Of a DNA stretch of 64,000 bases, positions 1 through 64,000 are shown one piece after another; the stretch's first letter is position 1; every line of letters starts with the position of its first letter. A model generated the notes under the pieces. That model did no database searches. It saw nothing but the letters and a program-made list of their open reading frames with translations, and was not told where the DNA came from. The stretch is from Saccostrea echinata (Eukaryota). The DNA is taken from contig NW_026889803.1 in NCBI RefSeq assembly GCF_033153115.1, forward strand, positions 27,342,001 through 27,406,000. The letters are read 5' to 3'. The position numbers and the translations under genes were made by a program.

Positions 1-474
1 ACTATTCAAAAGTTATGGCCAAGATTAAAGTTTTTCGAAAGTAGGTCAAACTCCCATGTCAATGTCAAAGGGTCAAAGTGGTTGGTATCCAAAGGAAGGT
101 CTTGTCACAAGGACTATGTATGTGAAGTATGAAAGCCCTAGCACCAACCATTCAAAAATTATGGCCAAGGTTAAAGTTTTTCAAAAGTAGGTCAAACTCC
201 TATGTCAAGGTCAAAGGGTCAAAGTGGTTGGTATCCAAAGGAAGGTGATGTCACAAGGATTACATATGTGAAGTATGAAAGCCTTAGCATCAACCATTCA
301 AAAGTTATGGCCAAGGTTAAAGTTTTTCAAATGTAGGTCAAACACCTAGGTCAAGGTCAAAAGGTCAAAGTGGTTGGTATCCAAAGGAAGGTCTTGTCAC
401 AAGGATTATATATGTGAAGTATGAAAGCCCTAGCTCTAACCTTTCAAAAGTTATGGCCAAGGTTAAAGTTTTTC

Positions 475-505
<31 letters not shown>

Positions 506-833
506 AAAGGTCAAAGTTGTTGGTATCCAAAGGAAGGCCTTGTCACAAACAATACACATGTGAAGTTTGAAACCCTAAGCTCCAACTGTTCAGAAGTTAT
601 GGCCAAGGTTAAAGTCTCATAAAATTTTGCAAAAGTGGGTCAAACTCCAAGGTCAAAAGGTCAAATATGATGGTACCCAAAGAAAGGTCTTGTCACAAGG
701 AATACACATGTGAAATATGAAAGTCATAGCTCCAACCAATCAAAAGTTATGGGCAAGGTTAAAGTTGACAACAGACAGACAGACAGGACAAAAACAATAT
801 ACCCCCAGGATCTTTCGATCCGGGGGCATAAAA
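1..833 (+). mobile_element. Helentron/pearl-like non-autonomous element (5'-truncated by window edge) carrying ~5.5 copies of a 146-bp tandem repeat
   Basis: The motif ATGGCCAAG recurs at 15, 161, 307, 453, 599 (period 146) and ~749. It is followed by an (ACAG)n microsatellite (771-786), a GC stem-loop CCCCCAGGATC-TTTC-GATCCGGGGG and CATAAAAA, which is the typical end of bivalve Helentron/HINE elements. Confidence 0.8.
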
Positions 834-1164
834 AGAATTATTGTACGGTAATGATTAAACATCTACATGTAGCGGTAAAGGGAGAAAATTCTTTATGATG
901 TAAGTATTGAATATATCCTGATCTCTCCAATATTTTGATGCCAATCTCTATGACCTCCATATTTAGCAGATTTGATTCTCATACTTTTCCTTGAAGTTAT
1001 CTTGATATTACATGTATTTACATGCTCAAGACGCACCCTCTTGTCATAAGCATTCATGAAGAGAAGTACGCATGTATAAACTTTTACTTAGAGAAAAGTC
1101 GGGCTGCTAAGATTGGTATCTCTAACAGTGATTAGTCACTGCATCTTTCTTAAAATTTTATTAA

Positions 1165-1560
1165 GGCCCTGCTATGCACCTACGCTCTAGTGATCAGTCT
1201 GTCTGTCCAATATCATTTGTCTGCAATATATTTTTCTCTCCTTTTGGCCAAATCTGGCTCATACTTCACCCATAGAATGCCCATGGATAGAGGATATGCA
1301 GTGACCCCTAAACAAATTTTGTAGATTAAAGGTCAAGGTAAAAAAAAAACTATGTAACATCTTTGTCAAGAGTACTTTTTCTCTCCCCTTGCCCTATTCT
1401 TGCTCACACCTTACCCAAAAAGTGCCTGTGGGTAAGGGGCATGCAGTGAACTTGAACCAAGTTTCTATATCAAAAGTCAAGGTCATAGCAGATCTCTCTG
1501 TTCCAGAGCATATTTTTTCTGCTTTTTGCCTTATCTGGCTCATACTTTACCCATGATCTA
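1165..1560 (-). repeat. Degenerate Helentron-like remnant with ~3 copies of a ~145-bp unit
   Basis: CTGTCTGTCC microsatellite at ~1198 and a repeated block TTTTTCTCTCC..TCTGGCTCATACTT at ~1231, ~1376 and ~1513. Confidence 0.45.
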
Positions 1561-2249
1561 TAAACTCAGGACAGCTTTCTAGTCCCATTCTATCATAAGT
1601 AAAATTTAGTAATTCATTGATCACCTAATTTCATGCTCTGGCTCAACCACAAAAGCAATAAAAATTGGTGTTTTGTACTTTTCATACTGAGATTCAAAAT
1701 TCATAACCAGTAAGTGAATAACAAAACAAACATCTTAATTTTCAACATAAATATATTTAATTAACTTCTTCCATTTAAAAAAAAAAATACAAACCTTCCA
1801 TATTCATTAAAAATATCTGTTTAAAAGGGAAAGAAAAAAAAATTGATATGTATCATACCTTTCAATAGAAAATCTTCTGGATAAATAATTCAAATAAAAG
1901 CAGTGGTAAAAACCGACATGCCACAACATGGAATGGAATGTACTTAATACATCAACAACATTTATCAATAAACTGCTGAATATTCAAAATACAAAAAAAA
2001 AAACATGGACAGAATATTTGTATGATGTACATGACTGTATAAATACTTTGTAATACATGTACTGGAGCAAGATATGTGGCTTTGTGTAGTGTATACAAGT
2101 ACATGTACTTCAATCTCTGACTTTAAATAATCTTCATAAGAAATTAAGACCGAATGATGTCAAAAAGGTTCGTTTCCTTACATTCTTGCTCTTGAGCTCT
2201 TTTGAAAAGCTTGACACCATACTGGGAGAATGGAATGCAATTGTTTAAC

Positions 2250-2344
2250 TGTCGCTGGACCAGACCTGGACTTGAACCCAAGCCCCATGAATCAATCAAC
2301 TGAACAACCTGACCATCCGTGATCAGATCTGCCTGACCGCTACA
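2250..2344 (-). repeat. tRNA-related repeat remnant (SINE head or short solo-LTR-like)
   Basis: The minus strand has a B-box-like GGGTTCAAGTCC and TG...CA ends (TGTAGCGG...CAGCGACA). No TSD and no complete cloverleaf. Confidence 0.3.
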
Positions 2345-4099
2345 CATGGTTTCAGGCAAGCTAGCAAGTGTCTTCCAGGTTCTTTTGACATGATGTAAGT
2401 AATGCATATGTACATTAAATAAACTAAAACGTGTCAAAGCTTTCATGATATTGACAAGTGATAGGTAAATCACTTTCAACTTCAGTGTACACAATACTAT
2501 CTAAGTAACAAGCAAAATATTAATCCCCCCCTTTTTTGAAAAAAAAATTTCCCCTAGAAAATTGCATTCCTTTAAAACAGATAAAGTACAGTGTATAAAC
2601 AACTAATTTCAGCAAAGAGACTTTGCAACACTTCTTCATATGCAACTAATTCCTACAGAACCCGTCACAATGAAGTTTTGATTGTGAACAGGGATAACCT
2701 ATGTCATTCACCAAATCTGAAGTCTCTGTTTGTATATATTTCTTTTGATGGACAAACAGACAGACCAGGATCTATGATCTTGCAAGCATAAAAACACACG
2801 ATATACATGTAATAATATTATTAAAGCACCAGGCATGAACTCTTCAAAAATGTCTGTGTCCAGCACAGATATTGAAAACAAAATGAATATCAAGCAAATC
2901 TACACTATAACAATAAAATTCTATTTTAAAACAAATATACTTTAGGAAAATGTAATTCATAATGGTTGAAAAATAATGCTATTAAATAATGATATTTTTG
3001 GTTTGTTGAAAATATTTCTTATACAATTAATGTACACATGCCATGGCACTATTCTTTATTGATGAAGAGGTGTACACACTGCAACATTTGGGTAAAGCAT
3101 CTAGAATATATTCCTGATTTAGTTACACAGAAACAAATGTTTATGAATTTACATTAATTCTGCATGTTCTAATACATGTACATACATGTATATATACCTA
3201 TACAAATAGTATACAAAACATCAAATTAATAGCACATCTGTTTGTTTCTCTGACTATTTCATACATTATGATATGGATTTCAAATAGAAATACCTGTGTA
3301 TACATATAAATATAAATATATATATGTATTTTAGTGTTGTCAACAAGTAACTGGTTAACAGTCAAAGGCTACCATCAGTTAGTAGAACTGCTACTTGGAT
3401 GTACAGATATTTTACTGAGTAAATAAGTAGAGAAGAAATGATATTTTGTTTTTTAAAAGTATTCTTACTAACATGCCATTGATTTTATTTACCATTATTA
3501 GTCTCAATCTAAGAGTTTTTCTTCTGATTTAACAAGATCCCAAACAACAAAAACATGGAAATATTTAAGAAGACATGTTAATTTTAACCTGCAAAGTGTA
3601 GACATTTGAAATGGAATAAACAAACATGCAACAAAGTCAGCTAATACAGGGTATTTTCTTGAACAAAAAAAATGCCCTAGTTGGAGTGACATTTGAGAGC
3701 AAATTTATTTAGAAGATAGTGTGTGTTTGTAATTGTAAATAATGCTCACATTCAGTGCATCTTTTTTTTATATATATCCGAATATAAAATATACAGAAAT
3801 TGTAAAAATGTTACATTTCTTATGGTCCTATTGAATATCTATTGCCAGCAAGGATGTTCAGAAATGTAATGAAAAATCATCCAAGAAACCCAATACTCAG
3901 TTGGAAAAGTAACCTGTTACTAAAAATCATCTGATTTGACAACACCAGCATAATTAATTTGAAAATTCAATACAAAACCTGAAGGTTCTTAGATATATAC
4001 ATGTATATGTACAAGTACATGAACTAAATTTAAAATACATCTGTTGTAATACATGCTTCAAAATCAAAGTATAACATGTAGATTTATGAGGTGAAATAT

Positions 4100-7000
4100 T
4101 CAGACAAAAACATCTTCACTGTCACAGGCCAAAGAAATGTGTCTTTCTTCCTGAATATTAGACAAGTCAGAATGAGATTGAGTTTGTCGTCTGCTAATTT
4201 GATTGTTCAGACGTTGGTTCAGGTCTCCAAGTGACCTTCTGTATGAATTATCTGGTGATCTTTGATTCCTGGTTTCCTCTGGATTCAAATGAGAATGAAT
4301 GGGTAGATTTCCAACAGAAAGGGATATGGGGCGGTCCTTCTCCAGGGGGCGTGGCTTGCTTATTCCATCTTCCTGCCTTGTGTTTGATTGACTACTTGCC
4401 AATCCTCCAGTTGGATGGTCTGAATTTCCCAGAGTGAGGCTACTCCTTGAGGCAACACAGTGTGTAGTGGGTAGATGCTGTAATGAGGTAGCCATTCCTC
4501 GTCTGTCCTCTGTCCATCTCTCTATAGGATGCAAACTGGAAAGGCTGGCTGAATTTGTCCTGGGTGGTGAATCTTTTGATCGATCATCAGAATCTTTAAA
4601 ACCTTGATTTAGTATGCCCCTATGCTCTCTATCTGTAAAGTGATCCTCACTAAAAAGCAAACCCTTGGAGCTGCTGTCAGATGCTCTATTTTTCCGATCC
4701 TCTTTCGATTTTGTTTGCTTTCTTTCCCTCAAATCTTCATTTTTGTGATATTTCTCTTCCTTGAAATTGGGTTGATTTTTGGAAGAATCTAAATATTGGT
4801 TAGGTTTCTGTCTTGATGGACTGCCTGAAAAATTCCCTCTTGCAGTGGAACTTATGTCTCCCTTTCTCCCAGGCTCTAGTCCTTGCATGTGCAAAGATGT
4901 TCCTTTTCTATACTGTATTTGGTCTGATTGATGATCATATGGTTGTCTCTCTGAATTTTCTCTCACATCATTATCACTTTTTTGTCTTTGAGGATGAAAG
5001 CTTCTTCCTTCAATTTGCCTTCCATCTTTTGATCTGCTGGGGACCCTTTCTGTATACTCATGCTCACTCCTCTCCCTGTTTGAGGTTCTGGACCCTCGAT
5101 TAGGTACCTCACTGTAAGAGGGACTATGAACTTTTGGGACAGATCGGTTCAGAGGTAGGTCTGTGGATGATTCGGAGCTGTAAGACATACTGTATGTATG
5201 ATTAACGGGTCTAATTTCACCACTCTCTGCAGGAGGTGAGGTTGATGTTTGGGCTTCAAAGTTTGGTTGTTGACGTTCTATAGTGCTAAATTCTGGTGGT
5301 GGGTAGTCCTCCTCAATGTATTCTTCTTGTGGGGCCTCCACTGTCTGTCCTACAGCCTCATTGTATGTGGGTGGTTTAAGTACCCCATTTTCATATTCCT
5401 GGTAATAAATAATGAATCATTTTGAACCAAAACATTTTACTTATAATTTTCAAAGAAATCTTTTTAAGCTTTGTAATAAACAGGAAGTTGGCATTTACCA
5501 GTGGAGGTTCTTCATAGGGGGGACTTTCCAGTGCCTCCTCATAGGTGGGAGGGAAATCCACAGGCCTCTGAGCCTGTCTACCTCTACGACCTCCTAAAGG
5601 GAAACAACTCTTTATTACTGCGTCCACTCAGAAATATTTTTACTTTTTATTTCCTTTCTTGTCTATAATTCTAAACAATTAAACCCTTACAAATCAAGCA
5701 GAAATACAGAAGTTTTACCAGTACGTCTTCTTTTTAGTGCTACATTTACTATGTGAAATACTTTAACCCACTATTTGGACATTACACTTTCGATCAGACC
5801 AATTTTCCTCCCTTACTTCTATTACTTATTCCTCCACTGATCGTGGGTATCCCTGATTCTCTGTCCATCTCCCGTGCTCGTGCAATATGACATCGTCTTA
5901 TAAGGAAGAAGAGAACACACAAGATGACGAGGAGGAAAACAGAGATGACGAGCGGAACGATGACACTGACTGTCATCGTGTAGTTAGTGCTCCGAGTATA
6001 ACCGGATCCTCCACCTGGTCAAATCAGATAAAAATAGATTTAAGAAACATTTCAAACTACTGTCAGAGGTTTTACCCTACTTTATCTTTTCATTTTTAAT
6101 ATCATGGACCACTTAATCAATAATAAACTCAATATGAAATGAAATGTATGATGAATATCCCACTTAGACATTTAGAGTTGAGTTCATCAGAATTATCCCC
6201 ACAATGGTTATATCTATCACACTCGAGCTCGCCAGGGATACATCGGCCATTGTTACAGTAAAACATTCCCCTTCTGCCACAGTCTATAAATAAATGAATC
6301 ATATTAATATGAATGATTACTTATAAATTCAATCTTAGCACAGGAGCAACGGGCAGCATACAAACTCATCAACTTCACCTATAATGTACTGAAAAAGAAT
6401 TGAAGTAGTTATTAAAGAAACATATCAAAATCACAATACATGTACTTAAATATTACAGTAAACCATGCCTGTTTTCAATAGTAAGAAGAGAATCACAATT
6501 TTTTTTTGTTCTAACATGACGTACACAACAGGACTATGTGTACAATTCATTCTAAGGAATGTTTAATGTCTTCCAGATTTCATACATATCATTTGCCATA
6601 AGCTTATTTTTTGTGGCTTTTGCCAAATGTGTATCTCTTCCAAATTTCTGAAGTGCAGCTAAAGGGGAAGGACCTTAAAGGTGCTTGGACACAGATTTGA
6701 AGTTAATATTTTCTCAAATTTTCTGTAAAATTTTATGACTTATATGTTGCTATAGCATTTCATACTAAAATATAATAAAAATCTTATTTCATCTCGAAGT
6801 TATTGAAACTTCAAATTTCTGAACGCGTTTGATTGACACATCCTTGCACTTTCACAATTTTTAATTTTATTCTTAATACTTAAGAAAAGTGGCAATTTTG
6901 TTGTGTATTAATGAAAAAAATTAAAACTATAATCCAGAAAATTCAGAGTAGAAATGTTCGAAAGCAAAACCCACTCACAGTATTGTCAGTCCGTGCTCAG

Positions 7001-10000
7001 TGGTGTGTGCAGACTTTAACAATTGAACACACCCGGTGAATCGTAAACATTAACAATAACAGAGCTCGTGCCCTGTTTACAAAAACAGTTTACGTTTCAC
7101 GGGTGTATTCAATTTGTTAAACTCTGTACTCAACACTGAGCACGGGCTGACGATATTAGTGAGGGGGTTTGCTTTCGCACATTTCTACTCTGAATTTTCT
7201 GGATTATAGATGTAATGTTTTTCATTAATACACAACAAGATCGCTTCTTTTCTTAAATATTAAGGATAAAGATAAAATTTCTGAAAGTGCAAGGATGTGT
7301 TAATCAAACGCATCCAGGAATTCGTAGTTCCAATAATTTCCAGATAAAATAAGTATTTAATTACATTTTCGTGTGAAATGCTATTGCAATATATAAGTCG
7401 TGATATTATACAGAAAATTTGAGAAAATATTAACTTCAAACCTTTAAGCTGAAAAAAATTTTGTCATTCATTTTTTTTTTTCATATTTTGTATACATGTA
7501 TTACTAATTTAGTATGTCATACATATCTTTTTTAAGTGTTTGTTTTCTTACCTTACTTCAGAGATATTGATAGACAAATACTACGCCATTTGGTGTCTAT
7601 GTGAAGGTTTAATTCATGTTTATGAGCCCATTATTCTGACCATAATGGGAATTTTTAAGCACAGATCAAACATAGGTAATCAAAGATTATAAAGCTCTTT
7701 TCAAAGAATGTTATCTATTAGTAAGGCAAATCTCGCATCATATTTTTTTTCTTCTAGTTAGTGTGCATCCCGAGATAAATATCCATGCAAGTTTGGTTTA
7801 ATTAGGACTTAAAATTACTTGGAAATGGACTAGCTGCAGAACTGTAGCTCTCTGCTTGAGAAAATGCGGACAGACAAAGCAGAGAGCTACAGATCCAAGT
7901 GTTGTAAAAACCTTCGATTTACGCCGCTGCTTTTTTGTCGCTCGCTTTGACTATTCGTCAGGAATAGGAGTAAAATATATGGATAATTATTGGATACCAC
8001 TTTTAAAGCAGGGGAAAGCAATAAATACAAGAAATAATAGCTGAAGCGAGCGACAAAAAAGCGGCGGCGTAAATCGAAGGTTTTTACAACGCTTGGATCT
8101 GTAGCTCTCTGCTTTGTCTGTCCGAATTTTCTCAAGCAGAGAGCTACAGTTTTGCAGCTAGAAATGGACCTGCTTCAAAACATTTAACCTATTCACTTAT
8201 CAAGAAAATGTCTGGAAGTGTCCATCCTAAGGTTCATCATCCATGCAATTTTAATCATAACAGGCCATATAATTACAGAGCTAGTCCAAAAACATTATCC
8301 TGGTCACTCATCTGGAAAATGTATGTCAAACTCAGCATCCGAAGTTGGTCTGGAAGTGTCCATCCGTAGATGCATCTTACATGCTAATTTGGTTAAAGTA
8401 TGGCTAAAATTCACTCAACTGGAATATAAAGGTCAGATCCAGCATCCAAAGCAGATTGGGTAGTGTCCATCCCTAGATGCATCATCCATGCAATTTTGAT
8501 CTGGGTAGGGTTTATAGTTACTTGGTAATGGACCTGCTCCAAAAACATAAACCTGGTCACTCATCTGGAAAATGTAAGTCAGATCCAGCATCCAAAGTAA
8601 GTTTAGAAGTGTCCATCCCTAGATGCATCATCCATGCAAGTTTAGTCCAGATAGGGCCTATAGTTACTTTTTTACGATGTCACAGACTTGTTGGATGTGT
8701 AGGGAAATAGAGGAATGGACCAATCTATTTCATGATTTGTAAATGTTTATAAGAACATTTATAAACATTGAAAATTTTTTATATTTTCATATAAGATACT
8801 GAAGTAAAACAAATTGTTAAAAATTTATACAAGTACTGGTGATTTAAATAACGTTATTAGACTATGACGTCGTTAAACTGAGTCATGTGACCATGAGTCC
8901 TTCATCCCCTTTAGCTAACCCTATTAATCCTTCATATGTAATGAAATACAACAGGGGAGTCAATATACTGACCAGTGGGTCCTCGTTCTCTGTAAGAGGC
9001 ATACACAATTTTGAGGTTGTCCATCGGTCTAAGCGTCCCTCTGTAGCGTATGTAGAAACCCTTGTATGTGTCATTAAAGCTTGGGTATGCCCTGTTGGGA
9101 AATACTTTGTCCTTAAGCTGGCTAATAGATGTCAATCCATCTCGAATCTCCACTTCCTGTTTAGCATAACTGACTGTAATAGATAAATATTCTGTAAATA
9201 ACTTCAAATGACAATGTAGTAAGACTTGATGTGTATTCCAAACCTTTTTTCTTATTACAATGAAAATTTTTAAACTAAGCCATAATGTGGTCTTATTTGG
9301 CATATTTCTATCAATGATAAGTAGTTGTGTCTTGATTAGACAAGTTTTACTGCTATATCATTATGTCATTCATATATATATCTTGATGAAAAATATGTCT
9401 CAAATTAAATGCATCCATTAAAAGCATGTTTGGTATATTTAAACATTTAACTGACTATTCTTTTTAAAACCTTCCCTTGTAATGGATACTGTTATTTGAA
9501 CAACCTAGAATACATTGTTCTTAAAAAATCTGAATACCATTTTTGGTTTTAAATGATCATACTAAAGAAGTAAAAAATGTTAATAGTTAACAAATGCCCT
9601 TGATCAGAAAATTTCACTTGAACCTTTTGCTCAGGTGAATTCAAATGCATTCTTATTTTGAATTCCAGCAAATCAATCTGTTTCTGTGTCTAACTTACTC
9701 AGTGTGTCAGTACGAAAGCTGATAATTTTCATGTACATCCTGTCAAAATCCGGCTGTTTTTTTATGACCCAGACACAGTCATATTCAACATCTTTAATGC
9801 TGTTTATCATCTGGAAATCTATAATTCCTCCTTGTCCAAGCAAATCATACTTTCCACAGTCTGAAATTTCAAACAGTTAAACTTTTATGTCTAAGGGTAG
9901 ACTTTCATACAGGTGTGTGGTGTTTGCCTTTACCAAATTATTTTTTTCAAAAATCTACTGATTTTTTTTTCTCTAAAATGAAGTTATAAGAATAGATCAA

Positions 10001-13000
10001 ATTCAAACCAAATCAATAAATTATCAGTAGTTATGGACCATAGTCCATACAACCTTAATAAATGAAAAAATGAAAATATTTAACGTGAAAAGTATAAAAA
10101 TTATCCTGCATAACAATTCATAAATTATAAATACAAATAAATCCTATCTAAAGTTACACTTTAAGGAGTATTGGAATTATTAACTGTCAAAGATTCTGAA
10201 GCTTTTAAGTATAAGAGTATTAGATATAGTGAATAAAATCCTTACTTGATCTTGGGACAGTGATAGAATCTCCATCTAAAAATAAATTTTTTTCTGTTTA
10301 AAACTAATCGTGACATCCTACTGAATCACATGGAAACACATATATACAGAATAATTCCAATTAAATGGAACAAAGAACATTAATACTTGTAAATAATAAA
10401 CAATAATAAATATTAATACATTTAGCAACTATAGGTGAAATTTTTTTATAGACAGTAAAACTTGGCTTATCCGGAAACCACAGGTTCCATAGAAATTTGC
10501 TGAATAAGACAACATTCCAGATTAGACATTTCAAACAACTGAAGTTACTGAAAGGACTGACAGTTTTCATCATAATAGGCAAGTTTTCGAATTACATGTA
10601 CACAACATTCAGATAACACAAGTTTTACTGTATTTTCTTTGACCTTGTTTTTTTTTTCTTGAGTGAAATGATAGTATTAAAGGGTAATATTTTACCTCTG
10701 TAAAAAGTGTAAGTAAATCTGAATCCTAGATATCTGTTTTGGTCCTCGAGCAGATGATGGCCTGTGTTAAAAATGATCTTCATTTCTGGGCCCTTTGACA
10801 GAACTGCCGAGCGATCCGAACTACCATCCACAGGCAATCTTCTGAGGCTATTGTCAAACTGGAAAGAAGGACATTTAAAAGGTCACTTTGCATCATTCAT
10901 CTAATTTTTTTCAAAATACAAATATGAACTACAGTAATACAGTTGAATTTCCATATCTCAAACACCATTATCTGGAATACCATGGATAAGTCTCAGTGAG
11001 ATGGAATTCCAAACCACTTCTTCTATATGTATTTTTTCCTTGATATGTCTAATCTTCTAAGATATCTCTCTTTCTTTTTTCCGTCCCATAGAGTTCATGA
11101 TAATAAGGTTTGACTGTATTTTAAATTAAATGCTGATCAAAAAGACCTTAAAAGTAATTTTATTCTTTCTGAAAATATAGGAAAATCTTAACTTACAAAC
11201 ACTTCACTGTATGGTGATATATGCCAGTCATCAAATATCACAAGGATTCTGGAATATTCTGGATTTCTAATGATCCAGGTATACTGGTCCCCATTCTGGA
11301 TGTAACCACTTGGAAAGTTAGGAGAGCGTATGTCTCCAGTCCTGGTTGACAAAATCTCACTATTGGCTATAAAAGAATTTTTCAAAATATTTAAACAAAT
11401 TCTGCTGCCAAATGTCATCCATATCTTGGGAATTTGGTTTTATGCAACTTGAAATTCATTGGTTCTTCAAGTATTGATACCTACCATTAACATTGAACTG
11501 TAAGGATATATTGGGTGGGGTTTGTTGAGAACAAAGTCCCACAAATACTGCACTGGAAACAGACTTAAACTGGCCACCAGGCCATCCACTGTGTTCATAA
11601 AACTTAACAGAATCATTCAGATAGGAACTGTCGAACACAAACAGGTAGGAACAGCTGTAAGACAAGACAAAACCTGGTACAGTAATACTTATAGTGAAGT
11701 GCCAGGGACCAATGATTTGGATTTAAAATATATTTTATTCAAATCAATGAAATGGATTGAACAGCAGGCATAAATGTCTATGGTCGTCCTCTCCATATTG
11801 GTCAAGGCACAATCACTTACATTGTAGTGATCACCTTGACCAATGATTTTGCTTCTTTATAAACATAATTCATAATAAGTTCATAATATGTTTTTAAGGC
11901 TAAAGGGAATGAAAATCACCTTTCTATAAGGCAGCATGAATTCATAATAAGCATGTTTATTGTAACCATGTTTTATTGTGTTAATATCTGGGTATGACGA
12001 CTAGGGCACAGTTAAGTAAGACAATTGATCATGATGTACGCAAGTTACAATTCCATTGTTTGAAAACAAATTTGTTACCCCCAAATGAATTTACTGGTAC
12101 TTATTTTTACTTCTTAACTATTCCTCTTGAAGGAGAAAAGGCCCTTTGTTTGAAAATCAGTTATATATTTAAAATCTGTGTTGTTTTGTATTCAAAGTTG
12201 GTTCATTAGTTGTCAAGAGAGAATTCATACAAGACTAGAATAAAACTCTCACTTTCTAGATTATCTGCATCTGATAATCATATTCTCCGAGCAGCCTTAC
12301 GTTGTAACCAGTCAACACATATTTAAATATGCATTTCCACTTTGTGTTACATTGGTTTTCACAAAGGGTTAGATGAACTTAGACACCCATAGTTTTATAG
12401 GCTACATTCATGATGAATATTAAGACCGTACGTTGAAGTTACAACTTTACATGAAAGTGTTGACATGGAATGGGTTGATACTACCATTGTTCATATAAGG
12501 GAACCTGCATTTAAGGTTCATCAATCCCCTGTTCACTCATACAAGATGTTGCTTTAACACTTACGATTTTTTAAAAGAAGTATATTCTATATGTTGAATG
12601 CAAACAATTTTAGCATAGCTTGCAAGGCAAAATTTGTCAAAAATGACATTTCAACTTGACAAAGAATGGAGGTGTACAAGACGAGAACAATCCCCGGTCT
12701 GAAAAAGACATTTCTTGAAAATTGAAACTGGTCATCAATATTACAACATGAAAAACACTCTCCAGCTATGGCACACTTTTATAACCAACATATGGTGACT
12801 ATTCTTGTGCAAATTTACATTGATCTGTTTTAAATAACCATGATAAACACCCTTGATTTCTTTTTTGCTAGATTTTAACAATAAATAAGGCTGAACTATA
12901 AATCTCTACTTAACAAAATACTCACTCTGGTGTACACTCTTTCAGTGAGTGGGGGGCCGAGGTGGAGCAAGTGAAGGACCATTTATTAATAGTATGTATT

Positions 13001-13952
13001 GAGATGTGGCAGTTGGAGCACCCTTTAATGCGTAAAAGACAAGGACCATTTTCAGTGGGCCCAGTTCCACTTGTCACTCCCACAATGCCTTGCTCTTGAG
13101 GAAATGGCAAAGTTATGTAGTTTGTTTTGCAAATATCTATGAGTCCTAAAAAACATGAAAATTGAATCATAAATTAAAAAAAAAAAAACGTTTTGCAAAT
13201 ACATTTAAAAATAAGATTTTCCTCAAAATATTTGTTACTAACATCATTATGTAGGATATAGATATCAGTTTTTTATTGCATAATAATTTTTACTTATTTT
13301 AAAAACCTTATATTTATCAAAGTAAGTTTCTTGGTATTTTTTTCTCTTCCACACATACATGTATTTATCAATTTACCTTGAGCGTGAGATGTACATATTG
13401 TGATGAATAAAAAACCTGTAAAACAAAAGCAAATAAGCTTTAAATTTTTAGTCCAAAACAAATAGTTTTAGTGTGTAACAAAATTTAAATTCTAATGATC
13501 GAAAAAAATGTATCTATAAAAAAGGAAATTAAAAATGATGACCATTTCTTTTTAATCTTTTTAAAAGAGGTATCAACTTGTGGCAGCTTTTATCTCCTTT
13601 GGAGTGCTATAATTTCTGAGGCAGCCCATAGGAAATAAATTCACCCTCTCAATATAAAAGGTGAATTTTATGCTCTTTCACCATAAAATTTAATGCATAT
13701 GAAGTTTTCACCTTGAATGATTATCTTGTAACAAATAAAGTTATCAATATATCATTACTTTTGCAGATAAGTCAAGATAAGTAAAGAGCAAACAAAAAAC
13801 AAAAACAAAACTAAGTTTAAAGATTAGCTTATCAAATATTGCAAACACACATTTAATATGTTGCTTTAATCATGCAACTGCATCTTAAAACCAAAATATC
13901 TTAGTAAATACTAAGAGAAACTTTTACCTAGAGATAAGTACTGAGTCCTCAT
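4100..13952 (-). CDS. Type I transmembrane protein: signal peptide, ~3 CUB-like domains, one LDL-receptor class A repeat, TM helix and a long disordered cytoplasmic tail (NETO/LEV-10/LRP12-like architecture), ~963 aa
   Basis: 13 phase-consistent GT-AG exons: 13952-13928, 13415-13377, 13145-12926, 11654-11485, 11366-11197, 10858-10696, 10275-10246, 9860-9699, 9173-8973, 6283-6164, 6014-5817, 5593-5499, 5398-4100. Signal peptide [20 protein letters not shown]; CUB motifs [23 protein letters not shown] and GFRFTY; LDLa [33 protein letters not shown]; [24 protein letters not shown]; PPTY motifs. Confidence 0.85.
6679..7443. mobile_element. Palindromic MITE with TTAA target duplication (Kolobok-like), copy 1, in an intron of the CUB gene
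   Basis: TTAA|AGGTGCTTGGACACAG... ending ...TAACTTCAAACCT|TTAA (14 nt missing from the right TIR). The two ~370-bp arms are inverted copies. Nearly identical to 59833-60611. Confidence 0.85.
7760..8680. repeat. Degenerate tandem repeat (~110-145 bp units) interrupted by the 7831-8160 MITE
   Basis: A GTGTCCATCC(C)TAGATGCATCATCCATGCAA-like block occurs at ~7761, 8218, 8357, 8463 and 8609. Confidence 0.55.
7831..8160. mobile_element. 330-bp MITE with ~120-bp TIRs, TAG...CTA termini and a 9-bp TSD (AcademH-like non-autonomous)
   Basis: TAGCTGCAGAACTGTAGCTCTC...GAGAGCTACAGTTTTGCAGCTA flanked by GAAATGGAC at 7822-7830 and 8161-8169. The near-identical ORFs 7856(+) and 8135(-) in the ORF track reflect the TIRs. 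Confidence 0.85.
10453..10630. mobile_element. Small pogo/Tigger-like MITE
   Basis: CAGTAAAACTTG...CAAGTTTTACTG|TA inverted termini. A related copy lies at 49115-49284. Confidence 0.55.
10940..11116. mobile_element. Small pogo/Tigger-like MITE (TA TSD)
   Basis: TA|CAGTTGAA...TTTGACTG|TA. A related copy lies at 55233-55426. Confidence 0.55.
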
Positions 13953-16399
13953 ATTGAAGTCTGATTAATCACATCCACTTCGTTTTTGTCTGTAGTAATT
14001 CCTGTTTCATCTACATATTAAATAAAAGAAAAAAAAACATGTCTGCATTATCAAGTCTCTTCTTCAAACTAAATCTTCAGGATGTTTACACAACAGAAGA
14101 TTTAAAGCCCTTTGTTTGTCCAGACCTAGAGGATCATTGCTTAAAAGCATGAATTTATGACACATGTGTGCAAAGAATAATACATGTATTTAGCAATAAT
14201 TTGGATATGCATAATACACACTGTTCCAGTTTAATTAATGTACAAGAAATGCTGACTGATTTCTGGTTCAATGTTATCTGACCACTGAAGCATAGAGTCT
14301 GGAGATGCTATCACTAAAGTCACTTTTCGATTACCATTGAAAAGTATATATATGATCAAATCAAAAGCTCAACATTTTTCTCAGGTTTTCTTTATGTAAA
14401 CTTAATAGACAGCCATGCCTCAAGGTAAGAAAAGATGAGTACATTTTCTGTCTGAATTAATTACTATGAAAGTTAAAATGGACAGAGATGACTGACAATA
14501 ACATATTACTTTGTTTTCAAATTAAAAAAAAAAAACTGTTTTGCAGATATATATACATTTTCAACAGTGACATTGTTATTTATCCATTAATGATATTTTC
14601 ACAGAGTAAATATAAATTTATAACAAAAATACTTCACTTTTCCAATTCCCTTCATGAGGAGTGTAAAAGAAGATACTCCCTATAAATAGCTAGAGTGAAC
14701 CAAAAAATCAAACATTTGCTGACCAAAAATGGCCAAATTATCTCCAAAATGTTGTTTAAATCCATTGTTTTCAACTTTTAATCTTACAACCGCTTAGCTT
14801 AGACATATTTCACAACAGTTAAGCTATGACATCTCAGCCTACACCACTATGAACAACTAAAAGCAAAAGGAGCAAAAGGACCCCTTTCCTAATGTACTAA
14901 ACAGAAAGCCAAATTGTTTTCTACCTGTAGTTGAATATGGAATTTATTTTACTTCTAAGTAGACACATATGTCTCTGTTCTAAGACAGGTTTTTTTTTTT
15001 AATAATTTTACCCATGCTTCACACTCATGAAAATATATATATATATATATATATAATAATCCAGTCCATGAAATAAATTCCATATCCAACAACAGCTAGA
15101 ACATTGAAAATAATCTCATTATTCCATTAAAAAAAATAGAACTCTCAAAATAATAAAATTTATCATCCTAATGATAAAGTATAAAAAATTAAAAAAAAAA
15201 ATACATTTGAGCGATTCTAATTAAAAAAGAAAAGGAAAAAAGAACATTTTTTCTTATGGATTACAGATATTTCTTCCTTGGCAGTTCACAAAGAAGACCC
15301 AAATGAAAATGTTTAATAAATCTAAATGTTTAACCTCAAAAGAAATTCTCTTAATTTTTTTCTTCTATTTATATAAAATTTAATTCTTTTAGTTTTATTA
15401 ATTAATACAGAATATTAATGCTAAAAAATGAGAATATGCTTTGATTTAGTTCAAGATCTTATAATTAAAGTACATGTACCTTACCACATTCATGGAATCA
15501 TGTTTAGTATTTTTACATCATGCAATCTAGAGGAGAGGGGGCGGGGTCCGGAGTTATTAAAAGTACATAGACTAGTAATGTTACTAAAAAAATGACCTTG
15601 GAAAAATTTCTGGATTGGGCTAATGTTCATGTTTTTGTTAAAACTATCACTAGCAAAACTTTTATATATAAAAAAATCTTTCATGCATGTAATTTTAGTT
15701 TGCCTGGCAAATTTCTTTCTGAGTCCTCTTCAGTTATTAATCATGTGGGCAAGTGAAATTTTAATCTGACAGTGTACATTTCATATTCAGTACACTCAGT
15801 ATAACTGACTGTTACAATTGGCAATCGATTATATTTTCCAATATAAGTTATTTGATATGTCAAGAAGTGCATACCATTTTTTCAATTTCTGTCTCACACA
15901 CAAACACCCATATATACAGTATTTTTACATACTGAAAGTACATGTTATTAATACATGCTTGTTTATTACATATTCACAATACACATGCTGCAATCGATCA
16001 CAATATATACTATTCTATACTTCCACATATACAAGTACATGTATATGAAATGTGCTGTATGTTTATTTAATTTCTGCAGCCATATACTTTAGTAATGAAT
16101 TCCGTGATGTGAACGGGAAGTGAAATAGACAACACGTTTATTTGATTGCATAAACAGGTGCGAAATTCAGAACCTTCTTCTAGCGGCGACATTATATGAA
16201 TTATGAATTTCTAATGCAGATTCATGTTTTCAAGGTATGGATTATGGTGAACTAACCTTAGAAACAAATAAATATTTCTTCTATATATCCATCTACAGCT
16301 CAACAGCACAGGTGACATTTCTGTTTGCTCTTCATGCGCAAGTCATTCTATAACCGGAAGCTAGTGAGCAGGTGCGAGAATCAAGAGTTGTCTGCTCCT

Positions 16400-16402
<3 letters not shown>

Positions 16403-16441
<39 letters not shown>

Positions 16442-16581
16442 ACAACAATCATCGTCACAAGCCACATGATTTGTGCCCATTCTATTCCATAAACATGCTG
16501 CTTGATGATATAAAGAATTTGATTTTTTTTTAATTTATCAGCTACAGTGTATCACTTTGGACTGACAAACAATTAAGCCAA

Positions 16582-16612
<31 letters not shown>
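16403..16612. repeat. (CT)n and (AAAT)n microsatellites
   Basis: (CT)~17 at 16403-16436 and (AAAT)~8 at 16581-16612. Confidence 0.9.
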
Positions 16613-16615
<3 letters not shown>

Positions 16616-16723
16616 TTTAAAAACAATTAATAAATGTAGTGAGTTGTGAAAGTTGAATAGATGAAAAATGTGACAATACTGTTAGTTTATAAACTGTGTG
16701 AACCTTTCTTTGTACGAATTGAT

Positions 16724-16967
16724 CATGGCCGTAGGAACGGGGGGGGGGGGCACAGGGGGCGTGCCCCCCCAATAATATTGCCGATATATAGATTACTATA
16801 GAAAACAGAGCTACTATATGCTTGTGCCCCCTCAATGAAAACATCTGATGACCTTTTTTTTTTTTTTTTTTTGCTTGTCAAGGACATTTTGGTTGAAAGC
16901 GCCCCCTCTGCTGAAAATGTATGGCTGTGCCCCCCCCCCCCAACTGAAATTGCTTCCTACGGGCCTG
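16724..16967. mobile_element. GC-rich MITE with a 5-bp TSD (hAT5-like)
   Basis: TTGAT|CATGGCCGTAGGAA...TTCCTACGGGCCTG|TTGAT. Same family as 23085-23266. Confidence 0.75.
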
Positions 16968-17351
16968 TTGATATCATACGGTACGGGGGGGGGGTACCGG
17001 AAAAAATGTTCTGCCATAAAATAAGAGAGGAATATACCCCCAGTTCCAACCCCAAAATTTAAAAGTTTGATTTTCCTGAAATAGTTTATTTGATTTCCTT
17101 CTTCGGTCTTTTCTTTCTTTCATGGATATGAACGATATACATGTATTGTGTTGTCATTTGTAATGTTTAGAGAAAAGTGTAATAACAAGTACTAAGGCTG
17201 TGTACTATGGAATTCCAAATACGACAGCCAACTGCTTACTGCCAACTGCTCACTGCTTACTGCCAACTGCTCACTGCTTACTGCCAACTGCCACACATAT
17301 TTGAATAAATTTTCATATTTATATTGATATTTATGTGAATTTTCATAAAAC

Positions 17352-17724
17352 CAGTCGCGGGTCCAGGATTTTTTTTACAGGAGGGGCCCACCCAAGTAAA
17401 AAAAAAATCCAACAAAGAAATTTCTTGACAAAAAAAGAACAAAAACAAAAAAAAAACGTAAACTCCTCTTCTAAACGTGAAAAACCTATTTCGGCGGGGG
17501 GTGGGGGGGGGGAAAGGGAGGGGGATTGACATCTTATGCTTCATATCTATGACTTTTCATATCAACTTAACACGGATCCGCGTTTTCTAGGGGTGGGTAG
17601 GTTTCCAAGGTCACTTTTAGTTGTTTTAGTATAGGTCTATACATTAAATAACTCTACAAATTCCAGGGGGTGGTCTGGAACCCCCCTTCCCAACGACCCC
17701 CCCCCCCCTCTAGATCTATGTATG
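17352..17724 (+). mobile_element. hAT-like MITE with a 6-bp TSD nested in the left foldback arm
   Basis: TAAAAC|CAGTCGCGGGTCCAGG...CTAGATCTATGTATG|TAAAAC. Mirror copy at 20587-20915; relatives at 38790-38979 and 39611-39953. Confidence 0.75.
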
Positions 17725-19557
17725 TAAAACATAACTTATTTGGGAAAACAAAGAGATATTAATCTTTAATTTGAAAAAATATTTCACTATAGAAATTAAC
17801 GGAAAATGGAAATTTATTTTCAAAACATCTTCCCCCGCGAAACAACAGTTCCTTTTTTTCAGTTTTTATTTATTCCAAAGGTTTTGTTGTTTCACGGGGG
17901 GGGGGGGGGGGGAGGGGGGAGACACGTGTTAAAGATTAAATTAAAAACGGGCAAATAGTCATTTTATTACCAATTTTAAATGAGACCACAAATAAAAAAT
18001 GTACTTTATCACTTTATCAATCTCATATGTTAAATTTTACATAAGTTAAAACATACGGTGAGATTCAAGAGTCATTTATCCCTTATCATTTTCATGAGTA
18101 TTTGAAAATGGTGACGTTTTCAGCCTGATTTCAATTAATAAAATTTTCTACCCCCTTATGAAAGGAGTTGTAAATAAGAACAATTAACTTTTTGTCACTG
18201 GTTTTTAAAATTAGTACTTAATACTAATGAACTTTTCTTTGCATTCAAACAAGTTTTTATGTCCAAATTGCCATTTATATTGAATTAAATGGATGGAAAA
18301 TGTAGGCGGGAATCGAGAGTTGGTGTGCATAGTTCTTACAATAATAACAAAATTTGGCGGATTTAGGAATTTTTAAACTGTAAAGGCGAGGAAGGAGTAA
18401 ATCGGAAGAAGGGGTGTTTCCTCTTAAAAACAAAACATTTAATTTCTGCATTTCGTTGCAGGCAAATAATTTGATACCTTTTTTTTTTATTGACGCGGGT
18501 AAGGGGGAGGGGGGTCACATACGACAAAAGAACAAACTTTTAAAAGGGTCTTGAGTAACATTTGTTGGTATATGTATTTATAATAGAAATATTACTGAAA
18601 GTTATAATAACAAATAACTTTTGCCTAGTTTAAAATATCGAGTAATATCTTTCGGATTTTCTTTTTACCCTAGAAAAAGTACCTATTATGGGAATTTTTA
18701 TATGTGTCTTATGTAAATCGTTTTAATGGCTAATGTTCGATCTGTTAGATCTGTAAAAAACATTCGTGGTGGTGGTGGTTGTAGGGAGGGGGGGGGGGGC
18801 GTAACCACTAAATTTCCAACATATACTATATACAGTAGTTCTCCCTTACGGAAGCGTATTAGTGCCACGTAATGTTTTTTTTAAAGTTGGTAATTCCAAC
18901 TTTAAAGTTGGAAAAGCCAAGATTTAAGCACCGCCTTCAAAAATACCTGGTCTGTGTAACCCTGTCAATCAAGTGCATTAAGGTACATCATTGGATGCTA
19001 GAACTTGATTGACATTTACTTACTAGTCCCTGTGTATACCCTGTACAACTTGTTTGGCACTCGTGGTGACCTTCAAATTAACTTTTGATCCTTTGATATT
19101 TACCACACATGGTACAATAGAGAAGCTGTATTACTATGGAATTTTTAGCTTGATAATATATATACAAACACCTTATTTGAAATGATTATGATATTCTTTA
19201 TGATAATACTAGTATATATCAAAATTTGGTATAACTTTTATTGAAAGATCAACAAATACTTTGAATAATAATATTTTTTTTAATGGGTGGGGAGTCTTTG
19301 ACAAACATTAATGAAAATTATTGAGATTAACCTTTATTTACTACTTTTTATTTCTAATTTAAAATCATCTAAAAATCCCAACACAGGTAAAGTTTGACTT
19401 CTTGGGTATATTTTACTGTGTATTAAATCACTTCCTGTGTATAGGGATTAGGAGACAAACAACCACAGGTAGACTGCTTGCCCTCAGGGCATTCACACCT
19501 GTACAAAACAAGCCCCTCCCTCACCTGGAATTTACCACCCGGTAAAAAATCTCTGCC

Positions 19558-19683
19558 TTTAAAGTTGGAAAAGCCAACTTTAAAGTTGGAAAAGCCAACT
19601 TTAAAGTTGGAATTTTCAACTTTAAAGTTGGAATTTCCAATTTTAAAGTTGGAAAAGCCAACTTTAAAGTTGGAATTACCAAC
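19558..19683. repeat. Six copies of a 21-bp self-complementary repeat
   Basis: Units of TTTAAAGTTGGAAAAGCCAAC. About 2 units also occur at 18880-18920. Confidence 0.9.
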
Positions 19684-20586
19684 TTTAAAAAAAAACATTA
19701 CGTGGCACTAATACGCTTCCGTAAGGGAGAACTAATGTATATAGTATATGTTGGAAATTTAGTGTTTACGCCCCCCCCCCAACCACCACCACCACGAATG
19801 TTTTTTACAGATCTAACAGGTCGAACATTAGCCATTAAGACACATATAAAAATTCCCACACATAGGTACTTTTCCTAGGGTAAAAAGAAAATCCAAAAGT
19901 TATTACTCGATGTTTTAAACTAGGCAAAAGTTATTTGTTATTATAACTTTCAGTAATATTTCTATTATAAATACATATACCAACAAATGTTACTCAAGAC
20001 CCTTTTAAAAGTTTGTTCTTTTGTCGTATGTGACCCCCCCCCCCTTACCCGCGTCAAAAATTTGCCTGCAACAAAATGCAGAAATTAAATGTTTTGTTTT
20101 TAAGAGGAAACACCCCTTCTTCCGATTTACTCCTTCCTCGCACTTACAGTTTAAAAATTCCTAAATCCGCCAAATTTTGTTATTATTGTAAGAACTACGC
20201 ACACCAACTCTCGATTCCCGCCTTCATGAAAATGAAAATGGATAAATGACTTAAATCTCACCGTATGTTTTAACATTTGTAAGATTTAACATATGAGATT
20301 GATAAAGTGATAAAGTACATTTTTTATTTGTTATCTCATTTGAAATTGGTAATAAAATGACTATTTTCCTGTTTTTAATCTTCAAAAACACGTGCCCCCC
20401 CCCCCCCCCCGTGAGACAACAAAACCTTTGGAATGAATAAAAACTGAAAAAAGGGATCTGTTGTTTCGCGGGGAAGATGTTTTGAAAATAAATTTCCATT
20501 TTCCGTTAATTTCTATAGTGAAATATTTTCTCAAATTAAAGATCTATATCTCTTTGTCTTTGTTTTCCCAAATAAGTTATGTTTTA

Positions 20587-20915
20587 CATACACGGATCTA
20601 GAGGGGGGGGGGTCCGGACCACCCCCTGGAATTTGTAGAGTTATTAAATGTATATACTAAACCAACTAAAAGCCACGGTGACCTTGGACCCCCCCCCCCT
20701 CCTAGAAAACGTGGATCCGTGTTAAGTTGATATGAAAAGTCATAGATATGAAGCATAAGATGTCAACCCCTCCCCTTCCCCCGCCGAAATAGGTTTTTTA
20801 CGTTTTTGTTTGTTTGTTTTGTTTTGTTTTGTTTTTTTTGTCAAGAAATTTCTTTGTTGGATTTTTTTTATTGGGGTGAACCCCTCCTGTAAAAAAAATC
20901 CTGGATCCGCGCCTG
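20587..20915 (-). mobile_element. Mirror copy of the 6-bp-TSD MITE in the right foldback arm
   Basis: GTTTTA|CATACACGGATCTAG...CTGGATCCGCGCCTG|GTTTTA. Confidence 0.75.
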
Positions 20916-21069
20916 GTTTTATGAAAATTCACATAAATATCAATATAAATATGAAAATTTATTCAAATATGTGTGGCAGTTGGCAGTAAGCAGTGAGCAG
21001 TTGGCAGTAAGCAGTGAGCAGTTGGCAGTAAGCAGTTGGCTGTCGTATATGGAATTCCATAGTGTACAT

Positions 21070-21103
<34 letters not shown>

Positions 21104-21706
21104 GTGGCTTGATTTTTTTTTAATCAAAATCTGAAAGTTAAATGAACAAATACGTATGTGGCTTGTTCAAAAAATTAGAAGCAAAAACAAATTATTCCAT
21201 CTTATAAATATATTCTTTAGCACCTTATTTGGTCTCGAATTAACAATATCTAAGGGATCTATACGAATTATATACAGTCCAGTACAATAATGTACCACAT
21301 TACATGCTTGATCAGTGTTGCAGACATGTATATACAAAGAGAAGGTATATCCTTCCTCAAGCGATATTAATCCACATAAGGAAAAATCTCACTGAATGGA
21401 GATTTTTTTCTAAAGTAGATCTATATTTTTTTTTAGGAAGTTTGATATAGTTTTCTATTTTCTTTAAATAGATTCAACAGTCTATATAGTTGCACCATTT
21501 TATTAAATATCCGACTTTTATATCACGTGTCCCAGTACAGACAAGCTATCGCAAAAATCGATTTGATTATAGAGTGTAACAGCTGGCTTAAAACAAGGAG
21601 CAATGATGGACTTTTCCACGATGATTTAGAATAATGCACATACTTATCCACCATTGGACAAACACGTCGTGTTTTTAGTAGACTTTTGTAATATTTTTGT
21701 TCATAC

Positions 21707-24700
21707 ATGATGTTTTCAGTATTTTGGAGTATACTTTTCTTCTGCGTTTCTATAGTACACTCTGTCCACAAAGATGAAGGTAAGATATCATCTCTTTTTA
21801 ACTTAACAGGGCATTCACTTGTGAGATTTTGTAACGCGAATGTATGCAACGGGAAGACATGATGGTATAAAATGTTCATCTGCATGAACTACTAGTATCT
21901 ACTCTGCTATAGTTATTTTAAAACAAGTCTATTTTTATCTCCTCTTCTCGTTAATACTAAATCTAGTATATACTGAATACGTGACGGGTGTATTTAAAGT
22001 TTAGGTGGATCCGTTTTGGTTTGTTCCTTTAATTTAAGGACACTCAGAAAAGGGTAATAGGACATGTTTGACGTGGTTATGCTATTATACACTTTTTCAA
22101 TGGGGTTTGGAAGTCTTTTCTAAACCTTCTCTCTTCGCATGTAGTCATCCGGCCTGTAAAGCGTTGTAGAAAAAGAAATCGGGGGTTTAAGAAGATCGTT
22201 TGACTTTCAATGACTAGTTTGTCTTTCTCAGTCACATTGAACTAAGATTTAACAAAGCGCATTGTTGAAATAAATCCCTTGCATGTAGAAAGTAACCATT
22301 CAAGGAGGAGATGTTAAAACACTCGGCATATCCCTCGGCATAACACTCGGTCACACGTTCTTTTAAACTGATTAAAATCAATATTCAATTGACACTGAGT
22401 ATACTAAAAATTATTTATTGAGTCAAATACTCGACAGTTGAAGGTTGATTGATCAATGAAAACAATAAGAACACGACCTGATGAAGGATATCTGCAGGGA
22501 TAACTTTTTTTTTAAAACTTAAGAAGATCGATTTGATCGATAACAGATGTTGCCTTCATGTATGAATGTTGTCTTTTTCATTAATTTAAGTAGAAAAACA
22601 TTCCGTAATTTTTTTTTATTTTATCACCAGTTGCTGAAAATATCGATGAAAATGATGTTAATATGCAGCTCTACATGCCGTTAATTTAAAATTGAAAAAG
22701 AATAATTTATATATATGACGGGTTTTGAAGAGTGTCTAGATGACTTGATCTAAATTATTTAATTTTTTTCTAAATGAATATAATATAAAGTTATTTGTTA
22801 GAGAGAATGCAACTCAGATGCATAATTTTTAGTTCTAGATCGCTTTAATGGGAACATCGGGGTTCATTACTCATATAAAATGGCGCTGTAAGTATAAAGG
22901 TCGCTGTCATTACACATGCTCCTGGGCATGACACAGTCTATTACTAATAACGTGAAAGATGTTATCAAAATCTGTTACCAGAACGAAAACTGTTACTAAT
23001 TGGTATTTGTAGACATTTGAGATTAAACATAGAATCAATCTTTCACCCCCACTCCCTCCCCACCCTTCCTTCCTTCTTTTTTAACATGGTCGTAGGAACC
23101 GGGAGCACGGGGGGTGGGGAGCGTACCCCCCCGGTGCCCCCTCAGTAATAACGTCTGATGAGCCTTTTTTTATTTTACTTGTCAAGGAATTTTCGCTTGA
23201 TAGTGCCCCCAACTGAAAAATGTTTGGTTCCCCCTCCCAACTGAAATCGCTTCCTATATGGGCCTGTTTAATGCGAATCAAAGTATTTAAGAGATATTTA
23301 AAACGGAAAAAAAATATTTTGGTTCATTCCTCATTGTTTTATAAATTGTATAACAATCTTCATTGGACTTGCATCTCAGGCTTTACTGGGATGGGGGTTG
23401 GGAGTGCAAGTAAGTAAACTATCGATGGTGATAGAATACTACTAATTTATCAGACCAGCATAGAATTAAAACCAGACTGGAATTCCTATTCAATCTACCC
23501 ATCAACCCTAACCCACCCCCTCCCTACACTCATATCCTAACAAGTTCAATATTTCGCATCATGGTTAATAATAGCTGCAAAAAAGTTAATTGGGCGGGGG
23601 GGGGGGGTACATATAAAATCGGAGAGGGCTGCATGACAGCTAAAGATAAATAAATTTCGTTTAAAATGTGTTAAAAGATGAATTTGATATCGATATCCAA
23701 AGGTTGATGCAGTCAAACAAGATATAAATAAATAAATAGTTTATATTACACTTGGAAGGTTAGGATATTGTATGACAAGACTAAAAACCGCACCAACCTT
23801 AGCAATAGAATTTATCTCTAAATATGGTAAAAAGTATCACATTTAAATTGTAAAGATCTGCGCCTAAACACGTTTCTTTTTCTGTAGCACAATGTCATCC
23901 AGAAGAGGTCCACATTACTTTTGGCGACAAAGTATCAGATGTCGTGGTCATGTGGTCAACAGTTGGTAATTGTTCCACTTCGTTAGAATATGGTCCCGGA
24001 CCGTGGGGATTATCACATACAGCCAGTGGGGATACCAAACTGTTTACAGAAACAAACCCCAACGGAAAACATTTCCTCCACAGGGTTGAGGTTAAGGTAG
24101 GTGATGTAGGTGTTTATATATGGACCTTACAATTTTGCGGGATCCGTGAAATTTTCATCAATATAATCATTCTAGTGTCCTTTCTGACATATTTTATTTC
24201 TTAAATAAAATCTGCAACATGACGACATGTTGCAGATTTTATTTAAGAAATATAATATGTCAGAAAGGACACTAGTAGATGTAGATGATGAGATAGTGTT
24301 CAAAAATGTGATGAGATATGTTCAGAATCTCTGCTATACTCTAACACAGGACCTGGGTAGTTCCACGACATATTTCTACAGACCTATTAGTAACGGGATA
24401 AGCAGCGGACCATTTTACTTCAAGACGCCACCGTCGGGATATGTAAGTGTATTTTGATTTGTTTGAAAAGTTATCAATGAGTAGCATACAGTGCTATTTC
24501 AATTCTGAACAACTAGTATAAAAAATGTCTAAGAATGAAAAATCTGTAAAGCAATTTTCTCAGTTTTCATATTCACAAAAGAAAGGGTTCGTCAAAAGCT
24601 TGTAGAAAACTCCCCAGAAAACTCCTCAAAATATAGAGTTTTTTTCAGGACTGGAGTCCGGAGTTTTTGGTATATGGTGATTTGGGCGTGGAGTCTGATG

Positions 24701-27700
24701 CGATTCCCGCTTTGGAAACAGAGGCTTTATCAGGGAAATATACGTCAATTTTTCATGTTGGCGACTTTGCATACAATATGGAGGACGATGGAGGAAAAGT
24801 TAGCTTCTCTCTCTCTCTCGCTTTTTCATAAATATCAGACTTCATGGCTACTTTAGCATTTTTATAACTAATTTGAAAGCTATGCTTCCAGTTTAATTTG
24901 GTAAGGTTTTTTTTAATATATATTTAGCTTAATTTAAAGTTACTTTTCCGCTGTAATTTTGGACAAAGACTTTAATTGACGAAATTAATGTGGATTGATC
25001 TTGCATTTTCCCCATCAAAAAGAAATTGAATAATGATTTAAAATAGTTTAAGTACTATGTGGGACATGGAAACACTTCAATTCAAGCTTCTCTTAACTGC
25101 ACTTCTATAATATTGTTACTTGAAATAAACTTGCTGGTATTCCTGAATACTTTGTGAAATTCATAAACCTTATACCTTGTCAACTCATATTTTCATACGC
25201 ATTCAACTTATAATCTCTTTTTTCATCCCCATTTTCCATCTTGATTTAGCAAGTAAATGACACGCACAAAAATAACTCTTCCGTGGATTTGTGCGAAAAT
25301 AAGGTGAGAACAGACTTAATCATTTACTAGTGCGCATGTTCTACGGCGTAGAAATATTGGTTGCATGTGGCGCGGAACTGGGATGAAAATTTATATGTAC
25401 ATGAACTTCATATATGTATTATGTCTGCAAATAGAGAGATATTAGATAAACTTTGCATGTGTTTGTTGTTGAAATTTGATAGTTTATTAACAAAACAGAG
25501 ACTCTGTAATTTCGCAAAGAAATGATCAATTATATAGATTTGACTTTATGTAAACGAAATAATTTCTTATACTGCCAAGAATTTTTTTTAACACTCCCAT
25601 ATTTCGTGTAATTCAAAAAATCAAGTTTTGAGAGTGTAAAACTCCCACCCTCCCAAAGAGAGTCCTAAATCACTAAGATAAAATTTATGAAATACTATTA
25701 TCAAAAAATTTTATTTACAGAGAGGAGACACGTTTTTACGCTTAATAGAAGATTTTTCTTCAAGGGTGCAGTATCTGACTTCTCCTGGGAATCATGGTAA
25801 ATATTGTTTACTTGCCTAATTAACCCACTGGCGAATTTAGAGGGGGCACCCCCCCCCCTTTTTGTGACCAAAACTATACATGAGATTAATAAATCAATTC
25901 TTTGGTGTGGGATATTGCATTAAGTATACCTTAAAATATATAACGAAAATAAGTTCATAAAAAAACTGTTCCCAAAAAACTAAAACCTGAGAGTTTTCGG
26001 GGCCCGCACCCCGACCCCCAACTGGTTGGGTCCCCTTTTTCAAGAATCCTGGATCTCCATTGTAACCATGCAAAAAATGGAGCTACTTATATATGAAAAT
26101 ACATAGACTGACATAACAAAAAATGTTGATTGCTATGTTATATGCTTTGATTTTTTACAGAAATCGACCAAGGTAGTTTCGCTCATTACCGGTATCGTTT
26201 TTCTACACCTGGTACATCCTGGCCCATCCCACTGAACAAAATGTGGTACAGCATAGACATAGGACTCGTGCACTTTATCAGGTATTTCAAAATATTTCAG
26301 AATCAGAGGGAGTTTTTCAACTGTTTTCATTTAATTTCTTATGGATTGTGAATGTTACTAACCTCGGATTAATTTCAACGTCCCTTCTCTGGAAACTGAT
26401 CATCTCGGTTATTAGTTCTAGATTCCCTAATATGTCTTTTGTATATTTGATGCCAAGTATCGTAAAAAAAATCTTCATTCTTAGTTCTACTGGTCAAAGA
26501 CTCTGTGATGGTATTTTAAAGTGACCGTCGTTCAAGCTGTTTGTTTGTCTGTCTGCCTGTAAACAAACTCTCAGAACGCTACCCCTCCTACAACCTTGGT
26601 CTAAATTCAGTAAGACTTCGTACACAAGGAATCTGCACCAAGATACTTTTTTATGTGTTACTGTATCGGATTTGGATTTCGACCAAAAATAATTACACTG
26701 AATTAAAACAGAAAACTGTATGAAATTCTTAATAAATTATAAACATTTGTGTGAGATGTTTTCAAAATGTTTTAATCCCTCCTGCAGTTTAAGTCTGATT
26801 TCAATACTTGGTACAGAAGTAGACTACAATGAGATATCGGATTTTGATTTTTGATGAACGCCGGTGTTCCACAGGATACTGAAAAAAGAAATTTATGTGA
26901 AATTCTTTCAAAACACTAGTCCTCCATAGATTTTTGTTACGATTAAAAAGGATAAAACAAAAAACCGGTATACAACACGGTATATTATACTTTCATGTAA
27001 ATTAGTTGAATCTGATTCGTCGAGAAACATTTGTTATAAAACACCATTACCCGCTGAATAATGAAGACACGCCCTCTAGCGTAGCAACAGTCAACATTGC
27101 TTGACGACGGGTGTTATTCCAAAAAGATATTGACTGTGCAGAATTGATGCGCGGAAGGTTCACTGTAATATGTATTTGTATAAAACATTCAGTATAATAT
27201 ACTGCGCCTCGGTTGACAATGGTTTTCTTGGGGTGAAAATTGTCAGTGTTACACTAAACTACATGCAGTATTTATATAATACTACACTAAGGTACATGAT
27301 GATGTATATCGGTTTCTAATTACGATTGACAATTTTGCAATGGTTACTAAAAATAGAATAATGTATGAGAATCTTTCAAACTGCTCCTCCTTTACAGTTT
27401 TGGTCAATAAAATTTGGTACATATGTAGACTAAACCAGGGATCACTATTCTATTTATCGTTGTTGGCATGCATAGCTTCTTATTAGTGTGAAGTCCAGGT
27501 CCAGGTGCGACTTTTCTTTTTTCACTATTATAATTTTAAGTACTAATCAGTAGAACTACACTCTCTTCAGAGACGCATGGTTTCGGAAAATCAAATCTCA
27601 AAAAGAGATTTGAACTTCCTATACATCAAGTTCTCCACTTGAATATGATAATTTCAAGCAATATTTCTTCTCATGCGAACTATCAACAGAAAAAGTCATA

Positions 27701-29350
27701 TTCTTTTACACTCTACTTATCACGAATGGCGATTTACATCTTCCCAACAGCTATTCCACGGAAGTGTTTTTCACGTCTGACGGACGGTACATCGCCGAAC
27801 AGGAAACATGGCTCAAGGCAGATTTAAAGCAAGCAAACGACAACAGAGCACGTTGTCCCTGGGTCATCGTTCTGGGTCACCGCCCAATGTATTGCTCCAA
27901 TAGTGATGAGGATGACTGCACAAAGACAGACTCTAAAGTTCGCGCCGGGTAGGCATCTTCTATATTATTCATTCTGTCTAGATCTATAAATGATACTGGT
28001 GTAGACTTCCTACTAGTCACCCTTGATATAGCAAAAATGACTAAAGATGAATTCAAAATGTTTATTTAAAAACCTTGCAAAGTTTCAAAATCAATATAAA
28101 AACAGCTGCAAATATTCATCTTTTTTGTATCGTTGGGTAAGTTCTTGCTGCAAGGTGCAGATACCCTCACAATCCACTGATCTGGAAATTTAATTACAAT
28201 TTACCAATTCTAATCATAGAAAAAAGACAAATAAAAATCATAGATTTGAAGACATTTTCTTTAATCATAGATTGGAAGACATTTTCTTCAACTATGGAGT
28301 TGACTTAGTTCTACAAGCACACGAGCATTCTTATGAGCGATTGTGGCCGCAGTATAAAGGAGTGGTACTCAGCAAGAACTATACAAATCCCCAGGCACCA
28401 GTTCAGCTCATCTCGGGAGCAGCAGGGAGCAAGTATAAGGGAGATAACGAAAAAGCCAATAGAGGTAATCAGTGTCTCTGAAAAATGTAGCAATTCTACC
28501 GAGTTCATAACGAATTGTAGAACTTATATCATTGTGTGCAATATAGGCATATCAATTGTCTGCATAGATGTTAGTAATTTCACACCAGGTTTAGATGGTC
28601 CTCGTATGTGTCAAATTACTTCCTTGAGAACTTAATGGAGGATCGATGCTGGTGTTACAGGAATATTGCTCATTTACGTATCTGCTAAATCATAAATGTA
28701 TCCAATAATTACAAGTCTCATTTATATCGTTTTGTTTTCTAGGAGAATGGTCTGCATTTGCAAATACAGATGAATCTCTAAATAGCGTGGGCAAATTGAA
28801 AATTATGAATTCAACGCACTTGTATTGGGAACAATACAATTTGTTAACAAAACGTGTGATTGATTCAGTTATAATCGTACAAGATAACCACGGGCCATTC
28901 AAACAACAAAAATTATCCAATGATGTCACGCAGAAAATTGAAAAAATTAAGCAAAAGGAGAAAGAGAAGATTGAAAGCTCAAAGATTAATCCGTCTCCAC
29001 CTAATCGTCATGGAGAATCTGGTAATTCATCAGGAAGCACGAAGTCTTTAGGCACCGGTCAAAAAATAAAGGAAATGTTGACTCACGTTGATAAAAGAAT
29101 AGCGATTGGGGTTGGTAGCGGAGTTGGTGCTCTTATTTTACTAATTGTGATAATATGTGTTGTAAAAAAGAAGAAAGCTGCTACAGTACGGAAGTACCGA
29201 AGATGGGACGATAAAGTTGATTACGGAAGAAAGTTCTACTCTAGTTACAATCACGTGGATTCTGGAGATAAGGAAGCAGACGACTTTGAAGTTGACGTCA
29301 GTGATGGTAATCTACCAACTAGTAAACTTTTAACAGACGACCGGAAATGA
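21707..29350 (+). CDS. ACP7: Purple acid phosphatase (acid phosphatase type 7-like) with a signal peptide and C-terminal transmembrane anchor, ~573 aa
   Basis: 9 phase-consistent exons: 21707-21779, 23888-24096, 24350-24442, 24649-24798, 25721-25796, 26161-26281, 27751-27948, 28271-28464, 28743-29350. Signal peptide MMFSVFWSILFFCVSIVHS; N-terminal PEEVHI; all five PAP metal motifs (GDLG, GDFAY, GNHE, VLGH, AHEH); TM IAIGVGSGVGALILLIVIICVV followed by KKKK. The symbol is family-level, not proven orthology. Confidence 0.9.
23085..23266. mobile_element. GC-rich MITE with a 5-bp TSD (hAT5-like)
   Basis: TTTAA|CATGGTCGTAGGAA...TTCCTATATGGGCCTG|TTTAA. Confidence 0.7.
25826..26062. mobile_element. 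GC-rich MITE with a 5-bp TSD
   Basis: TAACC|CACTGGCGAATTTAG...CTGGATCTCCATTG|TAACC. Confidence 0.65.
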
Positions 29351-30225
29351 CGTATGTAATACCCACTGGTGTCCTTCAAAAAGCCAAAGTCCAATGTGTG
29401 GTCAAAAATAAACAAAAATGCTGGCTCTTGCCATTCTGCCAGTTGTGTGCCAAATTCCATAAAGAACAAATATCAACGAACATACATGGAAAATTATATT
29501 TTTCACGATCATTTGTATCATCGTTATGATACAATTGAAAGAAACATAATTATTGCACACTGAAAACAAGTTGTGTCCGAATATATATATACAAGTATCT
29601 CTTAATATTTTAAATACGTTAAATTCAAAATGGTATTAAATTTGCAAAAGTTCTTTACTTCAGCGAAGCGTAATGTAAAATTGCACATCGACCCAGATCG
29701 GAAATCGATAGATTTGTTGAAAAAATCGTTATTCAGACCCATGTGATCTACATTGCCATGAGTCATAAATGTATCTAGTCATAAGATGAAGAAAAACGTA
29801 AATGCAAATATTATTTGTTTACTCTTAAAGATACTCATTTTTAATGTTTCACAGCGAAATTTCTGAATACATAATACTTAGGCCCGGGTACTGGGCAAGC
29901 AACATTTCGGGGGGGGGGGGGGCATATTCAGATTTCTAAATATGTTCCCTTGAAAATGTATTAGAGGACGCGGACACATTCAGAGCTATTTGGACCAATA
30001 TGTAATTTTGTGTATATGTAGTGCTATTTAATAAGTCTCTTGTAGCTATTAGACTTAAATTATTAGTGTAGACACGTGAACTGTCTATCATTATTTCAAA
30101 AAGGATAGGTTAACTTTGTTCTTTTTCATCAAAATGCCTTTTCTTCCGAAGATGCATCAAACGTATTCACAGTCGTCAAAGCATTTAAAATCTGTTAGCG
30201 GTTGTTGCATATTTGGGGTTGTTGA

Positions 30226-30786
30226 AGGGGCTGGGACACAGATTTGAAGTTAATATTCTCTAAAATTTTCAGTATATAATATCATGATTTATATGTTGCT
30301 AGAGCATTTTACGCAGAAATATAATAGAAGCGTGTTAAGAAACTTCTTTTATCTGCAATTATTAAAACTACGAATTTCGGGACACGTTTGATTGACACAT
30401 ATCCTTTCACTTTCATGAAGTAAACTTTATCCTTAATATATACTTAAAAGTAGAAATTTTGTTGTGCATTAATGAAAAATATTAAAACTATAATCAAGGA
30501 ATTCAGAGTAGAAGTGTGAGAAAGCAAAACCAACTCACCAGTATTGTCAGTCCGTGCTCAGTGATGTGTACAAGGGTAAACAAATGGAACACATGCGATA
30601 AAACGTAAACACTAACAATAACAAAGCTTGTGCCCTGTTTACAAAGACAAATGTTTGACGTGATGTAAAAAAGAATGTCGCTGTCATTGAATTCTAAGAA
30701 TATTCGTGTAAGTTTAATTCATTTAACTGAATTTAGTTTTTGAATAAACAAGGAATTTTTAAAATGTCAACTGTGTCTAGGCCCAT
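30226..30786 (+). mobile_element. Non-palindromic member of the TTAA (Kolobok-like) MITE family
   Basis: The first ~415 bp (AGGGGCTGGGACACAGATTTGAAG...GTGCCCTGTTTACA) match the left arm of 6679/59833. The remaining ~140 bp are unique and end in the short TIR CTGTGTCTAGGCCCAT|TTAA. Confidence 0.75.
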
Positions 30787-30859
30787 TTAATCTCAAATGG
30801 AAACACGTCAATGAGATTTGTAGTTTGTTACTGAAAGGAATCGCATGTTGTTTTGTCAG

Positions 30860-31560
30860 TAATCAATGTTGTTTGTGGTTGTTGTCTTCACTGTTTTTGT
30901 AGAGATAATGTCAAGAATTTTCCTTGAATGTTGTCCTGGCGAAGGGTGTCAAGTATTGGGTGTACATGTATTTATGTTGTATTGGTGGAGGTTGATGTTG
31001 TACATTTTTTGGGTATATGTTGTTTTGGCGAAGGGTTGTTATTGTCCAGTATTTCGTGTGATTTCACTGCATTGGCAAAATGTAAGCTTGATGTTTGGAC
31101 AAAGATCATTTTTGTCATGAAAGATTGTTGTCTGTATTTGTTGTTTTGGTTTAGGGCTGTGTTGTTAATGTTTTGGTTTGTGTTGTTTGGGTGGAGGGTT
31201 GGTTTGGTGTTGTCAGAGTTTTGGTTTGTGTGTTTGGGTGAAGGGTTGCTGTTGTCTAAGAGTTGATGTGTTTGTGATGTTTCATAAAGGGCTAGTGTTG
31301 TAAAAGCTCGTCTATGTTGTTTTTCGAAGGGTTGGTGTTGTTAAGGTTTTGGTAGGTGTTGTTTTGGTGAAGGGTTGATGTTGTCAAGGTTTTAGTATGT
31401 TTGTTGTTTTGGTGAAGGATTGTTGTTGCAAAGTTAGTGTTGTGTTGTTTTAGTAATGGCGTTGTAAAATTTGTGTTGTCAGAAATTCGGGATAATATGT
31501 TGTTTTGATGAAAGGTTAGTGTTTTTAACATTTAATATCTGAATGTTTTGTCGTTGTAGC
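30860..31560. repeat. Degenerate G/T-rich low-complexity tandem repeat
   Basis: Recurring GTGTTGTTTTGGTGAAGGGTTG-like units with strong G+T strand bias. Confidence 0.6.
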
Positions 31561-34413
31561 AAAGTGTTTGTGTCGTAAGCTATAGTATATTTGTTTGTGC
31601 AGTAAGGGTTTTATTTGTCCATTTTTTTTTAAATTACTTATTTAATCGAATGATCAAATCAATCAAATGATGTGTTTAAATGAGAAGGCTTTGTATTGGT
31701 TTCGTGAAGATGTAGCATATTTAATTAAATATTTTGGCATGGTACCCTATGCTACAATAGATTTGTTCATTCTCGCCAGTTAGAAAGTTTGTTGAGAGTT
31801 TGGCTAAAATTACCGGGTATTGTTTGTGTAAGTGAAGATTTGTAATTGACTGGTTCTAGTTTGGAATAGTGAACAAAAATGTACAGATCTTCAGATGTGG
31901 TCTCTTGGTAAGTTTGAGCTACTATTTTTGCGAGTCGAGCGTTTGTAGTGTTTGAGTATATGTATATTTATGTAAATATTGTAAGAGTGTTCTTGGGTTG
32001 ATAAAGGCGACTGTGCATACTTTGATTTATCTTCACTGCCAATCAGTGAAAAGTTTTTAAAAAAATTGTTTTATCATGTTTTTGATATATGGATTTATAC
32101 AAAGAAGAATGAAAATTAAAATTGTATTCTGTTGGTTTAAGGCGAGATATTGCTTTTTGCATGTGCCAAGTTATGTTTACTGAGCGTCTGCGAAGAACTT
32201 ATAGAGATTACATGCTTGTATTGTTTTTTGGTTTTTGACCTTTTTTCTCATGCTACTTCTATACTTTTTTTTTTAAACTTGACCAAACTTGATCTATTTT
32301 ATCTTAGCAATAGTCCCGCAATTCATTGTGTTGATCATTTGTAATTAGTCCGTAGGATAATTTTATTTAATCTATCATCAATTCAAATGCATTTTTAAAA
32401 TGATATTTTGTATTTTCTGGTGCTGTGTACAAGGTGGAGGAATGATACATATATGAATGTAAAAACTTTGTATTAAAAAATCTGAATAAATAATAATTGC
32501 ATCCGCTGTCATTCTAAGATTTTTCCAAATAAACAACTTGAATAGAGCGACAAAAATACCCCTCCTGTGCTAGCAAAGATAAGAACAATCAAAATCGTTG
32601 CCTAAATAAGCCAACCTGCTTGAAGCCCACGCTCAATACAACTCGCCGTCATACGAAACCTCATCAAATTGACAAGGATGAAATAATTCATGATGTAATT
32701 TGATTCTGTAAAAAAGAATTCTTAAGGAAGCTCTAAGCACTGCTCACTGAAGAGTTCTAATTACTTAGCTTGAGTGGTCTACCCTTTGATGTAAAATAGA
32801 ATAAATGCATGGAAATATGCAGGAAATGACACAATATAAAATAGAATAGAGTATTCTTAACATAATAATAGAGCAAGATAAATTTATTGAAAACATTATT
32901 TACATGCATTTTACAAACTAAGTAAACAAAGCGATTTATGTTCACTAACACTTCATTGTCTGAGAATAATTTTTCATGTAGAAATATGGGAGGTACCCTT
33001 GTTGAGAATGAACGAGATAAACTCAACGTACAACTTTAAGGTAGTCCTCAGGTTCAGAAAATCAGCTTTTCAGTAATTGCAAATTCTCACCAAAATGTCT
33101 AGGATGTCACAGAATAACGTGTATTTACCCATGGTATTTCTTCAAAGTTCATCACTAAAGTTAATCATATAATATAGGGAAAATTATCAGATCTCCGATA
33201 TATTTTCAGTAAATGCGAATAAAAGCACCAGCTATGGATTTTCTACTTGAAAACTGATCAACAAATATATTTTTGGATTCAAAATTATAGGTATCCAGGC
33301 ATTTGGAGAAAATTGCATGTTTTGCACACTTATACAGTATTTTAGTTCTGTTTACTTCAATTGTTATAGAATACATAGTGTAAAAAGTTTTTGTTAGCAT
33401 TTCAAGACATCCCAGATTACTTCTTATTTCATATCATGTTAATAAGCGCCGGGATCTAATGCTACATTGTAGGAAATTTCATTTCTCTAAAAATGAATTT
33501 TATTTTTTTACTTTTGTGGGGTACAAATTTCAACTTTTTATAATATCATTTCTAAGACTTCAAAGAACCATAAATCATATTGAGATGCATAAAATGAAAA
33601 TTGTTGCAAGAAAATATTTCAATTTCAAGCTTTATTTTCAGACTTTTTAAATTAAATAATAGATTTAAGAGTTATCATTCCTAGCTGAGGATCGGATATC
33701 CTTAAATGATACTATTTCCTCAAAACCCCAAAACTTAAAAAAAAAAATAAATAAATTCGACGGTCGATATTCCATAAGGAGGCTTTTAGAGTGAAGGTTT
33801 AAATTCAAATTTGCTGGTAATACGAGAGATAGACAGATACATGAAATTGCCCATAAAAAGCTAATTGGATGTAGATTAAGAGATTAAGTGTTTAAACGTA
33901 TAACTTAAACCTGTGTAAACGTTTTATTGGAGATAAATATAACCTGAAGACATTTACATTGTCGATTTGTACATGTAGTCTGTTCCAACAGACAAGAAAG
34001 TGTCTTTTCAGAATTTTTTAAGCCGCTATTAAAAAAACACTTCGATAATGTTACAATAAAAACAATTTGCAAGAAATTGGAAGGAATGGCCTTATTAAGG
34101 AAAAAAGACAATAGACATATAATCGATGAACTGTACAATAAAATCTGTTATGATTTTGAACTGAGGAATACAACATGCATATATATGAAATACATTTGCA
34201 ACAGCATTATTGCCACTAGTATCGGTTTCAGAAGTTTACAACTATGTAGATACACCTGTAACTACTTTATAAAAGGACGTAGTACCAGGATGTTCAAAAT
34301 CCACTTAACATACTGGGCACTCTGATGTTGTCATAATCAGTGTAACTCTGCATTATTTTTATTATTCTTTTTTTGTGTATGTAAAGGCACATGTACATTA
34401 CATATTTGACATG

Positions 34414-35688
34414 TCAAGAGAGGGACTTTACATTAACAATAACAAAGAAAATAGCCCCAACTATGATGACACTGGCCAAACTGGTCATAAAACAAATTTT
34501 GTCAAGCCTTGATGATATCTTTTTCCATGTTATAGGAGATATTTCAGGGATCTCGAAAGCAACTTTTGTCATTTCTAGATCTTTTTCTGTTGTTAAATTG
34601 TCTACACTTCCAGAACTCTTTTTGCAGGAACCACAAGAAAATAAATTGTAACATCGCATAAAAAATGGCGATATTTCCTCCTCTTCCTCCTTGTGATGTA
34701 CACGAAGAATGAAGATTGTCTCCACGCAGATAAGACCGGAAATCATAAGATAAGTGGCCAAAATATACCCTATCACTGGCATAGGCTTGGATACTTGCGG
34801 TAGACCATCTGATACCAAGGACAGAAAGACCGCCAAAGCGAGAAGACACGTGATGGAGTACCCTACACGTTCACCACTATCTGCTGGTAAAATAAACACC
34901 AAAGTGTTTAACATCAGCATTACAAATACTGGAATAAAAAGATTGACAACGAAAAACAAAGGGCGTCTTTCCAGATTGAGGTTAAAGACCACGACCGAGT
35001 TTTCTCCAAGAAGCTCAAACTTGGTTTCTGTGGATGCCAAAACCCAGGCTCCATTTTCACTGTAATGAGTTAAATCGACGACCGATTGCGATGGATACAT
35101 CAAGACCTCATTTTTGTTATAATCCCAGACCATGATTTTCATGCTGCACGTTTGTTTGTCAAAGGGAAAGTACCTTGTGTCAAAATCACACGTTGTTTGG
35201 TACCTATCGGCAATGTTCCAGTAGGCATTGCCGTCGGCGTAGTATTTGATTTTCGATTGTTTGAATCCTAAAAGACCCACATTTGTGGACATAGGGTTAA
35301 GAAATGTCATTGGTGGCTTCCACACAAGTGACTCGTCGATATTAATCGAAAAGGTTCCTCCATACGAAAAGGGATTCCACTGAATAACTTCGTCACGCCA
35401 GTCTATGCTGAAACTTCCTACACTGACCACTTCGCTGGTCACTTCGTCTACATTTGCGATGGTCAGCAAATGGAACGCTAACGTAACGTTCATGGCATTG
35501 TTCTGGTCAGTCACGGGTCTGGCATCCTTATTGTAACCAGATAAAACCGCGGTGTGAACGCTGTTGTATTCTGTCAGAGTCCCTCCGTCAATTTTTGGGG
35601 GGAGTAACAATAAGATTATAAGACATACAAATCTGACCAACCCATGTGTCATCATCACTGCCATAGGAGTTTTCTGATGTGTTTCCAT
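34414..35688 (-). CDS. Intronless nicotinic acetylcholine receptor-like (Cys-loop ligand-gated ion channel) subunit, non-alpha type, 424 aa
   Basis: Single ORF with a signal peptide, GYNKDARPV, W..P loop A, Cys-loop CDFDTRYFPFDKQTC, ENGAW, M1 RRPLFFVVNLFIP, PADSGERVGYSITCLL, M3 and M4 ending RLDKICF. No vicinal Cys in loop C. Confidence 0.95.
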   Translation of the reverse strand: METHQKTPMAVMMTHGLVRFVCLIILLLLPPKIDGGTLTEYNSVHTAVLSGYNKDARPVTDQNNAMNVTLAFHLLTIANVDEVTSEVVSVGSFSIDWRDEVIQWNPFSYGGTFSINIDESLVWKPPMTFLNPMSTNVGLLGFKQSKIKYYADGNAYWNIADRYQTTCDFDTRYFPFDKQTCSMKIMVWDYNKNEVLMYPSQSVVDLTHYSENGAWVLASTETKFELLGENSVVVFNLNLERRPLFFVVNLFIPVFVMLMLNTLVFILPADSGERVGYSITCLLALAVFLSLVSDGLPQVSKPMPVIGYILATYLMISGLICVETIFILRVHHKEEEEEISPFFMRCYNLFSCGSCKKSSGSVDNLTTEKDLEMTKVAFEIPEISPITWKKISSRLDKICFMTSLASVIIVGAIFFVIVNVKSLS

Positions 35689-36191
35689 CTAAATTCTTCA
35701 GAATCAACACAAGACCTAAAATCTTTTCAAATAAAAAAATCACTGACGCTTCTGATTCACAGGACAGACAATGGTGACTATTGGCGATTTTCAAATTCTT
35801 TTCGAGATCAGATGTAATTTTTTGTCCAGTAACGGTTTTTCTTGCTAGCACTTAAAAGGATGGACAAAACTAATTGCTGGGCATTTAAAGAAATGTAAAA
35901 TATCTCCGAGGCTGTTTGCATTAAGCATTACAGACAATGTTTAGTGTATTTCAGTTCTGTCACATGTTAATCCATTATTAGACATGTTATCGTTGAAATA
36001 AGTAATTGGTTTGGCTTAAGTAATGTATCTTAATGCGTAGATATAACAAACGTTTTTAATGCCATGTCCAAATATGTTACAAAGAATTACATGAAAGAAG
36101 GCAATAAGACATTTTACACCAACAAGTGAATTTTTAAAAGAATTGTTATATATCAAAGTCAAAAGATCACTTTAGCAAGATCGATGACGTA

Positions 36192-37230
36192 CGAGGGTTG
36201 TTCGGAAAGATGTCAATCTTCGTTATCCATCTTAGAGAAATTTAAAATGAGCACATTATTTTATGTTAAAATTTTTATTTTGTTGATGTGTGAAGTTTCA
36301 TTCTATGTGATTTAATAGAAGTCATGTTATTTAATTTTAAAATCAACAAGTATGGGAACCACGGAGTAAACTCAACAACATAGCGTCATGAGGTTTTCAA
36401 AAATACTCTCCCGATACATTTCACATAGTATGGCCCAATACCAGTGCACTTACTAAAAACGTTTCTTTATCACTTGAAATTTATTTTACTAACATTTGTT
36501 CCAGATTAATAATTTTGTTTGTCAGTGTTATATTTTTTTTTTCATTGCGTAACTGTGCTTTCACAAGATCAGCAACTGTGAAGCGCCTAAGTCTCACCAT
36601 GACCTTACTAACTTTTTTAAGTTTTTGAACATATTTTTACAGATAATCAGTTTTCTCATCGTCCTCGTCCGATACATAATCTCTATCATTCAAATACCGC
36701 CTGCGTCATGTACACACACATGCATGGCTCGGTTTTGACATATTTCCTACTTCTTCCAGCATTTTCAGATTTTTTTTCAGGAGTTTCCCAGAGTACAACA
36801 CAAAATTGTATCGTTAACTGCTGCTCCGTGACTACTACGACGTTATCTTTTTTTCCCTTTTTTTCAATGAGGACTGCCTATCTTCTAAAATTTATTTCTT
36901 TTCAACGAAGCAAAATATTAAGTCATAATTTGGAAACAGTTCTTAATTTGAATGTCCAGAATTTTTCTGTTTTTGCGCCATTTTACAGAGGATATTACTA
37001 TAGACATTATTTAGTGTACTAATTGTAAATTTTGACCTGCGCCGCGATCCGTTTTCGGCATTTTTTAAACTCTCTAAATAAGTTTGAAATAAATCACGAT
37101 ATTTTAACATTTATTTATACACTTCATTTGAATTTTTTTGTTGAAACATTTTTACGAAATTTGGACATAATATGACGTGAAATTAAAAAAAAAAGTTATG
37201 ACAGTAGTCCGCGAACTTTCCGAACCCTCG
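36192..37230. mobile_element. ~1.04-kb Tc1/mariner-like non-autonomous element
   Basis: TA|CGAGGGTTGTTCGGAAAG...CTTTCCGAACCCTCG|TA. No intact transposase ORF. Confidence 0.7.
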
Positions 37231-39610
37231 TAATTTATCATCTTTTGTAAAACGACACATCTTCTAAATCTGATAATATTCTTGGTATCTGTGCAAGAGA
37301 TACTGGTACATTTGAACGCACTGGAAAATGAAATACATTTTCTTTTACATTGTCCTTTCTACAAGGAAAAAAAAAGAATCAAACTTCTAAATGAAATAAG
37401 CACGGAAACAATACATAAATTTTAATACCTTAGATAGTTATCAAAAATATTTGTAGATCATTACATTTGTATATGTGAAAAGATTGATATTTTACTTCAA
37501 CTTGGAAACTACCTCTCTAATCATTTAACGTAACATTTTAAATCTCATAATTTACTGTCGTTGTCTACGATTCTATTTCTTTCATGCCTCTCTGTGGGCC
37601 CTTGATTGAAAATAACTTATTGTCTATCGGAACAGTTAGAACTAAAAAATACTCCTATATGGTAGGTATGAAATATCCCGATTGGTTTGCAACATCATAT
37701 AATCAAAGTGCGATTTACTTCAAAAAAGATTTGTTGTTTTTTTTTTTAAAGAATTGATCCCTGGATAAATATCAATGTTATTATCACGTTCTGTATACGT
37801 CAAAGAAAAAAAACAAACATGTTGACAACACAAAGGCGAGATCTGTTATTAAGAATATATTAAGTCTAAATCACTCATCCAATCTTAGTATGGCTAATCA
37901 GATTTATCGCGAAACCCTTTTTCCCACATTCTTTTGACCATTTGTAGATGTTTAAAGTGCCCATATATAAATCTTTGAAAGGGTAGAATTAGAAACCAGT
38001 GTAAAAAAAAAAAAAGATTATTTGTCACACTCTATGCAGGAAAAGGAACTTATTTTCTTCGAGTCTGTACAATCGAGTGTATTTACAGGAGTTGTAAAAT
38101 CGTTTCAACTTAACATCGTATCTGCAGAACTGTAGCTCTCTGGTTGAAAAAATTCAGACAGACAAATCAGAGAGCTACAGATCTAAGAGTCCTTAAAACC
38201 TTCGATTTACGCTTCTTTTTTTTTTTTTTTTTGGTCGTTCACTTTGAATATGGGTATTATTTCTTGTGTTATATGCATTCCCATGTCAAAAGCATGGTAT
38301 CCGTAAATTAACCATATACTCATTTAATCTCATAATCTTGTTACACTAATCACCTTTCAACGGTTCCAAACCGTACGAAAGATCACCAATGCAAAATTAA
38401 CAGATTAAAATAAAACCGATAGACTCGATTGCAATATACGTTGCAAAGCGAACGATTCTAGATGGCGCGCGAGTCTGTAAATTATGGAATGCCGAAGGGT
38501 CAACTCTGTTATTTCTCAAAGTACATGTAAAGCTTAATTTGTAGATTTTTTTTCAGATTGTACTGTCACAAATCGTAATACTATCCTGTGCAAAATGTAC
38601 AAAAAAACTAATTCGTAGACTAGCGATTTGTCAACTCGTGAAATGTAAAATTTATTACTTTACATTTAGCTAGTAGCAGCTAGATAGAATAAATGTTTCA
38701 TAACAAATCAGAGGTGCAGTATCAAATTATGATTTTTTTACTGGAACGTTGATTCTACTCAATTGCTCTTATTTTTTCATAATGAACACCATGCGCAGAT
38801 CTAGAGGAGCCCCCCCCCCCCGGGAATCTGCGGAGTATTGTGTACATAGTAAAGTAACCAAAATGACCTTGGACAACCCCCGACCCCGGAAAACGCTATG
38901 GCAAGAAGAGTTATACATATGAAGCTGAAGAAGTGAAGGTTCGCCCCCCCCCCCCTTCAAAAACGATACTACATGCCTGGTACCATTGAGATATTTCTAT
39001 GCACTGCTTATGTATTAGTATATGTATATTATATGCATGTACATATTATATATAGTTTAATTTAAAAATATATTAATTTAATTGATCTTGAGTGCGCTTT
39101 CCTTTTTATCTTCATCCTCATTTAACACAAAGATAGACTTTCTGAACTAAATAAAATTTCTGAAATAAACTTTGTAAGATTCAAGGTTTACAAACAACCG
39201 AAAAGGAACGATTTCATCATTGCAGCCCTCAGTTTTTTTTTTTAAATTTGGTACATTGGAGGAAAAGACAAATGCAAATCTGAAGCTAAGACACACCTGC
39301 TGTTACGGGGACACCTCAATTCAATAGCAGTAACAAAAACATAGGATTATTGTAAGAATAAGTCTGTTTAGATTTCTATTTATCGACATTCCGTATATAA
39401 AAATGTACTGATTTTTCAAGGACGCTTTAGAATGTTTCGACACAGCTAGAAGTGATTGATTATAGTACGTTATTGTAGCATAAGCCGCAGGTGCTTTTGG
39501 AGAGAAACCCCACCCGTCTGTAGTACATACACAAACTGGCCCAATAGATTTTTTTTTTTTTACAATTTTTTTTGTTTTGTTAATTTTTCCACTACATTAA
39601 CAATGTGTTC

Positions 39611-39953
39611 CAGGCGTGGATCCAGGATTTTTTCCAGGGGGGTCCATCCAAGCCCCCCCCCCCAAAAAAAAAAAAATCCGACCCAAAAATTTATTGACAA
39701 GCAAAAAAAAAAGGTAAACTCCTTTCCCAAGCGTGAAAAACCTATTTCATGGGTTGGTTTGGGGTTCCTTCACTTCTTCAGATCAGCTTCATATGTACAA
39801 CTCTTCCTCCTACCAACTGAACAGGGGTCTGCGTTTTCCAAAGGGGGAGGATCATCCGATGGGTCAAGGTCATTTTTAGTTACTTTACTATATACATTAA
39901 ATAACTCCGCAGATCCCAGGGGAGTGGGGCGACCCCCTCTAGATCCTTGCATG
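39611..39953 (+). mobile_element. hAT-like MITE nested in the right arm of 38119-40949 (partial mirror copy at 38790-38979)
   Basis: CAGGCGTGGATCCAGG...CTAGATCCTTGCATG, homologous to 17352-17724. The flank GTGTTC mirrors GAACAC at 38784-38789. Confidence 0.7.
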
Positions 39954-40586
39954 GTGGTATCGTAATAAATTTTACATTTCACAAGTTGATAAATCGCTAG
40001 TCTACAATTTACAATGTTGTGCATTGACACAGTTTTCTTACAAAATACATTATAGTTTACAGCACACAGGATAATTTTACAAGTTGTGATACAACTTAAC
40101 ACAGGATAGTTTTACAAGTTGTGATGGTAATTTGCAAAAAAAAAAAAAAATTAAAAAAATAAATAAATACACAATCTACAAATTAAGCTTTACATGTACT
40201 AACAGAGTTGAACCCTTTTTGCCTCCATAATTTACGGACTCGCGCGCCATCTAGCGTTAATTCAGATAACTTTTTTCTTGCGCGCCATCTAACGTCAATT
40301 CAGTGAATGACTGTTTTGCATCGGTGATCGTTCGTTTTGCAACGTCTGTTAATTTTGCAATCGAGTTTTATTTTAATATGTTGATTTTGCATTGATGATC
40401 GCTCGTTTTGCAAGGGACTCTGTTGATTTTGCAATGGAGTCTGTTGAATTTATTTTAAGCTGTTTATTTTGAATTTCAGTACATTTTTTAGAGAAATTAA
40501 TTGTTCGTTTTGCTTTATCGTCTTTTATACCCTTTCCGCCTCCCAGTAATATGTATATATTAAACAAGAAGTAATACCCGAAGCCA

Positions 40587-40846
40587 CAGGCACTTGGGGT
40601 ATGGACCCTTTTTAAATCTGGGGTCGAGTCACCTTTTTCCTATTTTTATATTCTAATACTATATGTTATCAATAATGTAACTCTTTTGTCTCTATATGCT
40701 GTCTTTAAATATACCGTTTTCGACTGATACATGTATGAAAATTTTTATGTATCAGTCGAAAACGGTATATTTAAAAACAGTATATAGAGATTTAAAAAGA
40801 AAAAAAAATGGAGAAGGGGGGGGGGGGTTCATACCCCAAGTGCCTG
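40587..40846. mobile_element. Palindromic MITE inserted in the right TIR of 38119-40949
   Basis: AAGCCA|CAGGCACTTGGGGTATG...CATACCCCAAGTGCCTG|AAGCGA (6-bp TSD, one mismatch). Perfect internal inverted repeat TTTAAATATACCGTTTTCGACTGATACAT / ATGTATCAGTCGAAAACGGTATATTTAAA. Confidence 0.75.
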
Positions 40847-41147
40847 AAGCGAGCGACAAAAAATCGAAAGTTTTACAACGCTTGGATCTGTAGCTCTCTG
40901 GTTTGTCTGTCCGAATTTTCTCAACCAGAGAGCTACAGTTCTGCAGCTATTTAACATTGGTGTTCATTTTCAATATCTGTACGAATCTCAAAATGACAAT
41001 ACTGGTACATCAAGACATTTTTATACTTCCATATCCATTACTTACTCGATATAGCACTTGTTGTACACTAGCTAATACTTGCGCTCTCTCCTGGTAATGC
41101 CACAAGTATTGATCGACAAAAAAAAGTTTTTCTTCGGGGTAAAAATT

Positions 41148-43809
41148 TTATTCATAGAATCTTTTCGTTAACTTTGACATGATTTTTGCGAACACGCCTT
41201 TGTGAGCCTTGTCGTAGGCTGCTCGGTTGTCATGGAAACAGAAGGACGCCGTTCTGTCACAGTCACACAGAGCTTTGTGGCAAGGACGGTCGTCGTCTGT
41301 AAATAGACAGTAGACGAGTTTACATATTCATGTAGTATTCGTACTTGCTCATATTTTACCAAACAAAGCAATGAATATGGCAATGAGAATGTATGCACAT
41401 GAAATTAAGCTGAATTGAGACTTATCCGTAGTAATGTATTCAATGTCAGGAATGATCAGCAGCTTTAGGAACATTGTCGTATGTTATGCACAATTCTAAA
41501 GTGATTAATCTAATTCAAGGGTTTTCGTTCAACAAAATAGAATATCTAATGCCTCATTTTTGTATGCTTGATATTCTGTATAAAATCTGATGAGCCTTTG
41601 GCTTAAAGAATAAAATAAACTGAAACTGAAACATAACACCTACAATTAAGAATAAGTATTTTATTGAATCAAAGGTTATTTTAACCACTTACTACATTCG
41701 ACTGTCCCTTTTTTGATTTCAGACTTGTATTTTAATGTATACACATTCCCACACAGAGGATCGGCTATAATTTCATCATAACAGTTATCGTGGTGGAAAC
41801 AACACCTACAAAATACAAGACCTGAAACATTTCAGAAACTACCGAATATTACTTTTGAATTTTCGGGGCAATTTTATTAAGTTTTTATCTCACAGAGCAT
41901 AGGCGTCGGAAGCAAATTGAAAGTGGGGTGGCTAATTGAAAGTGGGGGGGGGGGGGGCTAAACCAACGAAAAAAGGTAAGCCCCAATTTTCAATGCCTAT
42001 ATTATGTCTATCTTTGCAAAAAAAATTAGGGGGGGGGCTAAGCCCGCCTCCCCTAGCCCCCCCCCCCCGGTTCCGATGCCTATGCAGAAAGCATGTACAG
42101 TCTAATTTGACGTGGAAAAGGTAATATAAATCTTATGATTGACTTTTATTATTATTTATAAGAATCATATTTATCTTATTCGAGGTAACAACAAAAGGCT
42201 CCCACAAACCAGATTTGCTCACCTGGCTGCAAAAGAAAATCTGGGTTTTGTCAGATATTGCCTATACTATAGTAAGCTTTTATTTCTGGGTTATTCGCAA
42301 AAAAATAAATAAATAAAAAATTAAAAAATTAAATAAATTAAATAAATAAATACATGAAAATAAAAATAACAATAAAAAATTAGCATGCTTGTTACCCGTT
42401 TTTTATTGGATCGAAATGAAAAGTGGATCGTTTGACGAATTGAAGAGAACATACCACACGTTAATACTAGAAGTTTCAGAGAAAAAAAAAAGATTCCAGG
42501 AAGTTTTATGTAGCAGAAAAGATTTTTAAAAAAATTTCCCTGAAACTTAATTCAGATCAGAGAATTTGACATTTCTAAGCTCATAACACCAATAGGGTGT
42601 AAAGATTGCAAAGATTTTAATATAAAAATTTCTTTTAAGTGCCTAGATCTTGCCATCCTTATTTTCATTCTGCCAGATTTTGCCTTTCTGCTTTTTTCTG
42701 AGTTATTAACAAAAAAATGCATGTCATCCCCAACCCATCTCCAATGTTCTATTAACAGTAACTTTTTTATTGGATCAAAATGAAAAGTGAATCGTTTTAT
42801 ATAGAGGACATTTCCATCTCAGAAAAATAGAGAATTTTTTTTTAAGTTTACGATGACGTCGGAGGCCAAGTACAAGTGATGCCATGAGCTCACTTGGCCC
42901 TCTCCGCCATGTGATCTAAAAATTATCTATTCCTGATGCCCTTCTCTTCTACAGGGATGCCCTTCTCTTCTACAGGAAAAATTAGCCCATACTCATCAAT
43001 TGCATCCACCACACTTCCGTTTCCGCCTAGACCACACCAGTTTCCGTAGTCACTAAGGTCAAATGGGTCACGACCAGTTGTCAAGTAGATCATCCGACTA
43101 AACTGGTTTAAGTCTCGCTTTCTTCTTCCAGCATCTATTATATATAGCAGATGCATTTTACAGTACAAATACTAAATCTAAACATACACACATAATCTGA
43201 AACATTCAATAGGGTGAATGTAACTTTTTTATGTTCCCGTAATTGAAAATTTGGGTGCATATAGTTTTTGGTCTGTCCGTCCTGTTGTTTGTTTGTCCGC
43301 AAAAACTTTAACCTTGCTCATAACTATTGAATGGTTGGTGCTAGGGCTTTTACTTTACATGTACATTTCTTTGGGTATTAACATATTTGACCTCTTGACC
43401 TTGAAGTTTGACCAACTTTTGCAAAAATTTTACCAAACTTGAACCTTGACCATAACTTTTGAACGGTTGGCTAGGGCTTTTATATTTCACGTGTATTATG
43501 TACGTGTGACCAGACCTTTCTTTGGGTACCAACACTTTTGACCTTGCCCTTGGAGTTTGACCTACTTTTGAAAAAACTTTAAACTTGGCCATAACTTTTG
43601 AACGGTTGGTGCTAGGACTATCATATAATCACGAGTATTCCTTGTGACAAGATCTTCCTTTGGGTACTGATATTTTTTACCTCTTGACACCTCTTGAGTT
43701 GACCTATATTTGTAAAAACTTTAACCTTCATTAGGCCGAAAGCACAGTTCTTACCAGCAACGTATACAGCCAAAGCCATAAGGACAATGAAAATTCTTCT
43801 TCGCTTCAT
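41148..43809 (-). CDS. Secreted phospholipase A2 (group I/II/X-like fold), 152-aa prepro-protein
   Basis: Exons 43809-43755, 43134-42993, 41805-41693, 41296-41148. Signal peptide, RRKR propeptide site, Ca2+ loop YGNWCGLGG, active site CCFHHDNCY, LCDCDRTASFCF. Confidence 0.92.
41898..42084. mobile_element. GC-rich MITE with a 5-bp TSD
   Basis: CAGAG|CATAGGCGTCGGAA...TTCCGATGCCTATG|CAGAA. Confidence 0.7.
42190..42921 (+). mobile_element. Degenerate Helentron-like element in PLA2 intron 2
   Basis: 5' box AACAAAAGGC..GCTCACCTG and 3' box GAGCTCACTTGGCC..CCATGTGATCTAAAA resemble the ends of 52750-54164. Confidence 0.5.
43224..43730 (-). mobile_element. Helentron-like element with ~3 degenerate copies of the ~146-bp repeat in PLA2 intron 1
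   Basis: Reverse complement of the 1-833 family (AAAACTTTAACCTTGGCCATAACTTTTGAA units, CTGTCC microsatellite, terminal hairpin). Confidence 0.7.
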
Positions 43810-45100
43810 TTCATTTTCTGCAAATTAAAACATGGTAAAGTTTTACACTAGTCTACACACTAATAACTAAATAATATTTGATTGATATATTTTAAAAAAA
43901 AAAGAGATAGATGATGAGTGAAACATTTTAAAACTTTTATGTGGGGCTCAAGCCAGTGAAACAAGAACTGACCCATCAATCAGTCTTTATAGCTCTTGCC
44001 GCCGTTCTTTGTAACTCACATGTATGTAGATATATGTATATATGTGAAGTATGCGCCTTCTAAAAAAAAAAAATCTGGGACACATACCAAAGATTCAATT
44101 CAAAGCATCCCATATGTTTAGAAGTGAAAGAGTTACACTTAATAATGCACCTAATACACCAAATGTAACTTTCATAGTGTTTTATTTGATAAGTATTTCG
44201 TGATTTAAATTTTAGTACACTAAGGATGATGAGGGAAAAAAAGAAAAATATTTTGTTACCTGCATGATATACCTTTCCGTTGATTAATATAAGTATGTTT
44301 ATCCATGTACAACATACATACATACATACACAAATACCTATATAAGCCCTCGGGAGTTATTTATCATAACTTTGTGTCTTGTTGGGTACAAAACGGAAGT
44401 TCCTACAAACATTCTCGACCATGGTGTCTTCTCCCACATCTGTGACGTCCAATATACATGTAATATTATCGACGTGTATCCTGATCGATGCATTATAGCA
44501 AAGGCGTTTTGGAAAGGGAGAAGTTCTTTCAAAATATTTTTGAAACAAAAAAAAAATTCATTATTCGTCTGTGTAAAAAAGAATGACTCCCCGAGTGCAC
44601 CGTTGAACCCACAAAAAGTTCCCCTTTTATGAAAAAAAAAATTTTGGCTGATTACATTTCTGCAGCGGGCAGTGCTTTGCGTTGGATTGACAGATGTTTG
44701 TAAGGAAAGCAGAAAAGAACTGTGGAATATATGAATATAATCTCATACTACTACACAGTCGTACGTGACCTTGAGTCAAACATCTTTACTTCTTGTACGC
44801 AATCTTGTTCAGACCAGTGCCTCTTTTTTCCCTTTCTCCGCATATAACATTATATGATATTTCGTATGTTGATGAACCAGCATGAGATAGCATTCTCATC
44901 ATATGCCCTTGACCTCCATCTGAAAATGTTAGTATTTTTTAAAAGAAAATTGTCCAGGAAAGGGGGGGGTGTCTTTATCATCAAAGATTATTTTACCTGG
45001 CAAGTGGGAATATCACTAAATACGTAATGTATGGCTTTCCACCAGGATCCATGTGTCCTTGATCGTATATTTTATAACAAAGTTTGAAATATTGGTGGAT

Positions 45101-45218
45101 CATGCACATATCAAAAGGGTGTGTGGGTGGGGTTGGAAAGTGACTTGTCTCTCTCCCCCAAGAAATAGGTGTGGAACACACACACCCCCCCGGGAAAGAA
45201 TTTCTGAATCCCCACATG
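45101..45218. mobile_element. Short degenerate MITE with a 5-bp TSD
   Basis: TGGAT|CATGCACATATC...GAATCCCCACATG|TGGAT. Confidence 0.45.
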
Positions 45219-47830
45219 TGGATATACATTGTACCACGAATATTACCATTCAACAGTACATATATTTTATCATAATCCAAATATGACCTCGACATCACAG
45301 TTTAAAGGTTTTTTTTCAAGTAAACTTAATGAGATTATGGGATTCTCAATAAAAAAAAAAAGATTGCCGAAAATCGATATTGCATTACCGATTTTTTTTT
45401 GACCTCCAGATATCCTTAACTTCTAAATTTAAAAGCTAAAGATTTTGTATTGGAAACATACATTTGCAATTATGGTTGATTTCAAACGAGGGTCAACTAA
45501 ATGTAAAAATACAAAAAATCATATACTGCATAAGTTTATATTTGCATAACAATATTTCCTAAAATACTGATAAAGTTAATTAATACAGATATTGACAATT
45601 CAATAAATCACAGTGAAAATGTTTCATCTGCCTTCTTTTTAACATAAATAATTCAAAGGAACATACTGGATATAATTTCAAAATTTTTATAATTAGTACT
45701 ATTTGAATTGATTATACATGTAAAGAAATTCAAAGAGAACTGTACAATTCTTACAGTTAAAAAAAAATACCAGTTTAAAAATTTAGAGTATCTCAAAATG
45801 TGCAAACTATTGAACATCAAGCTGGCAATTTTATAGCACTGAATACCCGTAAAAAAGCTGAACCTTTACATGCAATAAAACATATCACAATGCCCACTTG
45901 AGTTAAATTGCTCTTTCTGAGAATATATACAACATACAATGTATTTTTGTTCCTCTTTCTATATCAGCTCCGGGGGTCATGGAAGAACAAACATGAATGT
46001 ATACATAAATCAATCTACTATATGTATGAAGGTACCGGGTAGCATTTGTATCACAGATTGTAACCGTAAGTGTTAGATTATGACCCCCCCCCCCACAAAT
46101 ACACACAAAAATGATTCTACATGCCTTAAAACCTGTTATTTGATTTTTTACTTTGCTGTATATGACTATTTTATTCTCTTGTGATGTGTATGGTTAACTA
46201 TTCACTCCTAGTGTGGCTCAAGGATTATGAATTGAACAAAAATTACCAGTATATGTACTCCTAAAACTATATGAAGAGGCTCATTTGCATAGTTAAAAAA
46301 TGATCTATCAAGGAAGAAGTCAAAAATAGTCAAAAAAAGACTGCATGGAAACACAAACTACAGATAGTAAAGGAAATTAATGCAGGGATATAAACTCTGA
46401 AATTGCCAAAAATAATAACAAAATGCAAAATCTGTTGGATGCAGATTCCTATTCACATGAGCCTAAAAGCCTAACAAGCCTATTTTTTTGTAACTGGAAA
46501 ACATATTTCCTAATATGTGAAAACTTTGCAGAATAAAGCAAAATTAATGGAAATTAACATAAAAATCTATTATGATCTTTCATTTTCAAAATATATACAT
46601 ACAGTAAAACCTCATTCATCATCGGATACCCAAGGTTGACTTCGTCTTTTACTCATCACCTGTTGGCAAACTCACCGAAATATTGTATGTAATTAATATG
46701 CACAGGTCATTTGATTGGCTGCTGCACAGAATCGTGAAGGCTTATCAACGAATCACACTTTATGTTACGTATTCAGCAATGACAAATGCTAGTCAACACA
46801 CCAATTGTAAACAAATCCACTCACCGGTGCATTTAGCAGATTGAGAAAGTAACTCCTATATTATTCCTGAATGGGATTTAATGCCAGTGACATGCACGAC
46901 ATGTTTTTTTTATTTTAAAACAAAATTCGCATGTTTTAACAGTGTCACAAAAAATTACCATAAATAGCAAACTTATAAATGTATTTTCAAAATTGAAGAG
47001 TTCAAACTTTCTGATTGGTTGTCTATAATCAATGAATTTGCATAAAAAAACGACAGTATTTCTGCAAGTTTGCCAATGGGTGATAAGTAAAGGACAAGAA
47101 CATCCCTGGGTATCTGATGACGAACCTCATTATCCTAAAACTCAATTTGGGGATTTGACATACTAAAGTTAAAAATATCTGTCTCATGGTCATAAACATG
47201 TATTTAATTTTTAAAATGAGTCTTGTATGCACTACGGTATATCTTGTCTATTTATAGTCCTTATGTAATCTAAACAAGTGCAAAAGGTTCACAAAACTTC
47301 AAATTCACCAGGTTTGAAGCCATATAAAAACCATCAGCACAGCAGAATAATGTGAATTTGTGGAATAAAATACATACATGTATGTAAACACGTTAAACTA
47401 ATGTACACACAAGCCAGAAGATGGAGGGATACAACTGAATAGATTCTGAAAGCATACATGTATTTAAGGTGACATGAGTGGATAGGCAAAAAGGGTACCC
47501 AAAAGGTACATTATGTACATACATGTATATATACTTTGTATGGAGCCAAATTGTATATTCAAAATACGATGGTTTTATGTACATATATTTACATTTGCAA
47601 ATGTTTTCTTTTATATAACACTATTAAAAGCAATGCGTATCTATATCCGTATAAACATGGGTTCCTCGCGTCAGAAACGTTCGATGTAATTTCTCAGTGA
47701 CATCATAAAGGGTCGACGCACAATCAATAGATCAAACTCGTGCTGTTGAGTTTGAAAAAATAAAACATTTCACGCGTTGAAGGTTATAATCAGGCTACTA
47801 TATAATATGAATAAGTCACAAATGTAAATA

Positions 47831-47992
47831 TAAGTAATAAGGTATCATTTTAAAACATCTTTCGGGATATAAATACGGGTTGGTACGCGATCAAATTTAC
47901 CATAAAGCCCTTCGGGCTTTATGGAATTTGATCTCGTGACCAACCCATATTTATATCCCGATAGATGTTTAAAAATGATACCTTATTTCTTA
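47831..47992. repeat. ~160-bp near-perfect hairpin element with a CTTCGG loop
   Basis: TAAGTAATAAGGTATCATTTT...CCATAAAGCCCTTCGGGCTTTATGG...AAAATGATACCTTATTTCTTA. Confidence 0.8.
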
Positions 47993-48524
47993 AATATATA
48001 CTTTGTATAAAATTAATTCTTTGCATTATATTCATAATAGACTGGTTTTAAGTTATAACAATACTATGCCTTATGAAGGCATAAAATTATAGGGGTGAAA
48101 AAAATCTAAAATGCATTTAATTGCTTAAACATGATGAAATATCACTTTTTTTGTTAAAATGATTTGGAAGCACTGCTGTATTGTTGGAAATGAGGTGTAA
48201 ATTACATCTCATACATCAATGCAGAAATATGTACATCTAACGTGTAAAAAAAAAAAATAGAAGCAGTAAGTACATTGTACTTATAAATAAAACCTAACAC
48301 CAACTGGCTATCTACAACAATTAATAATCAAAACAGAGCACAACATAACTACTCTAGATTCCGATATAAGCTATATATGTAAAACTCTTATATATATGTA
48401 TTTAAAGAAAAGTACATAAATAAAATGTAAATAAAAAATCATAAAAAATATACACATGCCTTTCTAATAAATCTATCTTATAAATCAGGTACTGGTAACT
48501 AATATTACAGAACTTATTTTTGAT

Positions 48525-51500
48525 CTACATCAATAAAGAGTGGTTAGCTATAACAGTATCGCCTTCCTCCTCTAAGTCCACTTCCTTACAAAGTGTCAAA
48601 GCCTGCATCTTTTGTTCCAACATTTCTGTTTGTATCTGAAAATAATGATATAAATATTATATATCACTCGATCAACACAACAAAACAATCATTACCAGAC
48701 AAATATGTGATATAATCGTATATATAGAATACCTGTTGTATACATGTATTAATTTTTTCAATGTAAAATACTTCTTTCATTAAGTTGATAAATAAATTAT
48801 TAATTTATCTGATCATTAAAAAGTAGAAAAACAACCATAACTTTTCTCTTCTTTTTTTCTTTAAATTTTAGTGTATTTTATTCTTGCTTGGTAGAACTGC
48901 AATCTAGAGCATTAAATATCCCTTTCAAAATGTATTTCTACTCACTACAAACAGAGCATGCATGGGATATAGAGAGCAGGTATAGTATCATTATTTTCAT
49001 GATTTAACTGATGGTGTTACAGTATAGTGTGTTATGGATAGCTATTTTTGCTACAAATTGGGGTAGACTATTCCTGACATTCATTATACATGTAATGTGG
49101 AATAATTAATAATACAGTAAAACAAGCTTATAGTAAATTAAGTGCAAGGGATTGGCAATTTCTGATCGTAATAAGTGTTATTTGCTATATCTGATGTGCT
49201 TTAAGTACCGCTTCAGAAATTGCAAAAATGAAAATCACTTTGTGAATTCATTATAAGCGTTTTCGCTATAACCATGTTTTACTGTATTGTACTAGTCGTG
49301 TAATAATTTCTTTCAATTAAACAAACTGCTACACAAATGTTAGTAATGTCTGCAAATGCAGTGTTACCCATAAAGAATCTGTATTAATCAGCTGAGCTAT
49401 GCTACTATTAACTACATGTACTACTAAGAGGACAGTCATTTTTTAGTAAATAAAAAGCTGTGTTTCACCAACTGCCACATATAATCAGTGCATATAACTC
49501 ACCTAACATTTGATATAATGTAGCTGACCTGCAATATACACTCAGAAAGCAAAAATATCCATATACAATTGGTATACTATGTAAAATTGTTACAACCTAG
49601 CATATGTACCAGTACTTCAAAATTCTATATCACAACATTTATCACTATTTGTTTATTTTCTTTTTTAAAAACCATATCAGTCCCAATGACATCAGTGACA
49701 ATCCAAATATCAACCCCTTATTTTTCCAGAATCTCAAGATTCCCCCCTCTGTATTTTCAACTCTTATCTTTTCAACTCTTATGTTTTCAACATTTTCAAC
49801 ACTTGTCTTTTCATCACTCTCACTACAGGGCTTCACCTGATCGTCCAATAGAATTATACGTCCCTCAACCTCAGGGGAAAGATGACATTGTTCCTCTTCC
49901 TCGTTATAGACGCTCTTTTGACGACTCAGGCGACGCTCCAGTTTGGATATGGTGGCTGCTTGGTCCAGTTTGCGGGCCATGCTCCGTTTTCTGAGGTTAG
50001 AAATAAACTTCTGCACCAGCCCTCTCTTCCTGATGTCCAGTTAGTAGTCCAAACAAAATGCATGCAAAAACACAGAAACACAAAAGTAGGAATACAAACA
50101 TTTGAACAAAAACAAACAACAAATTCATGCAAAAACAAAAACAAAAGGGCCATGGCAAAAGTCAGGGCAATTTAAGTCAACAATAACATCATAAAACTAG
50201 GCTAAATTCTTTCATTATAAATCCTCTTGACTAAACTCAAATATCTTTTTTTTTCATGCTTATATGCATTCCACTGTTTCTCAGTCAATATTATAGAGCT
50301 TTGAAACTGCAAGGCTGGTTATGTCTAACAACTTTTAACAAACAGATAATTTGCTCTTCTTCTGTTTGATCCCATGGTTTATTTAACTTAAATTTTTCCT
50401 TAAAAAGCTTCAATTCACAATTGGGCTAAAAGAAGTGAGTGTCACTGACTATTTGTTACATTTTATAGATATTTAAATGATAATTTTTTTTCTACCAGTT
50501 GATTTGACAATTACTCCTGATCAAAAACAATTTTTTTAACACATTCATAGTGGCGGATGTTGTCAACTAAGCTTAATATTTTGCATCTGTTTTCTATAAG
50601 AAAAAAAAAAAAAACAACCAAAACTTGCATTTTTGGGAGGGGGGGGGGGGGGGATAATTTGGCACTGTCTTAAATAAAGTTTGAAAAAATGTGTTTTCCA
50701 CTAGTCAACACAAAATTCTCCTTAGAATAAATTCAACAAAAACATATAGTTCATCCACAAATCCATTAAGAATTCACTGAATACAAATGATTTTATCCTC
50801 ATTCCCCCAGTTAGTGAATACATGAACATGTATTTAATACCGAGCATATACCAACCTAACTAGCCCCACTAGACTTTGTCTATGACCAGACTTGCATTCC
50901 TTGACACCTTTCATGATCTGAATGGATTCAAAATGGTTTCTCACTCCTGTACTTAGTGAACAACACTGCTCCGAGGTTACCTTGTGTAAGAAAACAATAA
51001 AATATAGAGAAACATTGACATATATGTAAATATGGTCAACTTTCATTAACAGTCAAGACTATTTCATTACAAGATGTACTTATCCGAGTACCTGTTAATC
51101 TTATTTTGAAACATTTTCATATATTGTAGCTTGTAGTAAATGTGTAACTTTATAACTCAAGATTCAGAAAAAAAAATATCCATTATATAAATGAGTTTTA
51201 CTGGATATAAAAAGGCTTTTTTAAAAGTATATCAAATACCAAATAAAATTTTAAATGTAAAGTACATGTATCATTTATCTTGGATACCTGTTATTACAGT
51301 TTCACTAGCCATGGGTAACAATTTGCTCTCCTTCTCTTTTGAAAAGAGGAGGGTCACCCTTAACCAGTGAAAGAGGAGGCAAGCAGATTACCCTTGGCTG
51401 GTGAAAAGGGGACTCTCACACTTGGCTAGTGAAAGAGGAGCTATATCGAGAAACAATAAGTGAAAAGAGGAGAGAAGCGAATTGTCTTCCTTGGTAAGTG

Positions 51501-52749
51501 AAAGAGGAGAGGAACAAATTGTCATCCTTGACTAGTGGAGGAGGAAAGAAGTGGATTGTCTCCCTTGGTAAGTGAAAAAAAGAAAGGAGCAGGTTGTCAT
51601 CCTTGGCTAGTGAAAAGAAGAGAGGAGCAGGTTGTCATCCTTTGCTAGTGTAAAAAGGAATGGAGTAGGTTGTCATCCTTGGCTGGTGTAAAGAGGAGAG
51701 GAGCAGGTTGTCATCCTTGGCTAGTGAAAGATGAGAAGAATGGATTGTCTCCCTTGAGTAATAAAAAGAGGAGAGAGCAAGCTGTCATCCTTGGCTGGTG
51801 TAAAGAAGAGAGGAGCAGGTTGTCATCCTTGTCTGGTGTAAAGAGGAGAGGAGCAGTTGTCATCCTTGGCTGGTGTAAAGAGGAGAGGAGCAGGTTGTCA
51901 TCCTTGGCTGGTGTAAAGAGGAATGGAGCAGGTTGTCATCCTTGGCTGGTGTAAAGAGGAAAGGAGCAGGTTGTCATCCTTGGCTAGTGAAAGATGAGAA
52001 GAATGGATCGTCTCCCTTGAGTAATAAAAAGAGGAGAGAGCAAGTTGTCATCCTTGGCTGATGTAAAGAAGAGAGGAGCAGGTTGTCATCCTTGACTGGT
52101 GCAAAGAGGAATGGAGCAGGTTGTCATCCTTGGCTGGTGTAAAGAGGAGAGGAGCAGTTGTCATCCTTGGCTGGTGTAAAGAGGAGAGGAGCAGGTTGTC
52201 ATCCTTGGCTGGTGTAAAGAGGAGAGGAGCAGGTTGTCATCCTTGGCTGTGTAAAGAGGAGAGGAGCAGGTTGTCATCCTTGGCTGTGTAAAGAGGAGAG
52301 GAGCAGGTTGTCATCCTTGGCTGTGTAAAGAGGAGAGAAGCAGGTTGTCATCCTTGGCTGGTGTAAAGAGGAGAGGTACAGCTGTCTTCCTTGGCTGGTG
52401 TAAAGAGGAGAGGAGCAGGTTGTCATCCTTGGCTGGTGTAAAGAGGAAAGGAGCAGGTTGTCATCCTTGTCTGGTGTAAAGAGGAGAGGAGCAGCTGTCA
52501 TCCTTGGCTGGTGTAAAGAGGAGAGGTACAGCTGTCTTCCTTGGCTGGTGTAAAGAGGAGAGGAGCAGGTTGTCATCCTTGTCTGGAGTAAAGAGGAGAA
52601 GAGCAGGTTGTCATCCTTGTCTGGTGTAGAGAGGAGGAGAGAATATCATTACCCTTGGCTGTGTAAAGAGGAGAGAAGATCATCATCCTTGGCTAGTGAA
52701 AAGAGGATAGAATTGAAAAGAGATCATCACCCTTGGCTAGTGAGAATAG

Positions 52750-52783
<34 letters not shown>

Positions 52784-53959
52784 CACATTGGCTAGGAAAA
52801 AAAGCAAAAATCAGTTACAGTATTGAAAAGTTTACAGGGAGGGGGGGGGGGGGGTGTTGAATTTTAAACTACCTGATGATGCTTTCATATCAATATAACA
52901 AATGGCTTTGTTGTTCTTGAGCAGCAGATTTTTTTCCCATATATTCATTTGTAAAAATTTGATCCCCCATTGTGGCCCCACCCTACCCCCGGGGGCCCTC
53001 ATTTGAACAAATTTCATTCTACACTACCCAAAGATGCCTCCATATCAATTTGACTAATCATGGCTTTTCTGTTCTTGAGACTTTTTCCTATATATTCCTC
53101 TGTAAACTTTGATCCCCCATTGTGGCCCCACCCTACCCCCGGGGGTCATGATTTGAACAAACTTGAATCTACACTACCTGAGGATGCTTCCATATAAATA
53201 TGACCAATCATGCCTTTGCTTTTCTTAAGAAGAAGATTTTTAAAGATTTTTTCCTATATATATCTATGTAAAACTTTGATCCCCCATTGTGGCCCCACCC
53301 TACCCCCGGGGGTCATGATTTGAACAAACTTGAATCTACACTACCTGAGGATGCTTCCATATAAATATGACCAATCTTGGCTTTACTGTTCTTAAGAAGA
53401 AGATTTTTAGAGATATTTTCCTATATATTTCTATGTAAAACTTTGATCCCCCATTGTGGCCCCACCCTACCCCCGGGGGTCATGATTTGAACAAACTTGA
53501 ATCTACACTACCTGAGGATGCTTCCATATAAATATGACCAATCTTGGCTTTACTGTTCTTAAGAAGAAGATTTTTAGAGATATTTTCCTATATATTTCTA
53601 TGTAAAACTTTGATCCCCCATTGTGGCCCCACCCTACCCCCGGGGGTCATGATTTGAACAAACTTGAATCTACACTACCTGAGGATGCTTCCATATAAAT
53701 ATGACCAATCTTGGCTTTACTGTTCTTAAGAAGAAGATTTTTAAAGATATTTTCCTATATATTTCTATGTAAAACTTGGATCCCCCATTGTGGCCCCACT
53801 CTATCCCCAGGGGTCATGATTTGAACAAACTTGAATCTACACTACCTGAGGATGCTTCCACATAAGTTTCATCTTTCCTGGCCCAGTGGTTCTTGAGAAG
53901 AAGATTTTTAAATGATGCCATTATTTTTTCACTAATTCCTAATTATCTCCCCTTGAAAG

Positions 53960-54017
<58 letters not shown>

Positions 54018-54050
54018 GCAAGTTTGGTTGAATTTGGCCCAGTGGTTCTT

Positions 54051-54085
<35 letters not shown>

Positions 54086-54102
54086 TGCCAACGACGACGA
54101 CA

Positions 54103-54134
<32 letters not shown>

Positions 54135-57100
54135 TTTGAGCCTTTGGCTCAGGTGAGCTAAAAAGCAGATTGTTACCCTTGGCTAGCAAAAAGAGATGAG
54201 CAGACTGTCACCCTTGGACAGTGAAGATGTAGCAATTAAGGAAGACATTTACCAGTATTAATCCAGTATATGCATATTTAAATTTCTTAGAAAATTCGAT
54301 AAAATGCTTTCCTTACCAACACTGGGCAATTCTTGAAGACATCATATCCATCCTTGCCCTCTGAAAGGTACTCCTTAGTGCAGAGTTTGTATTTCTGTTG
54401 AAAAATTCACAAAGTTAATTCAAAAAACTTTCAGTTTTTGCAGTTTTTTACCTCATATGACAAGATATTTTCTGACAAAACACTAGTTAACTTTATATCA
54501 CTATGCATTTTCAGAGATAAAAAACCTCAAACTTTTCTTCGGCACATGTTCAAGTTCATAGTAGTGCTTGTAATATTTTGCATTTAGAATAACGCCATTA
54601 CGCATTTAAATTATATAAATAATCTAATGCAGAAGCTATTAATAGTATCTTTTATGTGAATTTAAACCTAGTAAGCTTTTGATTGGTCGGTAAATCCATC
54701 GGTTGAAATTTTTTTTTATCTAGATATTAAATTCCTCCAACATTTCAATGCTACTTAATGTATTACCAAAAATTCACACATTTTTAGCATTGCAAACTTT
54801 TCAAAACAACCAACAGCTTACTTACAACTTTGCATATATTAAAAATGGTGTCATCATTTCTAAAAGAGAAAGTTCAGCCACTTCAGTGCACACTCAAAGT
54901 GTAATGTAAGAAAATAAATGTACTAAATTTCTGATGTTCTGTGTAATTGAATGTGTGATGTAAGATTATAATAAAATTGTGTGGTTATTACACTAGTTTC
55001 CTCAAACTCTTACCATAAAATGTTGGAAGACACCCACAAAACTTAATTAGATTAACAAAACAATATCCCAGTGGATTACAATGCTTTTTGTATTCACCTT
55101 TTCCATACTGGAATATAATCAATTTGAATATATTCAAAGTTTATGAATATCTGCATATAAAACTGGTAAATTAGCCTTGCAATTCTTGAAAATTCTTGAA
55201 AAGTTAAAGTTAAGAATAAATACTTATACATACAGTTGAAGTTCATTATCTCTAACACTGATATCTCGAATACCAGGTATATGTTGAAGTGAGTTGGCAG
55301 TCCCAACCATTTATTTTTTTTTATGTTTTAACCATGGTTATTGTATCTCAAATCATCTGATATCTCGAAGTTAAATCTTGAAGTTAAATTTTGGTCCGTC
55401 GGATTCGAGATAACAAGATTTGACTGTACAATGTAAGTTTTCTCTTTTTAAGAAATAAGGCTTTCCTCTGGAAGAATGCACAGTATGAGTAGTCTTACTT
55501 TTTTTAGATCGATAAATTGCCCTTGTACTTTGACCAGCTCTGGATCTACTCTCTGTCCTTTAGGCTTGCTGGGATTAAATCCAAAGGTAATGCCTGCCAC
55601 TTGAGGGAACCGACCTTCCAATTTGGGGTATGCTGACACACCATTTTCTAATGCTTCTATTAACTGTTTTCCTGTTTAAATGTAAAATCATGTTGATTTA
55701 GGTTAAAACAAGACACAAATTTAGAAACTTAGAAATACACTAGAAATAAGTGCAATAGACATACATGTATATAACCAATTCTTGCATGGTCACATTTCAG
55801 AGTTAAATTTATGAAAAAGCCATTCTTTGAAAAATGAGCTATTGCAACAGCACTTTGCAAATTGTGATTGGCTTAAAAACTAGAGAGGAATTTAATAACT
55901 AACTCTATGTTCCCAGCAATACAGGTGGCAAATGTCAAAAGATTCATTTTGTATACAATCCAGAATAAATATTACTCCAGTTGAATGAAATGCTGCTCAG
56001 CATAAAGTAATAACGATGATATTTCTGTCCCACAATACTTGATCCTAAACCCCGCTTGCTTCTTAATATATCCTCTTACCAGTGACTTCAATGACTACCA
56101 GCTCATCCACCAGGGGGAGTATGGTGAGTAAATCGCGGAGTTTGAAGCGGCCTTTAGGGTGGATCCTGTCTGATCGGAATGTCCCAGAATTTAGAATAGC
56201 ACAGTCAGCTTGAGAAATCTCCAACATAATGTCTGTCACAAAGTTTCCTACAAAGAATAACACAAGCCAAGTCTTTCAAAATGAAAAATGTTAAAATGTT
56301 TCAGATACATACCCCATTACTGGTATATGCCTTTTATAGTACCACAATGCATCTGATTTGCTCAATCATGCTAAAGACTCCATTCAAACCGATGCCAGAT
56401 TTGGGGAGAAACTTACAATTATTAATGGTATGTATCATCTTTAAACATAAGCAAAGATATCAATGTGTTGCTAGAGATATGGTATATGAATAAAACACAG
56501 TTAAATTATATAAAAACAAAGACTACCAGAATTTCTGATAAACATACCTAGATTTGTTTCCCTTGATCTTATAGCAGAGAATCTGCCATCAAGTTCCACA
56601 TTCATATATCCCAATACTTCTTCCATTTTACTGTTAATGTCACCTAAATATAAGTACAATCAATATATTACATATACATTTTGTAATGAAAAACTTGATA
56701 AAGTTGATATTTTATATAATTTACAAAAAAAATATTATCCTAAATCACTGATGACTTCTTATTATTAGGTCTGACAAGAGATCAATTCCTTTTTCACTAT
56801 CAATAAAATGTTATATCAACCTTGCATATGTTTGACAATTTCCAAGGTTTCTGGATCCTCTGTGATATTAGACGTGACGTCCACCTTCTCAATGTCCACA
56901 TGAAGGCGAAGTCCATTCCTCTTAATGGTGATCTTACTAAGGTTACGGAAATCAGTTCCACTTTTCACAATGTTGATGTCATTAACCTAGGAGATGGAAA
57001 TATATTTGACTAATTTTTCTTCAAATGAATTTTTTTTTTACATTTGATATTTTGTATTTCTTATAGAAAACGATGCCTTAAAAGGCAATTTATGTACATA

Positions 57101-59053
57101 CACAATTTTCTTTCAAGTTTCAACATGACATGATTTTCACTGCACTTGAAGAAAAAAAGTAACTATTAAAAGGAAATTTGTCATTGTATTTCAAAATAAT
57201 TTGATAAAAGGGGCTTTTTTAACATGAAATAATCTTTCCAATGATTTATGAAAAGCCAGTGTATGAGAACACTCACTATCTCTAGACCGTAGTCATGATC
57301 ATGACCTGCAAGTATGATGTCAATATCTGGTACTTGTTCTGCAAGGTGCCGGTCATTTGGCCATCGCATGTGAGTCAAGGCGACAATTAAATCAACTCCC
57401 TGAAATTTACCATGCACAATCATAAAAAGTTGTAGTTAACTGAAATCTGTGAGAAGTTAATGCAGAATATTTACACAAAGAGCAACTATATTTAGAGTAT
57501 TTACCTGTACCTGTATTTAGAGGTTAATTGAACCTTAACATAAAAATGTGTATAATTGAAATCTTAACAATTTCTTTTTTCCAACATTTCTGACACATTA
57601 AGTTTTATAAAGTCTACGAACACAAAAATGAATGAACTGTAGGCCTTTTATCTCTGACAATTTTTTTTTACTTGTGTTCCCCCTTTAATCATATATAAAG
57701 TGATTTAATTCTGGGTTCATAGCAGGTAACACTACTTAATTGTTTTACAGCTGTTTTTTTTAACTTTACAAACTGAAAAAAGGTGTTCTATAATTATGTT
57801 TCACTTAAAATGAAAAAAAAAAGAAATAAACAGTGTAAGAGAATGCTACCTTTTGCTTTAAATCCTTGCAGAGTTCTTTCCCTTTAGAAACAAAATCTAT
57901 ATATGTAACATCTTCTGGGTCCAATGTTGCTAGAGTATCAATCCACTCCTCTTCCACTAAGCCAATCACTCCTACCTAATAAAAATAAAACAAACACCTG
58001 AACCAGAATTGTACTTTTAATGCTTATTAATGCTTTTCACTTAAGAGAATCATCTTTGCTAACCAAGGGTTTCTGATCCACTCCACTCCTCACAAACCCT
58101 TGGGCTTACAAGGAGTGAATTAGATCAGAAAACCTTGGCTAGCAAAGATGTAATAGTTAATAGTATGTTCTTATTTACAAGTATACCTCTTTATAGCCTT
58201 GTACAGGTTAATAATGATAAACACCCTTACCTTATACCCATTCCATTCAATAACACATGACTCCTGTCCATCTGCCAATGATTTTTTGGTCAAGTTGTCT
58301 GTAACATTACTGAGTAACCATGGAAACTTGGTCTTCTCTGTCATCTCACACAAATGATCAACTCCAAAATCTAGCAGTTAAGATTACAGGTATACAATAT
58401 TTGACCTTTGAAACAATTAAATATCAGAACACTCATACTCTTCGTTTCACTTAATTTTTACAGTTAATATAAACAAAAATCTAAGTTTTATCCAAGAAAA
58501 ACATTTACCAAAGTCATGATTTCCAAACACTGCAGCATGTGTGCCTACTGCATTTAGGATTGGTATCATCTGTTCACCTTTTAAGAATATGCTCACTTAA
58601 AAAAAAAAAAAAAAGAGTGAAGTTTTAAAACATTTAGATTTTTAGTTTTGCATAGTGTATACAAATGCTATTTAAATTTGAAATATGAAAACCTTACTTT
58701 TTCTCATTCAAAAGTTTTGACCAAGGTTACAAGTTTCTGTGACAGACTTACAGAGATCAACAGACAGACTGAGGTTAAATGTCCCCTCACTTTATCCAAA
58801 GTGGGGGACAAAACTATCAACATGATTATGACATGTACATAACTTATGATAACTATTATACATGAAATTTCAAAAATGACTTACACAATGAAGGATTCAG
58901 TACATCCCCACTAAACAGGACCAGGGGGTTCAGTGACTGGTAGGATTTGACACAGCCAACAAATCTAGCAGCCCCACCCACAGGCTCATCTTTCTGAGGT
59001 TCAAGGTTATATACATCATTGAAGTGAAGGATTACTAGATCATTTTGTGGCAT
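48525..59053 (-). CDS. 5'-nucleotidase / calcineurin-like metallophosphoesterase without a signal peptide (CG11883/YfkN-like), ~571 aa, with alternative C-termini
   Basis: Exons 59053-58885, 58595-58509, 58370-58231, 57975-57850, 57399-57277, 56986-56821, 56643-56548, 56247-56080, 55671-55499, 54394-54317, 50980-50856, 49990-49837, 48635-48525, all phase-consistent. Motifs HFNDVY, GGAARF, SGD, GNHDFD, LTHM, GHDH, RSRETNLGNFVTD, NSGTFR, EGRFPQVAG, GKDGY. Confidence 0.9.
49115..49284. mobile_element. Small pogo/Tigger-like MITE
   Basis: TA|CAGTAAAACA...TGTTTTACTG|TA. Confidence 0.55.
49503..49528 (-). CDS. Predicted 26-nt alternative microexon of the 5'-nucleotidase gene (frameshifting)
   Basis: tatattgcag|GTCAGCTACATTATATCAAATGTTAG|gtgagt, with a canonical acceptor and a consensus donor. 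Confidence 0.55.
49645..49836 (-). CDS. Alternative terminal coding extension of the 5'-nucleotidase encoding a tail-anchor TM
   Basis: Open in frame past the CAG|GTGAAG donor: VKPCSES...RFWKNKGLIFGLSLMSLGLIWFLKKKINK*. Confidence 0.65.
   Translation of the reverse strand: MKPCSESDEKTSVENVENIRVEKIRVENTEGGILRFWKNKGLIFGLSLMSLGLIWFLKKKINK
51340..54226. repeat. 38-bp purine-rich minisatellite (~37 units), interrupted near its end by a Helentron
   Basis: Consensus GAGCAGGTTGTCATCCTTGGCTGGTGTAAAGAGGAGAG. The centre (51660-52620) is homogeneous and the edges are degenerate. Two further units follow 54165. Confidence 0.9.
52750..54164 (+). mobile_element. Helentron-type non-autonomous element with ~6 copies of a 167-bp satellite monomer (Cg170/HindIII-like)
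   Basis: 5' box ACAAGAGGCCCATGGGCCACATCGCTCACCTGAG; GATCCCCCATTGTGG at 52961, 53111, 53278, 53445, 53612, 53779; (GAC)n/GACA microsatellite; 3' hairpin AGCTCATTTGAGCCTTTGGCTCAGGTGAGCTAAAA. Confidence 0.9.
55233..55426. mobile_element. Small pogo/Tigger-like MITE
   Basis: TA|CAGTTGAAG...ATTTGACTG|TA with internal ATCTCGAA repeats. Confidence 0.55.
58051..58150. repeat. 100-bp hairpin element
   Basis: CATCTTTGCTAACCAAGGGTTTCTGATC...GATCAGAAAACCTTGGCTAGCAAAGATG. Confidence 0.7.
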
Positions 59054-59832
59054 CCTTCTTTCATCTGTTAATTAACATAAAATCATTACATAATCTAGTA
59101 CCCTACTCCTCTTTCAGTATAAATGTGAAAAGAAAAAAAATAATAATTGGGATACTCTAATAGGTAAAAGAAGAAATTTTTTTTAAAAGATAAAACATAG
59201 TACCGGTACATTTCCTGAGTTTCCTGTGTATGTGTGTTTTTTTTTTTATAATGGATAACATTTGCAAACAATCATGCATGCATGTACATATAAAAACCTT
59301 ATCAAACTACCAAATGCAGTCATTGCAGTGACAGATGAATGCAAGCAACAAAAGAACAATTGATAAAAACTTGTTTACACAGAGTCTTATACATGTACAC
59401 ACAAGGTCTCAAAAGATGCATTTTTTATTACATGTGTACATTTAAACATGTTAAACTTGAGAGATTTACTGGCCTGACACATAATGCAAACAAACCTACT
59501 CAACACGGCTCAAGTATGAGTTATACAGTAATGCTACAGGTAAAATACAGGTAACACACACACACAAAAGTCAGAATTAAAAATTATATTTTTATAAATA
59601 TAGAGCTGCATGAATTGTGCTTCCTTGCACTCTTCTTTATTTTATCATGATCATAATCCATTGTTGACTAGATTTATATTTTTGAAGTATGGGATCTTAC
59701 AGTTCGTGATCAAAATTTAAATACTTACAAGAATGACTGCAATTAATTTCTATAATATTACTGTGGACTATGTATAAAAACATTACTCTTTTTTCAATTC
59801 TTTTGAGAGGAAAATCTCTGTACGTTTTTTAA

Positions 59833-60611
59833 AGGTGCTTGGACACAGATTTGAAGTTAATATTTTCTCAGATTTTCTGTATAATTTCATGACTTATATG
59901 TTGCTATAGCATTTCATACTGAAATATAATAAAAATCTTATTTCATCTCGAAGTTATTGAAACTTCAAATTTCTGGACGCGTTTGATTGACACATCCTTG
60001 CACTTTCACAATTTTTAATTTTATTCTTAATGCTTAAGAAAAGTGGCAGTTTTGTTGTGTATAAATGAAAAGTATTAAAACTATAATCCAGAAAATTCAG
60101 AGTAGAAATGTTTGAAAGCAAAACCCACTCACAGTATTGTCAGTCCGTGCTCAGTGGTGTGTGCAGACTTTAACAATTGAACTCACCCGGTGAATCGTAA
60201 ACATTAACAATAACAGAGCTCATGCCCTGTTTACAGAAACAGTTTACGTTTCACGGGTGTATTCAATTTGTTAAACTCTGTACACAACACTGAGCACGGG
60301 CTGACGATATTAGTGAGGGGGTTTGCTTTCGCACATTTCTACTCTGAATTTTCTGGATTATAGATGTAATGTTTTTCATTAATACAGAACAAAATCGCTT
60401 CTTTTCTTAAATATTAAGAATAAAAATAAAATTTGTGAAAGTGCAAGGATGTGTTAATCAAACGCGTCCAGGAATTCATAGTTCCAAAAATTTCCAGATA
60501 AAATAAGTTTTTAATTATATTTTCGTGTGAAATGCTATTGCAATATATAAGTCGTGATATTATACAGAAATTTTGAGAAAATATTAACTTCAAATCTGTG
60601 TCTAAGCACCT
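59833..60611. mobile_element. Palindromic MITE with TTAA TSD (Kolobok-like), intact copy 2
   Basis: TTAA|AGGTGCTTGGACACAGATTTG...CAAATCTGTGTCTAAGCACCT|TTAA, 779 bp. Confidence 0.9.
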
Positions 60612-61216
60612 TTAAAGGAGAAAAAAAAATCACAATCATTTTATCAAGTTACAGTTTTTATCAAATGTGGCTTTGAAACTTTAAATTGACATTTATTTCC
60701 ATTTAAAAGATGTTAAATCCACCATAAGTGATATTACACATAGAAATAAGTCATTAAACATATTCAGTAAAAAGTTATTTTGAAGCCTTTGGCTGTATGT
60801 GTCATGACATAATATATGACATATAATCTTTATATATATATATATAAGTCTGACAAAATATATCAACATACATTGCATAACTTTTAATTAGCTTTTATAC
60901 TCTATCTTAATTCTTAAACTGACGTAACTAATACAGGGCCTCACTGTATGTATGCAGGAATTATGTTGATTAGCAATATCAGCTAATTAAATTCTTATTA
61001 AAAAAAACACATTCACGTAATTTCATGCACACCTTTAAAAAATGTATCACCGTTGCCACACAGCAATGCTTAATCCCCCCCCCCCCCCCCCCGCCCGATT
61101 TTTAGTCATTGGAATTTGCAAATACACTCTTACAAAGTCGTGGCATTTAAAGCATTAACTTCTAGAAGTTGTCAAAGCTTCATTCTAATTAATTAATTTT
61201 CAAAGCAAATACTTAC

Positions 61217-61332
61217 ATAAGGATATGACGAAAAATATGAGCAATCAATATTTTTCATCTGCTTCGAATATTTTGATTCTTCCGGATTGGAACTCTTTTG
61301 TACTTCCTTTTCACGTCGGCCATCGGTTTGAG
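61217..61332. promoter_or_regulatory. Putative compact bidirectional promoter: RPL13 TCT/5'TOP first exon (+) and first exon of the 5'-nucleotidase (-)
   Basis: Plus strand: pyrimidine initiator CTTCCTTTTC (61303-61312), GGCCAT, donor AG|GTATGA at 61333. Minus strand: consensus donor TAT|GTAAGT at 61217/61216. An ETS-like CTTCCGG and ATTGG (CCAAT) lie at 61279-61290. Confidence 0.6.
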
Positions 61333-61869
61333 GTATGACAGACCGTTGTATCTCTGATATATCTAGCAATATCCCCAACATCATTTGTTATACAAGATAA
61401 ATAAAACTATATATACACGAAAGAGATCGATACAAAAGTAAACATCAGAGTTTTTTCTTGAAATGAAGTAGTGAAACGTAATAAGTGACGAAAATATATG
61501 ACTGTTTACACACAGAGATCTAAGACTATTTAAGTAGGAAATTTGGTTTTATAAAATTTGGATTATTGTTTTACGTCAGTTATGGGGAAAGTCCCATAGA
61601 ATTCAATTCTAGAAATTATCACTTAAGTGTGGATGGGTATCATCGTGAAAATCGCAACTGTTATTTCCTTGGAACAATCTTGAAAACTTGCTGTTACCGA
61701 AGAGTGCTATTTCATTGCATTTATATTTTGAATAAATGTTGTAAACATACATTTAATCAGAGGTCAGAGTTTGCAAAACTTGAATAATTATGTCGGTCAA
61801 CTTTCAAGGTTTTGCAGGGCATTTGCTAAAAAGAAAAAATGGAGTGTTGGATGTGTTTTTCATTGCTTA

Positions 61870-62510
61870 TACTAGATTTAGCTACGTAGCTTGAATTACT
61901 TACATCGCTTTATTTACCTACCTGAAGTAGCTTTGTTTAGCTACTAAATCAGACTTATTTCTTAAATAAGAATTTTTCCCAGAAAGTGCAGAAAATTGCT
62001 CTTTGATGCAGTGATAATTTTCAACTTTGAACTCATCTGAAAACAATTCATGAAAAAATCACTCTTGGAGATGCGTCTTTTTTTGCGCAATTGCAATCAA
62101 AGTTCTAAAAGTTTTGGGGCTATATACAACAGTTAATTTGTGACCTAACAGTTACTTCTTGAGTGTAATAACAAAGAAAACCAGTTTTGGTTGACATGAG
62201 CACAATGTGAAGTAATCATACTTATCCATGCCTCATCGCGCACAAGGTGTGTACAGTTACTCAAACAGTGGGAATACATATTTTCCTTAAAAGTGATCAA
62301 ACGCAGCAATGGTAAAACTATCTCTGCTTTAGATTGATTTTTAAATGATACCTAGAATAAATATTAGTAGACATTTTCTTGCGACTTTTTGTCTTTTTAA
62401 AATAAAAAGCAAAATTGTGAAAAGTTGCCTTGAAATAGCTAAATAAAGCTACCTGAGGTAGGTAAATAAAGCTACGGTAGGTAATTTTAGCTACGTAGCT
62501 AAATGTACTG
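61870..62510. mobile_element. MITE with ~75-bp TIRs in the RPL13 5'-UTR intron
   Basis: ATTTAGCTACGTAGCT..TTTATTTACCTACCT..GTAGCTTTGTTTAGCTA at 61876-61943 is inverted at 62435-62504. Confidence 0.65.
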
Positions 62511-62684
62511 ATTGTACTGGACCTGTATATGAAACATGTCAATTGCTTTTGAACTCTAAAGTCCAATCATTTTATCAGAAATAAATCATATTTCATCAAT
62601 TGTGACACAAATTTGGTATTTTACACTTTAAAAATGCTTCAGCTTGTAAATGTATAATTTATTGTGGACACATTTTATGTAGGC

Positions 62685-62930
62685 ATGGCCCCAAAGAGGA
62701 ACAACGTTATCCCGAATGGGCATTTTCATAAAGACTGGCAGCGCTATGTGAGGAATTGGTTCAACCAGCCTGCCAGGAAGAAGAGGAGGCATGATAACAG
62801 ACTTAAAAAGGCACGCCGTATCGCTCCCCGACCTGTAGCAGGTGCTCTTAGACCAATTGTTAAATGCCCAACTTTTAAATACAACACTAAAATCAGGGCA
62901 GGCAAGGGATTCACACTGGATGAGTTGAAG
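62685..62930 (+). CDS. RPL13: 60S ribosomal protein L13 (eL13), first coding exon; the gene continues beyond the window
   Basis: tag|GC ATG; [35 protein letters not shown]...[21 protein letters not shown]; donor AAG|GTAAAT at 62931. Confidence 0.97.
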
Positions 62931-63077
62931 GTAAATCTTGTTAACAAAATAAACTTGAATTCAAAAAAATAAGCTCAGTTGCTGATTGACTGTGTCATTT
63001 AAATGTACGTGCTAGAATAATGGGGTATGAAATATAATTGTGAAAAAAGATAGTTTTCAGTAGGCCCAAATTATCAA

Positions 63078-63324
63078 GAGTTATTTCCCGTTGGCCGCCA
63101 TATTGGAGGTCAACATGCTCATATTCCTTCATTATTCAACCAACTTTAAATTTAGCATTGTTTTTCTGAAAAATATACATTTGTTAAAGCCTCCTTTATT
63201 TCATAATTTTTATTCTATAAAGTTTTTTCCCCAAATATTTCTGATACACCCTCTTAGATTTGGTAAGACAAAGAGGAAAAATTACCAGGTTGACCACCAT
63301 TATGGTGGCCAAGGGAAATAACTC
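63078..63324. mobile_element. MITE with ~37-bp TIRs in an RPL13 intron
   Basis: GAGTTATTTCCCGTTGGCCGCCATATTGGAGGTCAAC...GTTGACCACCATTATGGTGGCCAAGGGAAATAACTC. Confidence 0.7.
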
Positions 63325-64000
63325 GTAGAGAAAATACGTCATATGAAAACTATCTATAAGGATTTTAGGCATAAAATATTTTATTTAGTAGCGATGATTT
63401 TTACATTCAGACATATCTATGAGTCTTCCTGAAACATCAAGACAAATTTAATTAGTCAAGTCAAGTCAAGTTACATCAGAGTTGTCAAAATTTTAAAACA
63501 CTGTTAGACATTTGGTCTGACAGAGTGAAAGGGTCTGTCTGACAAGATGAAGTTTCGTCTGAAATGTACCTTATTTTTGTACAGAAAGGAACCCCAAATG
63601 CCCTTATTGTTGTCATCAGTATTCCTTCTCATGATTTTCTTTTCTTACGGAAAGAGAAGTATTTCATCTGAGACATAATAACATGATTTAATTATCTCAT
63701 AAATGTGGTGGATAGTACTCAGACAATAAAGCTATGCTTTATTGCTTTATTCATGGATATGTTTTATCAATAACACTTCCAGTTTAGACACAACCCCTAG
63801 CTTCAAGATGTAAATTTATTGAAACTTTTTTTTTATTTGTGAACGTTCTTGCATTATCAAATGAATGCTGATGAGCAAAAATGTTTGTTAAAAACAAAAA
63901 AAAGACTTGTTTTACTTCAATGATATGTCTTCTTCTTTTTTACTGGATACTGTGATAACGAATGTTTAAACCCTCCCCCCTGCCCCTTTTCAACAGGGTT

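What the first reader, a model, noticed from the sequence alone, without database searches (positions are those of the whole stretch)
48525..49990. Predicted three-way splicing switch sending one 5'-nucleotidase to the cytosol, a membrane tail-anchor, or peroxisomes
Seen in sequence: after the last conserved exon (...GRIILLDDQ, donor CAG|GTGAAG at 49837) three outcomes are open. (a) Splicing to the final exon (48635) in phase 0 gives an acidic soluble tail, IQTEMLEQKMQALTLCKEVDLEEEGDTVIANHSLLM*. (b) Ignoring the donor reads on in frame to 49645 and ends ...RFWKNK-GLIFGLSLMSLGLIWFL-KKKINK*. (c) Including a 26-nt microexon with canonical sites (49528-49503) shifts the final exon into another frame, giving VSYIISNVRYKQKCWNKRCRL* (stop 48598-48596). 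Established knowledge: a short, moderately hydrophobic C-terminal helix flanked by basic residues is the signature of mitochondrial-outer-membrane/peroxisomal tail anchors, and [SAC][KRH][LM] preceded by basic residues is the PTS1 peroxisomal import consensus, which CRL fits. The protein has no signal peptide. Inference: one locus may direct a nucleotide phosphatase to three compartments, using a dual-frame terminal exon. I know of no description of this for the family.
Basis: partly seen in the sequence, partly recalled or inferred. Interest (0 to 1): 0.85.

Follow-up and report, generated by a model that had tools for sequence, protein, structure and literature searches.

The report
Oyster phosphoesterase with alternative C-terminal tails
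An oyster gene for a cytosolic enzyme of the 5'-nucleotidase family can end in a membrane anchor, a soluble acidic tail or a short frameshifted tail. The same three endings are already annotated for the Pacific oyster orthologue, and the proposed peroxisome-import signal on the third tail is not conserved.

Summary
All three outcomes have counterparts in the orthologue, Magallana gigas LOC105337745. Isoform X1 ends in the read-through tail with a hydrophobic helix. X2 ends in the acidic tail. X3 includes the microexon and reads the last exon in a shifted frame.

The helix tail is conserved in every oyster lineage found: 17-18 uncharged residues followed by six residues with net charge +4, and the same stop position. 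It also stands in spliced transcript ORFs. The acidic tail is 50% identical to X2 in frame 0 only.

The microexon is conserved but is 26 nt here and 25 nt in M. gigas, so the shifted frames differ. The -CRL ending occurs only in this species, and the M. gigas and second Crassostrea tails end -SRS and -KND. The PTS1 reading is therefore probably chance.

The exon begins at 50029.

I found no paper on the gene.

Verdict: a real splicing switch between a tail-anchored and a soluble form. It is already in public annotation but unstudied, and localisation is untested.

The parts
55499..59053 (-). Coding exons 1-9, holding the Metallophos and 5_nucleotid_C catalytic domains. The protein starts at MPQNDLVILHFNDVY (ATG at 59053) and has no signal peptide.
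   Evidence: Pfam hits on the exon ORFs. tblastn of M. gigas X1 gives 80-92% identity exon by exon. Exon 9 ends AAA|gtaaga at 55499.
54317..54394 (-). Exon 10, 26 codons in phase 0, carrying the end of the 5_nucleotid_C domain (KYKLCTKEYLSEGKDGYDVFKNCPVL).
   Evidence: Sequence with caacag| and |gtaagg. It is 93% identical to M. gigas X1 residues 415-441.
50856..50980 (-). Exon 11, the start of the family-specific C-terminal extension. It ends with the two bases AG of a split Arg codon, at a weak donor AG|gttggt.
   Evidence: It is 84% identical to P0003 and X1. M. gigas isoform X4 stops right after this exon.
49837..50029 (-). Exon 12, the shared part, ending ...GRIILLDDQ. The main acceptor is cag|G at 50029. 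It carries an invariant RRxSRQxS motif.
   Evidence: The spliced ORFs P0003, P0029 and P0047 join exon 11 to this acceptor. Alignment A1.
49990..49992 (-). Alternative acceptor ctcag|A, with the exon then starting at 49990. It removes 13 residues (KRGLVQKFISNLR) and keeps the frame.
   Evidence: The M. gigas ORFs P0053 (transcript assembly) and P0050 (UniProt A0A8W8JYE4) lack exactly this segment.
49831..49839 (-). Alternative 5' splice site CAG|GTGAAG. It lacks the consensus G at +5 and T at +6. The second copy of the locus has GTGAAT.
   Evidence: Q-V is invariant at this junction in all read-through tails.
49645..49836 (-). Read-through coding extension of 63 codons plus the TAG stop. It consists of a variable linker, basic residues, the hydrophobic helix and a basic end.
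   Evidence: It is conserved in P0001-P0004, P0018-P0024, P0029 and P0047-P0055. The second copy differs by an in-frame 6-nt indel in the linker.
49666..49716 (-). Predicted tail-anchor helix of 17 uncharged residues (GRAVY 2.09), followed by KKKINK (49665-49648, net +4).
   Evidence: Across five oyster sequences the helix is 17-18 residues, GRAVY is 1.86-2.12 and the tail is always six residues at +4.
49503..49528 (-). Microexon of 26 nt (VSYIISNV plus 2 nt), flanked by ttgcag| and |gtgagt. Including it shifts the last exon to offset 1.
   Evidence: It is homologous to VMYIIQNL of M. gigas X3 and to ECVLQVMYIIQNL of A0A8W8JYE4, with 9 of 13 residues identical at 49543-49505. It is single-copy in the genome.
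48525..48635 (-). Coding part of the last exon. Frame 0 gives the 36-residue acidic tail (net -6, stop at 48527-48525). After the microexon, offset 1 gives RYKQKCWNKRCRL (stop at 48598-48596).
   Evidence: Frame 0 is 50% identical to the M. gigas X2 tail (E 4e-08). The other frames are not conserved.
48877..48882 (-). AATAAA inside the last intron, about 765 nt after the read-through stop. It is a candidate poly(A) signal for the anchored form.
   Evidence: Its use is inferred and not shown.
48116..48121 (-). ATTAAA about 405 nt after the stop of the acidic tail. It is a candidate distal poly(A) signal.
   Evidence: Its use is inferred and not shown.

Best explanation
The 3' end of this 12-exon gene is an alternative-processing module that sets the C-terminus of a cytosolic phosphoesterase of the UshA/CD73 family. 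After the shared codons ...LLDDQ there are three routes. In the first, the weak donor at 49837 is not used. Translation runs 63 codons further into a linker, a 17-residue helix and KKKINK, making a tail-anchored protein with its catalytic domains facing the cytosol. By mammalian rules a +4 tail charge points to peroxisomes and/or the mitochondrial outer membrane rather than the ER. In the second, the donor is spliced to 48635 and gives a 36-residue acidic tail and a soluble protein. In the third, the conserved 26-nt microexon is included, the frame shifts, and the protein ends in a short basic tail that has neither anchor nor acidic tail. Its exact sequence, including -CRL, is not under selection. 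Shown here: the sequence features, their conservation, and the existence of all three isoform types in the sister genus. Inferred: use of each route in this species, membrane insertion, which organelle, and which poly(A) site serves the anchored form.
For: The sequence features were checked. Family assignment rests on Pfam domains, PDB matches down to E 2.6e-40 and NCBIfam. The read-through tail is conserved in all oyster ORFs found, with the same stop position. It stands in spliced ORFs: P0003 spans three exons, and P0029, P0052, P0053, P0054 and P0055 are full-length ORFs from transcript assemblies. RefSeq isoforms X1, X2, X3 and X4 of M. gigas LOC105337745, plus two isoforms of a second Crassostrea, carry the three tail types. 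The acidic tail is 50% identical in frame 0 only, with alignment score 81 against 11-15 for the other frames. The microexon homologue sits at the expected place, with canonical splice sites at the homologous borders. Published mean tail charges are 6.0 for peroxisomal, 2.5 for shared, 1.1 for mitochondrial and 0.2 for ER tail-anchored proteins (PMC5450235).
Against: I could not see the evidence behind the RefSeq models. Every full-length ORF from a transcript assembly that was listed carries the helix tail, so the acidic and microexon forms may be minor. The helix is short, and its 19-residue hydrophobicity (about 1.5) is no higher than that of two buried strands of the enzyme. The targeting rules come from mammalian cells. 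The enzyme's substrate is unknown, and its first metal-binding motif is NDVY rather than NDxH.
Confidence: 0.75

Rival explanations
1. The microexon isoform ends in a working PTS1 (-CRL) and is imported into the peroxisomal matrix, so the locus serves three compartments.
For: -CRL fits [SAC][KRH][LM] and follows basic residues. The microexon itself is conserved and annotated in M. gigas.
Against: The microexon is 26 nt here and 25 nt in M. gigas, so the last exon is read in different frames. The tails end -CRL, -SRS and -KND, have lengths 21, 29 and 15, and share no similarity. No PTS1 predictor or PEX5 test could be run.
Confidence: 0.07
2. Only the helix-tail form is functional. The acidic and microexon forms are splicing noise or over-annotation.
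For: All five listed full-length ORFs from transcript assemblies carry the helix tail. The profile searches of fragments found no other tail.
Against: The acidic tail keeps its frame, length (36 versus 37 residues) and a CxEVDLEEE core across genera, while the other frames of the same exon decay. The X2 model has persisted through three RefSeq versions. The microexon region is better conserved than the coding linker.
Confidence: 0.12
3. The hydrophobic C-terminus is not a tail anchor. It could be a GPI-attachment signal as in CD73, or a hydrophobic helix for protein-protein contact.
For: CD73 relatives carry a hydrophobic C-terminal GPI signal (established knowledge). The helix is short and rich in Gly and Ser, and its hydrophobicity is borderline.
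Against: There is no N-terminal signal peptide in the window or in any orthologue model, so the protein cannot reach the ER lumen for GPI addition. A conserved +4 basic end follows the helix, which is typical of tail anchors and not of GPI signals.
Confidence: 0.06

Closest known systems
Magallana (Crassostrea) gigas LOC105337745: RefSeq isoforms X1 XP_019926774.1, X2 XP_019926776.3, X3 XP_034337802.2 and X4 XP_065935041.1, plus UniProt A0A8W8JYE4
   Same: It is the orthologue. The catalytic exons are 80-92% identical and the exon plan is the same. It has the helix tail (X1), the acidic tail (X2), the microexon with a shifted last exon (X3), and both acceptors of exon 12.
   Different: The tails are only about 50% identical. 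The microexon is 25 nt rather than 26 nt, so its frameshifted tail is in the other frame and ends -SRS rather than -CRL. The gene is named by similarity only (YfkN-like, or mannosylglucosyl-3-phosphoglycerate phosphatase), and I found no paper on it.
FALDH/ALDH3A2 splice variants (FALDH-ER and FALDH-PO) and other tail-anchored proteins routed by tail charge (Costello et al. 2017, PMC5450235)
   Same: Alternative C-terminal exons change the tail of a tail-anchored enzyme and so change its organelle. A moderately hydrophobic helix with a strongly basic tail favours peroxisomes or mitochondria.
   Different: In this gene, splicing removes the anchor altogether and gives a soluble acidic tail, rather than swapping one tail for another. 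The enzyme family is different, and nothing has been localised.
Ecto-5'-nucleotidase CD73/NT5E and bacterial UshA or LPXTG-anchored 5'-nucleotidases
   Same: It has the same two-domain fold family (E 1e-21 to 1e-40 against solved structures) and is attached to a membrane or surface through its C-terminus.
   Different: Those enzymes are secreted through a signal peptide and face outward, held by a GPI anchor, an LPXTG motif or the periplasm. This protein has no signal peptide, so its catalytic domains would face the cytosol. Motif I is NDVY rather than NDxH.

Membership tests
UshA/CD73 5'-nucleotidase family (Metallophos + 5_nucleotid_C) | Both Pfam domains are present in the usual order. | tested here: met
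   Window exon ORFs hit PF00149 weakly (17.2 bits, below the 21.5 cut-off) and PF02872 above its cut-off. The orthologue P0047 scores PF00149 at 9.3e-12 and PF02872 at 6.8e-40. The PDB match to 2z1a has E 2.6e-40.
UshA/CD73 5'-nucleotidase family (Metallophos + 5_nucleotid_C) | The full set of metal-binding motifs (DxH, GD, GNHE/D, H, GHxH). | tested here: inconclusive
   GD, GNHD, THM and GHDHD are present. Motif I reads NDVY where 2z1a has NDTH (alignment; window exon 1). The Tyr is also in all M. gigas isoforms.
UshA/CD73 5'-nucleotidase family (Metallophos + 5_nucleotid_C) | Hydrolysis of 5'-nucleotides. | not testable with these tools
   RefSeq names differ (YfkN-like, or mannosylglucosyl-3-phosphoglycerate phosphatase) and rest on similarity only.
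Tail-anchored membrane proteins | A single hydrophobic helix within about 30 residues of the C-terminus. | tested here: met
   The helix has 17 uncharged residues (GRAVY 2.09) and lies 23 residues from the C-terminus. The same holds in four other oyster sequences.
Tail-anchored membrane proteins | No signal peptide and no other transmembrane segment. | tested here: met
   The N-terminus MPQNDLV runs straight into strand 1 of the phosphatase domain. The only other hydrophobic peaks are core strands of the two domains. No dedicated predictor was available.
Tail-anchored membrane proteins | Post-translational membrane insertion with the N-terminal domain in the cytosol. | not testable with these tools
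   This needs fractionation or imaging.
PTS1 peroxisomal matrix proteins | C-terminal tripeptide [SAC][KRH][LM]. | tested here: met
   The tail ends -CRL in the microexon frame of the window and of its second copy.
PTS1 peroxisomal matrix proteins | The signal is kept in orthologues. | tested here: not met
   M. gigas X3 ends -SRS and the second Crassostrea ends -KND. The reading frame of the last exon also differs.
PTS1 peroxisomal matrix proteins | PEX5 binding and matrix import. | not testable with these tools
   No predictor or experiment was available.

The most novel reading that the evidence does not exclude
In this oyster lineage a one-base change in the microexon has put a working PTS1 (-CRL) at the end of the frameshifted tail. 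One gene would then place the same phosphoesterase in the cytosol, on the cytosolic face of peroxisomes or mitochondria through the tail anchor, and inside the peroxisomal matrix.
Probability: 0.07. Interest if true: 0.7.

Novelty: new member of a known kind. Interest (0 to 1): 0.4.

Why it matters
Enzymes of the CD73/UshA family are known as secreted or outward-facing proteins. Here an invertebrate branch lacks a signal peptide, faces the cytosol, and appears to be tethered to an organelle surface or released from it by the choice of 3' end. If the anchor is confirmed, phosphoester or nucleotide hydrolysis would take place on the cytosolic face of peroxisomes or mitochondria. The gene would also be a natural test case outside mammals for the tail-charge rules of tail-anchor targeting. 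It further shows that a PTS1-like ending in a frameshifted tail can arise by chance. The isoforms are already in public annotation, so what this adds is an interpretation, not the discovery of the transcripts.

Tried and rejected
- **Metagenome scan.** A scan for related loci found nothing.
- **First attempt to reach full-length relatives.** I aligned E. coli UshA with the separate exon translations (A2). The fragments scattered and the alignment was not searched.
- **Second attempt.** I used an unrelated 433-residue protein (P0006) as the first row of alignment A3, only to move the length window of the search for homologous proteins. The tail sequences made up the remaining rows. This is a workaround, and it also returned relatives of P0006, which I ignored.
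- **Second copy of the locus.** Comparison with C30 gave no test for the last exon, because divergence is near zero for more than 2 kb there, intergenic DNA included.
- **My own early errors.** My first guess for the exon 12 start (50010) was wrong. So was my prior that the microexon was a chance match (20%, stated).
- **Atlas search.** The search on the C-terminal extension gave only sub-threshold bacterial rows.
- I reran it by reference.

Full report
**What is there.** The finding lies at the 3' end of a minus-strand gene of about 12 coding exons (59053 down to about 48100) in an oyster genome. The window is contig C54 of a 923-Mb assembly. The exon ORFs carry the Metallophos and 5_nucleotid_C domains. 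The full-length orthologue matches both domains (PF02872 at 6.8e-40) and solved 5'-nucleotidases down to E 2.6e-40. The protein starts MPQNDLVILHFNDVY, which is already the first strand of the phosphatase domain, so it has no signal peptide.

**Checking the observation.** Every feature is at the stated place.
- The donor CAG|GTGAAG follows 49837.
- In-frame read-through runs to TAG at 49647-49645.
- The acceptor at 48635 gives a 36-residue acidic tail that stops at 48527-48525.
- A 26-nt segment, 49528-49503, lies between cag| and |gtgagt.
- Including that segment puts the last exon in a frame that ends ...KRCRL, with a stop at 48598-48596.

One correction is needed. Exon 12 starts at 50029, not 49990. 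A 165-residue ORF from a transcript assembly of a related oyster (P0003) maps to the window at 54340-54320, 50983-50855 and 50034-49648. It is therefore spliced, and it joins exon 11 to the acceptor cag|G at 50029. Other orthologous ORFs (P0053, A0A8W8JYE4) lack exactly those 13 residues.

**The read-through tail.**
- A HMMER scan of 1.8 billion representative proteins with the read-through exon found only oyster ORFs. All of them end in the same design: a variable linker, basic residues, 17-18 uncharged residues, six residues with net charge +4, and a stop at the same position.
- A profile search added more such ORFs and none with any other ending.
- The helix has GRAVY 1.86-2.12 in five sequences.
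- The second copy of the locus in this assembly (contig C30, 95.5-96.7% identical and collinear) differs in the linker by a 6-nt in-frame indel. Indels in the following intron measure 4, 7, 9, 9, 4 (at 48997), 15, 1 and 3 nt.

**Orthologous isoforms.** To reach full-length relatives I shifted the length window of the homologue search by placing an unrelated 433-residue protein as the first row of the tail alignment. This returned a 608-residue spliced ORF (P0029). Its 90% cluster holds the RefSeq isoforms of Magallana gigas LOC105337745 and of a second Crassostrea. After ...LLNDQ the endings are as follows:

| Model | Length | Ending after ...LLNDQ |
|---|---|---|
| X1 | 599 aa | Helix tail |
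| X2 | 586 aa | 37-residue acidic tail |
| X3 | 578 aa | VMYIIQNL, then a shifted reading of the last exon ending -SRS |
| Second Crassostrea | 564 aa | VMYIIQNI, then DKNRKND |

X4 (484 aa) stops after exon 11, upstream of ...LLNDQ. All five listed full-length ORFs from transcript assemblies carry the helix tail.

**The acidic tail and the microexon.** The window's acidic tail is 50% identical to the X2 tail without gaps (E 4e-08). Frame 0 scores 81 against it, while the other two frames score 11-15, and their stops fall at different places. The acidic tail is therefore also a selected reading.

The microexon has a homologue at the expected place. ECILQVSYIISNV at 49543-49505 matches ECVLQVMYIIQNL with 9 of 13 residues identical. 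That E-value is 0.62 over the whole window, and about 0.006 by my own rescaling to the 1.2-kb intron. The region is single-copy in the genome.

**The PTS1 reading.** Reading the M. gigas last exon from both X2 and X3 shows that X3 uses one base of the microexon plus the first two bases of the last exon. Its microexon is therefore 3n+1 (25 nt), whereas the window's is 3n+2 (26 nt). This is my inference from the protein sequences. The two species read different frames. Their tails are 21, 29 and 15 residues long, share no similarity, and end -CRL, -SRS and -KND. The -CRL ending fits the consensus but is a feature of this species only, so it is most simply explained as chance.

**How it probably works.** The donor at 49837 lacks the consensus +5 G and +6 T, which suits a regulated site.
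- If the donor is skipped, the mRNA encodes a tail-anchored protein. An AATAAA at 48882-48877 inside the intron could end that transcript (inferred).
- If the donor is used, the product is either the soluble acidic form or, with the microexon, a form lacking both tails.

In mammalian cells, mean tail charge is 6.0 for peroxisomal tail-anchored proteins, 2.5 for shared peroxisomal-mitochondrial ones, 1.1 for mitochondrial and 0.2 for ER ones (PMC5450235). Lowering the tail charge of ACBD5 from +4.9 to +2.9 moved it from peroxisomes to mitochondria (same paper). A conserved +4 tail with a moderately hydrophobic helix therefore points to peroxisomes and/or mitochondria. This is inference across phyla and has not been tested.

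**Limits.** The support for splicing in this species is conservation of sites and frames, together with annotation and transcript ORFs in a sister genus. I could not inspect the evidence behind the RefSeq models. Exons were searched separately and by reference, and the joined spliced model was not searched.

**Known or new.** The isoforms are in RefSeq and UniProt for M. gigas under similarity-derived names. Searches for the locus name, for YfkN with oyster, and for tail-anchored nucleotidases found no relevant paper. Splicing that changes or removes a tail anchor is a known kind of switch, the FALDH variants being one example. I found no paper describing a tail anchor in this enzyme family.

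Noticed in passing
window 59029-59021 (exon 1); P0047 residues 12-15: The first metal-binding motif of the phosphatase domain reads NDVY where solved 5'-nucleotidases have NDxH. The Tyr is also present in all M. gigas isoforms. The other four motifs are intact. This could change the metal or the chemistry of the enzyme.
   Followed up: partly
window about 49940-49915 (exon 12); alignment A1: An RRxSRQxS motif resembling a basophilic kinase site is invariant in all oyster sequences. It lies just upstream of the alternative tails.
   Followed up: no
window 50029 and 49990: Two acceptors 39 nt apart add or remove 13 basic residues (KRGLVQKFISNLR). Both forms are seen in M. gigas ORFs.
   Followed up: partly
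window 51460-52707 and 53083-53912: The 3.3-kb intron between exons 10 and 11 holds a 38-nt minisatellite (about 33 copies, 84% matches) and a 167-nt array (5 copies, 95% matches). The copy on contig C30 differs in array length.
   Followed up: partly
G000 C54:27342001-27406000 versus C30:35866000-35885900: The whole locus is present twice, collinear and 95.5-96.7% identical. Other 5_nucleotid_C loci also come in contig pairs (C44/C38, C12/C49), so the assembly may hold both haplotypes. Divergence drops to about zero over window 48.7-46.3 kb.
   Followed up: partly
window 62664-62969 (+): The first coding exon of ribosomal protein eL13 (PF01294, E 6e-37) lies about 3.6 kb upstream of the phosphoesterase gene on the opposite strand.
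   Followed up: no
window 34414-35688 (-): An uninterrupted 424-residue ORF carries both Cys-loop receptor domains (PF02931, PF02932). It appears to be an intronless ligand-gated ion-channel gene.
   Followed up: no
window 4100-5341 (-) and 30001-32000: A 413-residue ORF has no Pfam match. Separately, a 2-kb stretch shows strong G-over-C skew (0.38).
   Followed up: no
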